A stretch of DNA of 64,000 bases from Lingula anatina (taxonomy: Eukaryota > Animalia > Brachiopoda). The notes under the pieces were generated by a model, which saw only the letters and a program-made list of their open reading frames with translations, was not told where the DNA came from and made no database searches. Made by a program: the position numbers and the translations under genes. The stretch spans positions 16,740,001 through 16,804,000 of the forward strand of contig CM120642.1 in the NCBI GenBank assembly GCA_051362555.1, in the 5' to 3' direction. Below are positions 1-64,000 of the stretch, one piece after another. Each line of letters starts with the position of its first letter. The first letter of the stretch is position 1.

Positions 1-868
1 GTGTGTCTGGGAATGGACAAGACAGTTCTCATGCTAGCCCAGGTTTATGATTTAAATCAAGACTGCTGAGATTAGCTCATTACCTATGCCCGTGAAGGAA
101 GTTCATGTTTTCAGTGGCATTGGTTTGGTGTGGGTGTTTGTTAGCATTACATCTTCATAAGTTCTTTACAAATTTTAATAGTTTTCATATTGGACTTAAG
201 TATTTTAATCAGCAAGTTTAAAGGAATACACGTTATATTGGTACTTTAAATGGCTGATGGCTTTTTTTTTGTTAATTCTCTGATAGATGATGATGATGAT
301 GAAGATGAAAATAGTGAAAATGACAAAGATGATGCTGATGCAGAAGGCAAGGAACACAAAGTTAAGCATAAGCACACAGAAGAGGAGGAGGAAGAGGAGG
401 ATATTTTCAGCAGGTTAGAAGAGTCTAGGATTCAACTGGAAGAAGAACTGGGCTGTGATACCTTCTTGAAGGCTTATCAGACAGTACAGGTGAGTGGAGA
501 GACAGATGTGTGCACACACATACACACATGCACACACATACACACATGCACACACACACGTAAGAAAATAAGTAAATAAAAGTCAGACCCCCAAATTGTG
601 AATATTTGAATTTGACAGTTTTTTGAAATTTCAAAGATAAGCTCAATGGTTTTCTGGAAATTAAAGGAAACTTGCTTAATTTTGATACAAAAAGAAAACA
701 AAATTGTGCAGATGTCTTATTGTTTGGTCATTTAGGCAATCCATGAAGATGAGGATGAGAATATAGAAGATGGACAGAAAATAGTCACTACTATCCTGGG
801 CCATAGCAAGGAGCATTTATATCCAAAGATTTTACAACTGGTCATGGCAGATGGGGCCTTTGTGGAAG

Positions 869-911
<43 letters not shown>

Positions 912-1306
912 GTTGCATATTTGGTAACACATTTTCTGCTATGGACGAAAAAAACTTTTGTCTCAGTGGAATAAATCATCACAATTTCAAAATGGTGTTA
1001 AAGTTACAAATAAGGTTTTGTAAATTAGCTGTAATACTAGCAGCTGTGAGGTGGGTTACTTTTCATTTCCATATTAAAATGATAATTTTTTTTATTTTAA
1101 AGGGATAATAACTCTTTGTATGAGATCTATATTTCACAATAAAAACATTGTGAATAACTCATAGAAATATAATATATTTTGTTTTACCACAAAAACGGCA
1201 GTTATAGCTATTATTCTGATATCAGAGTTTGTCTTCAGACCACGTGACCTCCATTGATGGCTGTATTCTGTTATAATCTCTTAATTTGTTTTCAGATAAT
1301 GACTGA
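1..1306 (+). CDS. NEK1: NIMA-related kinase NEK1-like, C-terminal exons (5' part lies outside the window)
   Basis: Exons <1-42, 287-489, 736-868 and 1296-1306 are joined by phase-consistent GT-AG introns. They translate to ...[77 protein letters not shown], which matches the recalled NEK1 C-terminus ([10 protein letters not shown]...[22 protein letters not shown]). Confidence 0.88.
870..910. repeat. (TTA)n microsatellite directly after a NEK1 splice donor
   Basis: About 13 perfect TTA units; explains the poly-I and poly-L spurious ORFs. Confidence 0.95.
1130..1275 (+). repeat. Interspersed repeat fragment, shared with about 57155-57280
   Basis: gaaatataatatattttgttttaccacaaaaa...atagctattattctgatatc...cagacca(c/t)gtgacct occurs at both positions. 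Confidence 0.8.
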
Positions 1307-2738
1307 GGACCAATTTGACCTACATTCCTGTGAGAACATAGACCTAAAAATTCAGGATGGAGAGACTAATTTTTAATAAAAGAAAGATACTTGCTGTATC
1401 CACTTTACTTTTTACTAGCCTGTGTCATTAAAACTTGTCACAATTATTATTGATGTAAAGTAGATTTTTATTTGTTTGTTGAATTCCCCTTATGCTACAT
1501 GTATGCTATTAAGAATTTGTCAAAGACAATAAAGACTTCACATCAAAACCATTTCAGAATAATAATGATAATAATAATAATAGTTATGATTATGATAGTT
1601 TATTCAGCTCCTAATGGTACATTGTCACTTTTACCTGTTCTCATCGATGCATTGTTATAAATGGGATACCAGAAAAGTACAAACCATACACAGTGAATAA
1701 CAAAAAAAGACAACAGATACATTAGAATCATAATATTACGTTTTTAGTAATACTGATGGTCAATAATGTCTTTTATTTCCGTCCATTAAAAGCTATATTC
1801 TAGTTTAAATAGGTAAGTGTTTTTAAGTATAAGTGTGTGTGCCCTAATTTGCTTCCACATTGTTGCTTGATAATCAGTTTTTTTTTGTTTTTTTTCCTGT
1901 GGATAAACTACAAAGATAATCTGTTTAGTATAAATAAACAATTTTGGGAGGTTTGTGATGCTTTGTGATCCAGTATTGCTGGATATTATTTTTATTTACA
2001 TATTTTATATATTAAGTTTTTGCCTTTTTAGGCCTAAAATGAGTGTTAGATCTAGCATTTAAATGATTGAGGCGCGTCAAATTTTCTCCTCCATTAGTAA
2101 AAGCAGTAGCAGTAAAAGCAGAAAGCCATTCCACACTAAAAAGTAATTGAAGGTGTGTTCCCATTCAAGATGAGATGACCAAACTTGTCCTGAAAACTTA
2201 ACTGTATAAAGCCAGGATAAACACATTGGGGAAGTAAAAACTTGAATCTTGTAACTACAGAGAACATTGTGTGTTTATACCACTGTCTGGCATCACTAAA
2301 GGGTTCAAAGTTACATTTTACTACCCCCACCAAGTCTGCTATTTGAGAAAAACCCAAGAAAAACCAAAGCTCAGCAGATGTTAAATATTTATACAGGATT
2401 ATAAATACTGGTGTGCTAGCAGATGAATGACTGGGACAGTCTTATTTTTTATTTTTATTTATTTTTTTTCTGAATTATGATTGCACTCGATTGTATTGTA
2501 ACATAATATTGTTTTTTTACATTCCAATTATTATAACAATTCTGTCTAGAATGTGACTTGTCACCACTTTCTTTTGTACTTTGCACCCTCCCAGATAAAT
2601 AAATGTTTTTTTTTTAATGGCAAGTTGTTTGTTTCTTACTCCAATGTTTAGAGTTCATGATGTTATGTCAGGTCTAGAACCTGCCAAATGATTTCTCTCT
2701 ACATGTACCAGGATCCGCAGATTGATACACAGATATGG

Positions 2739-3050
2739 CTCTCTGGCTAATTTTTGAACTAGGACAAGCTTTTCTCTACTGTGATCCAGGGAGGATTTTA
2801 GTATGGAATTGATGTCATCACTCAACTGGCCTCGTATTAGTCTAACTCTAACACAAAATCGATGTCTCCTTATTTCGGCATATGACTGGGTCACTTAACA
2901 CTAGCATAGTAAAACTAAATTAAACACAAAGTGGAGATAATACATGAGCTGTATGGCATCTACTTAACAACATACATATTGCTACATCAACAATGGATTA
3001 AGATTTATTTGGAAACTATGGGAGATATATGCTTTATGATTATGTAATAA
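2739..3050 (+). repeat. About 310-bp direct repeat, copy 1 (copy 2 at 4029-4342)
   Basis: ctctggctaatttttgaactaggacaagc...tatgctttatg(a/g)ttatgtaataa recurs at an offset of about 1290 bp. Confidence 0.9.
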
Positions 3051-4028
3051 AAAATGCATTTGCTATATTACACCCAGCAGATAGACTGAAAAATGAGAGA
3101 GAATTATGCTGTTCTCTCGTTAATGTCAGTGACGGGGACAAAAACGGAAAAGGTCAGAATTTAAGTACCGGTCTATTTAAGAGTTTGCATATTACAGTGG
3201 ATATTAAAAGTCATACATGAAAATAATATTTGCATATATAGCTCCTTGTGTTAGATACGTGTGTGTGTGTGTGTTTATATTTGTTCAAAAACGTGATTAG
3301 GAAAGGCCCTCAGGCCCATGGAAGTTCAAAGTCACTCTTTGAATATGCCTTGATGTGAAAAATGAACATGTCACAAAAAAAGCAAAACTTCAAAAAGACA
3401 AGATAGAGAATAATAAGTAAAATGCTCTTCCTTTTATTGTGCTTTTGTTTGTGTCCATTTTGGTACAATATTTACTTAATACTGCATTTAAGAATTCTGA
3501 GAAACTCTGAGAAAACCTAGGTGCTATGGACAAGTAATTTTTGACCACTTAAGAGTTAACTTGGGTCATAACTAGTCCCCCCCCCCCAGGACAATCCCCC
3601 AAGATGATCCCCCTAAAAGAATCTTTATTTATATACAAATATAAAGTAAATGGTGTAAAGTTCAAAACATTTCATCCATTTATTAATGTTTTTAGTTTGA
3701 TAATGCGCTTCCATCATTAGACAAATAATTTTATAACCAATTCCTTTCCCATTCAGTAAATATCTAATAAAAGTAAAACCACCTATCCTGTGAGAAAATC
3801 TACTACCCCACCTCTCCCTAAAGATGCAACTTGATTGAAGACGGGCAAATTAATCAAGGGGGGGGGGGGTGATGAAGCAATTAAAAGTAACAGATAATCC
3901 ATCAAAGGGTTACCTGGATGAGTGAGATCATCTGTTTACCCACCCATACCAGGAGATATGATCTGTTCAGACTTTTTTATTAAAATTTTTCGTACTTTTA
4001 TTTCTAAAGGTTTCTCTCTGGCTAGCAT

Positions 4029-4342
4029 CTCTCTGGCTAATTTTTGAACTAGGACAAGCTTTTCTCTACTGTGAGCCAGGGGCGATTTTTGTATGGAATT
4101 GATGTCATCACTCATCTGGCCTCATATTAGTCTAACTCTAACACAAAAAAATCGATGTCTACTTATTAAGTTGTGTGTGACTGGTTTACTTGATACTAGC
4201 ATAGTACTACTAAAACATAAAGTGGAGATAATACATGAGCTGTATGGCATCTACTTTGCAAACATACATATTGCTACATCAACAATGGATTAAGATTTAT
4301 TTTGAAACTATGGGAGACATATGCTTTATGGTTATGTAATAA
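4029..4342 (+). repeat. About 310-bp direct repeat, copy 2
   Basis: Aligns by eye end to end with 2739-3050, with scattered substitutions. Confidence 0.9.
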
Positions 4343-5007
4343 GTAGCATCATCGTAGATGGCATATAGCACAATTCTCGTAGGGGAATTGCTCGGTAGAA
4401 TAGCGATGATCTTGATAATGCTTAAACTTGTTGTTGGTCTCTTTCTCTTCCACCTTTGGTGGTTAAATACAAGGCATAACAAAAGTGCATATTATAAAGA
4501 TGTTTAAAACGCATTGTAATTCCCTTGTATTAATTTGAAATCGTGCTTTTCCTTATTCTGACCACATGGGTGAAAAATCGTAGGGGACTATGCCGACAAC
4601 GTCTCGTTCTTCAAGGAAGCTTCACGAAAGACTTAAGGCAACTGCACTGAGGCTGATACATTCTTTAAAAAGTTCATTAGTCTGGTAGCGCCCCTGACAC
4701 GTGCAGGACCCTGTACGATCTCTTTTTGTCCAAAAATAAAAAGGCATCAAAGTCAATCGAAGAAAAAGCACTTCTTACGATGTCAAAAAAAAATGTTGAA
4801 ACAATGTTGAACTTCAACGTTGACAAGACGTTGGATTAACATTGGATTTGAAAGTTGGATCAACGTCAAATAACGTGGTATCGACGTCAGATAACAACAT
4901 TGTATCAACCCCAGTTGTCAGACAATATTCTTGGATGAAAAGACATTTTAAAAAATGACCTGAAATGTTTTTTCTGTTCAAAAACACTTGACAGGTTAGT
5001 GACAGGT

Positions 5008-5470
5008 TAGTTTCGAGCCAAGGATTCTTGAGACGAATTAGTAGGCGCTAACCGCTGCGCCACCAGCGTTGTCCGAAAGCAATCTCATTTGTTGGCATAC
5101 TTACCTGTACGCTTTATTTTTTGACTTGCACATTTTAAAGCAGTCACAGGAACGTTAATGAACAAATAAGTTGTGCAAAACTTTAGATGGCCGTGTGGTA
5201 GGGTCAACTGAATGCAAGTCAAAGGACCCTGGATCGCAAGTCGGCCAGGAATCCGTTTGTTAATCTTTCCAGTTTTGCTATGGCTTTTTTTCTACCCCCC
5301 TTTTTACCACAAATAAATAAACCCCATACAACCCGATTATGCTTATTAAACATCCAATCTCTACCGTACGGCGAGGACGAAAAGTCCACCGCTCGTTGTC
5401 TGCAAATAAATGTCCTAGGCCGGAGATTTAAAGTCCCTGGCTGTCTTGCCATGCTGTAGAGTGGGCCAAG
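5008..5470. mobile_element. Degenerate tRNA-derived (SINE-like) sequences
   Basis: On the minus strand, 5066-5010 reads tggtggcgcagcggttagcgc...ggctcgaaac (A-box and B-box-like). On the plus strand, about 5185-5250 reads tggccgtgtggtagggtc...ggatcgcaagtc. Neither gives a clean cloverleaf. Confidence 0.4.
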
Positions 5471-6237
5471 TTTGAATTTATTTTAATATTTCAAAAACGA
5501 TTCTGGCTAACAGAGAATAATGACGCTTTATAAAAACATATCTGTGAATATCTGTGGATAATCAATGTGTCGCCCTGGTAGAAGGTTAGTGTGAATGTTA
5601 ACCTGACTGGCAGGTTTCCTAGTAATCCTATCTTATTGGCACCCCTTGAATAACAATCACATTATGAGAAGCTTAAGCAGCCGTTTTAAGCGGATATGTT
5701 TTGTTTACCTTAAAAACACGGTCATGGTACACATGCAAGGGTTCAAATGAAAACAATTTTTTTACTTTGCCCATAATCTAAATACTGTTTCTTAGTTCTT
5801 TTTCAACGGGTATCAAAAGGTTTTTAGGTAAGAGTGACGTAGCCACATTGTCAACACTCCGATTAACTAGATTCCTAGGAAGCCAAATTAATCAAAGACA
5901 AACTACAGGTGTAGGTACAAGTAGGCGACTGACGTCAAGTACAGTGATTACCTGATCTTTTTGCTGGGCAAGATTGTCAAACTTCCACATACCTAATTTT
6001 ATAATCCCAAAAATGATATCTCTCTATTTCTGCATTTGTGGTGCTTTTATTGCGTAGAATAGGACTATAGAGTTTCCCGCTTTTAATTTTGTTGCTACCG
6101 CTCAACAGGAATGTTCTAATTATTAAAGAATATGACTAAAAGATTACAGTACAGTACGTGTATCTGTAAAATTCATAATTTCCCCATGGAAAAAGATCGA
6201 GTAATTACCATAGCCTCAGACTGAGTTGTACCACCTA

Positions 6238-6405
6238 CAGGCCCGTAGCCAGCAATTTCAAAGGGGGGGTTCTTTTTCTGAAAAAGTGGACCTTTTAACG
6301 AAAAATCCCCATGTACTTATGTCAAATTTTACCCAGAGTGGACCTTTTTCAGCACAAAAGGGGGGTTCTTTTGAACCCCCCGAACCCCCCCTGGCTACGG
6401 GCCTG
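6238..6405. mobile_element. MITE, 168 bp, perfect 15-bp terminal inverted repeats
   Basis: caggcccgtagccag ... ctggctacgggcctg, flanked on both sides by accta. A related partial copy ends near 33920. Confidence 0.88.
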
Positions 6406-6650
6406 ACCTATCATAATATTACAATACATACATGTATATGCCCATGCTAAGTTAATGTTTAGAAAATTTCTGGCGTAGAGAGACTAAATGTAACTGAACA
6501 TGAATTCAGTGTTCAATAGACTTACATGTAGTACAGTTTTTATTTAATAAATATGAACATTTTCTTATCCTGATGGGCAAATTCTTTAACATAGAGTACA
6601 CTGTACTAGGGGACCCTGGGGCACGGGTAATTGCAGTAATTATGCTATTT

Positions 6651-6900
6651 TAGGGGCGGATCCAGGATTATTTGAAGGGGGGGGGGGTCCGCAGATGCAA
6701 AGACGACCCCCCCCCCCCCCCTCATTGGCGTTGGAAAAAATTTAGTATTTTAGAGGGCGAGCGGTGCCATTTGGTAAGGTTTAGAACTATAATTCAGCTA
6801 GTTAAAATTCTAATTTCAAAAGGGGACCATTGGTGTGATTTTTTTTTTCAAAAATCGAAGGGGGGGAGGTGGGGACCCTCCCCCTCTAAATCCGCCACTA
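6651..6900 (+). mobile_element. MITE, about 250 bp, G-tract family
   Basis: Ends taggggcggat ... atccgccacta. The internal sequence matches the reverse complement of 52850-53087 and 50632-50680. Confidence 0.8.
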
Positions 6901-8899
6901 CTGTTTTGTTGTGGCCATTGAATGCATATGCCTCGAATGTATATGCCTGCAAAATGGCGAAGCTGGTTGGGGGTTTCAGCAGTTGAGGTCAGTGACAGAT
7001 CAGATCAGATCAGATCAGATGTGATCTTATGCAAGAGGAAGACATACAACACGGCTCAATATTGCACACGCGGGCTTTCAGAACTAAAAGCTTGATATTA
7101 TTTTCATGTTTACTATAAAAGCTAGAGGGTACTGAAAACTCCAAGATGTTGCTCAATTTATGAGCAGCAGTGAGAATAAATGTTCCAAATCCCAATAACT
7201 ACATATCCATGTACAGGTTAACAAACAAAATCCAATAAAGATTCACTTTTAAGTCATCTAAAAGACTCAACACGTTTTACCTCGTAGAAATATATATCAA
7301 ACGTAGAAAACAGATGTAATCATAAGCATTAAGTACTATCACTTGGAAATTAGACAGATAAATGGATGCATCCAAAAGCCAAATACATTTTGCGGTCTTG
7401 GCATGAACGACTCTGAACTCTTCGTCGCATTTCACCTAATTATTGCTTTGGATAACCGTCATATTATGGTTTCATAACGCATGGAAAATTGTCCTCCAAA
7501 CGTTCGGGTGTTCTTGTTGTTGAAAACTAAATAAAACTATCAACTTTTAAAATGGGATTTGCATAGGTGGAGGGTCCGAATGTAGATTCTTTGCGATTAC
7601 TTTATTCGGGAGACATGTCAAACATCACCAGTAGGAATAAACTTTTGCTTCATGTTTCTTTTTCAGGTATACATGTATCATTGATTATAAAAATAATAAT
7701 GTAGGCCTACAACTTTGACAAGAAATGAATATCATTTTCACCCCCTTAAAGTAAATATACACAAAAAGCAGGAAAATCAGTGTTGTGGGGAGAGCATTCG
7801 ATAATTTTGGATTTAAAGTCGGGTGTTCTCTAAACCTAAGATCTAATATACGGATATATATGGTATATTAGATCTTAGTCTAAACTAAAGGCTTCCCTGG
7901 TCTTAGTAATGTTGTTCTGCTTTGTGTCGAGAATTGTAAACATAAAGCCTATGTCAATCCTTTGGTCAGCGCTTGACGCATGTTCTCCGCAGTGGTGGAG
8001 CTATCTGTTGTCAATTATCTTTGCTATTTCGTAAGGAAATTACCTACACTTTCCAAACGCCTAACTTGCTCAAATGCTTTAGATTAAAATATTTTCGTTA
8101 CCCACAAAATATTACTTAGAAGCAATCCAACTTGTGGAGACTACTGAATCAGAGTTTTATAATTGCTTACAAAACAACACTTCGGTGAAATTGTTAATTT
8201 ATTTTGTATGAATTTAACGAGTAATTGCTGCAATTCAATAGTTCAATTTGGTTGCCTGACAAACCGATTTGGGAGCTGTCAAAGCGTATGCAGTAGAATT
8301 AGTGCCTCTCCAATGTCCAGAAGTGGTGTCATCCTAAGGGTCAATATTACTGATGAGAGTTACTGGACAGAAACTTTTGTCGTCCCTCTTTTATCACATA
8401 GCATTGGCAAGAACCCTTTATTACCCTTTTTCTTCTTGAAGTGGGCAGCTGAGGCAGATCTTCAGAGGCCAAGTTTGTTGCGTGCCTTGCGACTTCGACA
8501 GAACGCTGAGGACTGCTTTGTCGCGAACTGCGTGATATAAAGAAACCTGATAGGCCTCGAAGATAATCTTTCTTCTATTACGTATCATATCAAAAAAGCG
8601 CTATTTTTGCAGTTACAGTAATTGTTGCTTTTGTGAATTCTAAGTCACTTGTCATCGATCCAATTTCGCTATTATAAACACAGGAGGACACTCGCGATAC
8701 AACAAGCTTAGCATTTTTAAGACTGAGCAGGCTCGACAGCATTGCCAATTAAAGGGCGCCAACCAACGCCATTGCTTGATGAACACAAACAAGAATCTGA
8801 TTCGGTGAGATCTGAATATAAAAGTAAGCTTTTCAGGGAATATGTATATGTTGCCGAGTGAATCTGAGAGTGTTTACGGTAGATATACCTGGGCGCAAG

Positions 8900-10219
8900 A
8901 TGTCGAATCAAACTATGGCAGAGGTTGACTTCATCAACAGCACGGAGGATTTTGATTTGGAACAGGCTTCTACGGAGACACGGTCTTGTAAAGGAATTGC
9001 TTGTCTTCCTTTCATTACTGTAGAGGTAATTTTAGCTATCCTTGCAATCTTGGGCAACGTTTTCCTCATTGTCGCTTTTGTAAAATTCAAAGAACTTCGC
9101 CATAGATCAAACTTCGCAATCGTGAGCCTCGCCGTCGCAGATTTGCTCACGGGCGCTATTTGCATACCGTACAACATACTAACGGCTTATCTGATTGAAA
9201 GCCTCCCGTCTCTGCGTCATCTATCATTTGACAAGTACACATGCCTTATGAAAATATGTATCTTCAGCATTATGATGGAGGTCTCTTTCTTGCATCAGGT
9301 GCTAATAGCATTTGAAAGATTTATGAAGATTTGTCGACATGTTCAATACCCGACATGGGTGACAAGCAAAAGACTTATAATTACTATTTGGTGCACGTGG
9401 TTGTACACAATATTCATCAATCTCCCCCCGCTGTTTGGTTGGAACAGTTGGTCTCCCGGCGTAGAATGCAGATCGAGTAAAGTTCAAGCGGATTTCGTGC
9501 GCTACATCATTATTCCCCACCAGCCGATATGTCTTCTGGCAGCGTTCGGGTTCTACATCGCCATTTTCCGCTATGTTCAGCAGCAAAAAAGAAAGATCGC
9601 GAGTTACACAAACTCTGAAAGCTGCCATCAAACCAAGGAGCGTGATCACATTGGGCTTGGACGAGAAGTGGACCGCCCAGACTTTTCGCTGCCTTCAACC
9701 TCGAAAACGTCTGGGACTCCTCTGACTGATATTGCAGCGTGTTCTTCTAAAACTCCGCCGATAACACGGGTGGAGCCTTTATTCAGAGCTGAGCCCAAAA
9801 GTCCCGCGATGTTAGATGCTCCAACAAAGGGAAAAGGAAAAGGAAAACGGTCAGCTCCGACTACTGTTGTCTTTTTAAAAGAAAATCCACGGCCACGAGA
9901 AGATCGTCAAAATTCTCCTCCCGCCGCTCATCAGCATCGCGCCAAGCCTGCAAAAGCCGCCAAAAATGTAGAAGTGAAGGTAGCAAAGATGACGTCACTC
10001 ATCCTTGCCAGTTTTACGTTACTCTTCATACCATCTGTGACACTATTTTTGTGCGAGAAGTACTTTAGAAATAATAGATACACCTTTAATATTCTTTTCA
10101 ACATTACTATTGAATTTATCTGCCTCGGGTCTGTCATTAATCCCTTTATTTACGGAATGTTGAATAGGAATTTCAGGGACGCATGCTTTAAATTATTAAG
10201 ATTGGATCGCTTCGGTTAA
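8900..10219 (+). CDS. Intronless rhodopsin-family (class A) GPCR, adenosine-receptor-like orphan, 439 aa
   Basis: Seven hydrophobic segments with TM1 GN, TM2 SLAVADL, TM3 C...IAFERF, TM4 W and PLFGWN, TM5 Y..IF, a long ICL3, TM7 NPFIY and helix 8 NFR. N-terminal N-glycosylation sequons NQT and NST. First ATG is at 8900; the track ORF starts at a GTG. Confidence 0.93.
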   Translation: MSNQTMAEVDFINSTEDFDLEQASTETRSCKGIACLPFITVEVILAILAILGNVFLIVAFVKFKELRHRSNFAIVSLAVADLLTGAICIPYNILTAYLIESLPSLRHLSFDKYTCLMKICIFSIMMEVSFLHQVLIAFERFMKICRHVQYPTWVTSKRLIITIWCTWLYTIFINLPPLFGWNSWSPGVECRSSKVQADFVRYIIIPHQPICLLAAFGFYIAIFRYVQQQKRKIASYTNSESCHQTKERDHIGLGREVDRPDFSLPSTSKTSGTPLTDIAACSSKTPPITRVEPLFRAEPKSPAMLDAPTKGKGKGKRSAPTTVVFLKENPRPREDRQNSPPAAHQHRAKPAKAAKNVEVKVAKMTSLILASFTLLFIPSVTLFLCEKYFRNNRYTFNILFNITIEFICLGSVINPFIYGMLNRNFRDACFKLLRLDRFG

Positions 10220-11446
10220 AATAGTGTTTGTGGATCAAAATTTTTGTTACATGAAAACTTGACATAAACATCTGATAAAAATGTAAATAATTTTTTGGGG
10301 AGAGGTTCATACTTAAAGGGCAGAAAAGTAGGCTAATTATGGTGTCACAAAAATAAGACCAAGCGTGAGGTACCTTTACTTCTAACAGTGTATTAATATA
10401 AGGGAAGGATAATGGCTTAGTTGTGATCTTACTTGACGTTTTCTATATTTTTCGCAGGATTAGCTGTTCCAATAATTTGTACCCTGCTGATTAATCTAAC
10501 CTACTGTAACATTTTAAGACCTATGGTAATTAGTTCTTTTTTCTGTTGGCTATCTGTGAATATTTGTAAATAGAATTTACAGTAATCAACTCAAATTTAA
10601 AAATGTTCATTTCCACGAAAAAAAAACAGGTGTAAAGTAATATTTCTATTCACAAGCCTCACATAGATTTAGATGTTATTGCATTTTAAGTGTTCATTGC
10701 AATTAGTTTCTAATTAGTTTCTCTGTATATTAACGTATTTACAGGTCTTAATAATTTCCTTTGTTTATGTCTTTATGTTCCTTTGAATGTTATGATATAT
10801 ATATATATATATATTAGAAAAACTTCACGCTAAAATAGTTTCATGTAGTGTGTGCTAGAGTTGAAGGAAAATTTAACAATAATTGAAAAGGTTTTCTGGA
10901 TATAATATATATCGTGCCTTTGTGAAAAGAGAAATCAATATCAAAAAAACTTCAGCGCATCCGTAAGGTGATACATGTATGAAGTATTAAGCAACGCAAA
11001 TAATGAAAGCTTTTTTTTTTTTTTTGCCGAGTGTGCTTTGCAGAAAGACGTTTATGATAATAACATAATGACTGGAATGAGAGGATATTCAAATTATATT
11101 ATGTTACTCAGTGACAGCCTGTTCAAAGGCATGCAACACTTTTTTATAGCAATAAGTTTTTTTTTTTTTTTTGAAAATTTTAGCAATTTTATCTCTATTA
11201 AAAGATGAAAAAATTATAGTTTATATACAGTTTTGGAACTTTCCATTTCTGTTTTTTACTGTTAAGAGTTAAACTAGCGTCTCCATCTACATTTAAAGGG
11301 CCTCAAATATTAGAATGTTATATATATATATACCTATTTTATATCATTAATTTTTGTAGGTATTTTTCTTTTTGTCAACTTTCTGTTTCAGTCAAAGAAT
11401 AAACCATGTACAGGCACAGAAAATGTTTCAGACTGCTTTGTACTCT

Positions 11447-11452
11447 TTTATT
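11447..11452 (-). terminator. Candidate TAF1 polyadenylation signal AATAAA
   Basis: tttatt on the plus strand about 300 bp downstream of the TAF1 stop. Motif and position only. Confidence 0.45.
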
Positions 11453-11626
11453 ACAAATATTATTTACATTTTTTTCTGCTAACATATCTTGAACAACGAT
11501 TGATAAAAAAGCCTTTTGTTATATGTTTACAGACTGAATATTTGACATGAGAAAGTTTTAAAGATATACTTATATTTATGAAATTTCAATTGCTACAGAA
11601 TTTCTTTCCAGCATGATAATCATTTT

Positions 11627-11730
11627 AAGTAACCTTTGAAAAATATCCCTTTAGATCACTCTACAATTAAAAATTTTGTTTTAAAGTAACCTTTGAAAAA
11701 TATCCCTTTAGATCACTCTACAATTAAAAA
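11627..11730. repeat. About 57-bp tandem duplication in the TAF1 3' UTR
   Basis: aagtaacctttgaaaa(a)tatccctttagatcactctacaattaaaaa occurs twice. Confidence 0.9.
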
Positions 11731-11747
11731 AAAATTGTATCACTTTT

Positions 11748-14700
11748 TCAGTCATTCAAAAACTCATCAAAATCAAAAGGCTGTGGATTGTTATTCCTGG
11801 ATCCTTCTTCTCCTCCCTCACTCTCAGACTCCGAGACTTCCAGGTCCTGATTGAGGTTGTCACCTTGACCCTCCTGACCTTGACCTTCTTGACCTTCACC
11901 TCCCTCAGCGGGCTCATTTTGGATAAAGAACTCAGAGGGGTCAAAATTTTCATCATCACTGTCATTAAATTGGTTGACCATTTGACTATTGAGCCCCGAT
12001 TGGTTGTCAAAGTAGTACTGAGGCATGTCTGCGTTGTCATACGCTGACTGCGAGTCTTGCATGCTGTTGTCATAGCGACCAGGCTCGGGTGATTGGTCAT
12101 CTCTATCTCCTTCACTTTCTTCTCCTAAAATATAATCACAGGTATAATCTGCTGTTGGGAAAATAATTGAAAAGAATTTTAAAATCCCATTCTACATAAT
12201 TAAGTTAATAAAAAGAAAGAGGAAATTTCTTTCCTTGGCATTTTCAGTAGTTATCATATCTCATGTTCTTATATATTCCTAATATTACCTTCAGATATCT
12301 GTAGATCTTGGACCAAAACACTGTTTTCATCCTGTGCCAAAACAGGCTGACTCTAAAAAGCAAATAATAATAATAAGAATAAGAATAAGAATAAGAATAT
12401 TCATTTAAAGTCTAAAATCTAATTATGTTTGATAAATATTCAAGGGATATGTCTTTATCTTAATGCTCTCCTATAGGAAAGTGAGTATCAAAAGCCGATG
12501 ACAGGTCAAGAAGGACTAGTAACATGGCAGAGCATTTTTCTACACCCATGACAATCTTTGAAAGAAAAGGCAAATAATTTCTAATTAGTTCTTAGTTACA
12601 TACTTGCTCACTGACATCCATAGAGTATTCTTCATCTCCTTCAATATCAACATACTCGCTATCTTCAAGAAACAATTTCTAAAAACAAAACAGATACAAG
12701 GATTACTAATGAAATACTGGAAAATGTGACTTAAAGAAAAAAAGACATGACAAAAGCCACTGCACTGAACAACTACCAGATCAAAATCTTACACATTTAA
12801 AATCTATGTTCTCAAATTCAAAACCTTTATTCAAAATACTTTACATTTACAAAAGAACTTTGGGTTTGAAAATGACCTTGTTTCCATCAGAAGTATCCAT
12901 TTGTGATTCATCTCCAAATTTGCTGTCTTCTTCTTCTTCCATCATCTCAAACTTGCTGTCGTCTGCCTGCATATGACTGTCTTCTACTATGGTAATATTC
13001 TCTCTCACACTGTAACTATCTACACTTTCATTGTCCGCACCTACATCAGACACAGATAAATTGACTAAAGAAATGGATATGTCCACAATGCTAAGCCATA
13101 AAAAAAAATTAATCTTAGAAACAAAAAATTAATCTACATTTCTTGAATTCTTGAAACAAGTTTATCTATCATATAAAGAAAGGAACTTCTTTGATTTGCC
13201 CTTTGAAATATAGTACCAAAGTGCTATAATGTCAAATTATGTGTTTCTTAGAAAAAAAATTCAATAAACTAATTTTTCAAATTAGTATCAGTCCTAAAAG
13301 AACTGTTAATCGCTAAATTTACCTACCCATCATAGAGGTATCATTCATAGAAGACCTGGTCATGATACTATCCGTTTCCACGGCATCCAAAGCTGCCTCT
13401 TGAGCCGCACGAATCCCCTCCTCAAGTTGAAGGAGGTGTTCTTCATTCTGAGAACAAAATTTGAAAATAAAAAGAGGTTCACCAAAGCCTAGCCTGCTGA
13501 TCCACAGTTCATTATCTATTTAGCAGGAATTCAAAACAAAAGATAATCTTTTTCACTTTAAAGGCATATATTGTGAGTTAAACTTTCACACAAAAAAATC
13601 TTTAGGGTTTCAACTATTCCCCTACTTCAACCAGACATCCTTTCTAAAACTGCTGAGAATATTATAATCTAAAATCCAACTGCCAAATTCCAGATTTTGA
13701 TTTTTTTACCTCTGAGAGTGATACTCACTCGTATCCATCAACATCTCAATCATCATAATAACAGTAATTTAAAATAAGAAACTTGAAATTTAGAAGGACA
13801 TTTACATGTCACATTATGGCTGATTACTGCAATAAGTTCCCACCTCTGCCAAAGTTTCTCTGCACACATCAGATATCTGTTTGGCTGTGGCCGTGTATGC
13901 ACTATCCCCACCATTATACTTGATACTGTTCACATAAATAAGATCCACGTCCTCCTGGAACTGGCTGCGCGTGTGGTACTTATGACGTTGTATGTTCCGT
14001 AGTAACATGCTCAGGTCCATGGGGTTCTTCACGATCTCGTAGTAATCCTTGACAAACTTCTTGTTTACAGGCTGGTGGAAGGGCCAAGACTGGAAAATCA
14101 ATGACAGCAATCATTCTTTCTTATGAAATCTCTCTATTCCAATTGCACTATCTAAATTGTAGTACTTCAAACCAACAAGTCATGCCAGGTTAAACCATCA
14201 AGGGATACTCAGCCTTATTTTGTTTTCTGTAACACATACAGTTCTATGCTTACTACTACTTTCTTGTTTTCCTTAACACAGTTATATGCTTATAATTTCA
14301 TTCTTATACACACCCCTGTGCTTAATCTTGGTTTAAGTTACACCACCCCATGCTTATTCCTATTTTCTCTTACACAGGCCTTATCAATTCTTAGTTTCTG
14401 CTACATATAAATCCGAGCAATTCAGTCTACCAAACATTTTAAAAAAGAACTCAAAACATACCTTTTTAGGAAATATTTTGATTAACTCTTAATTGGTTTT
14501 ATAAATCTTGTATTAATTGCATTTAATTGTATGGAATAATGGCTGTTTTACATAGATTTTATTTATGATATTTTATGTAGTATTATTTATGATATTTTAT
14601 GTAAAGTCTACTGAACATGGATTTTAGACTTAAAATAAATTTATTATTATTTATTATTATAGCCCTATGCTTATTGTTGGTCCCAGTTACACAGCCCTAG

Positions 14701-17700
14701 ATTTTACTCCTCGTACTGCAATACATAATCCTTACATTATCCACCAATTTGAGTTTTGTCTGGACAATATTTTCTAGAATGAAGGAGAATGCCACTTGGT
14801 CATCATCATCTAGAAGTGGGTTGATGGCTTTCTCAAGCCTCATCAGCTTATCTTCTTTCTGCAACAGTGAAATTAGTCAGATAGAGTCAACAGATGTACA
14901 GACAATTAATCTTTATTATTTTTAATGCATGCCATATATCTGGACTTGTGATTTGTCTTTGGGTATGACAGAAACAACATTGAGTTCATTCACTGTCTTC
15001 GATTTTATTATCTTAAAAACAAAGTTACTTATGCAGTTTGTGCATCATAATAACAACAAAATGAACAGGTCACCTCCGCAAACCTCTGTAAGCACAGATC
15101 CAACATGGCCTGGGCAGTTAATGTCAGAACACTTTTTACTCCTGGAAATAAAAAGCGAAATATCACAAAAAAATGCCTTTTTAGGAGTGACATAACAACA
15201 GTCATTTTGTGGGATAGTAATGTAGAAATGTTTCTTTTTTATAAGTTCTTTTTTTATCAAATGAATTTGCCAATTTACGGCTAAAATACCATGCTTACCA
15301 TACCACGCTGCCCTAAATCCCAGTTTGTGTGCGCCTGTGTTTTTGTGAATGCATGCATGGATGCCTGCGCTTGCATGTGTGTGACATGATTACCTGTGTA
15401 TTAATGTATGTGTGCGTGCATGTGCAAGCATATTTAACCCACCATTGTACAGCTTGCTATTCTCCACCATCTGGTTGATGTCCACCAGGAAAGACTCACG
15501 TGACTGGTATTTCTTGCTTCTTATGCTCTGAAGAAGATATTACAGAATTCATCTACTTGTCATGAAGGAACTTGTTATCATTCACATATGCTTGGAATAT
15601 TCCAGGTATTGCATATAACACAAGTGGTGGAATTTTTGCTAAATAATGAGATTCTTGATCCCAATTCCCAATGCCATACATTGAGATAATATCAACTGTA
15701 CGACATTATGTAGCTTTAAGAATTGTTCTCTCACCTCCCGTATGGTTTGAAGATCCATGGGTTTCTTGATAATCTTGTAATAATCTGGAACCACTTTGGA
15801 GTTCACAGGGAACAGGAAAGGTTGAGTCTAGAATAAAAAAGAAGAAAAAATTAATCAAATTAATCAACAAAAAAAATATCTAGTCGAATTCAAAAGATTT
15901 TCACAGATGGCATTCAGGGAACTTTGCATAAAAGGACCAGAACACTACACAAACTGAATAATCAAAATTCGAGACAAATAGAAAAAGAAGCTACTATGTG
16001 AAATAAAACAATCTACAAAAACAAAAGAGTCCAAACCAATTATGATGATCCTTTTAAAAATCCAATCATCTCTCAAAATTATTCAAATAGAAAGCAAGGA
16101 ATTCATTCAAAAGTTTAAAACACTGATCAAGTAGCAGCAGTCAAAGCACTTACATCAGGAAGATCCCTAATTTCATTGAGAATGTTCTCAAAGATTGAGT
16201 TGAGTGTGATCACTGGGTCTGCCCTCCTCCTGTGGCTGGCTTTGGTGGGTTTCTGAAAGCAAATGTGTTAGAAATGACACCTAACTTTACGTAGCATTGT
16301 GCTTGGTGGGGCAGTGGCTCAACTGTAGCATTTTCCTAAGTGGGTGTGTTCATACTTAGAAAATTTTAGACTGAAAACTGACCAAAATAAGCCTACAAGC
16401 AATCAGACTGCAATGACAAAATAAGACTTTGATGAAATCTAGCTTAAGAATAGGACCAATTTAAAAAATAAGACCAATTTAATATCATTTGTGGAAAGAG
16501 CTAATATCTTACAGACTGATACATCAGTGTATCTACTCCAGCTTTTTTCAGTCATCTTTCCATATTAAACAAATTTTTTTAAAATTTTTGCAGAGCTCAG
16601 TTTCCCGTACACTACAAAGACACCAACTACCTAAAGAATGTGTTATACATTAACAGATCAAGTTCCGCTCAAAGTGGATTAAACAATACATACGAGAGGA
16701 CATTTTGTGAAATCATAATTCCCAGTATACTTCAAAGTTCACATTACCCACAATGAGATAGCCACAATGCACAATGATGAGATCACATCACTCACACTGA
16801 GATAGTCACAATGCACAATGGTGCCTGCTCGCCTCCTCTTTTTGTTTTCCATTGCTTGCTTGGGGAACTTGAGCACCAAGGATTTCCTTTTGACATTCTC
16901 AGCACTGAAAGTAAGAGATTTACACTGAATTATTCAACGTCAGGGGTATGCATTTTCAATTTACAAGATTTTATAATATATGTGTATGAAAATATATCTT
17001 TTCCAATGAGAACTGTGAGATGTGTTTTATAGTAACAACCATGCCATTAGACTTTAACTCATTTCATGATTAAAATTCCAATCTACAAAAGATGCTAGTT
17101 TCAAACAACATCCCAATATTACATAATTTATATGAGAAATTTTCAGCAACTCAAAACATAAATCTGCCTGTTCAAATGCTTTATCAAATTCCACATCACT
17201 GTTTCTCTCATTTAAGATTATTAAGATTATACGCCATACTCACTGTTCTAGTAAATTCTTTGACAACTTAATCTTAGTTCCCTCCACGTTCACCAGCTCC
17301 TGGTCTGTTAGCAAACTCTTCTCCTCTTCTTCTTCTTGCTCCTCTGTCATGGCAACCGGTGTTGGTGTTGGAGCCACAGAAGGAGTAGCTGGCCCTGAGC
17401 CACTTCCGCCCCCAGCTCCACCACCACCACCGGTGCCAGCGCCACCACCAGCACCACCCAAAACACCGGTCTTGTAAACTGGGCACTCCTTGTTTGTCCT
17501 CATGTGGCCTACTTGTCCACAGGCACCGCACTTCATCTATCAACAAACAGTTTTGTGATTATGGAATAAAGGTTAACATTCACAATTTAAAAATACAATA
17601 ATGATATAACAATACATTTACAGGTTTTCTTTAAAAATCCATCCATGGCAAAGTTTGTCATATTTTGAACATACTTCACAATTCCCATGGCAATTACTCA

Positions 17701-20700
17701 TATAACAATACACTGGAAAAACAGGAATTCATAATTTTTGCTCTCCAAAATGTTTTATTAGGAGGACTTTAAGATTATGACCCAAAAATTTTTTAAAGAT
17801 AGTTGGCTTTATGTCAGAACTATAATCTTGTATGTATCTGGAGATAATAAATCTAAAAACGGTAAAAGATCAGGTGCTTGATAGTTTAAAGGAATCCCCA
17901 TACAATGATTTAGATTAGGTTGATACAAAAATTTCAAAATATGATGATCTGGTCTGCTAAATATGGTTTAAATAATTAAAGAAAAAATGCTTGTAATGGA
18001 ACTAATCTAAAATCACCTTCAGCAAAGGAGCATCTTTCTTCTTCTTTTTCTTCTTGGTGGGAGGGGGAGTCGGACCCTCCTCCTTGAACTTCTCCTGATT
18101 ACGCTTAATCCTCCTCAACTGCTCCTGAATTCTCCGTCTTTCTTTCTTCATTTCCTCCTTTTGTTGTTCATCCAGAGTGGCAAACTGTTTTCTGCAGTGA
18201 AGGAAGAGAATTAATGACTACCTGTAGCAATACCTGTTTAATGGGCATTAAAATGTTACGAGAATAGTGTCTTCGAACTGTAAATTAATTTATATTCATC
18301 TACACTCAATATCCCAGTGTCTCACAAAACACCTTCAGGAAAAAAAAACAACAAAATTTAATTAAGAAAATATATTAAAAATCTTTATTACAGAGACAAT
18401 ATTCAGTCTCTTACATAAATGTTTCATCCTTGGTCTGTCTTATCCTGGCATAAGTGTCAATGACGGCAGGCTTGCGAACTATCTCTGTCCTGACGAACTC
18501 CTTCCCTTCCTCATTGCGGAATGTTCTTGTGATTTTCAGATATCTGCCACCCTACAGCATAGAAGATATCAGGAGATAAATAACAGCTAATCTTTAATAC
18601 CTTCCTCTTTTTTACTCTCAGCAAGTCTTGGAGAGATGTTTTATTTTGACTAACCAATGATAATGCAAACAGAATGAAAAGAGGTGAGAAATAGCAAGAA
18701 AAACAGTATGAAAACTTAACATGTGTCTGCTCAACATATGATCGCCTATATTTGTTTACTCTTAAAGACGGATGGTTCCATTCAGTTTTCAAGTGCAAGA
18801 TGTTATTGTCTGACTATTTTAAGAACTTTTAAAAAGCTTCTTTGGAAGCCTACCACAGTTTCTCCCTCGTCGCCAGACATTCCCTCTGCTACCTTCTGCT
18901 TCTTCTCTTTCTTCTTCTTCCCCTTTTCTTTCTCCTTCTTTCCTTTCTCAGTTTTGTGTCCTTCCATCAGCATTTTGTGCAGCTCCCTTCTCTCCTGTTC
19001 CTCACGCTCATGGCTCAACTGAAAGAAAAGAAAAGAAAAACATAATTCATTACACTTGGTGCTTCACTGCTGACATAAACCCAAAACAACCATGAGGTTA
19101 GGCAATTTTTCAATAAATATGAACATTAAAAGTTAATCAACTCTCCCCTCTCCCTTATAATTGTTTTGTTAAAAGTGCTCTTCATTTCAACACTTAATCC
19201 TTAATTACCAAGGTACACCTTATCCAAAACAGTTGACAGAATTTTAGTTTTCCAGTTTCTAGTTTCTGGTGAGCCACTCTCATAATGGAGATGGAGACAG
19301 GTGAATTTCAGTTGAAATAGTAAAATTATTAATAACGGCTTGAAAATTTGTTCAGATACTGTATTTCTCTGATATACTATGATTCTGTTGAGATGCACCT
19401 TGGTGATTTAGGGAAAATGCTGAAAATACCAGAAAATATTTTGTACCTAGCACAGCCATATGTAGGTCTAATGCATTTACCAATTAAAACCATTTGAAAA
19501 TGCCTAGTCGAAAACAACTACATTCACATTGTAAAGGCCTTAGGCTTTACCTGTGTGGATGTTTTCTTATTAGTGAGAATGCTTTCTATGTTTTTGCCCA
19601 TCTCCTCTATATCTGAGTCATGTTCTGAGTCTGAGCCCTCATCTGTTGACAGCTCTTCTATGGAACTTAACACTCTAGAATAGAAAATAACAACAAAAAT
19701 GATTCAATAATCATATTTTTGTCAGGATTTAAACTAGCTATCATGTTACTGGGTCAGTAGTTTTCCTTAAATGTATCAAACTTATCATTTATTCTGCAAG
19801 AACTTCATAAAAAAAAAGAAAAAACTCTAGAAATAAGATCATTCCTACCTGTTCTGCAGATCAAAAATCCTCTGGCACTCCTCCTTGTACCTCTCCTGGT
19901 GCTCTGCTATGGAGAATCTACTGCCACGGGCAAACTTGGACATTCCTTCTTGACCAGCTTTGGCCTGCTCTGTGGACATAGTTCTCACCACATCAATGAC
20001 CTCCCACCTGGATAACTTCTTAATCTAGAAACAATTACAGAACATATCACGGTTCACATTCAAATGCCATGATAAGAATATACTATATTATACTATAGGA
20101 TTTCAGTGACTTCAATCAAAAAAAGGATTCAATTAATATATTAATTATTATAATAATCATATTAATACAATTTACTTTGTTTTCCTTTCTTTAGAAGAAA
20201 TCTATACTTTATTTCAAACTTGTTCACTAACATGCGTACATTCATAAATAACAAGACTAACTTTAACCCAGCTTAAAGTTAATGACGTGAACACACCAAA
20301 GAAACTTGCACCTTGTAATCAAGTTCTGAGTTCATAATTTTCTCCATGCTACTAGGGCAGATCTTTGTAACATGATTAAACTTCTGAAATTACCTACAAT
20401 ATGAAGTAATCAGCTTTAACATAATTAAGGTCCAACACATAGCCGAGACCCTGTAGGGATGGCACATGTGGGATGCAAGGAGTCCATTAGGAGATTATGT
20501 GGCATTACTTTCAAATGCATATTTCAAATATTTCATACTTGGTCTGAGGATCATTTAGTCCAGGGATCAACTTTGTTCTGAAAAAGCCCTAAATTTACCA
20601 TCATTACAAACCTCAGACTCTGGTACCCCAAACTTCTTCAACAGCTGCTTGGCATCTTTCAGATTTAGTCTTCTGAGATCAGCATCTGTCCCTGTAACAG

Positions 20701-23700
20701 TTTTCTTCTGTGGAGTCTGACTTGTTTCATCCTGCAAAGCAACATATACTTTATACTGTATACTTTAAAGAGGTCTTTCTACTTACTATAATAGACTGAT
20801 GGAATTCCTATTCAGGACCCATAGAGAAAAGAATTTTTCATATTTATTTCATTTTTATATAGAGGCATTATAAGTACAGTTTATTTAACTATAAAATAGT
20901 CTCAGTTACCCTATTTTTAGTGTACTCCTGTTAAATCAAAATTTAATTTTGAAAGTTCCCACTAACTTCTGCCTAAAATTCTTATTTGCCGCCAGATCCT
21001 GGTCACATGGAACATTATTTAGAGCAATTCTTGGCTTCCCAGGCTACAAACTGGTCACATGGAACATTATTTAGAGCAATTCTTGACTCCCCAGTCTACA
21101 AACTTAACCCATGATTTCCTCTCCCCTTACCTTAGCCTGTGGTTTATTAGGTACTTTGACATAAGAGAACCCCTCGCCGCACCCGGTTGGGTCGGCCACT
21201 CCACTCAGTGCTAACAAACACTTTCCCTTGATGGCTGCTATATAAGCTCTAGTAGTGTTCCAGGGAGCGGTGCGTACCTGAGAAAATGACCATAAAAGTT
21301 CACTGTCATTATTCAATTATAATAGTGGCATTATAGGTTTTGGTATTTTTCTGAAAAGCAGCTGGGTGGTTAAGAGCATGCCTTATATCTAACCCTTGTT
21401 CAATACTCTTTTAAAGAAAATGTCCGGTCCTGTGGCAACACCCATCTAGACAGCCATAATAAAACTGATTTCTACAGAAATAAATAAAATCAATTTCTTT
21501 GGATTATGATTTAGAATCAAACATTCCATAGTTAGAATGTCTAAGAAATATTATAATACCTGCCAAAAAGTAAAATAAATATATCTTTTTTTTTTTTTGC
21601 TCATGAAATGAAGAAAAATCTTATTCTCACCTCATCATCAATCTTAGTTTGGAAATCCTCCTCGTTGTCTTCCTCGGGAGCAAACAAAGACTTTTCTCCA
21701 TAGCCTGCATCCTACATGTACAAAAATTGATCAATTTTTTACAGTTTAAAATACATTGGTGTGTTTTATGTGATCTCATCTTGTAACTTTTATGCACACT
21801 TTCTTTATTTCTTGATGTCATTTAAAAAATTATGAAATAAATTTACTTATGTACTGACTTCATTAGTTTAGATTATACAATTCATAAGTTTAGATTATAC
21901 AATTTACTAATTATCATTTTTAATCTCACCACATCAGTTCACTTTTTTCCTTTTTATTTAACAAAATATCAAAAACTAAATTTACTTCAAAATAAATGAA
22001 TCATATTTTCTAAGCCACATTTTACATTACACTTCCAAAACACACAATTTTGAAAAAAATATTCCAATCTAAAGATAAATTCTTTCAACAATTTCCTCTC
22101 TACATGGACTCCCTTTCCCACCTTGAGTCTCTGCTCTGCTGCCTGCATGCTGAAGTAGGCACAGCACTGCTCAGGGGAAACCATTGCACGCATCTCTTCC
22201 TCAGTCGGCAGACGGAAGTCTGGTTTTAGCACCCACCAATTGGAGTCCAAACCTAACAATAAATCAAAGAATCCTGTACCCTTGGGAAATATCCTTCAGA
22301 AAATATGAACTCAATAGCCAACATATCAAGTCTGAACCCAATGAAAAGAAAAAAATCAATATAAATCAATGGTAGAATGGTTTAAAATAAGGATTATTAT
22401 TTTCATCTTATTGTGTGGCATAATCAGCTGCGCTACTGATTAGACAATTATAATAAAAGCAGAGAGAGACATACCAGTTCTCTTAAAGTCTGCACACAAT
22501 TTTAATCTTTTCCTGATACTGCTCTCTGAGTGCGATGGGAAAGCTTTCTTGATGTCATCCATTTTTATCCTCCTTGGGTTGTCTTTACTTTTCCAAAACA
22601 AACGGTAAATGAATACCTGGAATAAAGTAAATGAATTACCATAATTATACATAGTTTCTAAAAGCAAAAGTGAAAATTAGAATTATTTTCAATGTGAAAG
22701 TAGGTGTCTTGTGAGACAATGAAATATTAGAGTGAGGAACGATGAGTTGTTTAGGAAATTCTTAATTGTATATCACAAAGCTGACAGAATTTTTTGCCAA
22801 CCTGTAAGAAATCTCTGATGAAATTATTGGCTCTTTTAGAGTTAGGCCCTGGGACTTCAATTAATGGACACTCCTGTCCTACTGAAAAGATAGTGTACAC
22901 TTCCCGGGCAAAATAACTGAAAAAAAGAGAAATGGGATTTAACACAGGTACAAAATTTACAATCATGGTTCTAAAACATTTTACTAGGATTCAAAGCTAC
23001 AATAATTATTGTTTTTCAATCAATAGCTATGACCAGTATGTTTATTATAACTGAATTGTTTCATTTCTCATAAAAATGTATCCAATATTGAAGTGGAAAT
23101 AATGGATGTAGCTGTTATTTGAAGACATTATTATTACAACTATGAGTTTGCATAACTGATGAAATTTTTTGCTGATTTACTTTACTTTTTAAAACATTCG
23201 ACCTCCTTCGGTTTGTCTGTTCATTAATAGAGAATATATCTCAAACAGATCCTCCCAAACTTTGAGAAAAAATGTCAGAATATGCAGATATTCTGCAAGT
23301 GATTACATTTTCAATTTACTTCTGTCCAATGGACATTATCTAAATAATATAATAATATAAAATAATAATTTCAATTATTTATTATTCATGAACATTTTAA
23401 GTTATTTACACAATAATAATCCTGGGCAAAGAAAGCTAGTCAAGTTTTTTGGTCTTTTCCTTGGTCAAAACAGTGTAAATAAGTTAAAAGGTTTCACAAA
23501 TAGTAAGCAATGCTTTACAGATGAGTTTGCTTGTTAATCAAATTTCATACCATTTTTATCTACATTTTGACTCGTTAGAGGAATCCAAACTTTGGAGTGC
23601 TCTATTGGTGATTTAATTAAGAAGGTTATATACATATCTTAGAACCCAACACAAAGGGGTCAGGACATGTACTTAACAGATCCATACTCACTGCTGTCTG

Positions 23701-26700
23701 GTTCTGATAATTAAGAAGTCATTTTCCTTCATCCTGTGTTCATATATGGGGGCCCTGAACATGTTGTTTTCAAATGCCTGCAAACACTGGCCTGGATTCA
23801 GGGAGCCGAGGAAGGGAGACGTGTGCGCGTACGCAAGCTCGCCGTACTTGAACTGTGGAGGGTTGTTATCTTTGCCAGGTTTCTGAGGATTCAAATTAAA
23901 GATTCATTAGTTAATTAAAAGTGCTCTTTAAAATTTGATACATCCCTTAAACAAGGCAGCAAAGCTGTCAAATGTACAGACAAAAAGCAGGAAATAACTA
24001 TGCACAAAATAGGCTAATGTCAATTCTGATGCAAAAGTACATTATGTTAAACTGCAAATTTAACATCAAATTTTAATTATGCTCAACAGGTAATACCAAT
24101 GTAAGTAAAATGTGTAACAAGCATAAGGCTTCAGGCCCATGGGAGTTCAAGTTCACACTTTGAACATGTATAACTTCCAGAAAAAGAAGCCAATTAGACT
24201 GCTTTTCCAACTCAGGCTGCATGCCGATTTCGAACTTGACTTGCGTTTTAGTAAGATCAATTACTCCTGTGAGTTTCATGACAACAAGCCTATCGGTTTT
24301 TCTTGAAATGTGTTTACAGTGTTGCATATATGCTGAAAAGTGAAAAAAAAAAGCATAACTTCTACAATAAAGGCCCGATCATGCTGATTTTTGAACTTGA
24401 CCTGTGTTTTATGAATATTCATCAGCTCTGTAAATATAAAGCCCAAAAGTAAAACTGCCTTCCACTTATCGTGCTTACAATGAAAGTGCACGGCGACGGC
24501 GATGACGGCGACGACAGACACAGGTGATGTCAATATGTACAGACACATCTATATATATTTACTGTACTGTTTAAGAACAGTAATTGACATGGTTTTTCTT
24601 AAATGGTCATCATGGGAACAGTGCCCAAAATAGGTTTTTTTTCAAATTTTGATGCAATATTACATAATGTTTAACAGCATAATGACCATCAATTTTTAAT
24701 AATAAAATATTAGTATCATGGATGTTCAGAAAATGTGACTAGCAAAGGTCTTCAGGCCCATGGAACTTCAAAGTCACAACTTGAAAATGCCAAAATGTAA
24801 ACAAGACAGCACTGTTCTGAAATGTTTTTTTTTCCATTTTTAACAATTTTTAACATAAAACAAAAATAACAGTTTACTGCCATTTTTATATGATCAACTA
24901 AGAAAATTGATGAGATGGGAAAAATATCAACAGAGCAGTGTTAAATGTCCAATTTCTTCCATTCTGAGATTCTGAACATAGTGAATGATTGAATCTGACA
25001 AACTGCAATGATATGAGTTTTTTTCTATTTTTGAAACTTTATTACACAATACATGATAACAAATTTACCATCTTTTTTACAAAATCAACTAACAATGTTG
25101 TAAAGATGCAGGAAATGTCAAACAAACACTTTTATGTATCTTATTAGTTTAATAATGAGACTGTTAACATGCCTAAGAATTGAATCTGAGGAAATGTGAA
25201 AAATATGCTGAAAAGTGAAAAAACAGCATAACTTCTACAATAATGGCCCGATTTTCGAACTTGACCTGCGTTTTATGAATATTCATCAGCTCTGTAAATA
25301 TAAAGCCAAAAAGTAAAACTGCCCTCCACTTATCGTGTTTACAAGGAAAGTGCACGGCGCCGGCATCGGCATCGCCATCGCCATCGCCATCGCCATCGGC
25401 GACGACAGACACAGGTGATGGCAATATGTACAGACACATCTGTGTCTGTACATAAAAAGTTTAATTAAATTTTCCGTTGTGATTATCATTTACTGTAAGT
25501 TGTTTAATTTGAGAAGGACATGTAAATTGATAATATACATGCAGCTTCACATGATCATGCAAATTTAAATTTAGGATTAAGCCATTTACAACAAACACAC
25601 ACTTTTTTACAGTCACCTTAATATGATGTTTTAGTGAAAAAGGTCTTAACAGTTGGGTAAACACTTAAAAATATTACAAAAAAGTACCCTTTTGTAGTAA
25701 TTCTTTATCTTGGTTGCCATGCCAACTTGCATGAGGATAGGCGGGAATTCCTCCGAGTACTCCGCCAAAATCAGTTCTCCATCCATCCCTGTGAGATCTT
25801 GAGGAGTTCTCATGAAAAACATCTCGCCTCCTCCAGAGGCCAGTCGCTCTTGTTCTCTCATCTGAATGTAACATTGATAAATTGTAAGTCGAATATTGTC
25901 ATCACATTAACTGTACCCTCTTCAAAAAATACTTAAATCATTTTTACCTTTACTTAACCTTTGTTAGCATGCTGAACTAATGCCTGATACATACAATACA
26001 AATCGTCATAGGCTCTATTCCCATAGATTTTAGATCGATCTATCCCCGCGGGGAGTCTCACTAGATTACTTTCAGATAATCCGACTTAAATGTCCGTCCC
26101 GCCTACTACAAGCTTTAATGGGGTTATTAACTTTCATGTCCGCCCGGCTGACAGCTATTTAGCGTGAACCCCCAGGGAGTTAGGTTGATCTAAAGTAGGT
26201 CGATCTAATCTATGGAAATGGGGTGATAGACATCCACATGACACAAAGATGGAAGGTTAATTTTGAACTTTTTTGTAACTTTTTGTATCAGGCTAATGAT
26301 ATTGTAGTCACGATTCTAACAGTACTAGCAGATTAATATCATACTTTTTAATTAAAAAAAAAAGATAAAAACAGAGCAATAATAGGGTGAGTATTTATTT
26401 TGTTATACTTTTAAAAACCATCAACCAGAACTCACCTTTGCCTTCCTTCTTATAGTTTTCAGCAGAGGCAGTACAGCCTGTGGTCCGTGCTGAGACATGG
26501 GTCCATGGGAATATTTCTTGAGGGGAGGACGATGAAAATTCCGCAGTTTCATGGTGCCCATGTGTGTTGGGAAAAATGGCTGCCGGAGTTCACATGCTGG
26601 AGTGGAATGCTAAAAAAAAAAAAAACAAGTGATTTTTTAAAGTTGAGCTCCAGTTTTTTTTCCTGTTCACTGAAAATGAAAAAATTAATGTATATCCAAA

Positions 26701-29700
26701 ATGCAAGTGCAAATTGTTAAAAGAGGGACCCTGTGGAAGGCTGAAAGAGAATTATGAAATGTTATCTTTTTTGGTAATTTACCATGTTGAGAGAAATGAA
26801 AAAGTTTTTCAAGTATAAAACTGTCCATGTTTATCAAAAGAGTGCTTGTCTTTCATAACACTACAGAATAAAAACAACACCAACATTAGAAGAAAAATTA
26901 TAAATTCACAGAAGCAACAATTCTTTTTTCCTTTAATATAGCAAAAAACCTCCAAAACAAGTAACCATAGATAACAAATCAACACTGCTGACCTACTTAG
27001 TACCGTAACATAAATTGCAGTCAAATTAATGATAAGAACAGCATGACCTACATTCCTTGGCCAGTGATAAATAACTTATCTCCACAAAACTGCATTACTG
27101 ATAACAACAAGATGACATTTTGGAGTCAAGTAGGTTGAAGTTTATGACAATATAGAATTGGAAATTTTACAATCATGAAAATTAACAAAGAATACTTTTA
27201 AAGCAAATTGTAAACTAATTTTGTCTACCAATTCGGAGTCACTTTTTGCATTGTTTGGTGGCTAAATCTCTCATTTATGTGTGCTTGAATTGAGAGGAGT
27301 CTCTGAGGCTAGTTTGCTCTCAAAAATTTCTTGTTTTCTTAAAAATACAACAGAAACATATAGTTGTCAGTTGAAAATGTCATTTTATTGACATTTGTAC
27401 TTTGATTAATACACAAAGTACAAATTATAATACAAATAATTAAAAATTATCATATGAATGATAAGCATGTATGGTAAATCATTTACAAGTTTAAGACTGG
27501 GTTCCCACAGATTTAGATCGATCCATCTGGATCGGCCTTACTCCCTGGGGGTTCATGCTTAATTGCTGTCAGGCTAGCATGCACAAAGTTAATTACCCCC
27601 TTACAGCTTTTAGTAGGCGGGACAGACATTTGAGCCGGTTAAGCTGACAGCAATCTAGTGAGACTCCCTAGGGGAATAGATCAATCTAAATATCTGTGGG
27701 AATAGTCTCTAAGATATAATTTTAAGTTTCTGCATTGACATAAAATATTATCAGTTCATATCTTAAATACCCATATGTCACATGACAACCTTACATCAGG
27801 TGACAAAGGCACAGGTCTTAATCGCCCCACCAGCAAGGAATTTCTTTATCCATTTCAAGGTGAGTTAAAGACAGCAACTTGTTAAAAATTTTAACACCGG
27901 ATATTAGCTAGTGTGTACTCAAATCATTTCTATACAGTAATCACATTTATATATTGATCCAACTTACTACATCCTATACTTGCTCGTTTCACTTCTGGAT
28001 ACATCCTTTACTTCCTTGTTTCACTTCTGAATACTTCTTTATCTATTCATTATATTCTTCATACCAAAAACAACATTTTCTAGTGTACTAAATTAAAGAC
28101 AATGACTCATGTTCCATCATTTTAAATTCACTTAATTATGCCTTTACCAATGACAAATCATAACAAATTTGCTTAAAAGAAATTAAAGAAAAGGATTTCA
28201 GGACAACCTTAATGCAGTATGCCATGTCTCTCCTAAAGAACTAGTATGACTTTTCTAAAGACAGGAAAAAATGTTGTTAAAGCAAAATTTCCCGCCATCT
28301 TGTGGTGGTTTACGAAAGCCAGCAACACCTTTACCAATGACTCCTTATTTTACAGAGATATTCAATTTTTCCAGGACTAAGACAAAATGGCGACTGCTGC
28401 CACTCCACGAAATGAGATAGAAAACACAATGCGTATGGGGCTACTGATACACCGGTCAAAGGATGTGCTTCAGGATCTCCTCAGTACACAGTTACAAACA
28501 ACTTATCCAGGGTTGTTTGATCCGTCAAATGGTGGCAAGTTGTTTGATATTCTAACTGACCAAAAGGCAAATCAAACTTTGCAACAGTTGAAAAAAATGA
28601 AAGTTTTAAATGCAAGCCAAATGAAGCTTCTATACCCTTCTGGGAAACCCTCCACAACTGTGACATTGCAGGACTTAGATGTGACTCTTACAGTAGTCTT
28701 GTTAAGAAATATCACAACACTTAACCCAAAGGGCAGTTGGGAGAATCCACCGATAACTGACACGTCCATGGAGGCCCAGATTGGCAGAGTGAAGAAATAC
28801 CGCAACAAATTTTCCCATGGGGGCGCCAGTCTCACAGATGCTGCATTTCAGACCCAGTTTACAGAATTGAAAGCTTTGTTGTTATCACTTTCCACAATAT
28901 ACACCAGTGATGACTATGACAAGTTGCTTACTGATCCACTGCATGCAGCAGGTATAAAGTATTTCACAGATAACAAGTGTGCTATGAAGAATAGTGAGAC
29001 AAACTGCTCTCTGATGTTAAGAGGGCCTGTGCTCTATTATATCAATTGACCACCAGTGTATTAAAAAAGACAGATTTTTGTTTTAAGTCTTGAGTGAATT
29101 TCGAAGAAATGCACACAACGAGAGGCACTATTCTTTCTTATTTGTAGTACACTTGTATTGGGATTGTGCTGTGCTGATTGTTCCCCAAGGTATAAACTTA
29201 AAAGAAGGATAACTTTAAGTTTTAAATTAGAAATAACTACAAAATTCACTTCCCCCAACTTCATTTTAAAACATCAAATTTACCTTTCAGGCCTCTACAT
29301 TATAATTACAGGCAAATAATATATATAATATTATAATTTTAATATAATCTTTTTTATGCATGAAAGTTAAGTTTTTTTCTTGCATGTTTACTTTTCCATT
29401 TCAGAATCACCTTGTGAGCTCATCTCTACTAACCTTCCAAGTAGAACTCTAGATCTGAAGGGACGAGTGGACCTGGTGCAGAAAATATTACAGCATGTTG
29501 AAAATGACACAAAACTCATTCTCCTGACTGGCATGGGGGGCATAGGTAAAACAAGCATTGCTATTGAGGTTGGACATCATAGAAAAGATGTCTTGTTTAT
29601 TGATATGAGAAAAGTTGTAAACCTTGATTCTGTTAAATTATCACTTGTGCAACACTATCACCCAACTCAGTTTTTGAAAGATATTTACAGTGATTACCAG

Positions 29701-32700
29701 AACAAATTCATACAAACTATGTCTAATTTAGCAACAGACACTCTCCTTATCCTTGATAATAATGACAGTGTTTTGAATTCACACAAGCAAGAGTTTCTGC
29801 AGTTACTGGAGGATGTCATGAATTCATCAAAACATATCACTCTTTTATGCACCAGTCGTGAATCCTTCAGTCTTCTGTCACAAAACACAGTTACTATAGA
29901 CATCCCTCCTCTTGATAAAACATCTTCACGTGAAGTCCTTTGGGGGGGAAATACAATCAGTCCCACAGATAGTGAGACAGAAGCTTTAGATGAAATATCA
30001 GAGAGATGTGGCCACAATCCCCTTGCATTAAAATTAGCAGCTACCCAGATCAAGCTCAAAACAGTGCAAAAAGTGTTAGAAAAAATAAAACGCATAAAGG
30101 TCCTCCCCTCTCTTCAGTTACCTAACATTCCAGCATCCCAAGGTATGCTTACCTGCTTAAAGATGTCTTACGAAACACTGAATGATACCGAGAAAAGGGT
30201 GTTTAGGGGACTGCATATATTTCCAGTTGCATTCAATTCAAAAGAGGTCTCAAAGATTTTGGAGATGGATGAAGATGAATGTGAATCTGTCCTTGACAGT
30301 CTTAGCATTAAGTCACTCTTGAGTTTAGTCCAAAATTCCTATGATCTGCATCCTTTGGTGAAGGAGTATGCAGAGTTTCTTGCACAAACTGACAGCAATG
30401 AAATCTCTCACACACGTAAGAAATACTGTGATTATTACACAAGTCGAATGTACCAGGGATACTTTGTGCCTAATATTAGAGGTTCACTTTTTGAAAATAT
30501 GTCAAAACTTGTGCCCCATTTACGCATGACTACCACCTTGCTTAAAATGGAACTCTGTACTCCTGACATACAACAGAAAGAAAGTATTCTCGAAACTTTG
30601 CATCAGATTGCAAATACATTCCAATTTCTTTTTCTGAATCAAGAAGCTCTCTCGGTTTTACAGTCAATTGAGGCAGAAATGGACTCATATTCTGAAAGTC
30701 AACCAATCAAAAAAGCAAAAGTGCACAACCATATTGGTTGTGTACTGAGAAACATGGGTAAGTACAAAGAGGCACTTGACAATCACAAAAAATGCCTAAA
30801 AGGTCTAGAAGGGCTGCTAGGTCTCAAACACCCTGCTACTGCTTCCTCATACAACGAAATTGGTATAGTACTAAAAGAGATGGGTAAGTACAAGGAGGCA
30901 CTTGACAATCATAAAAAATGCCTGGAAGTGCAAGAAGAGATCCTTGGTCCCAAAAACAAGAATACTGCTACCTCATACAACAATATTGCTTGTATACTAT
31001 TAAACATGGGTCAGTACAAGGAGGCACTTGACTATCATAAAAAATGTCTACAAGTTATGGAAGAGCTCCGAGGTCTCAAACACCCTGATACTGCTACCTC
31101 ATACAACAATATTGGTTGTGTACTACAAGACATGGGTAAGTACAAAGAGGCATTTGAATATCATAAAAAATGTCTGGAAGTAAGGGAAGAGCTCCTAGGT
31201 CTCAAACACCCTGATACTGCTTGCTCACACAACAATATTGGTGGAGCACTAGAAAGCATGGGTAAGTACAAAGAGGCACTTGACTTTCAAAAAAAATGTC
31301 TAGAAGTAAGGGAAAAGATCCTAGGTTTCAAACACCCTGATACTGCTTGCTCATACAGCAGTATTGGTGGTGTACTAGGAAAAATGGATAAGTACAAAGA
31401 GGCACTTGACTATCATAAAAAATGTCTGGAAGTAAGAGAAGATCTCCTAGGTCCCCAACACCCTGATACCGCTAGCTCATACAACGATATTGGTGGAGTA
31501 CTAGATGCCATGGGTCAGTACAAAAAGGGACTTGACTATTATAAAAAATGTTTGAAAGTAAGGGAAAAGCTCCTAGGTCTCAAACACCCTGATACTGCTA
31601 CCTCATACAACAATATAGGTTGTGTACTACGAAAGATGGGTAAGTACAAAGAGGCACTTGAATATAACAAAAAATGTCTGGAGATAAGTGAAGATCTCCT
31701 TGGTCCCCAACACCCTGATACTGCTATTTCATACAACAATATTGGTGGAGTACTACGAGACATGGGTCAGTACACAGAGGCACTTGACTATTTGAAAAAA
31801 AGCAAAGAAGTGATGGAAGATGTGCTAGGCCCCAAACACCCTAGTACTGCCGATGTATATGGCACTATTGGTGATATACTACAAGCCATGGGTGACTACG
31901 AAAGAGCACTTCCATATTTAAAAAGATGCCACAAACTGAAAAAGGAGCTGCTAGGTCCCAAACACCCTGTTACCGCTAGCTTATACAACAATATTGCTGG
32001 AGTACTACAAGCCATGGGTAAGTACAAAGAGGCACTTGACTATTTGAAAAAAGCAAAGAAGTGATGGAAGATGTGCTAGGCCCCAAACACCCTAGTACTG
32101 CCGAAGTATATGGCAATATTGGTGATTTACTACAAGCCATGGGTGACTACAAAAGAGCACTTCCATATTTAAAAAGATGCCACAAACTGAATAAAAAAAT
32201 ACTTGGTCCCAAACACCCTGATGTAGCTGTAATATGCATTTCAATTTCTACTGTACTTGTGAACATGGGTCAGTTCAAAGAAGCACAAGAATATTTAAAA
32301 AAATATCAGTGAAATTAGTGAGGAGAGCCTACAATCCAAACATCATAATAAGGCTACCTGATACAACAATATAAGGAAAGTGCTGAAATAAATTGATGAA
32401 TAAAAAAAACACTTGTATATATAAATGGAATGAAATGAGAGAATAAGTGTTAGACTGCAAACACCCCGTTATACTGTGTCATAATAATAATGTTGGTTGT
32501 GTACTGCTAGCCTTGAATGCTTAAAAAATGGACATACATTCTGTAATGTAACTTTTCAATATACATGAAAATGTAATTTAAAGTGTTACTAAAAACATCG
32601 GGGAAATTTATTAATTCGTGTTATTTAAATTTACTAAGCAATTATTCTACAAGGGGGTTAAACTCTCAAGACAGAATATGTTGAAAATTCTGGCATTTTT

Positions 32701-33772
32701 TGTCTCTTCAACACACAGTACAATTAAACTATGTAACTGCACATCTTGACTTTCTTCATCCCAAATGTGTCCATGAAATAAAGCACAGCTAGGTGCTGAG
32801 GTTACTTATACCCCGATTTCAGTGAACTCCGAAAGGCTCTTCACTAGTTCTACCTCTTGACAGTCTTCATCTATTAATCCATATTTATCTTCTACAAGAA
32901 TATTTCCATAGACCTAACTTATTCCAGAAAAAAAGGATATATATAGTCCTAACTTCTTCAAAAAATATCTCTATAGTGCTTCATTCACTATGTTTATATA
33001 TTGTCTTATCCTCTTTTGAAACTTATCTGTAGTCTTTTAAGTCTGTTAAAACTTCTCCAAAAATTTTTACATAATCCTACTCCAAAAAATCTCTGCAGTC
33101 CTCAATTCTCCAACAATATTTACCAGTATACTGTGGTCACTTCTCCAAGATCAACTAGATAGAGTCATTTATTTTCTTTGTTCAAGCACAGCCATGCTAA
33201 CAACATAATTTGGGTGGGTGCATGGCTAACTCACTTTTCACTCCAAAGGATTCATTAATCATTTTGCGTGCGTAAATATCCTGAGATAAAAGAACATGGA
33301 ACTGTGTGAATTTGGTGCCAAAATATAAGATTATTGTCTTTATAATATTTTAAATATTTTATTTTATTTCTGCATAAATCCATCATAAGGAAGAGTGCAT
33401 ATGCATGTGCTTCTGTATGGGGATGCAGGATAAAATCAATAATTATAGTTATGCTAGTTCAAATTTTCTAGTTATATAATTCTGCAACTGGTCCAGTCAT
33501 AAATGTGTACACTTTATGCCCCTACATGGGGATGTGAGATTGCAGATTAAAACTGTCAACAGGATATTGATCCGAGCCCACACTGGATTTCTACTGGTGA
33601 GAACCAGAGTGGGAACATAAACACCATAGACTGAAAACGCTATGCATTACCAAGAGGTTACTGTATCAATGAGATAATTCTGGCAGTTCATAAACTGATT
33701 TAAATAACGTGTGAAATGCTAGTGTAACAATGGGTTTCATTTTTATATTATACAGGCTAAAGCTAAATTTTT

Positions 33773-33803
<31 letters not shown>

Positions 33804-36800
33804 GACAAACCTTTTGCCAGGAAAAGTTCCCCTCTGGATGAAATTTTACCTAGTTTCATGGTAAATGGGCCACTTTTTCAGAAAAAGACCCCCTCCCTTA
33901 TCAAACTACTGGCCACGGGCCTCATCTATATTGCCTATATGTCTTTTTTTTTCACAACTGAAGAGTTGAAATGTATTTGTTTTTGTTTGTATATCTGATG
34001 GTAAACATTATTGTTAGAACTTTATGTTGGAGAGTGCTAGATGTGAGTTTGTATCTGCACATGTATACATTTACACATTTATTTAGTTAAATGATAAATA
34101 TCAGTTGGGTGATCAAATGTCTATATTACTGGTACATTCAAATCTACAGGACATACTTTCAGTGTTCCTTATTATATATTTAGCCTTGCTGAAATTGAAG
34201 AAGCTAGTGGTATTCATAATATTTATCTACTTAAAATAATACTGAGATGTTTGTGAATTTATTCATATCTGCTGTGTAAGAGAACTTAACCTGATTAATA
34301 AGTAATAATAAATAAAGTGAAACAACACTGGTGTGCATCAGTACACAAAGGTTGTCCATTAAATTTGGAATGCTCCACATACAGTGTATGGTAATCAAAT
34401 GCAGATTACAAATATTGAGTTTATCTATTTGGGGATAGTTTTTGCCATTGATTTTATTTTAAAAATAATGATGAGTATTTTTTCATTTTTTTTAAAAATG
34501 TATGTATATAAATTCATATACATATATTTTATTTACTCAATATATGTACTGTCATTATTTCATATTTAGAAGTTAGAAATTACTAAACATACTACCAATA
34601 GTTATTATTTTATTTTTAGAAATTTAGTATTAGTTATGAACTTATAAAGATATGGACACTGAACAACCACCAGTCTTTAACATTTCATTTATATTAAACT
34701 TAAAAGTGAAAGAAATTGGGTTCATATCAAATTAAAAGAATAGTTATTTTCAGTCAAGAAAATTTACTTGAACCTCATTATTACCAGTCCCAAAGGCTTA
34801 CTATCAGTCTGGGACTGAAGGACTGACAGTTTTACCATGCCATGAACATCTTACTCTTAATCTGGGCATTACCTTTGTACAGCATGCATTCCTTCTACAT
34901 ACAAGATTTTTAATGTTAAACTGATGTAATGAAAATGCAAATGGCTCAGATTCAGTTTTAATAGGGGTGGGGGTGGGGATTTACATTGTATCATAATATC
35001 ATAATGTGCAATAAATGTAGATTTGAAAAGAATACCAACTTTTTTTTCTTGATTCAAAAGATAAAAATTTTGCTTCAAACCAAGCTGATGTGAAGATACT
35101 ATTTTTATATTTCTAGTTGGTATTATCACTGCTGATATACAATGCAATTTATAATCTTTTTTAATCCCCGTTTCCAGTGTCACAGACTGCCACCTAAATT
35201 CAGTATCAAGATGAATATTTTCTTTTAAAAAAACATGGGAAAAATATCACAGATACTCATATCACTCCCAGTATCTTATAACAAAGAGTAATCTCTGTGA
35301 GTTCAAAGCCATATAGCTAGTATATAGTAGTAAGAAATGTGCCCTGGTGCTGTTCCTGTTCCTAGCGAAGCCAAACAGAAGCAGGTGATTGGAATATGTA
35401 GAGACACTACTGTGTCTATACATAAATATGCAAACATGACAAGGTATAGATTAATAAGTTAAGTCTACATTAAGTTAACCGGCAGTTGAAATGCATCGTC
35501 AGAGTAACTGGGTTCAGTTCCAAGAAGTCAATATTATATCTACAAACTATAGTAAAAATAATAACACTGGCAAAAGAGGAACTCTATCTTTATCTGAATC
35601 AAATCACAAGTCAACATTATAATTCTCAACACACACAAACTGGGGCTGTTTCACTTAAGAACTTATGACTGAAAATGTCTAAAGTTAAAACCCAAAATTT
35701 TCATCTAATCCGAACATAAATCAGTAGTGATCCATTAAGTGCAAAGTTGCTCCCATTTTATAACAGAAAAGACATGGCTAAATAAAATGTAGCAGACTAA
35801 CACTTACTTTATTTACAGAGACAACTATGAATTTATCTTGAATAAAAACAGACAAAATTTTAGGGAAGTAATTATAATCATTGTATTATTGTTTGGAAAT
35901 TTACCATAGTAAGTTTTCACTCAACATTATTATTTTCAGTAAACACTAGCTAACTGTGGCCACAGAAGAACATTAAATTATTTGGACACTCACCTGAATT
36001 AAGTTGCCTCCAACATTGGTTCTCAATGCATTATCCATAGTAAGCTTGGGGTTGTAATGCTCATCGTTGGAGATATTAAAGGGATCTTTCTGCTGAATAG
36101 AATCCTCCTCCTCAAATTAAAGAAATACTTATTAATAAACAAAAAGAAACAAGATTAATTATTTAGAAGTAAAATTGCACTAATCATGTAAAATATTAAA
36201 TAAATGTTTTTAAACTGAATTAGAATCAGGATAAGTATGTATCAACTGAATATGTTTAACTGAAAAGTATAATCAGCAGCTCTGGCTTTAAATAACACAA
36301 TTCCTATTCTTTTAACAACATATATAATCCTTGCTTAATACAAACATCTTCATCTTCCTCCTCAGTTTCTTTGATAAGTCCTGCCTTTCCAAGTAGAATC
36401 TTGGACTTCTTTACTTCCTGAAAATTGTGATTATTTTCCATAAAAGGATCATGAACATCAGATAACTTGCATGAAAAAAAAAATTGACCTTACACAGAAA
36501 TACAATTTCTCAAATTTTTGTGTAAATAAGCCCCTGTGTTTAAACTTTCTGACCAAAAACATGGTCTATCTCAGTTATGGATAAACCAGTAGTAGTCCAC
36601 TTGAATACAGCAATGTTCTGAAAGAGTATCCAAGATGTTCTTGTTATAAAACAATACAGACAAACTCCCAACATGACAACTAGTGCAAATTAATTAAGGT
36701 GATAAAAATATCTCCAAGGCAATAATACTATAATACTGTAAAACTACCTTCTCCTTTTTGCCGGATGTGGTGGACTTCTCCTCCCCAGGGTCTCTGTCCT

Positions 36801-39800
36801 CTGGGATTTCAAGGATGATATTTTCATCATTGGGGTCCAGTGTTAGCACCGATGGTTGAGGAATATGGTCCATGGACTGGAAAAGTCAAAAAGGAAAGAA
36901 AGAAATTAAGAACAAGACAGCACATGCTGTCAAATGGACAGACATAAGTGTGTCACAACTGTCTGAATAACAGCTAAAGTAGACAGGGATCAATAGCCAT
37001 ACCACGAAAGAATAAATCACAGCAAAATATCTTTAAGGTAGATCGGTCGTTACGTAATTTGACGATTTGCGCAATTTCAGCGCATCGTCAATCGTCTCTA
37101 ACGACACTTCAGTCTGTTTTATCAATTTCAGTATAAAGCAATTATCTATAAGATAAACACACATTATCAACTTGTATGTAACTCTGTATGATCGATACAG
37201 ATTTTCGACAACGTTTGTCGACTATGATTCCATACGACAACTGTAGCACGTTCATAGACTTGCCCTTCAAGAAATCTTCGGAATAGCTCCTTTTCCAATT
37301 TGAATTGGCACTAGAAAATGTATGACAGCTAAAGCTCACAAATTATGCACGTAGGTGCTATACCATGTAAAGAATAATTGTTGTAAATTCCGGGCTAAGC
37401 GGCTGCGTACATTTTGAGGTAGAACGCCTTGAATGTGCTGCATACCGTAGCTTAGATTTCGACGAAAACCGGAAGTGCGTCGTAACGCCACTCATTTGGA
37501 CTTAGAGAAATCTGGACTGAGAAATATTTCGTAGCTTATACAAATGTTCAGAAAATAGCCATACAGCTTGAAGAAAATTCACTAATCAAAATTGAAACTG
37601 CGTTATATTATACAGAAAAATTGTGCACTTCTGACCTTCACTTGTGTAAAGAAAGTGTACTGAACGCACCGCAAGCAAGCACGTGAATGCCGCATTTGAT
37701 ACTTTGTATCAGACGCTTCTTTTTACTTGACAACACAGTGTTTACGATGTCACGTTCATGTCCTATTCATTAATAAATAACAACGGCAATAAACTATTTT
37801 CATAGGTATGAGTATTTCCCTTATTATTCTCTTCAACTAGAGGATCAGAGAGGCGATACCGCCTCCGAATATTGTACCACCAGCTGGAGCAAGCGCATTT
37901 GTATAGACCCCCACATACACAAAATAAGGGACACAGCCACCAGTCTTTTGCTTGACAAGCTGTAAAAATGCAATCAACAAGAATTTTCAAAATATGCAAA
38001 AAATATATATATAACTTAAAATGGTACAATCAAAGTTAAGTTCATCAAAAGGTAGGTCAAAGGTCAATTTCACAGTAAGATTGCCAGTATATGACTTCCT
38101 ATTCAAGTTCAATAGTAACAATGGACCTATCTCTGCCAGGTTAGGAGTTAAAAGAGAAAGAAATTAGCAGAGTTCAGTTCATGGTGAAAAGTAGGTCAAA
38201 GGTCAATTTTAAGGTCACATTTAGATTGCTAGTATATGACTTCCTATTCAACTTCAATAGTAACTTTGGACCTATCTCTGCCAGTTTGGGAGATAAAAGG
38301 GAAGCAAAATTTGCAAAGTTCAGTTCATGGTGAAAAGTAGGTCAAAGGACAATTTCAAGGTCATGTTAAGATTGCCAGTATATGACTTCCTATCAACGTT
38401 CAATAGTAACTATGGACCTATCTCTGCCAGATTTGGAGATAAAAGGGCAGCAAAATTTGCAAAGTTCAGTTCATGGTGAAAAGTAGGTCAAAGGTCAATT
38501 TCAAGGTCACATTTGGATTGCCAGTATATGACTTCCTATTCAAGTTCAATAGTAACTATGGACCTATCTCTGCCAGTTTTGGAGATAAAAGGGAAACAAA
38601 ATTTGCAAAGGTTAGTTCATGGTGAAAAGTAGGTCAAAGGTCAATTTCAAGGTCACATTTAGATTGCCAGTATATGACTTCCCATTCAACTTCAATAGTA
38701 ACTATGGACCTATCTCTGCCAGTTTTGGAGATAAAAGGGACGCAAAATTTACAAAGTTCAGTTCATGGTGAAAAGTAGGTCAAAGGTCAATTTTAAGGTC
38801 ACATGTAGATTGCCAGTATATGACTTCCTATTCAAGTTCAATAGTAGCTATGGACCTATCTCTGCCAGTTTTGGAGATAAAAGGGAAACAAAATTTGCAA
38901 AGTTCAGTTCATGGTGAAAAGTAGGTCAAAGGTCAATTTTAAGGTCACATTTAGATTGCCAGTATATGACTTTCTATTCAAGTTCAATAGTAACTATGGA
39001 CCTATCTCTGCCAGTTTTGGAGATAAAAGGGACGCAAAATTTACAAAGTTCAGTTCATGGTGAAAAGTAGGTCAAAGGTCAATTTTAAGGTCACATTTAG
39101 ATTGCCAGTATATGACTTCCTTTTCAACTTCAATAGTAACTATGGACCTATCTCTGCCAGTTTAGGAGATATAAGGGACTAAATGGTATAATTTTGGAGT
39201 TACCATAGTGTGCCATAAATTTCCTACAGAAAAAAATTAATTAAGATAAAGAAAAGGTCATTTTGGTCAAAATTCTTGAAATGGGAGGTGCTTTGAAGTT
39301 CCAGATGTTCAAATTTGATGAAATAATGTCATTTTTGACCACAAGTTGTCTGCTTTGCCAAGCCCGCACATTTTGCTTTCACCACCAGTATATGACTTTT
39401 TGATAAAGCGTAACTCGAAAACCGTATGGAATACAAAAAAACGGAGACCACCTCCAGTGTTGGGCTTTACATGCTCTACAAAATGCAAAAAAGAATGGGT
39501 GTCTAGCATTAACGGTTCCCGAATTAGAGACAATTTTCAGTTTTGATATCTTATGGCCGCTACTCCCGTGAAAATGCACCGATTGACCCCAAATTCACGG
39601 AGATGAAAGATGACCCGAAGGGCAACACTTTCCATTAATATTATTAGTTAAGTCTGTGTGGTGTCTGAATAAGAGCGCAAAAAAATTTTTTTTTGGCAAA
39701 AATTTTGTTTTTTTGAAAATTTTGGCCCGTTTGACCTTGAAATAAAGGTCAAAGGTCAAATCCAAGGGCATATTTGAAATCTACACATATGACTTTTGGA

Positions 39801-42800
39801 AAGCTGTCTGTAGAAATTTTTCCCATAATTCCTTCCGTAGGGGAGATAATTAGCATTTAATTTTGCCATTTTTGGACAAGGGTGCATTGCAATGAGTGCC
39901 ACACCTAGACCCCAATACCGACAAAGCCCAAATTTTACGTGGAACGAGTTGAGATTATAGGTGACCTAAATCCAAGAGATGGGTATGGAGGCCCTTACCG
40001 TCTAGGAGGAGAAGCGGTAACGGTGACTTGGCGGCGGAGCCGGCGGAGCCGCAGGAGCCGGCAGAGCCGGCGGAACATACGGGTCGGGACTAAAACCATG
40101 AGTACCGCCAGCGCCTACGCTGGTGGTACAATAATTTTGTTGGAAAGTTAATGGCCTAGGCCTACACCTCATCTTTTATATAAAACATGCTTTTTGAGGC
40201 ATAATCATGTCACATACAATACACATACATGCATATTTTGTTTACTTGTTGCAAGAAAAACCAGTATAAATTGTGCTTACCTCAGCATCCCATATGACGT
40301 CTTTTTCCCAGTTGCCATAGATGAGTTCTTCATTTTCAATGGGAAAGATGGAGTACCAAATCTTGCTACCATTCTCACCATCAGCATCTTGAAAACAGCA
40401 TCAAAACACAATGAAAATGATCAAACACATGCAAAATACTTTTATACCGTTAGCTTACGACCAACCAGTCTACAAAACTGACCCTTGCATTCTTTCTGAA
40501 TATCGGCGACTAAAGTAATTAATTGAAATTCTAAAACACATCATTTTTTCTAAATTTTTCTTTTCTCAGGAATTTTCATTCGTAGCTTTTCAAAACATTT
40601 TGTTGAAAACATATCAGTTCATGCTGTCTTAATTAATTACAAAATTATTGTATCTCAAAATATGCATTGTAATATCTTGTTCCTTGAATTGTGAGGAGGG
40701 CAAAAACTCATAATAACCTTCCATGTCCATGAAGCTCTTGGAAACATTCAAAGAAGTCCCCAACTTGTAGCTCCCACCTGGTAGGTTTTGTGGTGTCTTA
40801 CCTGGAAGCATGAAGAATAAAATATATCAAGTGATCCTTGATTCATTTTTCCCATTTTATCACATTCTTTTAATTGTTTTACTTGATTTGTAGTTATTAT
40901 TTTGTAGTTATAATTTTTCATTTTACTTCTTGTGTAATTCAAAAATTATTCAACTATTTATTATTTTGTGCATTCATTCACTCACTCATTTACCTATATT
41001 CAAAATTTTACTATTATCTTATTTTTTATCAATTATATAATCTATTCATAAACTCTTTAAACATTCATTCATTTACCTACATTCAAAATTCTATGCCATA
41101 GTAATATCACCATCACTCAGAGACCATTCCCAGACCCTATCCTACTAAATGTGGATCGATCGATCTCCCAGGGGATTTTCCCTAAATTGCAATCAACTTA
41201 AGCAGCTTAGAGGTCTGTCATGCCTACTAAAGCTGTTAGGGGGTAATTAATTATCGTTTAGCAGTTTCAGTAGGCATGTCAGACACCTAAGCCACTTAAG
41301 CTGGGAGCAATTTAGTGAAAAACCCCTCGGAGATGGAATGATCCTGTTAAATCAATCTTTATATTGGAACCCAGTCTTACTCTGGGCCAAAAACTGTGCC
41401 ACAGTCCTGTGAGCCGAGCTGGGGATCCATCCAGCCAAGGCAGACTTGTGCTTGTTGGACTGGACCACTTTCTGCCTGGCCTCTTCTCCATTCCAGATGA
41501 TATCCTCCTCCCAGGGGAGCTGGGTTACCATGTGGAACGCCTCGTCGGGATAAGCTGGACCACTGATCTCTTCTTTGGCTTCGCTGTCTTCAGTTTTCTA
41601 ATAATTATGATAATAGTAATAATATATTATTATTCGAGTTGCAGAAAAGAAGATATGTGTAGATGGTTGATGCATCTAATCTTGGTTCTTCATCTTCAGT
41701 TTTCTGAGAAACAAAAGGAGAAGATCACATTTTGCTATCTCCTATGGGGTTTGGGATATATGTAAACAACTCATCATGATGGCTCAGCATTCTTATTTTT
41801 CTACCAGTATTCAGTTAAATTAAAAACAAAGGACAGACTGAGCAAATTTTAAGTTACATCTTTCCTATCACAGTATCTACTGATGGATTTTTTTAATCAG
41901 TACTTAATTTTCCTGTTGTATTTTCCATAAAGTGTCCCAAGGGGAGAAAATACAAGTATCAAATAACAACAAAATTTCATATATACAACTAGACACTGCT
42001 GCAAGAAAGCAGACTTCCACAAAGAAAAATGGAATTACTTAAATTCATTTAAAAATGGCTGGTTCAGTTAAAATTGGAATAACTTCTTTGCCTCCTAAAC
42101 AACTGTCTATCCTAAAAATTTCACCTAACTTTTGAGAACTTTTTCAGACATCCTGACCACTAATAAACAGACAAACCAAGGCCATTGAAAACATAATTTT
42201 TTTAACTGATACAATTTACAAACATCTTTATTTGTTGTCATTACCTCTTTCAGTTTCATTCCATAGTCAAATCCCTCCCCAGTTTCATCCAATCCAATCA
42301 TGTCATACCAGTATGCTGCGGGACCGTAACGCCAGGCTGCCACACATGGTTTCTGATCTCCCTGGTGTCCACCATCTTGATCAACAGTTGACTTCTTTGG
42401 TTCTAAATGCTTCAGCATCATCAACTTAAAACACACACAAAAAAATTTCAGCCTCTTTCGATCAAATACACTTCACACATTCATCCTTCTATGAAGGTTT
42501 TTCATAATAAATCATCCTAACAAATATCTGCGAAAACGTTTTGTTTTTTCATCAATTTACTCAAAAATATTTTGATTTTTCATCAGTTTAGTCAATTTTT
42601 TTTTCAGAAAACTATTAAATTTCTGTAAGAGGTACAAGCATTGCAAGATCTCAGTGATCTTTGGACATTAAATCTTCATATGTATGTTAATATTTTTTTC
42701 ACCTATGAAGCATCAAAGGGTCTTTTTTTACCATTTTATAAAAGTATGAAGAGACAATTAAAATTCACATTTTAAATATTTTCCTTAAGTAATCCCCACC

Positions 42801-45402
42801 TCGTCATCGGGCAACAGTTCATCTCTCCTTGCTGGCCTCCCAAGCTTCAGCTTCCACTCTCTTTCATCTCCACTGGCTTCCTTCTCACCTTCATCTACAC
42901 AAAATAAGTATGTAAAGTCATACATCTTAAAATTTGGTGAAAAATAGCAGATTATGCACTAGAGGTATGATGCTTATCTAATCATCAGCTTATACATTTT
43001 AATATTATATCAATGAAAATTACCAATGAAAATACTCCCAGACAAATTCATGATCATGTGCTCACCTTGCCCTTTTTCTTCTTTTTTCTTTTTCCTCCTA
43101 TAAATATGTGGCATGTATGTAGGTTTGAACAATCTGGAGAACCTAAGGGTCTAAAAAAATAAAATTATGAATTTTTTATTGTCTCTTGCATAAAGATGAT
43201 AAAATAAGTCAATTGTGTCTGCAAGTCAGTCATGTAATCGAGGCACTTGGAAGATTGAAACATTGAAAGCATGAATAGAACTGCAGAAACCTATTGGCTG
43301 CTAATGAATGCTAATATTTCAAGTAAATATAGCTGAGGATTTACATCAAATTTAGAACTTTAATTGCACTTCTGCTATTATAATTACAAATATGCAGCTT
43401 TTTCTTACTGCAAAAGTATTTCATATTAAAGCAAAATGTAAGTTAATTTTAAACAAATACTATGTGATAAAATGGCAAACAGGGAGCATGCACTTTCTAA
43501 TTCTTTTGCAAAATAAAAAAAAAAAAAACTTTTAAGGCAAAAAGAGTAAACTACAACACCAACTGTGAACATTATCTAGTATTTTCATCATATATTACTT
43601 GACATGCACACATATCACATAAAAGGTTTAATGCCATCAAATTTCATTCATAGTACTCACCTGTCCATGTCGAAACTCGGGGAATAAATCTGTGACTTTC
43701 ACATGAGCTAGCTCAGGAGGTAACATGGATGCCAGTGGGGTGTTTAATTTCCTTTGATCTAAGGCATGCTGAAAAGACGCCATATCACCTTCACCACCAG
43801 TTGCTCCTCCATCAACCTGCTCCTCTTCTGATTGGCCAGATCGGCCCCTGGGAGAACTATGGGATCCCCCATTTGGAATCCAAGATGGTGGAAGCATGGC
43901 TGTATGGTCTCTCTGGCTATCCTCTTCCTCATCTGCATCATAATCATCACCCTCTGGGATGACAAGTTAAATTATAATAACATTACTAAGTAGTTAAAAA
44001 ATTAATAACTTTTTCATATAACATTCTTAAGGTCAATGACAAAATACTAAGATAAAACAAGATCATGGCCACACATATATTTATTTATATTATATATATA
44101 TATACGGACACAGGAAGGAATATTTACGGACACAGGAAGGAATACTTTTAAAATATTTTCTTTTAAAGCTTCCATAAAGATATCACTCCATCATTGTCAT
44201 CATTATTATAATGAAAAACAGAAAATGCTAATCTATCATTGCCTTTGTTTCTACTGAAGCCATCTTTGCATTGTTTTTTTTTTTTTTTTTGTCATTGAGA
44301 ACTCACCAGTGGTGGGACCACTGAGGTTTCCCATGGCAACCCGTATTCTCTCTTCCTCCTCCGCTACTTCATTGATATCAGAAAAATCTTCTGCAGTGTC
44401 TGATTTCTTATCAAAGTCTGGAAGCAGAACAAACCTTGGTTTTTTCATCATCAGCCCTTGTCCTTGTTATCATGACACCATGTCATGATTTAAAAATAGT
44501 ATTAATACTTTACTTTTATACTTGTTTCAAAAAGTCATAATCAGAATTAATGGAATGAATGATTAATGGAATTATCTTCATTTTGATATTTGTGGCATTG
44601 CTGTCTTTAGAAATTTTCAAAGACAAGGAAGAAAGATCAATAGAAACATTGTACAAAATCAAATGATATGATTTATTTGTTCACTTTAGCCTCACTTCAT
44701 TTTTTTTTTTAAATAAACTCTTTTCTACACTTGATAGAGAACAGCTTTAGAAAGCAAATACAAATTTAACAAACCATCATCATCATTGCTGGCTGCCAGG
44801 GTATCCCCTCCACCACCACCGTCGCCATCATCTGTGATCTCCCGGACCAGGGTCCCTATACTGGTCAGATGACTCAGCTGACCAAGATGTCTCTTAGACT
44901 CCTGTGGATAAATCATGATACATAATGAAAATGGACTAGGTTTTGTTGTTACAGAAATAAATAAATTGAAGTAAATATGCACTGTAAAAAGTGTAAAATA
45001 TTGAAAAATATCAATTATATGAATTTCCATTATTTTTTTTGTATTTTAGAATCTTGTTCACTTTTTTCTCTCTCTCTCTCTCTTTCAGTGTTTCTCTTTA
45101 TTTTCTCTTATTTCATTAATTTTAATTAATAAATTTATTTATTTTTTCTTTAATTCCATCTTTTCTAGATTATCTATCCAGAAGGCACATACCTCATCCA
45201 GTACATCGTCCTGTAATTCACCATATTTATTGATGTTTCCAAATAAGAACCCAGTCAAGGCAGCTGCCCCAGCATTCCCAGACTGATCAGCACTGTCATT
45301 CTCATCATGATCTCCGTGGTAATGGTCGTCATGGTCTCCATGATAATGGTCATCATGGTCGCCATGGTAATGATCATCGTGGTCGTCGTGGTCACTGTCC
45401 AT
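11748..45402 (-). CDS. TAF1: Transcription initiation factor TFIID subunit 1, complete, 40 coding exons
   Basis: Exons read by eye with GT-AG ends: 45402-45193, 44901-44775, 44417-44307, 43953-43661, 43150-43066, 42894-42800, 42424-42245, 41703-41381, 40801-40718, 40387-40281, 36876-36748, 36417-36346, 36092 (or 36110)-35994, 26609-26436, 25861-25688, 23882-23692, 22916-22802, 22616-22475, 22252-22122, 21711-21631, 21277-21131, 20731-20612, 20024-19849, 19674-19551, 19018-18854, 18551-18415, 18191-18017, 17536-17244, 16904-16796, 16252-16154, 15827-15735, 15527-15443, 15141-15074, 14858-14736, 14089-13844, 13447-13327, 13040-12877, 12678-12604, 12352-12289, 12124-11748. Hallmarks: [22 protein letters not shown], central DUF3591 domain ([25 protein letters not shown]), zinc knuckle [17 protein letters not shown], double bromodomain, acidic tail. 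Confidence 0.97.
20999..21103. repeat. 52-bp tandem duplication in a TAF1 intron
   Basis: ctggtcacatggaacattatttagagcaattcttg...ctacaaa occurs twice. Confidence 0.9.
23949..25458. mobile_element. Non-autonomous Helentron-type (HINE-like) element family B, rearranged or double copy
   Basis: Left end aaacaaggcagcaaagctgtcaaatgtacagaca. The right-end module (GAC/GCC microsatellite plus tatgtacagacac-atct-gtgtctgtacata hairpin) appears truncated at about 24490-24550 and complete at 25355-25458. Same family as 56615-62780. Confidence 0.8.
26010..26228. mobile_element. MITE family C (PIF/Harbinger-like), diverged copy
   Basis: Imperfect TIRs ttcccatagatt / aatctatggaaa. Reverse-complement similarity to 27495-27709. 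Confidence 0.7.
27495..27709. mobile_element. MITE family C with TAA target-site duplication
   Basis: taa|gactgggttcccacagat ... atctgtgggaatagtctc|taa. A 3-bp TWA duplication is typical of PIF/Harbinger. Confidence 0.82.
28387..32312 (+). CDS. Nested antisense gene: DZIP3-type HEPN - NB-ARC (STAND ATPase) - 13x TPR protein, two coding exons, 1-bp frameshift near the 3' end
   Basis: Exon 1 28387-28951 (aaaATGG start; ends gca g|gtataa) and exon 2 from 29405 (ttttccatttcag|aa) are both phase 1 and join in frame. HEPN-like segment [12 protein letters not shown]...W...P...[17 protein letters not shown]. Walker A GMGGIGKT (29530-29553), Walker [31 protein letters not shown]. 126-bp TPR units start at about 30715. 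Length is 1074 aa as assembled (stop 32064) or 1157 aa with one A restored at 32047-32052. Confidence 0.9.
30715..32312 (+). repeat. Coding tandem array of 13 x 126-bp (42-aa) TPR units, kinesin-light-chain/nephrocystin-3 type
   Basis: Consensus [38 protein letters not shown], highly similar at the DNA level. Confidence 0.95.
32313..32515 (+). pseudogene. Decayed additional TPR units after the stop codon
   Basis: gaaattagtgaggag...aaacatcataataaggctacctgatacaacaatata reads EISEE...KH...AT*YNNI. aaacacccc...tcataataataatgttggttgtgtactg reads KHP...NNVGCVL. Both carry stops or indels. Confidence 0.7.
37835..40134 (-). mobile_element. Non-autonomous Helentron-type (HINE/DINE-like) element family A, about 2.3 kb, in a TAF1 intron
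   Basis: Subterminal inverted repeats tattgtaccaccagc (37870-37884) and gctggtggtacaata (40119-40133). Hairpin gtaccgccagcg-ccta-cgctggtggtac (40102-40129), GC-rich microsatellite (40030-40075), palindrome gaggcg-atac-cgcctc (about 37850-37866), CTAGTT end on the minus strand, internal tandem array. Confidence 0.85.
38033..39180. repeat. 146-bp tandem array, about 8 units, inside the family A element
   Basis: The unit marker aaagttcagttcatggtgaaaagtaggtcaaaggtca recurs at about 38169, 38315, 38461, 38607, 38753, 38899 and 39045 (146-bp spacing), plus a degenerate first unit. Confidence 0.95.
41120..41376. mobile_element. MITE family C inserted into a TAF1 5' splice site
   Basis: Minus strand reads exon|g taa gactgggttcc ... 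gggaatggtctc tga gtgat; same termini as 27495-27709. Confidence 0.75.
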
Positions 45403-45576
45403 GTTGTCCAGTCCTTATTTGTGACTGGATCTAGAAATATATACAATATATGGAGAATGGTAATACATTTAGACAGATGATGTATATGGGAGATAAACAT
45501 GAATGCACAGAGCATATCCCAACATCACCAATGCACTAAAGCACTACAAAGAAAACTGACCGTTAAGAAGACCTGA

Positions 45577-47109
45577 TAGTCTGGATGACTGGTGCTATAT
45601 TTTGGCCAAATTGCTCAAAATGTGGAAAAAGCATGAAACATGGCACAAATGGTCTATGCTGATCACTTTCAAGGGCAGTGCCCATAATTTCAAAGCGTTG
45701 CTTAGCAACTGTTGCTATGGAAGTGAATTTCCTTAGTAACAAGCTAATTAGACCTTTCTTGTCCAGTTTAAATGGTTTAGAAATGCTAATAACTATGTTT
45801 CAGGGCATCAGAACTATCACTAGACTATTTTAAGGCAATTAAAACCCAAATTAACCTTAGCCACGATTGCTAGGCAGCATATTACCCTAGCAACAAGCAT
45901 TTAAAGTTGCGTTAGTCTATAAAGTAAGGCAGATCTATAATACTAGCTAAGAACTACACTTTAGATGTTCATACTTTTAATCCAGTAAGTTGAAACAATT
46001 GTGTGTTTACACACATCCGATCAAATACATTGCCAGTGCAGATACTTAAGGCAGCATGTTCAAAGTTAGTAACCAGCCATATCCATGCTTTTATCACCTG
46101 ACAACTCTTTATAAAACTTTGCAATAGTTAAGGCGTTAAATTCTCCCTTGTATGTGCAATATACAGTGCATTTTGCCCTTGCACATTGTCAGCCTCTACA
46201 TCTGCACCTATACATGCACACTGGAACAACTCTGGGCAGGTCAATAGCTTCTGGGAAATGTGTCCACAAGGGTCCACTGTTTCGCACAAGTCCAACCAGA
46301 GTGAGCACATGGTATCTGATGACATGGCACCGTAGTGCTGATTCAGATATGTTCATCTTGCAAGAATATTCTTATATTGTTGTAGAGCAGCCTTGGTGGA
46401 AGTAAGATATGGCATCTAACGGCCTTTGGGTGTGAACAGAAACTTTTGAACTTCTTTGATTAACAAAATTAATTAAAATAGAACCATGCAGGTGTATTAA
46501 AGTTACTTGGTAGAGAATAGAAACTGACAAAATACAATGTGAAAAATCTTTTTATTGAACAAAATGAAAAACATCTTGGAAATCTGGTCTCTGAGAAACC
46601 TTTCAATAATAAGAAAGTCAACAGTGGTTAAACCTTTAGTATTTCTATCTTACATAGTGCATGTGTAAACTCTCCTACCAGCCCCCCCCCCTCCCTCAAT
46701 ACTTAAAAATATGCTATGAACTGGAGGGTATGAACTGGAGGGTATCTGTATATATCATTAAATAAATATTATAAAATATATAATGTGAAATACTTGTTGC
46801 TAGGGTAATATGCTGCCTAGCAACTGTTGCAATGGTTTACTTGGGTTTTTAATCTCTTAAAATAGTATAGTGATAGTTCTGATGGTTTGAAACATTATTA
46901 AAAGCCTTTTTAAATCATTTAAACTGAACAAGAAAGGTCCAATTAGCTTGTTACTAGGGTAAATCACTTCCTTAGCAATGGTTGCTAAGCAACGCTTTGA
47001 AATTTGGGCACTGCCCTTGAAAATGATCAGCATAGTCCAAAGAACATTTGTGCTAAGTTTCATGCTTTTTCCACCTTTAGAGCAATTTTTGCACCAGTCA
47101 TCTAGACTA
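45577..47109. mobile_element. Non-autonomous DNA transposon with about 325-bp TIRs, Academ-like
   Basis: 45577-~45900 is the inverted complement of ~46788-47109 (tagtctggatgactggtgc ... gcaccagtcatctagacta). TAG...CTA termini and a flanking 3-bp repeat tga fit Academ. Confidence 0.75.
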
Positions 47110-48312
47110 TGAGAAACTGGTCCCAGTTTCACAAACAAACTTTAATGGGGTCTATCTAACACTTCAGGTACAGTTCTCTAATAGGGACTGCACCTTTGTC
47201 AGCCTCCTTCCCAGCTGGTGGTGATCACTTATCAACGTTTTCAAAAATGGCCACAGAGTTTCCTGACTTCCAGCAGACTCTTCATTTGAAATTACTGTCT
47301 CTTTCAGGGAGGCATAATTTCACTGCGATCTGATCACCTCTACCAGTTGTTCTTCCATAAGACAAAAAGACTGTAATCCACTATTCTGCCCAAAGCATTA
47401 CTGGGGAATGTACTATTCTTCCGTTGCCAAAGTCATCCACAAACTGACTTTTTTTCATATCTCTACTTCTTTCTTCATTGTTCCATGTTGTCAACAAAGT
47501 AACATGCATTTTCATTTGTTCCATCAGGTACGTACACAGCTTATTGTTTCTGGCATGGATCTGGATCACAACAGTTCAATGACATCTCCTGCTTCCTTAT
47601 ACTTTTGTGCGTTAGCACCCAGTACATATCAGAATCGTCAATAGGAGTGCTAAAGCATGAATTTTCGTGCTAGGTTGCACCAACAAGCTCAGTTCCAGTA
47701 TTTACCCACTACTCAGATTCTATCTCCAAGATACTGCTTGGTTTGTGGGAGATGCAGAAGAATGGTCAGGTAAACTGGAAGCAACAGACTGTGAGGGTAT
47801 GTAATTTTAATCAGTGTCCACAAAAACCATTGAAATTGTGCTGCTGCATCCTTTTTTACTTCTCAATGTCACAAAGTAATCTGGCCAGAATTCATGTTCT
47901 GCTTCTGGTTTGCCAGAGCTTATCCATATAATCACCATGCAGCTTTGAGGCTGACACACCACTCTGTGATACTCAACGATCTGCAGTCCGTCGGTGTTTA
48001 GAATGCCCGCATGTATCGTCAACACTGACAGCGGGCCGCTGACAGCACCTCTCGTCAATTTTTGACAATTAAACAAATTGCTTTTGCATGCATCCCACCC
48101 CCACTTCCAGCTGGTACCAGCCATTGAATTTCAATGTTTACTCAGTAATAACTTGTGAACCGCCTTTGATCAATGCTTCTACTTATTCAATTTTTATTTT
48201 GAAAAGATTTTATTTAAAAATAGTTAAGTCTTAAGAAATTCTCTCAGTTTTTACAGCAAACTGCAGGTTTTCAAGAGTCAAATACAAAAAGCATATATGT
48301 ATTTATTCTTAC

Positions 48313-48616
48313 CGTCATATACTTCATCGGTGCATGGCTTTTGGGATTGATGGAATTGATACTGGCCAGACTGACTGAAAGTATACAAAGGTATACTTGC
48401 GAGCACACTGAAATTTACAATAATTGTTTCAACCGGAAGTGTGTTATTTCACTCCGCAACAAATATCATTCCGCACAGAACTTGGATCCTCGATTTGTTT
48501 ATATTGTTTTAACTCTAATTGTTGATCAACTTCTCATTTAATAGACTTAGATAAAATAAAAAATTAATATAATTATCAAGTACTTTTATAAACTTCCCGC
48601 AAGGCAGAAAGCGGTT
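48313..48616. promoter_or_regulatory. Candidate bidirectional promoter and TAF1 non-coding first exon, shared with NUDT15-like copy A
   Basis: The TAF1 ATG exon has a splice acceptor at 45431-45432, so an upstream UTR exon is expected. There is a strong minus-strand donor CG|GTAAGA at 48313/48312, an ETS-type aaccggaagtg near 48431-48441 and local CpG enrichment; the NUDT15-like ATG is at 48617. Confidence 0.5.
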
Positions 48617-49192
48617 ATGGCCGATGCTGAACATGAGAACGGTTTTGATGTGGAGCTGAGGCCAAAAGTTGGAGTTGGTGTGTTTATAATAAGCCCAGAC
48701 CATCCAAATTGTGTATTAATCGGTTTGAGAAAAGGTTCAAGAACGGGAAAGTTGTACGGGTTGCCTGGTGGACATTTAGAATTCGGGTAAGGAAACAAGG
48801 GATCTAAGACTGTACATAGTCCGAGCCTTTGCTGTTTTGTGTTGCCCCCCCCCCCCCCCCCCCCCCACCTCCACCCCTGCCACTCACTGCTGGCACGGTT
48901 GAATATCTCCTTGATCACCTTGTTGTAAATTACAAATTACAAATACTTTATTTTACGCATCTTGTATTTATTTATTTATTATTATAATTTTTTTGGAGAG
49001 GTAATTTCCGCTCTTTTTTCAGTGACATAGATAGTTATACCAACGTCTTTTATGATCCACCAATTTGAAAATAAATTCGTTCAATTTAATAATATTTTTT
49101 TCACTTTATTTTTTATTTTTTTCATGTGTTTATTTATTGTCCTTAACTTGATCATCTTCTGTGCATTGGAGGTTATTTTCTGTTTTTATTTT

Positions 49193-49229
<37 letters not shown>

Positions 49230-50078
49230 ATAATTACTAAAATTCTGTTTTCTTCAGAGAAGAATGGAATGAATGTGCCGTGAGAGAAGTCCAAGAAGAA
49301 ACTGGACTGAGACTGACCAGAGTGGACTTTGCCACTGTGGTCAATGTGGTGTGGAGGGAACACAATCTCCATTACATTGACATAATGATGCTAGGAGTAG
49401 TTAACAGAGGATGTGAACCACAAAATTTGGAACCTGATAAATGTGAAGGTGAAAATGGGTTTTGCTGATATTTCTTTTAACTTGGACAAATTTATAATTA
49501 ACTTAACAACAATAATACTCTTGATTTTTTTCTTAATTTTTTGCATTGGACAGACATTCAATGGGTAGCAAGGCCAATGAACTATGTGCAAGTGTGATAT
49601 AGTAAGCCCTTAAAAATTGATTTTTTTACCTTTGCAGGAGGGGTTAATGTATTTTATGATTATATAGTGTCCATATATTGTTCTTTCTTATTGTTATTAT
49701 TGTAAGTCTTACATGGGGGGGGGGGGGGGGGTCAGAAGAACCACACTTTTAGTTGGATATGAAATTTAAACTGGGTTCTGTATGCTTGCTTTTTCTCAGG
49801 GGAATAATTTAAAGGTCCAATTTTAGAAAAAAAAAAGACCCCCCTCCAGCCAGTACCCCTTTCCCCCTTGAAATCATTGTCTAAAGGCTTGATATTATAT
49901 TGATGCTTCATGCAATCGTTTATATCATGTATGTTTAACCTATTTGTTTTGATTTTCAGGTTGGCAATGGTGTGACTGGGACAATTTCCCAGCCCCAGGA
50001 AAACTATTTCTTCCTCTGAAACTTGTCAGGGAGCAAGGATTTAATCCCTTCAGGACTAAAAGCACAGATGAATTGTAA
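48617..50078 (+). CDS. NUDT15: NUDT15 (MTH2)-like Nudix hydrolase, copy A, 3 exons
   Basis: Exons 48617-48786, 49258-49448, 49960-50078. MADAEH...[26 protein letters not shown]...[26 protein letters not shown] (Nudix box)...[22 protein letters not shown]...[16 protein letters not shown]. Confidence 0.92.
49190..49228. repeat. (CTTT)n microsatellite near a splice acceptor
   Basis: About 9 tetranucleotide units. Confidence 0.9.
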
Positions 50079-50683
50079 CAAGGAGTTGAAATTCTTCTCA
50101 GTTTGCATCTAGAATATAACAGTTTGGACATGGCGATTGTCACGATAATGTACATGTAAATAATTAATTATGTATGTATTTTGTTAATTGTTTTACATGT
50201 GATAAAATAAACTTATTTCTATAACTGGAGAGCTTGCAGCTTTTTTTATTCAATATTTAACAAGAGAGGCGTGACATACCGGTAACTACAAAATGAGGGA
50301 AATATAAATGTGCCACAACTGTCAAATTAAATACTCCTAAGACTTCTATACACCAAAAAAAAAAAAAGAGTATTGGAAAAATTTTATGTCCTAGTGGAAA
50401 TTTCAACAGCTTTTTAATCATCAATGTGTGTCATATAAAAGTAATAAAACTTTAAAGAAAATTAAGATTGTAAACCGTTGTCAATCACTAATTAAGTTTC
50501 AACCATTATGAGTGAAATTCACACACCAGACTCCATCAAAAATAATTAATGAAATTAAAGAAAAAAAAACAGTCCCAGTGCCCATTATTCACCGTTTAGT
50601 TTCATCAATGTTATAAAAACAGTGAAGAACAGTGACGGATTTAGAGGGGGGTCCTGACCCCTCCTCCTCGGATTCTGAGAAAA

Positions 50684-52848
50684 GTAGTTGGTGATGCAGT
50701 TCCATATGGCGTTGATTTTACTAACGTTCATAAAAAGTCCAATATAACCACTATTCGTTTCTATCAGATAAAACGCCGACCCATGTTCAGGAGAATTTGA
50801 AATCTCTGTGAGGGATAGTGAGTAAGGGTAAAGGAACTATTCTACGCCACAGCCGAAAGAAAGTCGATGATGGCACAGTGAGTAACGCCGTCGTCGGTAT
50901 TTAGCCCTTCAGGTAGCGGGTTCGATACCAGCGTTAAAATATCAGTAATTTTTTTTATACACGTATACTTGAGGTATTTTCATTTCTAGACAAAGAGTAC
51001 AGCTAAATACATCAGGTAATGCTGTCATTAGCGTGTCGTCGTCGGTGGCGCAATTGGTAGCGCACGTGGTTCCGAAGCATTCTTCGATGCCGACGGTGAC
51101 ACGAAGACGCCTGGTGTAGGTTAGAGCAGACAAAGGTGTAGGTTAGTCTAGGAATAGCCTAGAAGTGATTATGAGCTACTAGTAGTAGGAATAAAAGTTA
51201 GAAAATCAAATAGGCATTGAAAAATAAGTTAGAGAATCCAATAGGTATTTAAAACACAATAAATCAGCTACTGCTGTGAAAAAAATTAATTTTTAATTTT
51301 TTTCTGACATTTCCTATGTTGTGCTTGGATTTATTACATGTAGTGTCAACTAGCAGGATAGAGTACATACCGCAGTCGTTTTTTTTTTTTTTTCTTTTTT
51401 TTTCTACCAAGACCAGGAAGTTTGAAAGAAGAAAACATGTTGACTGAAAGTGTGACAACATTTAATTATGGGCCATAATAAATTTTTACACCTGCAGTTA
51501 GTGCGCATGTTTATTTTCAAAAAGCATTTTCATAAAAGAAAACATTAATAATAAAAACAGACACAGTCATTCAAATATTAACATGTGAAGTCATTTAGAA
51601 GGCATTTGATTGCTTAGAAGGCACTGATCGATCGTCAAAAACATCTCAGCAGATAATGTTTTAAGAAGTCACTCAGGTACAAGGTAGTTGGCGATGCAGT
51701 TCCACATTGTGTTGATTTTACGTACAAGAGGATAGTGAGTACAGGTAAAGGTACTGTTCTACGCCCTAACCGTAATAATACCGCTGATGGCACAGTGGAT
51801 TAAGGCGTCGTCCACATAAAGTCTTTTCGGTAACGGGTTCGTTACCAGCGTTGGAGCTTCACTTTTTCTTATACACGTGTACTTAAAATATTTTGATTTC
51901 TAGACAATGAGTACAGGTAAACACACCAGGTAATGCTGTCATCAGCGTGTCGTCGTCGGTGGCGCAATTGGTAGCGCACGTGGTTCCGAAGCATTCTTCG
52001 ATACCGACGGTGACACGAAGACGCCTGGAGTAGGCTAGGTGTAGGTTAGATCAGGCAAAGGTGTAGGTTAGTCTAGGAATAGCCTAGAAGTGAATATGAG
52101 CAAGTAGTAGGAATTAAAATTAGAAAATCAAATAGGCATTGATAAAATAAGTTAGAAAATCCAATGCGTATTTAAAACACAATAAAGAAGCTACTACTGC
52201 GAAAGAAATTAATTTTTAATTTTTTTCTGACATTTCCTATGTTGTGCTTGGATTTTATTATACATGTAGTGTCAACTTGCAGGATAGAGTACATGCTGCA
52301 GCCGTTTTTTTTTTTTTTTTTCTTTTTTTTTTCTACCAAGACCAGGAAGTTTGAAAGAAGAAAACATGTTGACTGAATGTGACAACATTTAATTATGGGC
52401 CATAAGGAATTTTTACACCTGCAGTTACTGACCTTTAATGCCTTGTCTCTAACAAAACACATGTTTATTTTCAAAAAAGCATTTTCATAAAAGAAAAGTC
52501 ATTTAGAAGGCATTTGATTGCTTAGAAGACACTGATCGATCGTCAAAAACATCTCAGCAGATACTGTTTTAAGAAGTCACTCAGGTACAAGGTAGTTGGC
52601 GATGCAGTTCCACATTGTGTTGATTTTACGTACAAGAGGATAGTGAGTACAGGTAAAGGTACTATTCTACTCCCTAACCGTAATAACGTCGCCTATGGCA
52701 CAGTGGATTAAGACGTCGACCGTATATAGTCCTCCAGGCAGCGTTCGTGCTCGACTTTTTCTTATACACGTGTCCTTTAAATATTTTGATTTCTAGACAA
52801 TGAGTACAGGTAAATACACCAGGCAATGCTGTCATCAGCATCAGCGTG
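50684..52848 (+). repeat. About 0.9-1.0 kb tandem repeat, 2 full units plus a partial third, carrying tRNA-like modules
   Basis: Unit start gtagttgg(t/c)gatgcagttcca at 50684, 51684 and 52592. Confidence 0.9.
51032..51103 (+). ncRNA. 72-nt tRNA-like structured element, copy 1 (copy 2 at 51946-52017)
   Basis: A-box/D-arm tggcgcaattggtagcgc, long closing stem cgtgtcgtcgtcggt / (g/a)ccgacggtgacacg, B-box-like ttcgat(g/a)cc. No normal anticodon arm; expression unknown. Confidence 0.35.
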
Positions 52849-53681
52849 ATCCCCCCCCCCCCCCCCCTTCGGTCATGGGTAAAATCACCTCAATATTCCT
52901 CTCTTGATATTAGAATTCTGAAGACCTGAATCAAAGTTCTAAACTGCACCAAATGACATAGTTTGCCCTCCAAAACACCGAAACCCACACCATAGGGGGC
53001 AAGTGTCGGCTTCGCATCCGAGACCTTAAAAAAAAAAGGGGAAAAAAAGCCCCCCCCCCCTTTCAAGTAATCCTGGATCCGCCCCTGAAATATGTACATA
53101 TTTTTGTGTGTGTATTTGTGATATATTGTCATATAAGTTGCTATAATTAATATATCAACTGTAGGCCTTTGTGACTTTTTGGTATGGTATCTACATACAT
53201 GTACCATCTTTAAACTTTCATTTTATTTTAAGAAATATAAATGAATTAAAACTTCTTAGAGATAGGAGGTATATTAGTGGCCTGTATCGAACTCACTATG
53301 ATTACTAGAATCAACTAGAAGTGCTCAATCTTATTGTTATTATTATTTTATTTTATTTATTTTTTTTTTACAAAGGCAGTGCATATGAAAATCATAATAT
53401 ACGATTTTAATAAAAAAAAAACTATCTAGATCTCAATTTTTATTCACATATTCAGATACCGCAGCATATTTTAATAATATTATTTCTTAAATATTTAAAT
53501 CCTCAAAGAACGGTGCAAGAAAAGTCATGTGGCAGCACTCAGAACTACTCGGATGGCTCGTAATCGACAATGGAGCGTAGCGGAGTCAGCCGAGGATTGC
53601 CGATTGATGTGGCAGTCCAAGTTCTGGATCGGGGATATACGTTACGTTCCGGGTTTTTCCGTGGAGCTATGGTAAACAAAT

Positions 53682-55301
<1,620 letters not shown>

Positions 55302-55769
55302 ATTGGAGACAAACTGTTTAAAGTGAGTAGATCAGGTATTAATTGTGTTAATAATCTTCAAATTGGAAAATGTGGTAGCTTTCATTTTTTTATTCATTTT
55401 TATTTTGTGGGTTCAAAAGGATGATAAATAGTGTAAAAGTTTGTAAGAGTCAGATACTGCATCTCCAAAAAGTGTAAGTAAAAACAAAGAATAGCAGCTT
55501 TTTATTTGAAAATTGCTTCTTAAAAAAACAAAAATTAAGTTGCTATATGTCACATTTCGTTGTACATTTAAAACTATTAAATTTGTAATTTGTTCCATCC
55601 TTGGTTTACCTCTATATCTGATAAATTAACTTTCAGCTTGATTCAGAATATTGCAGTGGAATTGGTAACTATGAAAGTAACACAAAAAAATAACAGAGAA
55701 ATTAAACATGTACCACGACAGGAATATTCAACTTATGGAATGAAAGCAAGTGCTGCATGCATATACAAC

Positions 55770-56535
55770 ATCAGTTTGATGAAGTATAAAACATGGTTGT
55801 CACAACTCTACTGAATGCACAGAGCACATCTCCTTACCTGAATTTTTCATCGAAGTTGGTTTGCCAATGTAAGATCTCATGTTAAAGCAGCCCAAAGGGT
55901 GAAAAATCAAAGCTTATCTCTCAGGGGTGCTATAGATGACCCTTTCAATTCTGTATGGAACCTCTGGGTACTTAGTAAGATAAAAAACTTTAAATATACA
56001 AAAAGTTTATTGGAATCTGCAGAGGTAGATTGGGGAATGGAGTAAAAAATATTTCATCAAAAAAAAAGGACCTACATGAATATTTACTGTGTGTCGAGAG
56101 ACAAATCAATCCTCAACTGTCATCTTATAGTGTATACAAGCAAACCATTGATATCCTAGAGTACAAGAGGTTAACATTCACACGTCTCCACACTTTATCG
56201 AATAACCTTGCTCTAGAGACTGGACAGTAGACAGACTGTGTGTGCAGGATATCAGTGCAAATAGAGGAGCATGTTCTGCTCGAATGCCCTCCGACTACAG
56301 AACTAAGAGAGCAGCATGAGCTCAACTTTGACAGTGTATATGCACTATTTGAAAGTCCTGTGGATATGTGAAGGTCCTGTGGAAGTTGTAGATTATGTGT
56401 TCAAGGTGTATCTGCAGCATGTACATGTATAATTTAGTTAGCAGCAGTATTTTGTTATAAGCTCTTTGTATGTTAGTGTGCTTTTTATTGTGCATTACTA
56501 TTTGTTGTTTATGTTGGCCATCAATATAAATAAAA
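55770..56535 (+). mobile_element. 5'-truncated, decayed LINE (CR1/L2-group-like) ORF2 3' end
   Basis: Broken frames give KRLTFTRLHTLSNNLALETG ... LCVC...VQIEEHVLLECP, the RLxxHxLxIETG plus CCHC-type C-terminus of these ORF2 proteins. A T-rich UTR and an A-rich tail follow near 56525-56535. Confidence 0.72.
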
Positions 56536-58499
56536 ATTAAGTACTAGTTAACATTCAGAAAATTTAACAATGTGTACCATTGCCACAATATCTCTTTACA
56601 ATTTACATTGTAGTACAAGGCAGCAAAGCTGTCAAATATACAGACAAAATCCAGAAAATAAAAACGCAGGAAAAAGGATACTGTCAATTTTGATGCACTA
56701 ATGTATTATGCTTATTGTAACTGCACAGCCAACATCAAATTCTAATTCTGCATAACAGTGGATTAGGATGAAGGTAAAATGTGTAACAAGCATTAGACCG
56801 ACTTCCCATACCTAGATCAATCTAACAGGATCAATCCAACTCCAAGGGGTTTCTCACTAAATTGCTTTCAGCTTAAGCGGCTTAGGATTCTGGCAAGCCA
56901 GTTTCAGTAGGCGTGACAGACAGCTAATTAAGCCACTTACATATATATATATATATAAATAAGTTAAAAAATACAGAAAATGTTACAAGTAACAGTACAG
57001 GGCTCCTGGTGGATGGGAGTGATAAGTCACATCTTGAAAATGCCAGTTTGAAAAATTAAAAATTAAAGAGAAAATTTCAAAAATATTCCACTAAACCTGC
57101 CATTCAGTCTAGCTGCATAACCATGATATGAATCATCCAACTTGAGTTTAAACAGTGTAAACAACTCACAGAAATATAATATATTTTGTTTTACCACAAA
57201 AAAGGCACTAATAGCTATTATTCTGATATCTGATCTTGTCATCAGACCATGTGACCTACATAGGTGGCTATACTTATTTTCTAAGAGATATAACAAAAAA
57301 AAAAAACAAAAAAAAAAAACACTTTTTAGAAAAAAAAATTATTTGCCAAAAATGAACAGTAATTATCCCTTTAACTGCAAAGTCAAGTTGCAAATATTGC
57401 ACAATAGGTAGTATCAATAAAAGTGAACTGTTACATGCCCTTGGGAGTTATAAGTCCCACACCGATATTGCCAGTATGTGAAAGATAAAAATTTCACAAA
57501 ATGTACAACAGAATAACATGGTCTATAAGATTACAGTTTCAGGACCATATGTGAGAGTTCAAATTCACACAATGGAAATCCCAATATGTGAAAAAAAGAT
57601 GACAGTGAATAAAATAATATAATTACACAATGCTTAAAGACATAAAAACCAACACAACTCCCAATGTGGAAAAACAGAAAATGCACAGTGCTTCTGGTGG
57701 ATGGGAGTTGAAATTGATATCTTGAAGATGCTAGTGTTTGAAAAATAATTAAAAGAAAATGTAAAATAAAACATTACAAAAAATTCCAATAAAGCTGCTT
57801 TTAAATCTAGCTGTGTAATTACTAACATGACTAACATTTACCTGCATAATAATCATTGATTTCTTATTATGTGACACAGTTAAGAGAGATAAACCCAGGG
57901 GACTTTACAATGAAATCTCAACGTGTGTTTTATATAATCTCATTTAATGGCCACCTGAAAATTAATTAAGCAAATTACTTTATGATCCCGAATTAATACA
58001 CTGCCCGCTATCCATATACATTTATTGCACCATATAGCACTCAAAAGAACCGCATTTCTTCCAAAATCACAAAGATTTTCCAACACAAGCTGCACTTCAG
58101 TCTTATGAAACTTTTCAGTAAGTTTGAGTATCATAAGTAACATGGTTTTCCCTCAATCGCTATCCTGGCAGCAGTGTCCAAAATAGGGTTTCCTTCAACT
58201 TTCATGCACTATAACATATTACTTAACAGCATAATGGCCATCAATTTCTTAATAAAAAAAATAAAAATATCATGGATATTCAGAAAATGTGATATGGGAA
58301 GGTCTTCACGGCCATGGAAGTTCAGAGCCATACTTTCAAAATGCCACAATGTAAACAAGAGATAACTGTACTGAAATGGTTTTCTTTCCATTTTCAACAC
58401 CTTTTTATGTACAGACACAGATGTGTCTGTACATATAGCCATCACCTGCGTCTGTCGTCGCCATCGCTGTCGTCGCCGTTGTCGCCGTCGTCACCGTGC

Positions 58500-59160
58500 A
58501 ATATTACCAATAACATGATAAGTGGAAAACGGTTTTTCATTTCAGCTTGAAACTTACAGAATTGATAAATATTTATAATAGGCAGGTCAAGTTTGAAAAT
58601 CAGCATGATCGGGTCACTTGTAGGGAAGTTATGCTGTTTTTTCACTTTTTTCAGCATAAATGCAACACCGATAACACGATAAGTGAAAAACCGTTTTACT
58701 TTTTGGCTTGAAACTTACAGAACCAATGAATATTCTTAATACGCAGGTCAAGTTCGAAAATCAGCATGATTGGGCCATATTTGTGGAAGTTATGCTATTT
58801 TTTCATTTTTTTCAGCATAAATGCAACACCGATAACATGATAAGTGAAAAAACGTTTTACCTTATGGCTTGAAACTTACAGAACCAATGAATATTCTTAA
58901 TACGCAGGTCAAGTTCGAAAATCAGCATGATCGGGCCATATTTGTGGAAGTTATGCTATTTTTTCATTTTTTTCAGCATAAATGCAACACCGATAACACG
59001 ATAAGCGAAAAAATCGTTTAACTTTTTGGCTTATAAGTTACTGAAATGATGAATATTCATAATATGCAGGTCATGTTTGAAAATCAGCCTGATCAGGCCA
59101 TTTTTATGGAAGTTATGCTGTTTTTTCACTATTTCAGCATATGTGCAACACCAATAACAC
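58500..59160. repeat. 161-bp tandem array, about 4 units
   Basis: Marker (g/a)ataaca(c/t)gataag at about 58509, 58670, 58831 and 58992. Confidence 0.9.
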
Positions 59161-60176
59161 ATTTTAAGGAAAATCAATTGGCCAATTGTCTTGAAATTCA
59201 CAGCGGTGATCAGATTTACTAAAATACAGATGAGGTTCGAAAATAAGCTTGATGGTTCAGTTTGGGTGAAATTGTGCCTTTTTTTTGTATATAAGTCTTT
59301 TTTCCTTGGATTTAATTCTTAGGCATGTTAACAATCTCATTTGTGAACTAATTAGCAATGTAAAGGTGTTCTTTTGACATTTTCTGCATCTTAACAATAT
59401 TGTTAGTTGATTATATAAAAATGATGGTAAACCTGTTATTGTGCATAGTGTAATAAAGTGTCAAAAATGGAAATAAACTCATATCTTTACAGTTTGTCAG
59501 ATTCAATCATTCACCATGTTCAGAATCTCAGAATGGAACAAATTAGACATTTAAAATTGTTCTATTGATATTTTTCCTATGTCAACAACTTTCTTAGTTG
59601 ATCATTTAAAAACAACAGTAAATTGATTATTTTGATATATGTAAAAAAAGTGTTGAAAGTGGAAAGAAATTCATTTCAGTACAGTTATCTCTTGTGTACA
59701 TTTTGGCATTTTGAAGTTGTGACTCTGAACTTCCATGGCCCTGAAGACCTTTCCATATCAAATTTTCTGAATATCCATGATATTTTTATTTTATTATTTT
59801 AAAAAAATTGATGGCCACCGTGCTGTTAAGCATTATGTTAAATTGCATAAAAGATGAAAAAAAACCTTTTTTGGACATCGCTGCTGGGATGACCATTAAG
59901 GAAAAACCATTTTACTTATGATATTCTAACTTACTGAAAAGTTTCATAGGACTGAGTGTAGCTTGTATTGGAAATCAGTGTGATTGTTTTCTGTTTTGGA
60001 AGCAATGCAGCTCTATAGAGTGTTATATGGGGCTACTGTTTATGAATGGTGGTAATTGTCCCTTGGGATAATCACTAGCTAAATTCAGAGCTATAAAATT
60101 ACTTGCCTAATTGATTTTCAAGTGCCCATTAAATAAGATTACATAAAGCACACGTTAAGATTTCCCATTCAAGTCC

Positions 60177-61665
60177 TATAGGTTAAGCTCTCTTAACTGT
60201 GTCACATAATTAGGAATTGGTGATAATTATGCAGGTAAATGTTGTTTAATATTGCAAATAAGTTTACAAAAGAAAAAAAATTGTGTAATGCCAACATTAA
60301 TGCTATAGATGAATAACAGTGCCTTATTATCCTCAAACACATTGGGATTATTCATATCATGTTAATACAGCAAGATTAAAAGTTTGAATAGCAGCTTTAT
60401 TGGAATTTTTTTGTTGTTGTTGTGTTTTCTTTTTAATTTTTTTCTAAACACTGGCATTTTCAACTCCCATCCACCTGAAGCTCTTCAGATTTTCTGTATT
60501 TCCACATAAGCAGTTGCATAGGTTTTTATGTCTTTAAACAATATGTAATTTTATTTTATGCACTGTCAACATTTTTCAAATATTGGGATTTTCATTATGT
60601 GAATTTGAACTCTCATGGTCCAGAAACTGTAATCTTATTGCAGGGGTGGATTGAGGCCGTCTTCTGGGTCTTTCAGATGACGGTCAGATTTTAAAGTTTA
60701 CATTGACTGGTATCAATTTTTTTCTGCTGGAAGACCATCAAAAGTGGAGGATGGATCAACAAAGATACTTTGGAATACTGTCAGAAAATATCTCTGGATC
60801 CGCTCCTGTTATTGACCATGTTACCTGTTGTGCATGTTTAAAAATCAGTGTTAACTGACTGTGTTATTATAAGCATTATTTATTATTGCATCAAAATTGA
60901 CAGAATGACCCATTTTCTATAGGTTAAGCTCTCTTAACTGTGTCACATAATTAGGAATTGGTGATAATTATGCAGGTAAATGTTGTTTAATATTGCAAAT
61001 AAGTTTACAAAAGAAAAAAAATTGTGTAATGCCAACATTAATGCTATAGATGAATAACAGTGCCTTATTATCCTCAAACACATTGGGGTTATTCATATTA
61101 TGTTAATACAGCAAGATTAAAAGTTTGAATAGCAGCTTTATTGGAATTTTTTTTTTTGTGTGTGTGTGTGTTTTCTTTTTAATTTTTTTTTTCTAAACAC
61201 TGGCATTTTCAACTCCCACCCACCTGAAGCTCTTCAGATTTTCTGTATTTCCACATAAGCAGTTGCATAGGTTTTTATGTCTTTAAACATTATGTTATAT
61301 TATTTTATGTACTGTCAACATTTTTCAAATATTGGGATTTTCATTATGTGAATTTGAACTCTCATGGTCCAGAAACTGTAATCTTATTGCAGGGGTGGAT
61401 TGAGGCCGTCTTCTGGGTTTTTCAGATGACGGTCAGATTTTAAAGTTTACATTGACTTGCATCAATTTCTTTCTGTTGGAAGACCATCAAAAGGGGAGGA
61501 TGGATCAAGAAAGATACTTTGGAATACTGTCAAAAAATATCTCTGGATCTGCTCCTGTTATTGACCATGTTACCTGTTGTGCATGATTAAAAATCAGTGT
61601 TAACTGACTGTGTTATTATAAGCATTATTTATTATTGCATCAAAATTGACAGAATGACCCATTTT
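60177..61665. repeat. About 740-bp near-identical tandem duplication
   Basis: ctataggttaagctctc...cagaatgacccatttt at 60177-60916 and 60917-61665. Each unit includes a small caggggtggat...gatc(c/t)gctcctg MITE. Confidence 0.92.
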
Positions 61666-64000
61666 GCATCTTTATTTTCTGTTTTTTGTCTGTACATTTG
61701 ACAGCTTTGCTGCCTTGTTTTACATAAAACAAAATAATCAATTTTCTGTCATTTTTAAATGATCAACTAGGAAAATTGTTGACATAGAAAAATATCAATA
61801 GAACAATTTTAAATGTCCAATTTGCTCCATTCGCAGATTCTGAACATAGTGAATGATTGAATCTGACAAACTGCAATGATGAGTTCCTTTCCATTTTTGA
61901 TACTTTATTACACAATGCACGATAACAGGTTTACCGTCATTTTTATACAATCAACTAACAATACTGTTAAGAAGCAGAAAATGTCAAAACAACACTTTTA
62001 CTAATTAGTTCCATTATGAGACTGTCAACATGCCTAAGAATTAAATCTAAAGAAAAAACACTTATATACAAAAAGGCTAAAAACTTCATCAAAACTTAAC
62101 TGATCAAGCTTATTTTCAAACTTGATCTGTATACTAGTTAGACTAATCACTCCTGTGAGTTGCAAGACAAAAGGCTGCTTGGTTTTCCTTAAAATGTGTT
62201 ATCAGTGTTGCATATATGCTGAATAAGGGAAAAAACAGGATAACTTTTGTAAAAATAGTCCAATCAAGCCAATTTTCCAACTTGACCTTCGTATTATGAA
62301 TATTCATCAGTTCTGTAAGTTTCAATCCAAAAGGAAAAAAAATTAACACTTATCTTATTATCCATGTTATAAAAATGCTGAAAAATTTGAAAAAAAAAAA
62401 GAATAATTTCCATAAAAATTGCCCAATCATGCTGATTTTCAACTTTGACCTGCGTATTATGAATATTCATCAGTTTTGTAAGTTTCAAGCCAAAAGGTAA
62501 AATGGTTTTCCACTTATCGTGTTATTGGCGCTGCATATATGCTGAAAAAAGTTTAAAAAAACAGCATAACTTCCCTAAAAATGGCCCGATCATGCTGAAT
62601 TTCAAACTTGACCTGCTTATTATGAATATTCATCAATTCAGTAAGTTTCAAGCTGAAAGAAAAAACGGTTTTCCATTTATCGTGTTATCGGTAAAAGTGC
62701 ACGGCGATGGTGGCGACAACGGCGACGACAGACGCAGGTGATGGCTATATGTACAGACACATCTATGTCTGTACATAATAAAAAGGAATGACATAGAATG
62801 TAAAGAACCTGTCTGATGTACTCTTGTAGTCCATTTACACCATGTAACCTAAGAACAAACCACAGCTTTAAGGAGCGAAATCTATGAGCCAGAGGAATTT
62901 GCCAATGCTAGAAAAATAATAATCGATATTAAATCTGTGTAACAGCTTTTATAGTTTTTAAAATAACAATCCATGGGATTTTTCAGAAAATCAAATCAAA
63001 TATATGATTATTGGCAGCAATAATTTTTTCATTTTGTATTTTAGGATATGTATGTATCAAATACAAAAGTTCATTAAAAAGGCTTTAAAATCCAAAAATT
63101 TTAGAAATATCAGAAGAGAGGCATAACTATGACTGCATTCCCATATCCTTACTGTACTAGCAGGATTGATCTATCTCAGCGGGGTTTCTTGCAAAGCAAC
63201 ATGAACAAATTCATGGAGTAGTTTGCTGCTGTCTTTTAACCTAAATAAAAGGCACCATGCAGTGGTTTACTTTTCATCAAAGCAATCTGGGTGATGATAT
63301 GTGATTGTGCAAAACTTGTCACCAGTACAGAAATGAGCACAGTCAGTGAATAGGCAGAGAAATGTCTTTGAATATGGGCATTTTTACAATCCTGGGCTCC
63401 TTTTTTTCCCACCAAGGGTAAAAAAATGGAAATCATTATTGTGTTGAAATTAGTACTTTTCTTGAAAGTATAGACCTGAAGGGTATAAGAAATGACAATC
63501 CCGAGATAAAACCTTGTGTATGTATAAAGATATGATTATTTGAATTTTGAAAATCATTTTTTTTAATTTTCATAAGCTAAACCTTGAAGTGTGTGACTTT
63601 TATGATAATTTAAGGTATTGATCTCCAAAAAAACACTTAGTTTTACTCAGAGTATTGCTCTTTTATGTATTTGCAAAAAAAAAAAAAAAAAAAAAAAAAT
63701 GGATGAAAATATCCAAAATTTGAGGAATCAATGATATTTTGTGATTTTCCTGTTTCAGTATTAAATGTGACTCCATGAAGTTTTTGATTCTGAGATATTC
63801 TGAGGACTACTGTACTTCACTTTACTTTGCATTAGTTCTTTATGTTATGCTTCATGATTGTGTAAAATATTATTTTGCACAGACATTTGTGCTAATTGCA
63901 GTGTCATGTTAAAATAAATGTCCTTTCCTAAACATCCTTGTTTCGGAAAGGACATTTTTTAACAAGTATGATATTGTTTTAATATATATTATTGTATTTG

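Follow-up and report, generated by a model that had tools for sequence, protein, structure and literature searches.

A HEPN-NB-ARC-TPR gene nested antisense in a TAF1 intron of Lingula anatina is a candidate ligand-gated RNase receptor

Results

A two-exon gene lies antisense within TAF1

In the window, the whole 64,000-nucleotide stretch of L. anatina DNA analyzed here, a two-exon gene encodes a HEPN_DZIP3 head, a STAND module of the NB-ARC/AP-ATPase type and an array of 42-aa TPRs (Table 1). Its two plus-strand open reading frames, 28381-29049 (222 aa between stops, 220 aa when counted from the ATG at 28387) and 29371-32064 (897 aa between stops), had been joined in an initial annotation across a canonical phase-1 intron, and this structure is what we find: the donor CAG/GTATAA (28951/28952) and acceptor TTTCAG/A (29404/29405) give a GT-AG, phase 1 join and a product of 1074 aa with no internal stops. 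In a junction-spanning alignment, the 11 HEPN-bearing L. anatina RefSeq relatives cover the 28951/29405 join, and RNA run X18 covers both exons at 48–68x with 0x over the intron. A reading in which exon 1 runs on to the 29049 stop and the use of alternative acceptors were both rejected because the relatives match this join and the X18 depth in the intron bin is 0. Among the read joints listed, none spans the junction.

The gene sits on the strand opposite its host. Of eight candidate host exons scanned on the minus strand, three matched DUF3591, which we take to be the mark of TAF1, and one matched Bromodomain; the exon upstream of the host intron, scanned alone, gave no Pfam match. These domains, together with the in-frame join across the intron, bear out the antisense nesting described initially. 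That the gene lies in TAF1 is most likely a coincidence: a young copy happened to land there. A single contig from DNA run X1 joins position 26625 to 35680 (depth 64, with 13 other letters in between), which suggests a TAF1 allele without the 9-kb block that contains the gene.

Table 1. Features of the locus (positions within the window).
Feature	Position	Strand	Basis
TAF1 exon downstream of host intron	26436..26609	-	DUF3591 33.3 bits; X12 stranded reads 11.9 v 0.2
Host TAF1 intron, 9384 nt, two-exon gene antisense within	26610..35993	-	GT..AG ends; flanking exons join in frame
Candidate presence/absence block, ~9.05 kb	26626..35679		Single contig joint, DNA run X1
Coding exon 1, entire HEPN head	28387..28951	+	188 codons + 1 base
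HEPN_DZIP3 (PF18738) match, aa 51-187	28537..28947	+	113.7 bits, E 7.7e-33, cut-off 27
RNKFSH, RxxxxH motif, predicted RNase site, aa 139-144	28801..28818	+	Translation
Phase-1 GT-AG intron, 453 nt	28952..29404	+	X18 RNA depth 0 in bin 28992-29365; relatives align across
Coding exon 2: STAND module, linker, TPR array, up to stop codon	29405..32064	+	ORF and Pfam
Walker A, GMGGIGKT	29530..29553	+	Translation, family alignment
Walker B, LLILDN	29743..29760	+	Translation, family alignment
TSRE, sensor-1-like	29851..29862	+	Translation, family alignment
GxP motif, CGHNPLAL	30007..30030	+	Aligns with CGFLPLAI of AfsR
Winged-helix LHPLV, MHD-like: His retained, Pro for Asp	30346..30360	+	Aligns with FHDLV of AfsR
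TPR units, 126 nt (42 aa), 11 in frame, 11th cut short	30706..32064	+	Repeat analysis
Six-A run, site of one-base frame shift	32047..32052	+	Seven A in near-identical unit, two repeats upstream
Two more TPR units, in a different frame from exon 2	32091..32312	+	TPR_12 90.2 bits on 32040-32309
TAF1 exon upstream of host intron, 5' edge approximate	35994..36113	-	Open frame, in-frame join to next exon

The HEPN head retains a predicted RNase motif

The Pfam match to the head covers positions 3-138 of the 144 in the HEPN_DZIP3 profile and lies well above the cut-off, in support of the DZIP3-type assignment proposed from the sequence. The RxxxxH motif noted at the same time is present as RNKFSH, which fits the Rx4-6H pattern of HEPN_DZIP3. 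It is found in the window copy and in 10 of the 11 HEPN-bearing RefSeq relatives despite head identities of just 49–94%, and thus in 11 of 12 Lingula heads, as well as in 15 of the 16 non-Lingula HEPN-type heads examined. In the available portion of the pearl oyster study, Rx4H is likewise retained in 194 of 202 heads (PMC9646362).

This retention argues against a reading that we consider quite unlikely, in which the head binds RNA or recruits partners without cutting and the protein's signalling resembles that of a Death-fold NLR adaptor. Several observations would nevertheless suit a non-cutting head: a DED occupies the equivalent place in cnidarian look-alikes, P0009 has RNKHAN, a matching motif is missing in one of seven non-Lingula HEPN_DZIP3 relatives, and the choice between sensor and RNase is left open in the accessible text of PMC8662601.

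A sequence search of the PDB with the head gave zero matches. A single-sequence model was all-helical, but with a pLDDT of 45, and a fold search with this weak model ranked unrelated helical bundles first (top Z 7.0). The entry 1wwp, listed as HEPN in the part of PMC3710099 available, ranked seventh among these bundles (Z 5.8, rmsd 4.2, 84 aligned; query model pLDDT 45).

The STAND module is of the NB-ARC type

Exon 2 encodes a STAND module in which the full motif set claimed earlier is intact. The motifs follow the order required of an NB-ARC/AP-ATPase STAND (Walker A, Walker B, sensor 1, GxP, winged-helix His), and each motif string, LHPLV included, occurs once in the 1074-aa product. Walker A is complete in the window copy and 11 of its 12 relatives, while the Walker B Asp, sensor-1 Arg and winged-helix His are found in all 13 rows of the alignment (window copy plus 12 relatives), as is the replacement of the MHD Asp by Pro. 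The preference for NB-ARC over NACHT also held: NB-ARC scored 29.3 bits (cut-off 23.5), whereas NACHT reached 15.8 bits, below its cut-off of 26.7. Among the Pfam families listed there was neither a NACHT match above cut-off nor an LRR match, and the protein falls outside the canonical definition of a NACHT-LRR NLR.

The best solved relatives of the STAND profile are AfsR (E 1e-13), Roq1 (2e-10) and Apaf-1 (4e-7). Foldseek listed resistosomes, CED-4 and Apaf-1 first; as the query model was weak (pLDDT 57), we use this result only as backing for the profile search.

The assembled TPR tail ends at a one-base frame shift

The tail is a TPR array (TPR_12, 523 bits; TPR_NPHP3 also matched) whose units show 56–89% likeness at the DNA level. 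Variable positions within the unit are 5, 9, 12, 15, 16, 27 and 34, and in three of four groups of family members the variation is concentrated at positions 5, 12, 15 and 16. The array had been annotated as 13 TPRs ending at 32312, a count that must be revised: the stop codon at 32064 leaves 10 complete units and a partial eleventh in frame, and the last two units lie past a one-base shift. This shift may be either a real truncation or an assembly error. Decayed repeat remnants follow further on, at 32320-32372 and 32486-32515, and, past the stop codon, AATAAA signals occur at 32190, 32387 and 32399.

At some exon sites every X18 read differs from the window letter (88 of 88 at 28608, for example). 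Among the 24 exon sites listed, all nine amino-acid-changing differences in X18 reads match the residue of P0001 or P0002. Because these reads carry residues of the relatives, we count expression for the family, in one RNA study, rather than for the window copy. Runs X12 and X15 gave 0–2x on the gene, and the few X12 reads were not counted as expression because they run in the same direction as the TAF1 reads.

It is possible, though in our estimate unlikely, that the family works as an immune receptor whereas the window copy, a duplicate in decay or cut short, is either silent or made without the final two TPR units. Such decay would be consistent with the frame shift and the repeat remnants, with the absence of the window letter from all reads at several of the exon sites listed, and with the residues at which the window copy deviates from P0001-P0003 where those three agree. 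However, the reading frame is uninterrupted for 1074 codons and preserves all motifs, the end branch of the window copy is short in the trees (0.02–0.03), the lengths of the RefSeq relatives vary widely anyway (724–1285 aa), and AATAAA signals stand after the stop. The shift itself may also be artificial, since assemblies often drop a base from a run of A.

The gene belongs to a family expanded in Lingula

Twelve L. anatina RefSeq relatives were identified, 11 of them with a HEPN head, and with P0147 the expanded family has at least 13 members, which group with the window copy in a single clade (support 99–100). Identity to P0001 and P0002 drops from head to tail: 94% in the HEPN head, 91% in the nucleotide-binding part, 66–69% in the linker and 64–70% in the first TPRs. 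Near-identical HEPN heads were also observed on ROCO (XP_013395173.1) and DED proteins, although the ROCO gene model may be mis-joined. The head of P0039, considered as the same HEPN type, was rejected (DUF4559, no similarity).

RefSeq names two of the relatives 'nephrocystin-3-like' and 'TPR 28-like'. These names and the TPR_NPHP3 match could indicate a non-immune scaffold or regulator, as the nested antisense position could indicate an element regulating TAF1 in antisense. We regard this alternative as very unlikely. The names derive from TPR matches alone, and the lineage-specific expansion, fast-changing tails and swapped heads fit genes in conflict; as for TAF1, the relatives lie on different contigs, and the X1 contig points to alleles without the block.

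Outside Lingula, HEPN_DZIP3, NB-ARC and TPR_12 occur together in 5 of the 30 relatives chosen for a domain scan. In a quick 51-row STAND tree, built without the Acropora proteins tabulated for OG0000193, a single polytomy connects the Lingula clade with another group that bears HEPN heads and with three WD40 STANDs from bacteria; bacterial STAND relatives are 21–29% identical over the domain. An interpretation of the family as restricted to Lingula, with bacterial nearest kin, was dropped because the search also brought up named proteins from cnidarians, together with many relatives that carry a HEPN.

Discussion

We lean, on balance, toward the view that the window gene encodes a one-chain HEPN-NB-ARC-TPR immune receptor of this Lingula-expanded family that acts as a ligand-gated RNase. 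The TPR tail would bind a foreign or damage ligand, whose nature we guess, and until then the STAND module would be held in an ADP rest state. Once ligand is bound, the module would oligomerise and so pair the HEPN heads into a composite RNase site; the paired heads may then cut RNA (the target is again a guess), leading to a translation stop or cell death. The rest state, oligomerisation and composite site are proposed by analogy, and nucleotide gating of the STAND module is inferred from its relatives Apaf-1, Roq1 and NRC.

In RNase L and Ire1, HEPN domains are paired by ligand, and the switches are kinase-like, unlike the Lingula STAND. Ligand-driven pairing, the activation model for these KEN/HEPN RNases, is also that of the predicted Lingula mechanism; an analogy with RNase L and Ire1 is drawn in section 16 of PMC3710099. 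STAND receptors with HEPN heads are common among marine invertebrates, and in the literature we searched their RNase activity is a prediction, including, in the text available, by the authors who assign such roles to DZIP3-type heads in oyster and coral. This search returned neither an RNase assay nor a dimer or structure for any DZIP3-type HEPN, and no experimental test of the ligand-gated mechanism in any HEPN-STAND member. As the gene is compact, with two exons, intact motifs and a dozen natural variants, it offers a convenient test of one-chain sense-and-cut receptors in animals.

A broader and doubtful proposal is that Lingula possesses a modular kit, in which STAND-TPR, ROCO GTPase and DED chassis exchange one HEPN exon that is followed by a phase-1 intron, and whole receptor genes are gained and lost as 9-kb insertions, here in an intron of the essential TAF1. 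If this were true and the head were an oligomer-gated RNase, animals would have in this gene a single-protein equivalent of bacterial Avs and of RNase L, one that segregates as a presence/absence allele. Diversification of receptor repertoires would then be visible in the swapped exons and the possible empty allele; the gene in itself leaves known pathways unchanged.

The Lingula immune system study of Gerdol and colleagues from 2018 may already describe the HEPN-NB-ARC-TPR family. The suggestion that the architecture might be undescribed does not stand in any case. 'DZIP3-like HEPN, NB-ARC, TPR' is tabulated for corals in the additional files 16-17 of PMC10236652 (Acropora digitifera OG0000193), with the HEPN/NB-ARC/TPR order in 8 of the first 30 of 323 HEPN rows in file 17, and the five scanned relatives have the same domains. 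The design is therefore already known, and the Lingula gene is a brachiopod addition to it. The coral proteins share its three domains in identical order; it differs in its brachiopod host, its nesting in TAF1, its own STAND clade and a longer, more regular 42-aa array (TPR_12 523 bits, vs 56–80 in five non-Lingula relatives).

HEPN_DZIP3-NACHT receptors, published for bivalves (pearl oyster), cnidarians (anthozoans) and amphioxus (PMC9646362, PMC8260672, PMC13012124, PMC8662601), are also comparable. According to the accessible portions of these papers, they are expanded and combine an N-terminal, Rx4H-bearing DZIP3-type HEPN with a STAND switch and repeats, and those of oyster vary in presence between haplotypes, much like our lead in Lingula. 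In contrast, the Lingula switch is NB-ARC/AP-ATPase, and the protein is without LRR.

The initial annotation had placed the architecture closer to fungal NB-ARC-TPR NLRs and bacterial Avs than to NACHT-LRR receptors. This holds for NB-ARC over NACHT and fails for an Avs match: against the Avs/AVAST profiles in PADLOC (E 0.01), the head had no match and the STAND part one weak match, to TRIP13. Given the coral listing and the five relatives, the resemblance is closest to the NB-ARC-TPR proteins of corals and is not confined to fungal NLRs or Avs. Bacterial Avs and HEPN-STAND-TPR proteins share the effector-STAND-TPR logic in one chain (PMC13581612, PMC3710099, as far as these sources were available), and HEPN fusions to STAND and to TPR are listed for bacteria in the latter. 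Fungal NB-ARC-TPR NLRs, as described in the available sections of PMC4986451, resemble the Lingula protein in pairing NB-ARC with TPR_10/12-type 42-aa units that are alike within a gene, with few variable positions, which in fungi lie on the concave face. Their effectors differ (sesB-like, PNP_UDP, HET). Positive selection was demonstrated for the fungal TPRs in the same source, whereas among nine Lingula TPR units overall pN (0.22) is below pS (0.26); at 16 of the 42 unit positions, pN exceeds the overall pS.

Gene structure and domain content

The window holds a real gene, which the initial annotation read well. As proposed there, two open reading frames join in frame over a phase-1 intron with GT-AG sites, and from the ATG at 28387 the join yields 1074 residues without an internal stop. 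Every motif named for this product is found in the spliced protein, in one copy each. Pfam matches were obtained for HEPN_DZIP3 (113.7 bits, cut-off 27), NB-ARC (29.3 bits, above the cut-off of 23.5) and TPR_12 (523 bits), and NACHT fell below its cut-off (15.8 vs 26.7 bits).

Features of the HEPN – NB-ARC – TPR gene in the window
Feature	Position	Strand	Remark
ORF 1	28381-29049	+	ORF listing of window
ORF 2	29371-32064	+	ORF listing of window
Splice donor CAG/GTATAA	28951/28952	+	phase 1
Splice acceptor TTTCAG/A, pyrimidine-rich	29404/29405	+	phase 1
RNKFSH (RxxxxH motif)	28801-28818	+	translated join

The 13 TPRs counted previously do not form one frame, because the count runs across a frame shift at an A run: exon 2 encodes ten whole 42-residue units and a cut eleventh, and the two further units (32091-32312) exist but are out of frame. 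They are preceded by six A (32047-32052), against seven in the corresponding unit two repeats upstream, and the shift is either real or an assembly error. Decayed TPR-unit remnants at 32320-32372 and 32486-32515, downstream of the last open units, indicate that the array was formerly longer. It is nonetheless unlikely, in our judgment, that the window copy, with its long open product, is decaying.

The switch is an NB-ARC/AP-ATPase. A five-sequence STAND profile returned AfsR (E 1e-13), Roq1 (2e-10), an RPW8-NLR and Apaf-1 (4e-7) as its top solved structures, and Foldseek with a weak STAND model (pLDDT 57) listed resistosomes, CED-4 and Apaf-1; Avs profiles had no match to the window protein. 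The HEPN head gave a single-sequence model of pLDDT 45, and a fold search with that weak model produced no clear match, nor did the head match anything in a PDB sequence search.

The Lingula family

A search with residues 1-440 of exon 2 gave 31 matches, of which 12 relatives, all from Lingula anatina, are 44–85% identical to the window copy and the remaining 19 score at most 56 bits. A thirteenth member (P0147) was found by profile search. Together with the window copy, the Lingula members form one clade in both FastTree (support 99; 136 rows, 4 of 139 stored proteins having been dropped by length) and a quick IQ-TREE run on 51 selected rows (support 100). Walker A is intact in all but one of the 12 RefSeq relatives, and the Walker B Asp, sensor Arg and winged-helix His are kept in all family members compared. 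The winged-helix latch (30346-30360) reads HPL throughout the family vs HDL in AfsR. RxxxxH is retained in 10 of the 11 heads of these relatives, the exception being RNKHAN in P0009, and we think it quite improbable that the head serves as a sensor or adaptor without cutting RNA.

Identity of the window copy to its relatives P0001 and P0002 declines along the protein, being 94% for the head, 91% for the nucleotide-binding part, 66–69% for the linker and 64–70% for the first TPRs. Within its own array, positions 5, 9, 12, 15, 16, 27 and 34 of 42 are variable; 5, 12, 15 and 16 vary again in three of four groups of family members, whose units were chosen by a pattern that missed some. Across nine TPR units of the window overall pN (0.22) is below pS (0.26), and selection is therefore not demonstrated. 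A non-immune role for this variable family is, in our estimate, very unlikely.

Splicing and expression

For window positions 26000-37200, reads were mapped from three RNA runs and a DNA run. In the unstranded RNA run X18, summed depth was 48 and 68 in two bins covering exon 1, 0 in the intron bin 28992-29365 and 51–66 in three bins covering the STAND part, with patchy coverage (6–43) of the TPR region; X12 and X15 reached only 0–2 on the gene. All X18 reads differ from the window at some sites (88/88 at 28608, 81/81 at 28669), and all nine residue-changing differences, among 24 exon differences listed, match P0001 or P0002. Because these reads carry the relatives' residues and the window letter is absent at some sites, X18 shows expression and splicing of the family rather than of the window allele itself. 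The junction 28951/29405 is aligned through by 11 of the 12 RefSeq relatives, all 11 with the head, ten of them gapless and P0012 with an insertion of two residues; at this point P0001-P0003 depart from the window copy by a single residue.

Related architectures and head exchange

Genes of this kind (HEPN – NB-ARC – TPR) are already tabulated in corals (PMC10236652). HEPN-NACHT receptors are reported from pearl oyster (PMC9646362), anthozoans (PMC8260672), amphioxus (PMC13012124) and nine invertebrate taxa (PMC8662601), and HEPN fusions from brachiopods and oysters (PMC8195603). Also in print are NB-ARC proteins of placozoans that bear WD40 or TPR repeats (PMC6321704), TPR diversification in fungi (PMC4986451) and Avs (PMC13581612). 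Our literature searches found no experimental test of any DZIP3-type HEPN and no prior description of the Lingula family, Gerdol 2018 lying outside the latter search.

A profile search of 1.84 billion representatives listed 150 matches, 145 of them new. Thirty of the new matches were domain-scanned (29 picked for room ahead of the STAND domain, plus P0147). HEPN_DZIP3 was present in seven, five of which also carry NB-ARC and TPR_12, and DUF4559, the CXorf38-type HEPN, in eight; Rx4-6H is kept in 15 of the 16 such heads examined. Six relatives (P0177, P0180, P0223, P0232, P0287 and P0039) have a DUF4559 head with RNxWAH on the same NB-ARC-TPR body. Among ten relatives looked up, the named sources were Lingula, two cnidarians (Dendronephthya and Oculina) and a bacterium; the protein atlas likewise leads to NB-ARC clusters from cnidarians, including one that carries DED and TPR_12. 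In the quick IQ-TREE the Lingula clade and the non-Lingula HEPN-bearing group meet at an open fork, and the two may or may not owe the fusion to common descent. On the STAND tree HEPN_DZIP3 and DUF4559 heads are intermixed, and heads were therefore exchanged more than once.

Other L. anatina RefSeq proteins provide a lead to head swapping within the species, although these gene models may be mis-joined. The head of P0032 (HEPN-Roc-COR) is 95.4% identical to that of the family member P0004 over residues 1-194, the match stopping at the exon junction. Identity to the P0007 head is 84.5% for P0033 (weak DED match, HEPN), and across 62 residues P0034 (partial head, LRR, weak Roc-COR) shares 87% with P0001/P0002.

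Proposed mechanism

With the domains, motifs, expansion and variability of the family demonstrated, ligand-gated oligomerisation that pairs the HEPN heads into an RNase is, by analogy, the most likely mechanism, and one we modestly favor. An ADP-bound monomer at rest would bind ligand on the variable TPR face, and nucleotide exchange and ring formation would follow; the heads would then pair into composite sites and cleave RNA, leading to translation arrest or cell death. Each step is drawn from Apaf-1, plant NLRs, Avs and RNase L, the last an analogy put forward in PMC3710099.

Setting within TAF1

Minus-strand TAF1 exon candidates were listed by script, and of the eight scanned against Pfam three matched DUF3591 and one Bromodomain, domains that mark TAF1. 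The exons with edges at 35994 and 26609 flank a GT-AG intron of 9384 nt and share one reading frame once it is removed; in the bin holding the 26436-26609 exon, reads of the stranded run X12 have a single orientation (11.9 vs 0.2). The gene therefore lies antisense within a TAF1 intron, as initially annotated.

In the DNA run X1, a contig links 26625 to 35680 through 13 intervening letters, at depth 64 vs 328.6 for the TAF1 exon contig; other X1 contigs match within the block (26632-27002, zero differences, depth 11.9). The joint adjoins a poly-A run, and its 13 letters have no match in the window. A 7-mer, TAAAGTT, spotted post hoc at both 26638 and 35680, occurs in 0.2% of random intron pairs. 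This one contig from one run suggests, as a lead, an allele of TAF1 lacking the 9-kb block 26626-35679. The bolder reading, in which the RNase exon is swappable and a receptor gene segregates inside TAF1, is a tentative and rather doubtful proposition.

A high-copy, MITE-like element of ~200 nt with internal inverted symmetry (26015-26229, 27500-27714, 41154-41250) has very high depth in DNA and RNA runs, and the neighboring TAF1 intron (24113-25441) holds interspersed direct repeats, 94–100% alike and spaced about 870 nt apart. Past the TAF1 3' exon candidates, on the opposite strand, lies an uninterrupted 463-residue ORF for a rhodopsin-family GPCR (8828-10219, +; 7tm_1, 117.7 bits), and a 182-residue ORF at 53914-54462 (+) has a NUDIX match of 24.8 bits.
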